From IMG/VR virus record IMGVR_UViG_2526164631_000017: a stretch of 12,891 nucleotides of DNA; one strand, written 5' to 3'. The DNA comes from a virus (Duplodnaviria; Heunggongvirae; Uroviricota; Caudoviricetes). The translations under genes were made by a program, and so were the position numbers. This document shows, one piece after another, positions 1 to 12,891 of this stretch. The notes under the pieces are model-generated. The model was not told the DNA's origin and did no database searches. It saw only the letters and a program-made list of their open reading frames with translations. Each line of letters starts with the position of its first letter. Within the stretch, counting starts at the first letter, position 1.

Positions 1-284
1 GCAGCTACAGGTTGTGACCGGGGGGAGGTTGTAGGGACAACATCTTCGGCATCAAGTGTTATCGGGAGCAGCTCAGGCACGTTGTTTTCTGTTGTTGAAG
101 GAGGACGTAGTTTTCCTTCGCGCCAGTACTGGCGCCACTTGAACAGCAAATTATCGTTGATCCCATGCTCACGAGCGAGTTGCGCTACGGAGATCTCTGG
201 TCGATGCGAGAGTTCAACCATTTTGATTTTGAACTCAACGGGATAATTAGGGCTTTTTTTACGCACTGCGGTTAATGATTTCAT
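1..284 (-). CDS. IS66-family orf1 (TnpA-like) accessory protein, N-terminal part; gene runs leftward out of the window
   Basis: Reverse-complement translation from ATG (complement of 282-284): MKSLTAVRKKSPNYPVEFKIKMVELSHRPEISVAQLAREHGINDNLLFKWRQYWREGKL..., with the HTH-like motif seen in IS-encoded small DNA-binding proteins. Starts 81 bp inside the terminal repeat. Family assignment rests mainly on the terminal repeat, not on this protein. Confidence 0.55.
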   Translation of the reverse strand, partial: MKSLTAVRKKSPNYPVEFKIKMVELSHRPEISVAQLAREHGINDNLLFKWRQYWREGKLRPPSTTENNVPELLPITLDAEDVVPTTSPRSQPVA

Positions 285-339
285 GGATAGCGTCCACCAT
301 ATTTGGTGTCCACTATTCTCTCAGGAATTTCAGGATCTG

Positions 340-365
340 CCAGACGGTGCTGAGACGACGCTTAC
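340..365 (-). repeat. Terminal inverted repeat (IRL-like) of the left IS66-family copy
   Basis: Read inward from 365 on the minus strand: GTAAGCG... Imperfect match to 12550-12575. Confidence 0.6.
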
Positions 366-1986
366 GGATTACCGTCGTGTGGCGCTGACGGATTATGACC
401 GTTTCCCTGAAAACGTGGACGGGGAAGGGGATGCCTTCACCCTGGCATCAAAGCGTACCACCACCTTTATGTCCTCGGGGATGACCCTGGTCGAGAGTTC
501 GCCGGGGCGGGATATCACTGACACCAAATGGCGCTGTGGCGGCGCACATGAGGCACCGCCAACAACGGGGATCCTGTCACTGTATAACCGGGGAGACCGC
601 CGCCGGTGGTACTGGCCGTGTCCGCACTGCGGGGAATATTTTCAGCCGGTGATGGATAACATGACCGGATACCGGAATAACCCGGATTTTGTGGCTGCCG
701 GTCAGGCTGCCCGTCTGATGTGTCCGCATTGTCGCGGGCTGATTGCCCCTGAGCAGAAACGCGAACTGAATAACAAAGGGATCTGGCTTCGTGAAGGTGA
801 ACGGGCGGTGGCGGACGGCAGTATCACCGGAACGCCACGAAATTCCCGGATTGCGTCATTCTGGATGGAGGGGCCGGCTGCGGCGTTTCAGACCTGGGAA
901 CAACTGATTTTTAAACTGCTGGCGGCAGAAGAAGAGTATGAGCGAACCGGCAGTGAAGAGACCCTGAAAGCGGTGGTGAACACCGATATCGGACGCCCCT
1001 ATCTGCCCCGTTCAGCCACGGAACAGCGTAAAAGTGAACTGCTTGAACAGCGTGCCGAGCCGTTTCCCCGGCGATCTGTGCCGGATGGTGTGCGTTTTAT
1101 TGAGGCAACGGTTGACGTACAGGGCGGTAAAAATCGCCGTTTTGTTGTGCAGATCACCGGATACGGAGAGCAGGGGGAACGCTGGATTGTTGATCGCTAT
1201 AACATCCGGCATTCACTGCGCTGCAGTCCCAACGGTGAAAGTCTGCCGGTTGATCCGGCGGCATATCCGGAGGACTGGGATTTGTTGCTGACGGATGTGT
1301 TCCATAAAACATGGCCGCTGGCTTCTGATCCGGATGTGCGCATGCGTCTGATGGCCATGGCGGTGGATACGGGAGGGGAAGCCGGGGTGACAGATAACGC
1401 CTATCGTTTCTGGTGTCGTTGCCGGAGTGACGGACTGGGCAACAGGGTGTTTCTGTTCAAGGGGGATGGACTTCGCCGTGACAGGCTGATTAACCGTACC
1501 TTCCCGGATAATACCGGCAGAAGTGCCCGCCGTGCCAGAGCCAGTGGCGATGTCGCGCTGTGGCTGGTTCAGACGGATGCGTTTAAGGACCGTGTAAATA
1601 ATGCCCTGTGGCGTGACACACCAGGGCCGAACTATATCCACTTTCCCGACTGGCTGGGGCGATGGTTTTACGATGAGCTGACCTATGAAGAGCGCGGCAG
1701 TGACGGAAAATGGCGAAAACCGGGCAGGGGAGCTAACGAGGCGTTTGACCTGCTGGTTTATGCGGATGCGCTTGCCGTTCTGCATGGTTACGAAAAGATC
1801 CGCTGGCCCTCCGCACCGGACTGGGCACAGCGGGAAACGTGGCTCGTCTTCCCGCAGGAGCGTTCTGGTGAAACGGTATCCCCGGAACTGACGGCCGGGG
1901 CAGAAAAACGCCGTCGCCGGAAGAAAAAACTGCGGACGGAGCGTGCGGAAGATAATCCATGGATAACATCAGGAGGCTGGTTGTGA
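366..1986 (+). pseudogene. Terminase large subunit (GpA-like), 5'-truncated by IS insertion
   Basis: Long ORF immediately upstream of gpW-like and portal genes; two CPHC motifs (WPCPHCGEYF, MCPHCRGLI) as in GpA-type terminases. The first 27 codons of the tracked ORF (283-365) lie inside the IS terminal repeat, so the ATG at 283 is not a native start. By rough comparison with lambda gpA from memory, about 100+ N-terminal residues are missing, including the ATPase region. Stop TGA at 1984-1986. Confidence 0.8.
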
Positions 1987-2195
1987 GCACAGAAGAAGCC
2001 AGAGAAATGATACAGCGGTACCGTGAAGCGGAAATGGCCGTACTGGAGGGGAAGTCTGTCACCTTCAACGGACAGCAACTGACGCTGGAAAGCCTTTCTC
2101 AGATCCGCGCCGGACGTCAGGAGTGGGAACGCAGGCTTGCCGCGATGGTGAGCCGCAGGCGGGGAAAACCAGGATTTAAACTGGCGAGGTTTTAA
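1983..2195 (+). CDS. W: Head-tail joining protein, gpW-like
   Basis: C-terminus RRRGKPGFKLARF resembles lambda gpW C-terminus (RRRGPAGF.. from memory); about 70 aa; sits between terminase and portal. Likely start is GTG 1983 with AGGAGG at 1971-1976, overlapping the terminase stop as GTGA; the alternative ATG at 1959 (track ORF) cannot be excluded. Confidence 0.75.
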   Translation: MSTEEAREMIQRYREAEMAVLEGKSVTFNGQQLTLESLSQIRAGRQEWERRLAAMVSRRRGKPGFKLARF

Positions 2196-3697
2196 TGGCA
2201 ATTATTGATGATGTGATAGGCGTGTTTTCCCCCGGCTGGAAAGCAGCCAGACTGCGTTCAAGGGCGTTAATCATGGCCTATGAGGCGGTGAAACCGACCC
2301 GGACACATAAAGCCCGGCGGGAAAATCGCTCTGCTGATCAGCTCAGTAAATACGGTGCGGTTTCCCTGCGGGAGCAGGCCCGTTTTCTGGATATCAATCA
2401 TGACCTGGTGATTGGTGTGTTTGACAAGCTGGAAGAGCGGGTGATTGGTGCCAGGGGAATTATTGTGGAGCCTCAGCCATTACGAAAAAACGGGGAAATG
2501 GCGGCAGAGCTGGCTGCGGATATCCGCCGGTTGTGGGCTGAGTGGTCCGTGAGTCCGGATGTGACAGGGCAGTATACCCGTCCCGTGCTTGAACGTTTAC
2601 TGCTGCGGACCTGGCTGCGGGATGGTGAAGTGTTTGCGCAGATGGTCAGTGGTGCGGGAAACGGTCTGGAACGGACGGCGGGAGTGCCATTCTGGCTTGA
2701 GGCGATGGAGCCGGATTTTGTTCCCATGCGCACTGATGAATCCGCCGGACTGAATCAGGGGGTTTTTCTTGATGAGTGGGGAAGACCGAAAAAATATCTG
2801 GTTTATAAAAATTATCCGGTCAGCGGCCGGCAGAGTGATACGAAAGAAATCGCTGCCGGAAAAATGATCCACCTGAAGTTCACTCGTCGTCTGCATCAGA
2901 CGCGAGGCTCATCCATGTTATCGGGGGTGCTGATGCGGATCAGTGCCCTTAAGGAGTATGAGGATGCGGAACTCACTGCGGCGCGTATTGCCGCGGCGCT
3001 GGGACTGTATATCCGTAAAGGTGACGGGCAGGACTATGAAGAGCCGGGGATCAAAGAAACCGACCGGGAAGTCCATATCACCCCGGGTATTATTTATGAC
3101 GATTTGCGCAAGGGCGAGGATATCGGCATGGTCAAATCAGACCGTCCCAATCCCAACCTTGAAACTTTCCGCAACGGCCAGTTGCGTGCAGTGGCAGCGG
3201 GCAGTCGTCTGAGTTTTTCCAGTGCGGCGCGTAACTATAACGGCACCTACAGTGCCCAGCGGCAGGAGCTGGTCGAGTCCACGGATGGTTACCTGATCCT
3301 GCAGGACTGTTTTATTGGCGCGGTAACCCGTCCGGTGTACCGGACATGGCTGAATATGGTGGTTGCGGCAGGTCTGCTGAAAATTCCGGCGGATGTGGAG
3401 ATGAAAACGCTATATAACGCGACGTATTCCGGTCCGGTGATGCCGTGGATCGACCCGGTTAAGGAAGCTGAAGCCTGGAGAATTCAGATCCGGGGTGGTG
3501 CAGCGACAGAATCTGACTGGGTGCGTGCCGGCGGGCGCAATCCGGATGAGGTCAAACGTCGCCGCAAGGCTGAAATTGATGAAAACAGCAGACTGGGGCT
3601 GGTCTTTGATACTGACCCCGTCAACGACAAAGGAGGCAACAGTGCCGGAACTGAACAACAGCGTCAGCAGGCCACCGACAGCCAGCATGAAGAATAA
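2195..3697 (+). CDS. Portal protein
   Basis: 500-aa ORF directly after gpW-like gene and before the protease gene (canonical terminase–W–portal–protease order); start ATG overlaps the W stop (TAATG). Not closely similar to lambda gpB by eye, so this is a mosaic head module. Confidence 0.75.
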   Translation: MAIIDDVIGVFSPGWKAARLRSRALIMAYEAVKPTRTHKARRENRSADQLSKYGAVSLREQARFLDINHDLVIGVFDKLEERVIGARGIIVEPQPLRKNGEMAAELAADIRRLWAEWSVSPDVTGQYTRPVLERLLLRTWLRDGEVFAQMVSGAGNGLERTAGVPFWLEAMEPDFVPMRTDESAGLNQGVFLDEWGRPKKYLVYKNYPVSGRQSDTKEIAAGKMIHLKFTRRLHQTRGSSMLSGVLMRISALKEYEDAELTAARIAAALGLYIRKGDGQDYEEPGIKETDREVHITPGIIYDDLRKGEDIGMVKSDRPNPNLETFRNGQLRAVAAGSRLSFSSAARNYNGTYSAQRQELVESTDGYLILQDCFIGAVTRPVYRTWLNMVVAAGLLKIPADVEMKTLYNATYSGPVMPWIDPVKEAEAWRIQIRGGAATESDWVRAGGRNPDEVKRRRKAEIDENSRLGLVFDTDPVNDKGGNSAGTEQQRQQATDSQHEE

Positions 3698-5666
3698 ATC
3701 CTGGTTCAGGATGCAGGCGGGTGGTCAGGGTGAGGCGGATATTTATATTTATGACGAGATTGGTTTCTGGGGAGTTACCGCGAAGCAGTTTGTCAGCGAT
3801 ATGAATGCCCTGGGTGATATCACCCACATTAATCTCCACATCAACTCACCGGGTGGCGATGTCTTTGAAGGCATCGCCATTTTTAATGCCCTGAAAAATC
3901 ACGGTGCGGCCATTACCGTGTATGTGGATGGCGTTGCCGCCTCGATGGCATCCCTGATTGCGATGGCCGGTGACACGGTCATTATGCCGGAAAATGCCTT
4001 CATGATGATCCATAAACCCTGGGGGATCAGCGGTGGTGATGCGGAGAAAATGCGCACTTATGCCGAACGTCTGGACAAACTTGAGTCGGTTATGGTGCCG
4101 GTATATGCGCAGAAAACCGGAAAAACTACCGATGAAATTGCCGCCATGCTGGCGGATGAGACCTGGATGTCCGGTGCCGAGTGTCTGGCACACGGATTTG
4201 CAGACCAGGTGACGCCAGCCGTTAAGGCAATGGCATGTATTCAGTCAAAACGTACAGAGGAATTTAAAAAGATGCCGGAATCCATCCGAAATATGATCAC
4301 GCAGCCATACAACAGTGCCCCGCGTGATACCACAGTGACAATCCCTGCACCGGCGGTAACAGAACCATCACCGGTACCGGCAGTGTCTGATGAGGCGACC
4401 ATTCGCGCCCGCGTTATGGCAGAACAGAAAGCCCGCATGTCAGGCATTAACGATCTGTTTGCCATGTTCGGCGGTCGCTATCAGACGCTTCAGGCACAGT
4501 GCGTGGCTGATCCTGACTGTTCGCTGGAAATGGCCCGTGAACGTCTGCTGAATGAAATGGGCAAGGAGTCCTCGCCGACCAACAAAAATACACCGGCTCA
4601 TATTTATGCCGGAAACGGCAATTTTGTGGGGGACGGGATCCGCCAGGCGATGCTGGCCCGTGCCGGATTTGAAAATGTCGAGAAGGATAACGCCTATAAC
4701 GGGATGACCCTGCGTGAATGGGCTCGCATGTCACTGACGGAGCGCGGTATTGGGGTGGCCAGTTATAACCCCATGCAGATGGTCGGGCTGGCGCTGACGC
4801 ACAGCACCTCTGATTTTGGCAATATTCTGCTGGATGTGTCGAACAAGGGGCTGATCCAGGGCTGGGAGGAATCAGAAGAAACCTTCCAGAAGTGGACCCG
4901 TAAGGGACGCCTGTCAGACTTCAAAACAGCGTATCGCGTGGGGATGGGCGGTTTTGGTTCTCTGCGCCAGGTTCGTGAGGGGGCGGAGTATAAATACATC
5001 ACCACCTCAGATCGCAAGGAGACCATTGCACTGGCCACTTACGGGGAGATTTTCTCCATCACCCGCCAGGCCATTATCAATGATGATCTGAATATGCTGG
5101 TGGACGTGCCGATGAAGATGGGGCGTGCGGCGAAGGCAACGATTGGTGACCTGGTTTACAAGGTGCTGACGGATAACCCGAAACTGTCAGACGGTAAGGC
5201 GCTGTTCCATGCCGATCACAAAAATATTGCCACCGGTGGGATTTCCGTTTCCGGACTGGATGCGGCCCGTCAGATGATGCGCCTGCAGAAAGAAGGCGAT
5301 CGCGCCCTGAATATCCGTCCGGCCTTTATGCTGGTACCGGTGGCACTGGAGACGGTGGCGAACCAGACCATCAAATCGGCCAGTGTGAAAGGGGCGGATG
5401 CAAACGCCGGTGTCATTAACCCCATCCAGAACTTTGCTGAGGTGATTGCAGAAGCGCGTCTTGATGCGGCAGATCCGAAAACCTGGTATCTGGCGGCGGC
5501 ACAGGGCACTGACACCATTGAAGTGGCCTGGCTGGATGGTGTGGACACGCCATACATTGATCAGCAGGAAGGTTTCACCACTGACGGCATTGCCACAAAA
5601 ATCCGTATTGATGCCGGAGTGGCACCACTTGACTGGCGCGGGCTGGTGCGTTCGTCGGTGGCCTGA
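3642..5666 (+). CDS. Prohead protease (ClpP-like) – scaffold – putative major capsid fusion protein
   Basis: N-terminal domain has ClpP-type motifs: GVAASMASLIAMAGD (GxxSMA catalytic Ser context) and MMIHKPWG (catalytic His context). No separate major-capsid-sized gene follows, and the C-terminal ~350 aa look like an HK97-fold capsid domain (inference). Proposed start is GTG 3642 with AAAGGAGG 5 nt upstream; the track ORF start 3495 and ATG 3687 are alternatives. Confidence 0.7.
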   Translation: MPELNNSVSRPPTASMKNKSWFRMQAGGQGEADIYIYDEIGFWGVTAKQFVSDMNALGDITHINLHINSPGGDVFEGIAIFNALKNHGAAITVYVDGVAASMASLIAMAGDTVIMPENAFMMIHKPWGISGGDAEKMRTYAERLDKLESVMVPVYAQKTGKTTDEIAAMLADETWMSGAECLAHGFADQVTPAVKAMACIQSKRTEEFKKMPESIRNMITQPYNSAPRDTTVTIPAPAVTEPSPVPAVSDEATIRARVMAEQKARMSGINDLFAMFGGRYQTLQAQCVADPDCSLEMARERLLNEMGKESSPTNKNTPAHIYAGNGNFVGDGIRQAMLARAGFENVEKDNAYNGMTLREWARMSLTERGIGVASYNPMQMVGLALTHSTSDFGNILLDVSNKGLIQGWEESEETFQKWTRKGRLSDFKTAYRVGMGGFGSLRQVREGAEYKYITTSDRKETIALATYGEIFSITRQAIINDDLNMLVDVPMKMGRAAKATIGDLVYKVLTDNPKLSDGKALFHADHKNIATGGISVSGLDAARQMMRLQKEGDRALNIRPAFMLVPVALETVANQTIKSASVKGADANAGVINPIQNFAEVIAEARLDAADPKTWYLAAAQGTDTIEVAWLDGVDTPYIDQQEGFTTDGIATKIRIDAGVAPLDWRGLVRSSVA

Positions 5667-5688
5667 TAACCGAGTTATCACAATCACT

Positions 5689-5707
5689 GCCCGAAAGGGC
5701 TTTTTTT
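5689..5707 (+). terminator. Candidate intrinsic terminator after the capsid gene
   Basis: GCCC-GAAA-GGGC hairpin (4-bp GC stem, GNRA-type loop) followed by T7 at 5701-5707, 23 nt after the stop at 5666. The stem is short, so this may be a partial terminator. Confidence 0.4.
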
Positions 5708-5718
5708 ATGCCTGAAAA

Positions 5719-5737
5719 ACAGCCCCACAGGGGCTGT
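5719..5737 (+). promoter_or_regulatory. Perfect hairpin (8-bp stem ACAGCCCC / GGGGCTGT, 3-nt loop) upstream of the next gene's ribosome-binding site
   Basis: Seen directly in sequence. No T-run follows. GGAG at 5740-5743 and ATG at 5754 lie just downstream. Possible RNA stability or translation-control element. Confidence 0.3.
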
Positions 5738-5753
5738 CCGGAGAAACAGCATT

Positions 5754-6080
5754 ATGGCGAAAAATTTTGTACAGGACGGTACCACCATTGAACTGGTGAA
5801 TGCCGGAGATCAGACCATCCTGAGCGGTGCTGCGGTGGTGGTCGGCAGTATGGTGGCCGTGGCCATTACAGATATTCCTGCCGGTGATGCCGGTGACGGT
5901 TTTGCCGAAGGCGTGTTCCTTCTGCCCAAACAGTCTGCTGACGACATTCAGTCCGGCGCGGTGGTTTATCTGAAGGACGGGGTTGTGCAGCTGGCTGCAG
6001 AGGGTGCGGTGGCCGCGGGGGTAGCCTGGGAAAATGCTCCTGCAAACAGCGCCACTGTGGCGGTAAAAATCAATGTCTGA
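5754..6080 (+). CDS. Small head protein, DUF2190-like (putative decoration or head-associated protein)
   Basis: 108 aa, Gly/Ala/Val-rich: MAKNFVQDGTTIELVNAGDQ...; resembles the small conserved proteins commonly encoded next to major capsid genes (from memory; function is inference). Confidence 0.5.
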   Translation: MAKNFVQDGTTIELVNAGDQTILSGAAVVVGSMVAVAITDIPAGDAGDGFAEGVFLLPKQSADDIQSGAVVYLKDGVVQLAAEGAVAAGVAWENAPANSATVAVKINV

Positions 6081-6354
6081 TCTGTTTACGCGAATGTGTT
6101 GCCGGATGGACGGGGCGACCGTTCGGGTGATGGGCAAACAGGCGGAGATTAACGGCGTCGTGTATGACGTGATGCCGGAGGAAGAGTCCGCGGAGATGGG
6201 GGCGCTTTCGGGCAGCCAGTTGTCACTGGTGGTGTTTTCAGCCCGGTACCGTCCGGCCCGTCATGATGTTGTTGTGTTTGCGGGGCGCACACTGACGGTG
6301 ACCCGTTATGACACGTACAACGGTAAACCCCGGATTTTTGTCGAACAGGAATGA
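6073..6354 (+). CDS. Putative head completion / head-tail connector protein (at the FII position)
   Basis: 93-aa ORF between the head genes and gpZ; start ATG overlaps the upstream stop (ATGTCTGA). Assignment is by position only; similarity to lambda FII is weak. Confidence 0.4.
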   Translation: MSDLFTRMCCRMDGATVRVMGKQAEINGVVYDVMPEEESAEMGALSGSQLSLVVFSARYRPARHDVVVFAGRTLTVTRYDTYNGKPRIFVEQE

Positions 6355-6356
6355 GT

Positions 6357-6980
6357 ATGGCAATAAAAGGTCTGGCGCAGGCCATGAAAAATCTGGATGC
6401 AATTGACCGCCGTGCCGTTCCCCGGGCTGCCGCCACGACACTTAACCGTGTGGCGGAGTCCATCATCGCGAAAACGGCCTCTTCGGTTGCCAGGGAGCTG
6501 GCGGTTCCGCGCCGTCTCATCCGTGAGCGTATCCGCCTGCAACGGGCTAGCGCAGACAGGATTTATGCGAAGGTCATCATCAACACCGGTAATCTGCCCG
6601 CCATAAAACTGGGGACGGCCAGCGTGCGGCTTTCCCGCAGAAAGCGACGAAAGAAAGGCGAGCGTTCGGTCAAGAAAGGGGGCGGCAGTGTGCTGATTGT
6701 GGGGAAAAGACGGATCCCGGACGCCTTTATCACCCGGCTGGCTAACGGACGCTGGCATGTGATGCAGCGTATGCCGTGGGCACCATCGTCCACCGGTGCT
6801 GACAGCAAAGGGAGGCCGAAACGCTACCGTCTGCCGATTGAAGTGGTGAAAATTCCGACTGCCGGACCGCTGGCAGAAACTTTTGAACGTGAACGGGACC
6901 GGATGTACCGGGAAAAATTACCGGCGCAGATGATGAAAGCCATGACGCATCAGTTACGCCTGGTGCTGAAAAGAAAATGA
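6357..6980 (+). CDS. Z: Minor tail protein Z (tail completion)
   Basis: Directly upstream of unmistakable gpU; basic run RRKRRKKGERS and motif GRWHVMQR, which I associate with the GpZ family. Start ATG 6357 (MAIKG...) preferred over 6351. Confidence 0.7.
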   Translation: MAIKGLAQAMKNLDAIDRRAVPRAAATTLNRVAESIIAKTASSVARELAVPRRLIRERIRLQRASADRIYAKVIINTGNLPAIKLGTASVRLSRRKRRKKGERSVKKGGGSVLIVGKRRIPDAFITRLANGRWHVMQRMPWAPSSTGADSKGRPKRYRLPIEVVKIPTAGPLAETFERERDRMYREKLPAQMMKAMTHQLRLVLKRK

Positions 6981-6992
6981 CAGGGAGGGTGT

Positions 6993-7391
6993 ATGAAACA
7001 CCGTGAAATACGGACGGCAGTTCTGTCTGCCCTGAAAGACAATATTTCTGAGCGGGTGAGCTGGTTTGACGGCCGCCCGGTTTTTATTGATGAACAGGAA
7101 CTGCCTGCTGTTGCTGTTTACCTGACTGATGCGTCTGCTGCTGACGAGTTCGTTGATGAGGGGACCTGGGAGGCGACACTGCATATTGAAGTTTTTCTCA
7201 GGGCAAAAGAACCGGACTCGGCACTGGATATGTGGATGGAAGAGAAAATCCTTCCTGCGCTGGAGGCGGTTCCCGGCCTCAGTGCGTTACTGCTGAAGAT
7301 GAATCTTCAGGGGTATGACTACCGCCGGGATGATGAGTTTATGATGTGGGGATCGGCAGATCTCCTGTGGAAAATTACCTACGAGATGTGA
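6993..7391 (+). CDS. U: Tail terminator protein U
   Basis: 132 aa; [14 protein letters not shown]...LHIEVFL...GYDYRRDD...ITYEM closely matches lambda gpU as recalled. GGGAGG ribosome-binding site upstream. Confidence 0.9.
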
Positions 7392-7398
7392 GGACGAT

Positions 7399-8151
7399 AT
7401 GGCAATACCAAATCCTCTTGAGCCGGTGAAAGGTTCCGGCACCACACTATGGGTGTACACCGGCAAGGATGATGCTTATGCCAACCCGTTGTCAGATGAT
7501 GACTGGCAGCGACTGGCTAAGGTGAAGGATCTGACGCCGGGCGAGATGACGGCAGAATCCTACGATGATAACTACCTGGATGATGAAGACGCGGACTGGA
7601 GCGCGACCGGGCAGGGACAGAAATCTGCAGGTGATACCAGTTTTACACTGGCCTGGAAACCGGGAGAGGAAGGCCAGAAAGGGCTTATAGGCTGGTTTGA
7701 AAGCGGCGATGTGCGGGCCTATAAAATCCGTTTCCCGAACGGCACGGTGGATGTGTTCCGTGGCTGGGTCAGCAGTATCGGTAAGGCCGTAACGGCGAAG
7801 GAAGTGATCACCCGTACGGTGAAAGTGACCAACGTGGGTAAACCTTCTGTGGCGGAAGAACGCAGCGAAATTACGCCGGCCACTGCAATTAAGGTGACAC
7901 CGACATCCGGTACCGTGGAAAAAGGGAAAACAACCACCCTGACTGTTTCTTTTGAGCCGGAAAGTGCAACCGACAAGACGTTCAGAGCGGTTTCCGCCGA
8001 TCCGTCAACGGGAACCATTGCTGTGAAAGATATGGTGATCACTGTGACGGGGGTTAAGGCTGGAAAAGTGAGTATCCCCGTGATTTCCGGTAATGGTCAG
8101 TTTGCCACGGTAGCTGAAGTCACCGTTACTGAAGCAGGCGCTGCAGGGTAA
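7399..8151 (+). CDS. V: Major tail protein V, including C-terminal Ig-like domain
   Basis: 250 aa; long stretches identical to lambda gpV as recalled ([59 protein letters not shown]). C-terminal ~90 aa is Thr/Val-rich, Ig-like. Confidence 0.92.
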
Positions 8152-8164
8152 ACGGAGGTCATAC

Positions 8165-8596
8165 ATGTTTCTGAAAACAGAACAATTTGAATATAACGGT
8201 GTGTCTGTCACGCTTTCCGAGCTGTCTGCGCTGCAGCGTATTGAGCATCTTGCCCTCCTGAAACGGCGGGCAGAAGAGGCTGAAGCCAGCGGCAACCTGC
8301 AGGTGAGTGTGGAAGATCTTGTCAGAACCGGCGCGTTTCTGGTGGCGATGTCCCTGTGGCATAACCATCCACAGAAAACGCAGTCACCGTCAATGAATGA
8401 GGCCGTGATGAAGATAGAGCAGGAAGTGCTCACCACCTGGCCTGCCGATGCCATTGCCCGGGCGGAAGACGTGGTGTTGTGCCTGTCCGGGATGATCGAA
8501 GCTGTTCGTCCGGATACTGATATTACTGAAGTGGCGAAAAATAACACGCTGACTGATGATGATTTTTCTGCGGGAAAGTCTTCGACGGTGAGCTGA
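8165..8596 (+). CDS. G: Tail assembly chaperone G
   Basis: 143 aa; MFLKTEQFEYNGVSVTLSELSALQRIEHLAL...GAFLVAMSLWHNHPQKTQ matches lambda gpG as recalled; ends ...SAGKSSTVS. Confidence 0.92.
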   Translation: MFLKTEQFEYNGVSVTLSELSALQRIEHLALLKRRAEEAEASGNLQVSVEDLVRTGAFLVAMSLWHNHPQKTQSPSMNEAVMKIEQEVLTTWPADAIARAEDVVLCLSGMIEAVRPDTDITEVAKNNTLTDDDFSAGKSSTVS

Positions 8597-9027
8597 ACTT
8601 TGCCCTCAGACTGGCGCGTGAGATGGGGAGACCCGACTGGCGCGCCATGCTTGCCGGGATGACATCCACCGAATATGCCGACTGGCACCGTTTTTACCGC
8701 ACGCATTATTTTCAGGATACCCAGCTGGATATGCATTTTTCCGGGCTGACGTACGCTGTACTCAGCCTGTTTTTTTGCGATCCGGATATGCATCCCTCTG
8801 ATTTCAGTCTGCTGGCACCCCGACGTGATGATGAGCAGACGGAGATGCCGGATGAGGACGATATGCTGATGCGGAAAGCGGCAGGTCTTTCTGGTGGTGT
8901 CCGCTTTGGGGCTGACGGGAAGGAAATCGTTATGGTCAGTGATGACATGCGGAGCAGTACAGAGGATGAAGCCATGCTGATGATGGTGTCTGAGGGAATT
9001 CCAGGAGGTGTACGCTATGGCGGGTAA
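8165..9027 (+). CDS. T: Tail assembly chaperone G-T fusion made by programmed -1 ribosomal frameshift (slip at 8572-8578; T-frame part 8578-9027)
   Basis: Slippery heptamer G GGA AAG at 8572-8578 in the G frame, near the end of G. The -1 frame is open from there to TAA at 9025-9027 (VFDGELNFALRLAREMGRPDWRAMLAGMTS...), and the 8623-9027 track ORF is its tail. Same arrangement as lambda G/G-T. Confidence 0.85.
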
Positions 9028-11623
9028 TTTTGCCGATCTGACAGCTGTTCTTACACTGGATTCAACCCGTTTTTCTGAAGAGGCTGCACGGGTAAAGAAA
9101 GAACTGGGTGAAGCCAGTGACCTTGCGGATTTGATGGCCGTGCGTGTCAGCCAGTCTTTTAAGAAACAGGCCGCTGCTGTTGAGCAGGGGCTGAGCCGTC
9201 AGGCGCTGGCTGCACAAAAAGCCGGGATTTCCGTCGGGCAGTATAAAGCGGCCATGCGTACGCTACCCATGCAGTTCACCGACGTGACCACGCAGCTTGC
9301 CGGTGGTCAGAATCCCTGGCTAATTCTGCTGCAACAGGGCGGGCAGATTAAGGACTCGTTCGGTGGGATGATCCCCATGTTCCGGGGACTGGCTGGGGCC
9401 GTCTCGCTGCCTGCTGTCGGAATTGGTGCGCTTGCTGCTGCCACGGGGGTGCTGGCGTATGCCTGGTACCGGGGCGACGCCACGCTTTCAGAATTTAATA
9501 AAACGCTGGTTCTTTCCGGTAATCAGTCCGGACTGACTGCCGATCGCATGCTGACGCTCTCCAGAGCCGGACAGGCCGCGGGGCTGACGTTTAACCAGGC
9601 GAGAGAGTCACTGGCAGCCATGGTGAATGCCGGTGTGCGTGGTGGTGAACAGTTTGATGCCATCAACCAGAGTGTCGCGCGTTTTGCTTCTGCATCCGAC
9701 GTGGAGGTGGACAAGGTTGCAGAGGCTTTCGGAAAACTGACCACTGACCCGACGTCGGGGCTGATTGCGATGGCGAAGCTGTTCCATAACGTGACGGCAG
9801 AGCAGATTGCGTATGTTGCACAGTTACAGCGTTCCGGTGATGAGGCCGGGGCATTGCAGGCGGCGAACGATATTGCCACGAAAGGCTTTGATGAGCAGAC
9901 CCGTCGCCTGAAAGAAAACATGGGGACGCTGGAGACCTGGGCGGATAAAACAGGGAAGGCGTTCAAATCGATGTGGGATGCCATCCTGGATATCGGTCGT
10001 CCGGAATCCTCAGCGGATATGCTCGCCAGTGCGCAGAAGGCATTTGATGAGGCGGATAAAAAATGGCAGTGGTACCAGAGCCGGAGCCAGCGCCGCGGTA
10101 AAACCTCCTCTTTCCGGGCCAACCTTCAGGGCGCATGGGATGACCGGGAAAATGCCCGTCTGGGTCTGGCAGCGGCAACGCTGCAGTCGGATATGGAAAA
10201 AGCCGGTGAACTGGCGGCAAGGGACAGGGCTGAGCGTGAGTCGTCACAGCTGAAGTATACCGGAGAGGCGCAGAAGGCGTATGAGCGCCTGCTGACGCCA
10301 CTGGAGAAATATACCGCCCGGCAGGAAGAGCTGAATAAGGCCCTGAAAGACGGAAAAATCCTGCAGGCGGATTACAACACGCTGATGGCGTCGGCAAAAA
10401 AGGATTATGAATCGACGCAGAAAAAGCCGTCAGGTGTGAAGGTGTCTGCCGGTGAGCGCCAGGAAGACCGGGCGCATGCAGCCATGCTGTCGCTTGAAAC
10501 TGAGCTCAGGACGCTGGAGAAGCACAGCGGTGCGAATGAAAAAATCAGCCAGCAGCGCCGGGATTTATGGAAAGCGGAAAATCAGTATGTGGTCCTGAAA
10601 GAGGCCGCCACGAAACGGCAGTTATCTGAGCAGGAAAAATCCCTGCTGGCTCATGAGAAAGAGACGCTGGAGTACAAACGCCAGCTGGCTGAGCTGGGCG
10701 ACAAGGTTGAACACCAGAAACGGCTGAATGAGCTGGCACAGCAGGCGGCGCGGTTTGAACAGCAGCAGAGTGCGAAGCAGGCGGCAATCAGCGCAAAAGC
10801 CCGCGGACTCACCGACCGTCAGGCGCAGCGGGAGTCGGAAGAGCAGCGCCTTCGTGAGGTGTACGGTGATAATCCGGATGCGCTGGCGAAGGCCACATCT
10901 GCACTGAAGAACACCTGGTCTGCGGAGGAGCAGCTTCGTGGAAGCTGGATGGCCGGGATGAAGTCCGGCTGGGGTGAGTGGGCGGAAAGTGCGACGGACA
11001 GTTTTTCGCAGGTTAAAAGCGTGGCCACGCAGACCTTTGACGGTATTGCACAGAATATGGCAGCGATGCTGACCGGCAGTGAGCAGAACTGGCGCAGCTT
11101 CACCCGTTCCGTGCTGTCCATGATGACAGAAATTCTGCTTAAGCAGGCAATGGTGGGGATTGTCGGGAGTATCGGTAGCGCCATTGGCGGGGCTGTTGGT
11201 GGCGGCGCATCCGCATCAGGCGGTACAGCCATTCAGGCAGCTGCGGCGAAATTCCATTTTGCAACCGGAGGATTTACGGGAACCGGCGGCAAATATGAGC
11301 CAGCGGGAATTGTTCACCGCGGTGAATTCGTCTTCACGAAGGAGGCAACCAGACGGATTGGCGTGGGGAATCTCTACCGGCTGATGCGCGGCTATGCCAC
11401 CGGCGGTTATGTCGGTACACCGGGCAGCATGGCGGACAGCCGGTCGCAGGCGTCCGGGACGTTTGAGCAGAATAACCATGTGGTGATTAACAACGACGGC
11501 ACGAACGGTCAGATAGGGCCACAGGCACTGAAGGCTGTTTATGACGTAGCCCGTAAGGCGGCAATGGATGTTGTGACCGGGCAGATGCGCGATGGTGGTC
11601 TGTTCTCCGGAGGTGGACGATGA
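9017..11623 (+). CDS. H: Tail tape measure protein H
   Basis: About 868 aa; N- and C-terminal thirds closely match lambda gpH as recalled (QALAAQKAGISVGQYKAAMR, LILLQQGGQ, C-terminal GGFTGTGGKYEPAGIVHRGEFVFTKEAT). ATG 9017 with AGGAGG at 9003-9008 preferred over the GTG 9008 track start. Confidence 0.92.
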   Translation: MAGNFADLTAVLTLDSTRFSEEAARVKKELGEASDLADLMAVRVSQSFKKQAAAVEQGLSRQALAAQKAGISVGQYKAAMRTLPMQFTDVTTQLAGGQNPWLILLQQGGQIKDSFGGMIPMFRGLAGAVSLPAVGIGALAAATGVLAYAWYRGDATLSEFNKTLVLSGNQSGLTADRMLTLSRAGQAAGLTFNQARESLAAMVNAGVRGGEQFDAINQSVARFASASDVEVDKVAEAFGKLTTDPTSGLIAMAKLFHNVTAEQIAYVAQLQRSGDEAGALQAANDIATKGFDEQTRRLKENMGTLETWADKTGKAFKSMWDAILDIGRPESSADMLASAQKAFDEADKKWQWYQSRSQRRGKTSSFRANLQGAWDDRENARLGLAAATLQSDMEKAGELAARDRAERESSQLKYTGEAQKAYERLLTPLEKYTARQEELNKALKDGKILQADYNTLMASAKKDYESTQKKPSGVKVSAGERQEDRAHAAMLSLETELRTLEKHSGANEKISQQRRDLWKAENQYVVLKEAATKRQLSEQEKSLLAHEKETLEYKRQLAELGDKVEHQKRLNELAQQAARFEQQQSAKQAAISAKARGLTDRQAQRESEEQRLREVYGDNPDALAKATSALKNTWSAEEQLRGSWMAGMKSGWGEWAESATDSFSQVKSVATQTFDGIAQNMAAMLTGSEQNWRSFTRSVLSMMTEILLKQAMVGIVGSIGSAIGGAVGGGASASGGTAIQAAAAKFHFATGGFTGTGGKYEPAGIVHRGEFVFTKEATRRIGVGNLYRLMRGYATGGYVGTPGSMADSRSQASGTFEQNNHVVINNDGTNGQIGPQALKAVYDVARKAAMDVVTGQMRDGGLFSGGGR

Positions 11624-11949
11624 AAACCTTCCGCTGGAAAGTGAAACCCGGTATGGATGTGGCTTCTGCCCCTTCCGTAAGAAAGGTGCGCTTTGGTGAT
11701 GGCTATTCCCAGCGAGCGCCTGCCGGGCTGAACACTGACCTGAAAACGTACAGCGTGACGCTTTCTGTTCCCCGTTGGGAGGCCGCGGCGCTGGAGTCGT
11801 TTCTGGCTGAGCACGGGGGCTGGAAGGCCTTTCTGTGGACGCCGCCTTATGGCTACCGGCAGATAAAGGTGACCTGCGCAAAATGGTCGTCGCGGGTCAG
11901 TATGCTGCGTGTTGAGTTCAGCGCAGAGTTTGAACAGGTGGTGAACTGA
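11620..11949 (+). CDS. M: Minor tail protein M
   Basis: 109 aa; MKTFRWKVKPGMDVAS...KVTCAKWSSRVSMLRVEFSAEFEQVVN near-identical to lambda gpM as recalled. Start overlaps the H stop (ATGA). Confidence 0.93.
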   Translation: MKTFRWKVKPGMDVASAPSVRKVRFGDGYSQRAPAGLNTDLKTYSVTLSVPRWEAAALESFLAEHGGWKAFLWTPPYGYRQIKVTCAKWSSRVSMLRVEFSAEFEQVVN

Positions 11950-12549
11950 TGCAGGATATCCGACAGGAAACACTGAATGAATGCACCCGTGCGGAGCAGT
12001 CTGCCAGCGTGGTGCTCTGGGAAATCGACCTGACAGAGGTCGGTGGAGAACGTTATTTTTTCTGTAATGAGCAGAACGAAAAAGGTGAGCCGGTCACCTG
12101 GCAGGGGCGACAGTATCAGCCGTATCCCATTCAGGGGAGTGGTTTTGAACTGAATGGCAAAGGCACCAGTACGCGCCCCACGCTGACGGTTTCTAACCTG
12201 TACGGTATGGTCACCGGCATGGCGGAAGATATGCAGAGTCTGGTCGGCGGAACGGTGGTCAGGCGTAAGGTTTACGCCCGTTTTCTGGATGCGGTGAATT
12301 TCGTCAACGGAAACAGCGACGCCGATCCGGAGCAGGAGGTGATCAGCCGCTGGCGCATCGAGCAGTGCAGCGAACTGAGCGCGGTCAGTGCCTCCTTTGT
12401 ACTGTCCACGCCGACGGAAACGGACGGCGCTGTTTTTCCGGGACGTATCATGCTGGCCAACACCTGCACCTGGACCTATCGCGGCGATGAGTGCGGTTAT
12501 CACGGTCCGGCGGTCGCGGATGAATATGACCAGCCAACGTCCGATATCA
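11949..12549 (+). pseudogene. L: Minor tail protein L, 3'-truncated by IS insertion
   Basis: First ~200 aa match lambda gpL as recalled (MQDIRQETLNECTRAEQSASVVLWEIDL...GPAVADEYDQPTSDI). Homology stops at 12549, where the IS terminal repeat begins, and the ORF then reads 35 unrelated codons to a stop at 12659. The Cys-rich C-terminal region recalled for lambda gpL is missing. Confidence 0.85.
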
Positions 12550-12575
12550 GTAAGCGGCTCGCCAGAACCGTATTG
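12550..12575 (-). repeat. Terminal inverted repeat (IRR-like) of the right IS66-family copy
   Basis: GTAAGCGGCTCGCCAGAACCGTATTG begins exactly where gpL homology ends; GTAA terminus; imperfect match to the left repeat. Confidence 0.65.
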
Positions 12576-12579
12576 ATAT

Positions 12580-12891
12580 TTACTGAGAGGTCAGATCAAC
12601 TTTCCAGGGCAACAGATCGCGTACCCGGTTTGCCGGCCAATCCTGGATATGCTCAATGACGTAACGCAGCCATTTTTCTGGTTCCACATTGTTCAGACGG
12701 CATGTGCCGATCAGCGAGTACAACACCGCCGCATGTTCGCCACCGCTGTCGGAACCCGCGAACAGCCAGTTTTTCCGGCCTACGGCCACTCCCCGTAAGG
12801 CGTTCTCTGCGATGTTGTTGTCGATTTCCACCCAGCCATTACTGCAGTACACGTTCAGGCCATCCCACTGTTTCAGCAGGTATGCGAACGC
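12580..12891 (-). CDS. tnpC: IS66-family transposase (TnpC), C-terminal part; gene starts beyond the window end
   Basis: Translation ...VEIDNNIAENALRGVAVGRKNWLFAGSDSGGEHAAVLYSLIGTCRLNNVEPEKWLRYVIEHIQDWPANRVRDLLPW is the conserved C-terminal signature of IS66-family transposases. The reading frame stays open upstream of the tracked start to the window edge. Confidence 0.88.
   Translation of the reverse strand, partial: AFAYLLKQWDGLNVYCSNGWVEIDNNIAENALRGVAVGRKNWLFAGSDSGGEHAAVLYSLIGTCRLNNVEPEKWLRYVIEHIQDWPANRVRDLLPWKVDLTSQ

Follow-up and report, generated by a model that had tools for sequence, protein, structure and literature searches.

Two different IS66-family insertion sequences, probably inserted independently, bound the head-tail module of a lambda-like Escherichia coli prophage

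The late operon of phage lambda exhibits the gene order A-W-B-C...Z-U-V-G-T-H-M-L-K-I-J, with frameshifting between G and T at the slippery site G GGA AAG. VT1-Sakai and CP-1639 have the same head-tail module as the locus described here, with 93-94% nucleotide identity and an IS element, IS629 of the IS3 family, inside it. Elements of the IS66 family possess three genes, namely tnpA with an HTH, tnpB and a DDE-type tnpC, and duplicate 8 bp of their target. IS679, one of the two insertion sequences discussed below, was reportedly first described by Han et al. in 2001 in J Bacteriol, on the EPEC plasmid pB171. The terminal inverted repeats of IS66-family elements start with 5'-GTAAGCG (PMC12888890), and the published length of ISEc22 is 2454 bp (PMC5001619). 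IS insertions and IS-linked indels in prophages have been described in a review (PMC6379469).

The window, i.e. the whole stretch of 12,891 bp that was analysed, is one entire draft contig (AIHA01000063.1, assembly GCA_000250215.2, DECA collection) from the E. coli O111:H2 'DEC12' lineage. It is the late head-tail block of a common, long-tailed lambda-like E. coli prophage, each end being cut by a different known IS66-family IS. Both ISs being multi-copy repeats, the assembler stopped within each of them; the window therefore begins and ends at assembly breaks and shows just 365 bp of one IS and 342 bp of the other. Apart from one patch and one SNP, the window equals positions 15001-27890 of the locus of strain 12A (L001), whose near-identical genome is closed, with both junctions identical. 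Other contigs of the source strain hold the outer sides of both ISs, and we infer the outer architecture of this strain from three closed or near-closed assemblies with identical inner junctions. Among 5426 complete genomes surveyed, the module is present over at least 80% of its length in 413, the left junction in two and the contiguous deletion junction described below in one, while a scan of GTDB representative genomes found no instance of the exact right deletion junction.

All genes of the module lie on the plus strand; the coordinates of the portal gene are those of L007 (source contig, 100% identical to the window) plus 1948. After the terminase fragment comes a gene of 70 aa (1983..2195), an annotated CDS in strain 12A, which probably corresponds to the head-tail joining gene gpW by its position, its match to DUF6148 being weak. 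It is followed by the portal protein (2195..3697; PF05136, Phage_portal_2), a fusion of a ClpP-like prohead protease and the major capsid protein (3687..5666; PF00574, PF01972, PF25209 and the RefSeq name), a head decoration or cement protein (5754..6080; PF09956, Phage_cement_2), a Gifsy-2-family head-tail connector protein (6073..6354; PF13856), the minor tail protein Z (6357..6980; PF06763), the tail terminator gpU (6993..7391; PF06141) and the major tail protein gpV, a 250-aa product carrying Big_2 at its C-terminus (7399..8151; PF16461, PF02368). The tail assembly chaperone region (8165..9027) comprises gpG (8165-8596) and the gpT frame (8623-9027), matched by PF06894 and PF06223; a heptamer for -1 slippage of the lambda type, G GGA AAG, occupies 8572-8578. 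The tape measure protein gpH (9017..11623; PF06791, PF09718) and the minor tail protein gpM (11620..11949; PF05939) precede gpL.

The order of gpA, portal, protease/capsid, Z, U, V, G/T with its frameshift site, H, M and L is thus collinear with the lambda late operon, and the Pfam families of gpA, portal, Z, U, G, T, H, M and L, as well as the slippery site, are common to both. In contrast, the C/Nu3/D/E head genes of lambda have their counterpart here in a head of the ClpP-protease/capsid-fusion type. The identity of the module with phages 1720a-02, CP-1639 and VT1-Sakai and with Stx2 phages is 90-94%. The ISs of VT1-Sakai and CP-1639 occupy other insertion sites and belong to the IS3/IS629 group, whereas those of the window are of the IS66 family. 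Positions 7713-8218 form a mosaic patch from another lambdoid prophage allele, and the resulting chimeric gpV of 250 aa is found in none of the independent assemblies, only in the source contig; the patch may reflect gene conversion or an assembly chimera.

Both genes at the edges of the module are truncated, as the initial annotation had stated. The terminase large subunit of the gpA type is present as a 3' fragment (366..1986, plus strand; PF05876, PF20454) encoding residues 169-707, and alignment with the intact 707-aa protein from the prophage of strain 602687 shows that residues 1-168 are absent. The fragment retains positions 127-247 of the 247 of PF05876 (GpA_ATPase) and the complete nuclease domain PF20454; in strain 12A, it is a RefSeq pseudogene with a missing N-terminus. 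A mechanically called ORF (283-1986) prefixes the fragment with 27 IS-encoded codons, and a consensus promoter scan of positions 1-700 for an outward IS promoter of this chimeric ORF gave no sigma-70-like site. At the other edge, gpL (11949..12549, plus strand; PF05100, TIGR01600) keeps residues 1-200 of 232, the last 32 codons being absent in comparison with the same intact prophage; it covers positions 1-175 of the 206 of PF05100 and 2-193 of the 224 of TIGR01600. Its ORF extends to 12659 via 36 IS-encoded codons, and this gpL-IS fusion has been annotated automatically as an intact 'minor tail protein L' (WP_001152630.1).

The two truncation points coincide with GTAAGCG motifs, of which the window contains exactly two, at 359-365 on the minus strand and at 12550-12556 on the plus strand. 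The 7-mer by itself is not significant, with about one match expected and at least two in 54 of 200 shuffles; these sites matter because each falls precisely on a limit of the similarity to intact prophages, relatives without interruption matching the window at 361-12549 only. The GTAAGCG-initiated ends proposed earlier at 365 and 12550 are therefore confirmed. The assignment of both ends to the IS66 family and their placement on the minus strand, tnpA-proximal on the left and tnpC-proximal on the right, agree with the coding matches: TnpA profiles on the left (NF038385) and DDE_Tnp_IS66 profiles on the right (PF03050, NF033517). The first 30 bases of the two visible ends agree at 18 positions, which is family-level conservation of the inverted repeats and not identity.

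The left element (1..365, minus strand) is the tnpA-proximal (IRL) part of an ISEc22-like member of the IS66 family, the contig stopping within it at base 1. Its terminal repeat ends in GTAAGCG (365-359, minus strand), and the N-terminal 94 codons of an IS66-type TnpA run on the minus strand from an ATG at 284 down to 3. This fragment matches PF01527 (E=4e-12) and the IS66 TnpA profile NF038385 (E=8.5e-25), the latter below its cutoff because of the truncation. The 365 bp are 100% identical to positions 15001-15365 of the strain 12A locus, where the element measures 2454 bp, starts with GTAAGCG at both ends and is annotated in RefSeq as tnpA, tnpB and an ISEc22-family transposase; tnpB and the transposase were read from this full copy, identical over the shared 365 bp. 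In the sister genomes, full copies share with ISEc22 the length of 2454 bp, the tnpA-tnpB-tnpC layout, the GTAAGCG repeats and an 8-bp duplication, and no difference was detected from ISEc22, of which the window shows 365 bp only.

The 8-mer GGATTACC (366-373) is the inner copy of the target-site duplication of ISEc22, the outer copy lying beyond the window. It flanks ISEc22 on both sides in strain 12A and in FDAARGOS_1059 (L003), and is present once in the uninterrupted locus L002. The missing 5' part of the terminase gene lies directly beyond ISEc22 in strain 12A, which, by the outward check suggested in the initial annotation, identifies a simple insertion, accompanied by an 8-bp duplication of its own. 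ISEc22 entered the terminase gene at codons 168-171, duplicating GGATTACC and splitting the Walker-A-bearing N-terminus from the remaining ATPase and nuclease domain. Beyond base 1 of the window, one would thus expect the rest of ISEc22, then GGATTACC and terminase codons 1-170, ending with TTCTTCGGATTACC.

The right element (12550..12891, minus strand) likewise belongs to the IS66 family and is the tnpC-proximal (IRR) part of an IS679-like element, within which the contig stops at 12891. It starts with the terminus GTAAGCG (12550-12556, plus strand) and contains, on the minus strand, the 103 C-terminal codons of an IS66 DDE transposase gene (12891-12583, stop at 12582-12580), which match PF03050 (E=1e-17), PF13817 (E=6e-17) and NF033517 (E=3e-32). 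It is 100% identical to positions 27549-27890 of the strain 12A locus, where the element is 2704 bp long, belongs to the IS679 family by annotation, and encodes TnpA (216 aa), TnpB (115 aa) and TnpC (523 aa); plasmid copies that bear the IS679 annotation match it with 100% identity. It thus resembles IS679 in length, in tnpA/tnpB/tnpC content and in the 8-bp duplication seen in FDAARGOS_1059. The names ISEc22 and IS679 are suggested by the way RefSeq annotates the two elements, by their lengths and by their identity to copies already annotated.

In FDAARGOS_1059, IS679 sits in gpK with GGATTATT on both sides, gpL is intact (699 nt) and a 5' fragment of 138 nt of gpK remains; tccP2 and espV lie downstream in this genome. 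The IS679 end adjoins CCGATATCA, and not GGATTATT, in strain 12A, in three further loci (L004, L005 and L006) and in the window, and all five lack 234 bp that the uninterrupted locus possesses at L002 24180-24413. In the window alone, where the IS end simply adjoins gpL codon 200, a single insertion of IS679 straight into gpL with no later deletion would be sufficient, but this is very unlikely: the flanking 8-mers in strain 12A are unequal (CGATATCA at 12542-12549 of the window vs GGATTATT), the 234 bp of prophage sequence are absent between them, and FDAARGOS_1059, with a perfect duplication of GGATTATT in gpK, has the same outer junction as strain 12A. FDAARGOS_1059 thus preserves the precursor state, and the truncation of gpL is secondary, because in that genome IS679 lies in gpK and gpL is intact. 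The earlier claim that IS insertion truncated both genes therefore holds for the terminase, interrupted by ISEc22, but not for gpL, which was truncated by a deletion of 242 bp adjacent to IS679. IS679 (2704 bp) entered gpK at about codon 45, duplicating GGATTATT, and the later loss beside its tnpC-proximal end removed one copy of the duplication, 131 nt from the start of gpK, 98 nt from the end of gpL and the 5 nt between the two genes, joining the intact IS679 end to gpL codon 200. Since this adjacent deletion removed one flank of IS679, no duplication is left in the lineage of the window. One-ended, intramolecular transposition may have caused the deletion, or a further IS679 copy may have inserted and then recombined with the first; both routes yield identical products and are indistinguishable here. 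Beyond base 12891, IS679 would continue, followed by GGATTATT and gpK from about codon 45 onward (GGATTATTTCCGG).

The initial annotation had also treated the ends as directly repeated IS66-family copies able to delete the 12.2 kb between them by recombination, and had left a composite element or IS-mediated rearrangement possible. In such a reading, two copies of one IS66-family element mobilised the head-tail block or can delete it. The shared family, the equal orientation and the similar terminal repeats (18/30 bases) are compatible with this reading, which we nevertheless consider extremely improbable. The ISEc22-like (2454 bp) and IS679-like (2704 bp) elements of strain 12A are two different insertion sequences, aligning in parts only, with 68-75% identity and a longest exact shared run of 20 nt. 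RecBCD-dependent recombination in E. coli requires a minimal perfectly matched segment of roughly 23-27 bp. The pair would therefore be a poor substrate for the homologous deletion proposed earlier. IS679 and the ISCro1-like copy, with 94% identity and an exact run of 164 nt, could give rise to a deletion of roughly 10 kb. The same IS does not occur twice around a cargo, and there is no single duplication confined to the outer ends; each element has its own, and the outer flanks, GGATTACC and GGATTATT, lie within contiguous prophage genes. The block is in its native gene order, the 5' part of the terminase gene and the 3' part of gpK lying directly outside the ISs, and for the sister genomes the composite reading is already refuted. 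The difference between the 8-mers abutting the inner ends, GGATTACC and CGATATCA, had been correctly noted; the view that insertions and a composite or rearranged element could not be distinguished gives way to independent insertions, as indicated by the separate duplications in the sister genomes. The chance that the junctions are artefacts of short-read draft assembly, i.e. chimeric contig ends, is close to nil: the window is an entire draft contig ending in repeats, and its internal patch (7713-8218) is unique to the source assembly, but the junctions are 100% identical in the independent assemblies CP077479, CP066032 (left junction), UGFE01 and UARW01.

Independent insertions of ISEc22 and IS679, followed by the IS679-adjacent deletion, in a module of the VT1-Sakai/CP-1639 type are thus very probable as a whole scheme, and comparative sequence demonstrates the three individual steps. 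A regional or orientation bias of IS66-family elements in lambdoid late operons seems unlikely. Four independent IS66-type insertions were seen, all antisense to late transcription, an outcome expected by chance in about 1 of 8 cases and thus of no statistical weight. Those counted are ISEc22 in the terminase gene, IS679 in gpK and two ISCro1-like elements, one between the tail-fibre genes and the other, in strain TB354, in the gpL-gpK spacer. GGATTA is common to two of the target 8-mers, and a genome scan collecting the flanks of ISEc22-like ends found no GGATTA consensus among 18 others.

The gene disruptions support the earlier expectation of a defective prophage, which would be unable to package its DNA or to build its tail tip. 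This is ordinary prophage decay with no new mobile element; every event is of a known kind, and the significance is small beyond bookkeeping. The locus nevertheless teaches some caution. Where a draft contig ends on either side in a piece of IS, this reflects breaks in assembly and is no proof of the same IS; elements of one family may look alike over their inverted repeats though too diverged to recombine, and automatic annotation may pass a gpL-IS fusion as an intact protein, as in WP_001152630.1. Finally, the locus cleanly illustrates, step by step, how a lambdoid prophage with effector genes becomes locked in the chromosome via insertion, insertion and adjacent deletion, with the precursor and derived states both kept in sister genomes.

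The window consists of collinear plus-strand phage morphogenesis genes with a short minus-strand transposase fragment at either end, as seen from the ORF list and from inspection of the ends. Gene identities were assigned from Pfam matches on the called genes. The order is: the terminase large subunit gpA, which matches only positions 127-247 of the ATPase profile together with a complete nuclease domain; a 70-aa gene in the gpW position; the portal; a ClpP-like protease/capsid fusion; a cement protein; a Gifsy-2-type connector; gpZ, gpU and gpV, the last with a Big_2 domain; gpG and gpT; the tape measure; and gpM and gpL. A lambda-type slippery heptamer for -1 frameshifting (G GGA AAG) is located at 8572-8578, six codons upstream of the gpG stop, and the gpT frame lies downstream at 8623-9027. 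Phages 1720a-02, CP-1639, VT1-Sakai and several Stx2 phages share 90-94% identity with the block; in a census of 5426 complete E. coli genomes, 413 carried at least 80% of the module.

The initial annotation had placed GTAAGCG at both IS ends and both elements on the minus strand, and both observations hold. The window contains two copies of the heptamer, one on the minus strand at 365-359 and one on the plus strand at 12550-12556, a count that is not significant by itself; uninterrupted prophages match the window only at 361-12549, and these limits coincide with both sites. The left fragment (1-365) encodes residues 1-94 of an IS66-type TnpA, with its ATG at 284, and the right fragment (12550-12891) encodes the final 103 residues of an IS66 DDE transposase, both on the minus strand. 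The 8-mers abutting the inner ends were also read correctly. The window is the entire draft contig AIHA01000063.1 (GCA_000250215.2; 100% identity), whose accession prefix is among those used for drafts from the E. coli DECA collection (PMC3558956). The assembly broke off at 1 and 12891 within multi-copy IS, leaving 365 and 342 bp of IS visible.

Full copies of both elements are present in E. coli O111:H2 strain 12A (closed genome CP077479; L001), which aligns over the full window at 99.4% identity. Of the 89 alignment columns that differ, 88 lie at 7713-8218 and one at 11014; neither the IS fragments nor the junctions contain any. The left element (L001 12912-15365) is annotated with tnpA (134 aa), tnpB and an 'ISEc22 family transposase', and its 2454 bp equal the published length of ISEc22 (PMC5001619). 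The right element (L001 27549-30252; 2704 bp) is annotated with tnpA (216 aa), tnpB and an 'IS679 family transposase', and is 100% identical to IS679-annotated plasmid copies, one of them on a plasmid of strain FDAARGOS_1059. The two full copies can be aligned in parts only, at 68-75% identity, and their longest common exact run is 20 nt. They are thus different elements, one ISEc22-like and one IS679-like. Their visible ends agree at 18 of the first 30 bases, an inverted-repeat signature common to the family (GTAAGCG ... ACCGT) that does not show the elements to be identical. For RecBCD-dependent recombination in E. coli, the minimal perfectly matched segment is about 23-27 bp. As the 20-nt run is shorter than this, the proposal that the two copies are substrates for homologous deletion of the intervening 12.2 kb is not supported.

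Another IS66-family element, ISCro1-like and with its own duplication CATGAACA, lies between tail-fibre genes in 12A (L001 37503-40200) and FDAARGOS_1059 (L003 37744-40441). It shares its orientation with IS679, and the two are 94% identical across 2286 bp and have an exact run of 164 nt in common. Unlike the ISEc22/IS679 pair of the window, these two are a realistic recombination substrate, and their recombination would delete gpK'-I-J-lom-tail fibre. In 12A, an IS2 is inserted beside the ISCro1-like element.

At the left junction, the ISEc22-like element has GGATTACC on either side in both 12A and FDAARGOS_1059; this sequence is at 366-373 in the window, and the uninterrupted terminase gene of strain 602687 (L002) contains it once. 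The missing 5' part of the terminase gene, which the initial annotation suggested looking for beyond the IS, is present right there in 12A, where 522 nt directly adjoin the outer side of the element. This is a simple insertion, at codons 168-171 of the 707-codon gene. The insertion parts an N-terminus bearing VGPARTGKT, which reads as a Walker-A-like motif, from the remaining ATPase and nuclease domain. A chimeric ORF (283-1986; 27 IS-encoded codons and terminase residues 169-707) crosses the junction, and a consensus promoter scan of 1-700 revealed no outward sigma-70-like promoter able to express it. The junction is present in two of the 5426 complete genomes, 12A and FDAARGOS_1059.

The right junction has a different history. 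In FDAARGOS_1059, a perfect 8-bp duplication, GGATTATT (L003 27782-27789), bounds the same IS679 copy, which lies about 131 nt into gpK (C40 peptidase), while gpL is intact (699 nt). The outer junction, CGCTTAC followed directly by GGATTATTTCCGG, is common to FDAARGOS_1059, 12A and the assemblies UGFE01 and UARW01, and is expected beyond the right end of the window too. In 12A, UGFE01, UARW01 and the window, the tnpC-proximal IS679 end is fused to CCGATATCA at gpL codon 200. Relative to the intact L002, 234 bp (24180-24413) are absent; relative to L003, 242 bp are absent, including one duplication copy. As IS679 sits in gpK beside an intact gpL in one strain and these 242 bp are absent from the 12A-type junction, the gpL truncation is a secondary, IS-adjacent deletion. 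The loss of the gpL 3' end at the right IS is therefore real, but its cause is a deletion following the gpK insertion. An IS end could have transposed intramolecularly, or a second IS679 could have inserted at CGATATCA and recombined with the first; both routes give identical products. A scan of the 5426 complete genomes found no deletion intermediate, and the contiguous deletion junction in one genome, 12A.

The lost gpL residues, 201-232, contain three cysteines (KDKCSKCLSGC). In lambda gpL, the C-terminal cysteines reportedly coordinate an Fe-S cluster, in work by Tam et al. from 2013, so the truncated protein has likely lost its function. The resulting chimeric ORF (11949-12659), comprising gpL residues 1-200 and 36 IS-encoded codons, is labelled intact minor tail protein L in RefSeq (WP_001152630.1) and overlaps the opposite-strand transposase C-terminus at 12580-12659. 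An exact-protein look-up placed it in four assemblies, including AIHA01000063.1.

Whether the two elements inserted independently or through a rearrangement or composite element had been left open; the separate duplications GGATTACC and GGATTATT in L003 indicate independent insertions. The first six bases of both targets are alike (GGATTA), which is probably a coincidence, since no such consensus appears in 18 further flanks of ISEc22-like insertions in other genera. In a related prophage of E. coli TB354 (L036 3683-6381), an independent ISCro1-like insertion occupies the gpL-gpK intergenic spacer, likewise antisense to the late operon, with an apparent duplication AGTAAATCC, 9 bp as read; gpL and gpK are both intact.

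The patch at 7713-8218, covering the 3' half of gpV (its C-terminal half) and the start of gpG, agrees at 80 of 82 informative sites with a second lambdoid prophage carried by FDAARGOS_1059 (L008), while on either side of it the window follows the in-situ 12A allele at 50/50 and 47/47 sites. The chimeric 250-aa gpV was found only in the source draft contig. Two origins come into question for the patch, gene conversion between prophages or a chimeric assembly.

Among the complete genomes, the insertions are common to 12A and FDAARGOS_1059, with the deletion junction in 12A only, so both insertions preceded the 242-bp deletion. The initial interpretation thus stands as to two IS66-family elements truncating terminase and gpL, but not as to a single IS or the origin of the gpL loss. 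With the terminase large subunit split, gpL truncated and gpK interrupted, it is reasonable to infer, as initially proposed, that the prophage is packaging- and tail-defective; the 12A tail-fibre region additionally holds the ISCro1-like element and IS2. The comparison prophage of 602687, regarded as intact, has a frameshifted portal gene (L002 13834-15328) and, downstream of its tail fibres, a copy of ISEc22; either it is not necessarily functional or this is a sequencing error. Downstream of the tail fibres, the same prophage carries the type III effector genes tccP2/EspF-repeat protein and espV, both partly pseudogenised (L003 40840-43131; L002 34514-36103), so the IS-crippled prophage is an effector carrier. 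In all, two known IS66-family elements entered a common lambdoid prophage in separate insertions, and one IS-adjacent deletion came later. Every type of event seen here is already known biology, and the state of the prophage agrees with what is known of prophage decay driven by IS (PMC6379469).

What the first reader, a model, noticed from the sequence alone, without database searches (positions are those of the whole stretch)
3642..5666. Single ~675-aa ORF fusing a ClpP-like prohead protease to scaffold-like and capsid-like regions
The N-terminal ~200 aa carry ClpP-type Ser and His contexts (GVAASMASL, MMIHKPW). The middle is a charged, probably helical segment, and the C-terminal ~350 aa is the only candidate for the major capsid protein in this module, since only 108-aa and 93-aa genes follow before the tail genes. 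Head modules of this kind differ from lambda's separate C/Nu3/D/E genes and imply self-processing of the capsid precursor.
Basis: partly seen in the sequence, partly recalled or inferred. Interest (0 to 1): 0.5.

Follow-up and report, generated by a model that had tools for sequence, protein, structure and literature searches.

The report
Fused protease-scaffold-capsid gene of a prophage
This is the well-known "tripartite" head gene of Gifsy-2-type lambdoid prophages, one reading frame encoding a ClpP-like maturation protease, a scaffold segment and the major capsid protein; it is ordinary and already annotated, though it seems to carry a conserved internal start site that may not have been described.

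Summary
An uninterrupted ORF runs from 3495 to 5666. The likely start is GTG 3642 (674 aa); RefSeq uses ATG 3687 (659 aa, the numbering used here).

- **Protease:** residues about 5-185 are a ClpP-fold domain. Ser86 and His109 are invariant in 52 relatives.
- **Middle:** residues 206-233 form a Pro-rich linker, and 236-294 are confidently predicted helices.
- **Capsid:** residues about 310-659 are an HK97-fold major capsid protein.

The protein is a full-length member of NCBIfam NF045540, [quoted passage not shown]. It is 61% identical to the Gifsy-2 "tripartite capsid gene" product (Effantin 2010). Matches occur in 2070 of 5426 complete E. coli genomes. The next gene encodes a cement (decoration) protein.

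I found one addition. Met196 (ATG 4272) sits at the protease/scaffold junction behind an SD-like GAGGAA. It is Met in 144 of 148 aligned fusion proteins. Across 83 diverse genes its SD strength matches real gene starts (94.5% vs 6% for other internal ATGs). This suggests a nested 464-aa scaffold-capsid product, as in lambda C/Nu3. That is inference, not demonstration.

The parts
3629..3635 (+). Shine-Dalgarno AAGGAGG for the full-length product
   Evidence: Read from the sequence. It lies 6 nt upstream of GTG 3642.
3642..5666 (+). Full tripartite gene: 674 codons from GTG 3642 plus the stop codon. RefSeq starts at ATG 3687, giving 659 aa; residue numbers in this report use that 659-aa form.
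   Evidence: The N-terminus is homologous to the Gifsy-2 start. NF045540 scores 995.8 bits against a cutoff of 475.
3699..4241 (+). ClpP-fold head-maturation protease domain, residues about 5-185
3942..3944 (+). Codon for Ser86, the putative catalytic nucleophile in GVAASMAS
   Evidence: It aligns to the ClpP active-site Ser. It is invariant in 52 of 52 ClpP-type fusions.
4011..4013 (+). Codon for His109, the putative catalytic His in MMIHKPW
   Evidence: It aligns to the ClpP His. It is invariant in 52 of 52.
4158..4160 (+). Codon for Glu158, at the position of ClpP's catalytic Asp
   Evidence: Taken from the alignment to ClpP. The position is Glu in 45 of 52 and Asp in 2 of 52.
4257..4262 (+). 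Internal SD-like GAGGAA (codons 191-192) ahead of the nested start
   Evidence: Codon 191 is always NAG (GAG 41, CAG 15, AAG 4 of 60) and codon 192 is always GAN. Synonymous-codon entropy at codons 188-194 is one of the two lowest stretches in the gene.
4272..4274 (+). ATG for Met196, the candidate in-frame internal start. It would give a 464-aa, 50.5-kDa scaffold+capsid product.
   Evidence: The column is Met in 144 of 148 aligned fusions, and it is the only strongly conserved Met column. SD duplex strength equals that of real gene starts.
4302..4385 (+). Pro-rich, poorly conserved linker, residues 206-233
   Evidence: AF2 pLDDT is below 50. This is the least conserved and most gapped stretch of the alignment. 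The 186-235 segment is 16% Pro.
4392..4568 (+). Helical scaffold-like segment, residues 236-294
   Evidence: Helices 236-259, 266-274 and 280-294 have pLDDT 87-94. The segment is 28% charged.
4614..5663 (+). Major capsid protein region with HK97 fold, residues about 310-659. The Pfam core is 369-656. The mature N-terminus is unknown.
5754..6080 (+). Head decoration (cement) protein gene, the partner of the capsid shell
   Evidence: Pfam Phage_cement_2 at E 5e-19. PHROG 122, head decoration. It is 54% identical to the Gifsy-2 neighbour.
2195..3697 (+). Lambda-family portal gene. Its 3' end overlaps the start of the tripartite gene.
   Evidence: Pfam Phage_portal_2 at E 2.8e-80 and the RefSeq annotation.

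Best explanation
The ORF is the Gifsy-2-type tripartite head gene of an E. coli lambdoid prophage. One frame encodes, in order, a ClpP-fold serine protease, a flexible linker with a helical scaffold segment, and an HK97-fold major capsid protein.

**Inferred mechanism.**
1. Precursors co-assemble on the lambda-type portal into a T=7 procapsid, with the protease and scaffold parts pointing inward.
2. The protease (Ser86/His109) then removes itself and the scaffold, leaving the C-terminal capsid protein. The exact cleavage site is unknown.
3. The shell expands on DNA packaging.
4. Trimers of the downstream cement protein stabilise the shell, as gpD does in lambda.

**Likely refinement.** A conserved in-frame start at Met196 (ATG 4272, SD GAGGAA) probably also yields a protease-less scaffold-capsid protein. 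Only a subset of subunits would then carry the protease, as in lambda C/Nu3.

**Shown versus inferred.** Domain identities, family membership and conservation of the internal start signal are shown here. Assembly, cleavage and use of the internal start are inferred.
For: - **ORF:** it is intact.
- **Family:** NF045540 matches full length at 995.8 bits against a cutoff of 475. PHROG 133 matches full length.
- **Domains:** Pfam CLP_protease plus Phage_capsid_4.
- **Closest characterised relative:** 61% identity over the whole length to the Gifsy-2 gene. That gene's fused protease and coat protein, T=7 capsid and trimeric decoration protein are described in PMC12315714, PMC8814770 and PMC8538268.
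- **Independent description:** Pseudomonas phage MD8 has the same three-in-one gene (PMC8508860).
- **Structure:** the AF2 model with a multiple alignment has pLDDT 85. It matches ClpP and capsid/encapsulin folds.
- **Active site:** Ser86 and His109 are invariant.
- **Neighbour:** a cement gene lies next door.
- **Internal start:**
Against: - No experimental data exist for this particular prophage.
- The mature capsid N-terminus cannot be predicted from sequence.
- ClpP's catalytic Asp position holds Glu158 in most relatives and varies in a few, so the third catalytic residue is uncertain.
- I could not read the primary Gifsy-2 paper. Details of its processing rest on citing papers and on my memory of the abstract.
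- The internal start rests on comparative evidence only. The SD-like motif is partly built from conserved acidic residues, and the synonymous-recoding test gave a moderate effect (mean percentile 0.30 vs 0.68 for controls).
Confidence: 0.9

Rival explanations
1. The gene makes a single product. Only the full-length 73-kDa polyprotein is translated, and every one of about 415 shell subunits brings its own protease. On this view the conserved Met196 and upstream purine-rich motif reflect protein-level constraints, or are a relic of an ancestral gene boundary.
For: The SD-like motif derives largely from conserved acidic or amide residues (EE, QE, KE). Synonymous recoding often still gives a fair SD; simulated means are about -3 to -6 kcal/mol. 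No protein data are available. The fusion papers I could read do not mention a second product.
Against: - Met196 is the only strongly conserved Met column (144 of 148), and it sits in the least conserved linker.
- Start-type codons alternate at the homologous site, for example ATG in L121 and GTG in L120.
- 94.5% of junction ATGs have an SD duplex of -5 kcal/mol or stronger. The figure is 6.1% for 966 control internal ATGs and 87% for true downstream gene starts.
- The third base of codon 191 is G in 60 of 60 genes, although the residue varies between E, Q and K and GAA is the commoner Glu codon in these genes.
- The feature is shared by two families with unrelated protease domains.
Confidence: 0.35
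2. The N-terminal ClpP-like domain is an inactive structural or scaffolding remnant, and maturation cleavage is carried out by a host or other phage protease.
For: The position of ClpP's catalytic Asp is Glu in most relatives and is non-acidic in 5 of 52. The scores to bona fide ClpP equivalogs are far below their cutoffs.
Against: Ser86 and His109 are invariant in 52 of 52 diverse fusions, and so is their sequence context. NF045542, 'head maturation protease, ClpP-related', scores 220.8 bits against a cutoff of 120. No other protease gene lies in the head module.
Confidence: 0.04
3. The long ORF is an artefact or pseudogene: two or three genes joined by a sequencing error or mutation. Alternatively it is only a 'protease/scaffold' protein, as older GenBank records name it, and the capsid gene lies elsewhere.
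For: Older annotations read 'protease/scaffold protein', 'Clp protease' or 'head-tail preconnector'. One relative, L246, carries an in-frame TAA in the linker.
Against: - The identical architecture is found in 1819 complete E. coli genomes.
- Of the 150 best 50%-identity cluster representatives, 118 are at least 600 aa long.
- It occurs in isolated, plaque-forming phages such as LLS, mEp460 and cdtI.
- The C-terminus carries a strong capsid HMM match and capsid fold.
- Nothing else in the module can be the capsid protein.
Confidence: 0.01

Closest known systems
Salmonella phage Gifsy-2 tripartite capsid gene (STM1034.3n; Effantin et al. 2010, Virology 402:355) and NCBIfam NF045540, 'ClpP-like prohead protease/major capsid protein fusion protein'
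   Same: The order ClpP-like protease, scaffold-like middle, HK97-fold capsid protein is the same. The two proteins are 61% identical end to end, and both score far above the NF045540 cutoff. The neighbourhood also matches: lambda-type terminase, W-like adaptor and portal upstream; cement protein, PF13856 protein and gpZ/U/V/G/T/H downstream.
   Different: The host is E. coli. The N-terminal leader is 10 residues shorter, and the linker sequence differs. No functional difference is evident.
Pseudomonas phage MD8 gp5 and vB_Pae_BR133a 'Clp protease-like protein' (693 aa)
   Same: These are the same three-part gene, described in PMC8508860. BR133a is 57% identical over the full length. Its homologous internal ATG is also preceded by AGGAG.
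   Different: The host genus and the tail module differ.
NCBIfam NF045541, 'prohead protease/major capsid protein fusion protein' (for example Vibrio phage 1.083.O gp23)
   Same: The scaffold and capsid portions are homologous, about 30% identical. A cement gene again lies downstream. The junction Met with an SD is also conserved.
   Different: The N-terminal protease domain is unrelated to ClpP; Pfam finds no CLP_protease match. The window protein scores 417.5 bits against this model, below its cutoff of 525, so it is not a member.
Lambda C/Nu3 (also Mu I/Z and herpesvirus UL26/UL26.5) nested protease-scaffold genes
   Same: The protease and scaffold share one frame. An internal in-frame start is likely, giving a protease-less product that shares its C-terminus with the longer one. 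This part is inference. The portal, terminase and tail genes here are lambda-type.
   Different: In lambda the capsid protein gpE is a separate gene, and the decoration gene D precedes it. Lambda gpC is an S49-type (SppA-like) enzyme, whereas this domain matches S14/ClpP models much better.
HK97 gp4/gp5
   Same: The scaffold function is covalently attached to the N-terminus of an HK97-fold capsid protein and is removed by a phage protease inside the procapsid.
   Different: The HK97 protease is a separate gene of a different fold. HK97 stabilises its shell by covalent crosslinks, whereas here a cement protein gene is present.

Membership tests
NF045540, ClpP-like prohead protease/major capsid protein fusion (Gifsy-2 type) | Full-length match to the curated HMM above its trusted cutoff | tested here: met
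   995.8 bits against a cutoff of 475, covering residues 17-657 of the protein and positions 2-651 of 652 in the model.
NF045540, ClpP-like prohead protease/major capsid protein fusion (Gifsy-2 type) | N-terminal ClpP-related head-maturation protease domain with Ser and His | tested here: met
NF045540, ClpP-like prohead protease/major capsid protein fusion (Gifsy-2 type) | C-terminal HK97-fold major capsid domain in the same frame | tested here: met
NF045540, ClpP-like prohead protease/major capsid protein fusion (Gifsy-2 type) | Position in the head module between the portal gene and the decoration gene | tested here: met
   The gene order is the same as in Gifsy-2.
NF045540, ClpP-like prohead protease/major capsid protein fusion (Gifsy-2 type) | Proteolytic release of the capsid protein, with protease and scaffold absent from virions | not testable with these tools
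   This needs protein analysis of particles. It is known only for Gifsy-2, and only from the literature.
Peptidase family S14 (ClpP proper) | Ser-His-Asp catalytic triad | tested here: inconclusive
   Ser and His are conserved. The Asp position holds Glu158 (Glu in 45 of 52, Asp in 2 of 52).
Peptidase family S14 (ClpP proper) | Score above the ClpP equivalog cutoffs; tetradecamer that docks ClpX/ClpA | tested here: not met
   TIGR00493 scores 64.6 bits against a cutoff of 308.6, and the other ClpP models are also far below their cutoffs. Oligomer state is not testable. The domain is ClpP-fold but is not a cellular ClpP.
Peptidase family S49 (SppA / lambda gpC) | Match to SppA-type models | tested here: not met
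NF045541, prohead protease/MCP fusion, type 2 | Full-length HMM score above cutoff | tested here: not met
   417.5 bits against a cutoff of 525. Only residues 202-656 match, which are the scaffold and capsid portions.
Nested protease/scaffold genes (lambda C/Nu3 type) | Conserved in-frame internal start codon with a ribosome-binding site at the protease/scaffold boundary | tested here: met
   The column is Met in 144 of 148 proteins. About 82 of 83 representative genes have an SD plus ATG or GTG there. Of the junction ATGs, 94.5% reach -5 kcal/mol, against 6.1% of control ATGs and 87% of true starts. AGGA is invariant and there is a synonymous-site minimum.
Nested protease/scaffold genes (lambda C/Nu3 type) | Two polypeptides actually made from the one frame | not testable with these tools
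   This needs Western blot or mass spectrometry, or initiation-site profiling.

The most novel reading that the evidence does not exclude
The tripartite gene may really be a nested pair. Besides the 73-kDa protease-scaffold-capsid chain, ribosomes would start at the conserved Met196 (ATG 4272, SD GAGGAA at 4257-4262) and make a 50.5-kDa scaffold-capsid chain.

The ratio of the two start sites would then set how many protease copies are packed into each procapsid. The signal is conserved across both the ClpP-type and the non-ClpP-type fusion families. That would make it a general design rule for these very common head modules.

I could not establish whether this has been reported before, because the primary Gifsy-2 paper was not readable.
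Probability: 0.55. Interest if true: 0.4.

Novelty: already known. Interest (0 to 1): 0.2.

Why it matters
**Annotation.** This is one of the commonest head modules in enterobacterial and pseudomonad prophages; 2070 of 5426 complete E. coli genomes carry a match, Stx- and Cdt-converting phages among them. Many GenBank records still call the gene only "Clp protease" or "protease/scaffold", so the capsid gene is hidden. One automated capsid-protein survey indeed failed to find the Gifsy-2 capsid protein (PMC8814770).

**Biology.** If the internal start is real, it explains how a phage with protease and coat on one chain avoids putting about 415 proteases into each head. It also extends the lambda, Mu and herpesvirus nested-gene logic to a three-part gene.

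Neither point changes the verdict that the reported fusion is known and ordinary.

Tried and rejected
1. **Single-sequence AlphaFold.** The full protein gave an unusable model (pLDDT 38). It was replaced by a run with a 148-sequence alignment.
3. **Primary Gifsy-2 paper.** It is not held. Several literature searches for the cleavage site or for an internal start found nothing relevant.
4. **Natural "unfused" relatives.** I looked for these as a test of the internal start. L245 proved to be a scaffold gap of 100 N. L246 has an in-frame TAA in the linker. The 461-464-aa database entries start at Met196, but I did not check their contigs; they may be calls on truncated contigs or on IS629-disrupted copies such as VT1-Sakai. 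None of these counts as evidence.
5. **Mature capsid N-terminus.** It could not be located. Conservation and the model only bracket it between about residues 296 and 370.
6. **S49/lambda-gpC assignment.** Considered for the protease and rejected.
7. **Terminator scan.** It did not report the short hairpin plus U-run after the stop codon. Folding shows the hairpin, but it has only 4 base pairs.
Full report
**Observation.** The + strand frame is open from 3495 to the TGA at 5664-5666. Two starts are plausible. GTG 3642 lies 6 nt after a strong AAGGAGG at 3629-3635 and gives 674 aa. ATG 3687 has no SD and gives 659 aa; RefSeq uses it for the identical gene in E. coli 55989. The product from the GTG begins (M)PEL.., which matches the annotated Gifsy-2 start MPEV... 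A 674-aa form is also the most populous database cluster (P0001, 3481 members). Residue numbers below use the 659-aa form; add 15 for the 674-aa form.

**Origin.** The window is a lambdoid prophage of E. coli. It is 100% identical to E. coli 55989, O111 strains and others, and 99.5% identical to phage CP-1639 and several Stx2a-converting phages. Matches occur in 2070 of 5426 complete E. coli genomes, and 1819 of these carry at least 80% of the ORF. RefSeq names the product [quoted passage not shown].

**Domain checks.**
- Pfam finds CLP_protease at residues 30-176 (E 1.5e-36) and Phage_capsid_4 at 369-656 (E 7e-56), with a weaker Mu-like_gpT match.
- NCBIfam NF045540 matches end to end at 995.8 bits against a cutoff of 475. 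NF045542, "head maturation protease, ClpP-related", scores 220.8 against 120. Cellular ClpP and SppA models are far below their cutoffs.
- PHROG 133 matches the full length.
- Against solved structures, the N-terminus aligns to ClpP with GVAASMAS on the active-site Ser motif and MMIHKPW on the His motif. ClpP's catalytic Asp aligns with Glu158.
- In 52 ClpP-type fusions, Ser86 and His109 are invariant. Position 158 is Glu in 45 and Asp in 2.
- The C-terminal part has weak but significant sequence similarity to solved Mu-type capsid proteins (9jod, E 2.6e-5).

**Structure.** A single-sequence AlphaFold run failed (pLDDT 38). A run with a 148-sequence alignment (A1) gave a mean pLDDT of 85.
- Residues 206-233 are a low-confidence linker. 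This is also the least conserved stretch, and the 186-235 segment is 16% Pro.
- Helices 236-294 are confidently predicted, and this segment is 28% charged.
- Residues 296-309 form a second short low-confidence loop.

**Neighbourhood.** Upstream lie a lambda-type large terminase that runs off the 5' end of the window, a 78-aa head-tail adaptor and a lambda-family portal. Downstream lie a 108-aa cement/decoration protein (Phage_cement_2, PHROG 122), a 93-aa PF13856 protein, and then gpZ, gpU, gpV, gpG, gpT, the tape measure protein and further tail genes. Nothing else can be the capsid protein.

**Comparison with known systems.** The protein is 61% identical over its whole length to the Gifsy-2 gene product, which also belongs to NF045540. 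The gene order matches, and the cement proteins are 54% identical. [quoted passage not shown] All of them cite Effantin et al. 2010, which I could not open. The same three-in-one gene is described independently for Pseudomonas phage MD8 (PMC8508860). The fusion is therefore a known, curated and very common architecture.

**Distribution.** I searched 1.84 billion cluster representatives with the capsid part alone. This gave 11,047 hits at E ≤ 1e-3 and 3,074 at E ≤ 1e-30. Of the best 150, 118 are at least 600 aa long. Seventy-nine of those carry the ClpP-type N-terminus. Thirty-six carry the unrelated N-terminus of the NF045541 family, exemplified by Vibrio phage 1.083.O. The same scaffold-capsid unit is thus found behind two different proteases.

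**Added finding: a probable nested start.** In alignment A1 the only strongly conserved Met column is residue 196. It is Met in 144 of 148 sequences, Val in 3 and Leu in 1. It sits in the gap-rich junction just after the protease domain, in both fusion families. I fetched 240 related loci from viral contigs and reduced them to 83 genes at 90% identity.
- **Presence of a start.** An in-frame ATG lies at the junction in 73 of the 83 genes. The other ten have an SD-preceded ATG or GTG just outside my search window.
- **SD strength.** Of the junction ATGs, 94.5% have an anti-SD duplex of -5 kcal/mol or stronger (mean -6.5). This compares with 6.1% of 966 other internal in-frame ATGs (mean -1.7), and with 87% of the true starts of the downstream gene (mean -6.4).
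- **Synonymous recoding.** Actual codons give a stronger SD than recoded ones (mean percentile 0.30 vs 0.68 in controls).
- **Codon-level constraint.** In 60 ClpP-type genes, codon 191 is always NAG (GAG 41, CAG 15, AAG 4) and codon 192 is always GAN. This keeps AGGA invariant although GAA is the commoner Glu codon in these genes.
- **Synonymous-site minimum.** Synonymous-codon entropy at codons 188-194 is 0.65, against a gene mean of 1.23 (sd 0.195). This is one of the two lowest stretches in the gene.

In the window the elements are GAGGAA at 4257-4262 and ATG at 4272. The product would be 464 aa and 50.5 kDa. The best reading is an internal initiation site giving a protease-less scaffold-capsid chain, as in lambda C/Nu3. 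This is comparative inference. Phylogenetic non-independence is a caveat, and so is the fact that the motif is built partly from conserved acidic residues. I could not check whether the primary Gifsy-2 paper already reports it.

**Mechanism.** The shown elements are three domains in one frame, conserved catalytic Ser and His, the adjacent cement gene and the conserved internal start signal. The rest is inferred from the Gifsy-2, HK97 and lambda literature.
1. Precursors co-assemble on the portal into a T=7 procapsid.
2. The protease removes itself and the scaffold from inside.
3. The shell expands during DNA packaging.
4. Cement trimers bind the expanded shell.

The mature N-terminus is only bracketed, between about residues 296 and 370.

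**Verdict.** The feature is already known, so interest is low. The possibly undescribed nested start is a modest extra.

Noticed in passing
window 3629-3697: Start-codon discrepancy. RefSeq/PGAP starts the gene at ATG 3687, which has no SD. GTG 3642 has a strong AAGGAGG, and its product is homologous to the Gifsy-2 N-terminus (MPEV / (M)PEL). With the GTG start, the gene overlaps the portal gene's 3' end by 56 nt.
   Followed up: partly
window 8572-8578: A canonical lambda-type -1 slippery heptamer, GGGAAAG, lies near the end of the gpG-like chaperone ORF (8165-8596) and just before the gpT-like ORF (8623-9027). This points to a G/GT programmed frameshift.
   Followed up: partly
window 5664-5752: The 87-nt spacer between the capsid gene and the cement gene folds into three hairpins (z = -3.3 against shuffles). 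One overlaps the stop codon. One is a short GCCC-GAAA-GGGC stem followed by U7, which looks like a terminator. One is CAGCCCC-ACA-GGGGCUG, just before the cement gene's SD. Related loci also show a GGGGCTG element before that start. The hairpins could tune the capsid-to-cement expression ratio.
   Followed up: partly
window 6073-6354: RefSeq names the 93-aa gene 'DNA breaking-rejoining protein'. It matches Pfam PF13856 ('Gifsy-2' family) and PHROG 153 ('minor tail protein') and sits where a head-completion or head-tail connector gene is expected. The RefSeq name looks wrong.
   Followed up: partly
window 1-1986: The large terminase gene (gpA ATPase plus nuclease domains) runs off the 5' end of the window. 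In E. coli 55989 it starts 138 nt upstream of window position 1. The listed ORF 283-1986 is therefore only part of the gene.
   Followed up: yes
L004 3137-5152 and loci L085-L164: A sister family (NF045541) carries a homologous scaffold-capsid unit and a downstream cement gene, but behind an N-terminal protease domain that is not ClpP-like. This points to protease-domain swapping in front of a conserved scaffold-capsid module.
   Followed up: partly
L139, L140, L145 (junction region of the fusion gene): Some distant relatives carry a Cys-rich insert resembling a zinc ribbon (for example CPDCGNQFDGAACACGH) in the linker between the protease and the scaffold.
   Followed up: no
L246 2983-3003: One enterobacterial variant (cluster P0074, 46 member sequences) has an in-frame TAA in the Pro-rich linker. 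It is called as separate protease (230 aa) and scaffold-capsid (441 aa) genes. Whether this is a defective prophage or a functional split is unknown.
   Followed up: partly
AP000400.1 (phage VT1-Sakai), hit H10: The homologous gene in the Stx1 phage of E. coli O157:H7 Sakai is interrupted by IS629. That prophage's head gene is therefore disrupted.
   Followed up: no

Follow-up and report, generated by a model that had tools for sequence, protein, structure and literature searches.

Head, neck and tail genes of a defective lambdoid prophage: a Gifsy-2-type head ahead of a mosaic lambda-family tail

We found that the stretch of DNA analysed here (virus IMGVR_UViG_2526164631_000017, 12,891 nucleotides, hereafter the window) was the operon encoding the virion proteins of a defective lambdoid prophage, with all long ORFs on the + strand, as in a lambdoid late operon. 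Positions 5754–6980 represent the neck segment of this operon (decoration protein, FII-like stopper and Z), in a well-known class of prophages in which a head of the Gifsy-2/mEp460/cdtI/Sakai type stands ahead of lambda-family tail genes. A sharp and recurrent mosaic joint was observed at 7374, between U and V, about 1 kb downstream of the interval 6080–6360 in which a sequence-only reading had placed the junction. The whole account, namely a head and neck class, an old boundary at 6354/6357 and later exchanges in the tail (at 7374 and elsewhere) among lambdoid prophages, is very probably correct.

The window matched a prophage of Escherichia coli O111:H2 strain 12A over its full length with 99.4% identity. 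By megablast, the same arrangement and gene order were found in VT1-Sakai/Sp15, CP-1639, Stx2_95, 1720a-02 and several Stx2 phages, with 91–94% DNA identity over 361–12554. The matches to the Stx phages started at 361–365, that is, past the end of ISEc22, and the phage matches all stopped at 12549–12554, before the end of IS679. Because the gene of the terminase large subunit is interrupted by ISEc22, and L is broken off after residue 202 by IS679, with loss of the start of K, the prophage is defective. RefSeq names already exist for every gene of the locus, and the gene coordinates proposed by the sequence-only reading (5754–6080, 6073–6354, 6351/6357–6980, and then U to L) were borne out. 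The features are as follows.

1–360, − strand: end of an IS66-family element (ISEc22) in the terminase large-subunit gene (annotation of the O111:H2 12A locus)
364–1986, + strand: 3' fragment of a gpA-type terminase large subunit, N-terminal ATPase part missing (Pfam)
1983–2195, + strand: W-like head-tail adaptor (phrog_118 'head-tail adaptor', E 8e-33)
2195–3697, + strand: portal protein of the lambda family (Pfam Phage_portal_2, E 3e-80)
3687–5666, + strand: fusion of ClpP-like prohead protease and major capsid protein, Gifsy-2 type (Pfam)
5754–6080, + strand: head decoration/cement protein (DUF2190, Phage_cement_2; Pfam E 5e-19; phrog_122 'head decoration')
6073–6354, + strand: FII-like head-closure ('stopper') protein, Gifsy-2 family PF13856 (Pfam E 6e-14)
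6357–6980, + strand: Z, tail completion protein, alternative start at 6351 (Pfam Minor_tail_Z)
6993–7391, + strand: U, tail terminator (Pfam Phage_tail_U)
7374–7403, + strand: conserved 30-nt block ATTACCTACGAGATGTGAGGACGATATGGC, comprising the end of U with its stop codon, the Shine-Dalgarno sequence and the start of V (alignment)
7399–8151, + strand: V, major tail tube protein with a C-terminal Ig-like domain (Pfam Phage_TTP_12 and Big_2)
8165–8596, + strand: G, tail assembly chaperone
8623–9027, + strand: T, tail assembly chaperone
9008–11623, + strand: H, tape measure protein, internally mosaic
11620–11949, + strand: M, 91% identical to lambda in amino acids
11949–12554, + strand: L residues 1–202, 98.5% identical to lambda in amino acids
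12555–12891, − strand: end of an IS66-family element (IS679) that truncates the 3' end of L (annotation of the O111:H2 12A locus)

It was considered whether the junction might be a chimera produced when two prophages were assembled into one sequence. Similar lambdoid prophages are numerous in E. coli genomes (a median of 4 matching places per genome with a match), and such prophages can confuse short-read assemblies. However, the contiguous arrangement was present in 12 phage records and in complete genomes, 533 of the 5426 complete E. coli genomes carrying 5000–8200 as a single block, and only one position outside 7713–8218 differed from the strain 12A locus. With regard to the nearest genome, 88 of the 89 differing alignment columns fell within 7713–8218. 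An assembly chimera is therefore exceedingly improbable.

The upstream part of the operon was found to encode a head of the Gifsy-2/mEp460 type. A ClpP (S14) protease and the capsid protein are fused in a single ORF, which holds CLP_protease (residues 94–240) and Phage_capsid_4 (residues 430–720) and bears the RefSeq product name 'ClpP-like prohead protease/major capsid protein fusion protein'. Pfam and PHROG placed TerL, the W-like gene and the portal upstream of it, and the DUF2190 and PF13856 genes downstream. The head gene order is that of mEp460, mEp213, cdtI and PhiR47_1; in Gifsy-2, mEp460, mEp213 and cdtI the same series (TerL, W-like, portal, protease-capsid, DUF2190, PF13856) is likewise followed by Z, U, V and onward. 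The head proteins were 99–100% identical to those of VT1-Sakai and 72–78% to those of mEp460, mEp213, cdtI and PhiR47_1. The terminase fragment, in which Pfam GpA_ATPase was covered at profile positions 127–247 only and GpA_nuclease was complete, showed 72–73% identity to mEp460, mEp213 and cdtI; the portal 78% to mEp460 and cdtI; the protease-capsid fusion 73–77% to mEp460, mEp213 and cdtI; and the decoration protein 50–64% to mEp460 and mEp213. The W-like adaptor occupies the position of lambda W and of the annotated mEp460 adaptor. It was reported that the heads of mEp213 and LLS are very unlike that of lambda and resemble Gifsy-2, with a fused protease-coat protein, while their tails are lambda-like (PMC12315714). 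According to the same paper, the fused gene of the Gifsy-2 type comprises protease, scaffold and capsid, and its product is processed into protease, scaffold and coat on assembly (Effantin et al. 2010, as cited there).

The claim of the sequence-only reading that the head proteins do not resemble those of lambda was right in part. It held for the protease-capsid fusion and for the decoration protein, neither of which matched any lambda protein by BLASTP; a sequence search of the decoration protein against the PDB returned nothing meaningful. It probably failed for the gene at 6073–6354, discussed below, and it failed for the terminase and portal, which belong to the same Pfam families as lambda A and B (GpA_ATPase/GpA_nuclease and Phage_portal_2, respectively) with identities of 25% and 21%. 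In summary of the comparison with lambda, C, Nu3, D, E and FI had no counterpart in the window, and A, B and FII were only remotely related to window genes (21–27%). Upstream of 6354, lambda C, Nu3, D, E and FI would have been replaced by non-orthologous or remotely related genes.

The gene at 6073–6354 is the last of the head-type block and lies directly upstream of Z. Its product matched the Gifsy-2 structure PDB 2pp6 with an E value of 3e-13. BLASTP gave no match between this protein and lambda FII, and Pfam assigned it to PF13856, not to an FII model. When the profile of its family was compared with that of FII from lambda, N15 and PhiR12_2* by hhalign, an E value of 3.4e-5 and a probability of 72% were obtained, with 82 of 93 columns aligned. 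An AF2 model was then taken from an alignment (pLDDT 74) in place of a single-sequence AF2 model that was unusable (pLDDT 53); the alignment was shallow, since the homologues found were all at least 56% identical, most of them above 75%, and all were members of PF13856. The structure search with this model returned its own family (2pp6) first, and then 114-residue chains of lambda neck/portal entries (8xow_f, E 5e-3; 8k37_M, E 7.5e-3, TM 0.59), with TM values ranging from 0.51 to 0.59. Both entries, 8k37 and 8xow, contain gpFII, and the stopper proteins of other siphophages ranked after the lambda chains. The model thus had a fold resembling that of FII, and the gene is placed after the head genes and ahead of Z. 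Based on the hhalign comparison, the 2pp6 match and the matches of the AF2 model, the gene at 6073–6354 is equivalent to FII and probably related to it by remote homology. Its earlier description as 'connector-like' was a fair one. The FII-like protein was 99% identical to that of the VT1-Sakai-type phages and 57% to that of mEp460; its nearest relatives outside its own group were all phages with Gifsy-2-type heads (56–58%).

The downstream part of the operon carries a lambda-family tail. Z, U, V, G, T, H, M and L were found in the same order as in lambda (NC_001416), together with the G/GT slippery site, read from the sequence as GGGAAAG at 8572–8578. Z is the first gene directly similar to lambda. 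The identities to lambda were 54% for Z (up to 58%, depending on the comparison), 55% for U, 76% for V, 68% for G, 73% for T and 77% for H, which contradicts the earlier statement that the proteins from Z/U onward are very close to lambda. At the level of about 90% or more, the statement applied only to M and to residues 1–202 of L. The truly near-lambda parts are these two and the 3' part of H (11025–11474), where the DNA identity was 0.96–0.99; at 9975–10274, within the same gene, it was 0.43–0.56. The contrast between head and tail drawn by the sequence-only reading was therefore upheld, as a Gifsy-2-type head with a lambda-family tail, whereas a uniformly near-lambda tail was not.

Comparison with other phages gave a different picture for each tail gene. 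Z showed 41–50% identity to mEp460, N15 and phi80, and its nearest relatives outside its own group were lambda-type phages (53–54%). U showed 57% identity to PhiR12_2*, 55–56% to mEp213 and 48% to mEp460; V, 96% to PhiR12_2* and 57–58% to mEp460; G, 99% to PhiR12_2* and only 43–49% to VT1-Sakai; and L, 93% to mEp460. Unlike in the mEp460-type phages, V to M of the window fell in the lambda clade (V 76% to lambda versus 57–62%; H 77% versus 27–37%).

At the DNA level, BLASTN with a word size of 7 detected no similarity to lambda upstream of 6355. Because the genes from Z onward are orthologous to those of lambda, similarity to lambda is first detectable there. The matches were as follows.

6355–6390: 86% over 37 bp
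6592–6773: 68%
7164–7240: 73%
7311–9021: 74.7%
9161–10023: 80.7%
10242–12549: 89%

In 150-nt windows, the identity to lambda remained at background (about 0.5–0.6) through Z and U, rose for the first time at about 7350–7425, was patchy from V to H, and reached at least 0.96 only at 11025–11474 and 11850–12450; values near 0.45–0.55 in the global alignment correspond to the background of unrelated DNA and were not counted as homology. The sliding-window comparison proposed by the sequence-only reading thus gave an identity to lambda that was neither uniformly high nor uniformly low. Synonymous divergence (dS) was calculated for each gene by the Nei-Gojobori method.

Z: lambda 2.08, PhiR12_2* 2.24
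U: lambda saturated, PhiR12_2* 1.76
V: lambda 1.34, PhiR12_2* 0.16
G: lambda 0.66, PhiR12_2* 0.03
T: lambda 0.84, PhiR12_2* 0.54
H: lambda 0.71, PhiR12_2* 0.31
M: lambda 0.14, PhiR12_2* 1.00
L: lambda 0.10, PhiR12_2* 1.39

A gradient of this kind could also arise if the whole operon had descended vertically and its proteins were under differing constraint. It is true that FII, Z and U outpace portal and capsid elsewhere (between mEp460 and mEp213, identity is 78% for the portal, 57% for Z and 55% for U). Nevertheless, dS, which is little affected by protein constraint, ranged from saturation in Z and U to 0.10 in L relative to lambda, and relative to PhiR12_2* it fell abruptly across U|V. The nearest relative also switched from gene to gene, being VT1-Sakai for the head, PhiR12_2* for V and G, and lambda followed by mEp460 for L; G was as distant from VT1-Sakai as given above while the head was 99% identical. 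Vertical descent is therefore highly improbable. The spread of dS and the gene-by-gene switch of nearest relatives demonstrated that the gradient is true mosaicism rather than rate variation.

According to the sequence-only reading, a single recombination at about 6080–6360 joined a non-lambda head to a near-lambda tail. Several observations were in line with this. The FII-like stop and the Z start (6354/6357) coincide with the onset of detectable lambda homology, while DNA similarity to same-head phages, continuous from ~365 at 71–73.5%, ended at 6082 for cdtI and PhiR47_1, at 6120 for mEp213 and at 6239 for mEp460. The nearest outside relatives of the FII-like protein and of Z differ, being phages with Gifsy-2-type heads for the former and lambda-type phages for the latter. 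In the comparison of Z proteins, that of the window was only slightly closer to lambda (58%) than to other lambdoids (46–50%), and the neighbour-joining tree of Z grouped the window with VT1-Sakai, lambda and PhiR12_2* at 89% bootstrap. Separately, the 37-bp lambda match at 6355–6390 was considered as a linker and rejected, as it encodes the Z N-terminus MAIKGL, which is conserved or nearly so in most of the lambdoid Z proteins compared.

Against a single recombination at 6080–6360, Z and U were only 54–58% identical to lambda, with saturated dS. U showed no lambda affinity: in the U tree the window fell into no resolved group, and in the V tree it joined the lambda clade at 100% bootstrap. 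Relative to mEp460, no step in divergence was found across 6351 (FII-like 57%, Z 48–50%, U 48%, V 57–58%), with dS saturated on both sides, and no step in identity or dS was found at 6080–6360 relative to mEp460, VT1-Sakai or PhiR12_2*. Z and U directly follow the PF13856 gene in all same-head phages examined (mEp460, mEp213, cdtI, PhiR47_1 and VT1-Sakai). Among nearly all lambdoids compared, Z and U were mutually 46–61% identical whatever the head type, and closer pairs existed only within the lambda/N15/PhiR12_2* and mEp460/cdtI/PhiR47_1 groups. Across the phage collection, window-type FII-like genes (at least 97%) and window-type Z (>80%) occurred in the same records (12 of 12), all of which matched 5600–7450 contiguously at 90% or more. 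Among 60 E. coli records sampled at even spacing from 3477 matching ones, none had a match that started or ended within 6080–6360, megablast being blind to old joints. The base composition was also unchanged, with no break in GC or skew found at 6080–6360. In addition, a scan of 5500–8300 for promoters and terminators gave counts no higher than those in shuffled sequence.

These results suggested that a single recombination at 6080–6360 is unlikely. Of that proposal, the start of lambda similarity at 6355 stood; no step and no sampled match ends were found there, and the sharp joint is elsewhere. An ancient exchange at or just upstream of Z is nevertheless conceivable, given the grouping in the Z tree and the identity of Z to lambda (54–58%) relative to same-head phages (41–50%). 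In the reading that we prefer, 6354/6357 would be an old boundary common to the whole class, where no recent crossover took place, and the FII-like gene, Z and U would travel as one block with the head type.

The sharp joint nearest to the segment in question was located at 7374. The block ATTACCTACGAGATGTGAGGACGATATGGC hardly varied among the window, VT1-Sakai, PhiR12_2* and lambda, and the alignment showed no relation between window-type and lambda-type U just upstream of it. At this point the identity to PhiR12_2* increased from about 0.6, i.e. background, to 0.93–1.00, and dS across U|V dropped from 1.76 to 0.16. By megablast, matches began exactly at 7374 in 32 of the 60 sampled E. coli records, and also in lambda-type phages. 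In the records starting at 7374, the gene ahead of this point carried the annotation of another 'minor tail U family' protein. A closer look at two loci of this kind, in PhiR12_2* and in a prophage of strain Z1323CEC0013, showed genuine lambda-type heads (Nu1, A, W, B, S49 peptidase, D, E, FI and FII), each followed by its own Z and U. V of the window was 96% identical to that of PhiR12_2* in amino acids and 96.3% to that of the Z1323CEC0013 prophage in nucleotides.

Further steps in identity were observed at about 8175–8250 (V/G, relative to VT1-Sakai), at about 8850–9150 (T/H), inside H, and before M and L. The patch at 7713–8218, which holds nearly all differences from the nearest genome, spans the Ig-like C-terminal domain of V, the V–G spacer and the first G codons. 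Many E. coli genomes carry the closest allele (99.1%) of this fresh patch of ~500 bp; in strain FDAARGOS_1059, whose genome is one of the window's two nearest, it lies at a second locus. The patch is a direct illustration, within the window itself, of the exchanges proposed below.

The visible mosaic would thus be the product of later homologous exchanges within the tail genes among co-resident lambdoid prophages, with putative exchange points at 7374 (the 30-nt block between diverged alleles), at 8850–9150 (T/H), inside H and before M/L. We infer that such exchanges proceeded by homologous recombination at short conserved stretches, mediated by RecA or by phage Rad52-like recombinases. Co-adaptation of the FII-like protein and U may keep the neck genes linked to the head, since by analogy with lambda assembly U would have to dock onto the FII-type stopper. 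More tentatively, the FII-like gene, Z and U could form a co-adapted cassette that follows the head, and ATTACCTACGAGATGTGAGGACGATATGGC could be a preferred crossover site, a linker of the Susskind-Botstein type, for reassortment between head-plus-neck and tail; this is conceivable, although we consider it rather doubtful.

The nearest known relatives, Stx and non-Stx lambdoid prophages of the VT1-Sakai type from EHEC and other E. coli, share with the window 98% identity in U, 90% in Z and 93% in V. They differ in carrying other alleles of G, T, H, M and L (77% for L) and a 250-bp divergent patch in Z. VT1-Sakai has IS629 in the capsid gene, and IS insertions in morphogenesis genes are typical there too; but ISEc22 and IS679 of the window and their insertion sites are unlike those of the VT1-Sakai-type phages. 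Altered head regions in several prophages, IS-disrupted genes and recombination between prophages were reported for strain Sakai, and the prophages pooled in EHEC both recombine with and complement each other (Asadulghani et al. 2009, PMC2669165). It was also reported that temperate and defective lambdoid phages form mosaics by relaxed homologous recombination, that small fragments move more frequently than entire modules, and that diverged sequence is no bar to phage Rad52-like recombinases (De Paepe et al. 2014, PMC3945230). The window resembles the mosaicism with defective prophages described in these two reports (PMC3945230, PMC2669165) in its patches of >90% identity among diverged flanks, its short conserved joint, the exchange of small fragments and the presence of a matching allele at a second locus of a related strain. 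As far as sequence comparison shows, there was no difference in kind.

The architecture and mosaicism of the locus are already known, and nothing in it departs from its class. The locus agrees with, and does not alter, the published picture of lambdoid mosaicism and of EHEC prophages as a pool from which new phage combinations arise, and its value lies mainly in the correct annotation of a very common class of E. coli prophages. For this class it indicates that Z and U, commonly counted among the tail genes, remain associated with the head type, that the exchangeable tail unit begins at V, and that exchange of small patches continues between co-resident, partly defective prophages.

When the window was aligned with E. 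coli O111:H2 12A, the complete genome closest to it, 89 alignment columns differed, and 88 of these fell inside a single interval covering parts of V (tail tube protein) and G (tail assembly chaperone):

7713-8218: divergent stretch of ~500 bp, comprising the C-terminal, Ig-like domain of V, the spacer between V and G, and the 5' end of G

It was found that the allele carried at this interval has a 99.1% match in many E. coli genomes. Among these matches is a second locus of strain FDAARGOS_1059, whose genome is one of the two closest to the window. The patch looks like the result of a recent gene conversion between co-resident prophages.

The tail gene Z contains a small intragenic mosaic patch at 6450-6700. 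This mid-gene segment of ~250 bp showed 73–77% identity to the lambdoid phage VT1-Sakai, with flanks at 96–100%. Over the entire Z protein, the identity between the window and CP-1639 was 97.6%.

At the boundary between the head-type and tail-type genes, the stop codon of the FII-like head-closure gene (6352-6354) was separated by a 2-nt gap from the ATG of Z at 6357. An alternative Z start, the ATG at 6351, would overlap the FII-like stop as ATGA. This arrangement suggests translational coupling of FII-like and Z across this boundary. Further downstream, a slippery heptamer was observed within the chaperone genes:

8572-8578: GGGAAAG, near the end of G

The site is identical to the slippery heptamer of the –1 frameshift in lambda G/GT, and the product of T is therefore likely to be a G-T fusion.

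In the head-type block, a candidate terminator-like structure was located:

5689-5708: GCCCGAAAGGGCTTTTTTT, a hairpin with a T run behind it, a short way 3' of the capsid gene

In mEp460 and mEp213, lambdoid phages of the same head type, the annotation places Rho-independent terminators at this same position. The hairpin was not picked up by a simple terminator scan, because its stem has just 4 pairs.

Both ends of the window are occupied by IS66-family elements:

1-360: ISEc22, IS66 family, inserted in the terminase large-subunit gene
12554-12891: IS679, a second IS66-family element, in place of the last ~30 codons of L

Because of the replacement by IS679, the open reading frame at 11949-12659 has an IS-derived end; the start of K is likewise replaced by IS679 in the reference genome. 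At the opposite end, the window retains only a 3' fragment of the terminase large-subunit gene (364-1986), in which the ATPase-domain profile is missing its first ~126 positions. Unaided, the prophage is unable to package DNA.
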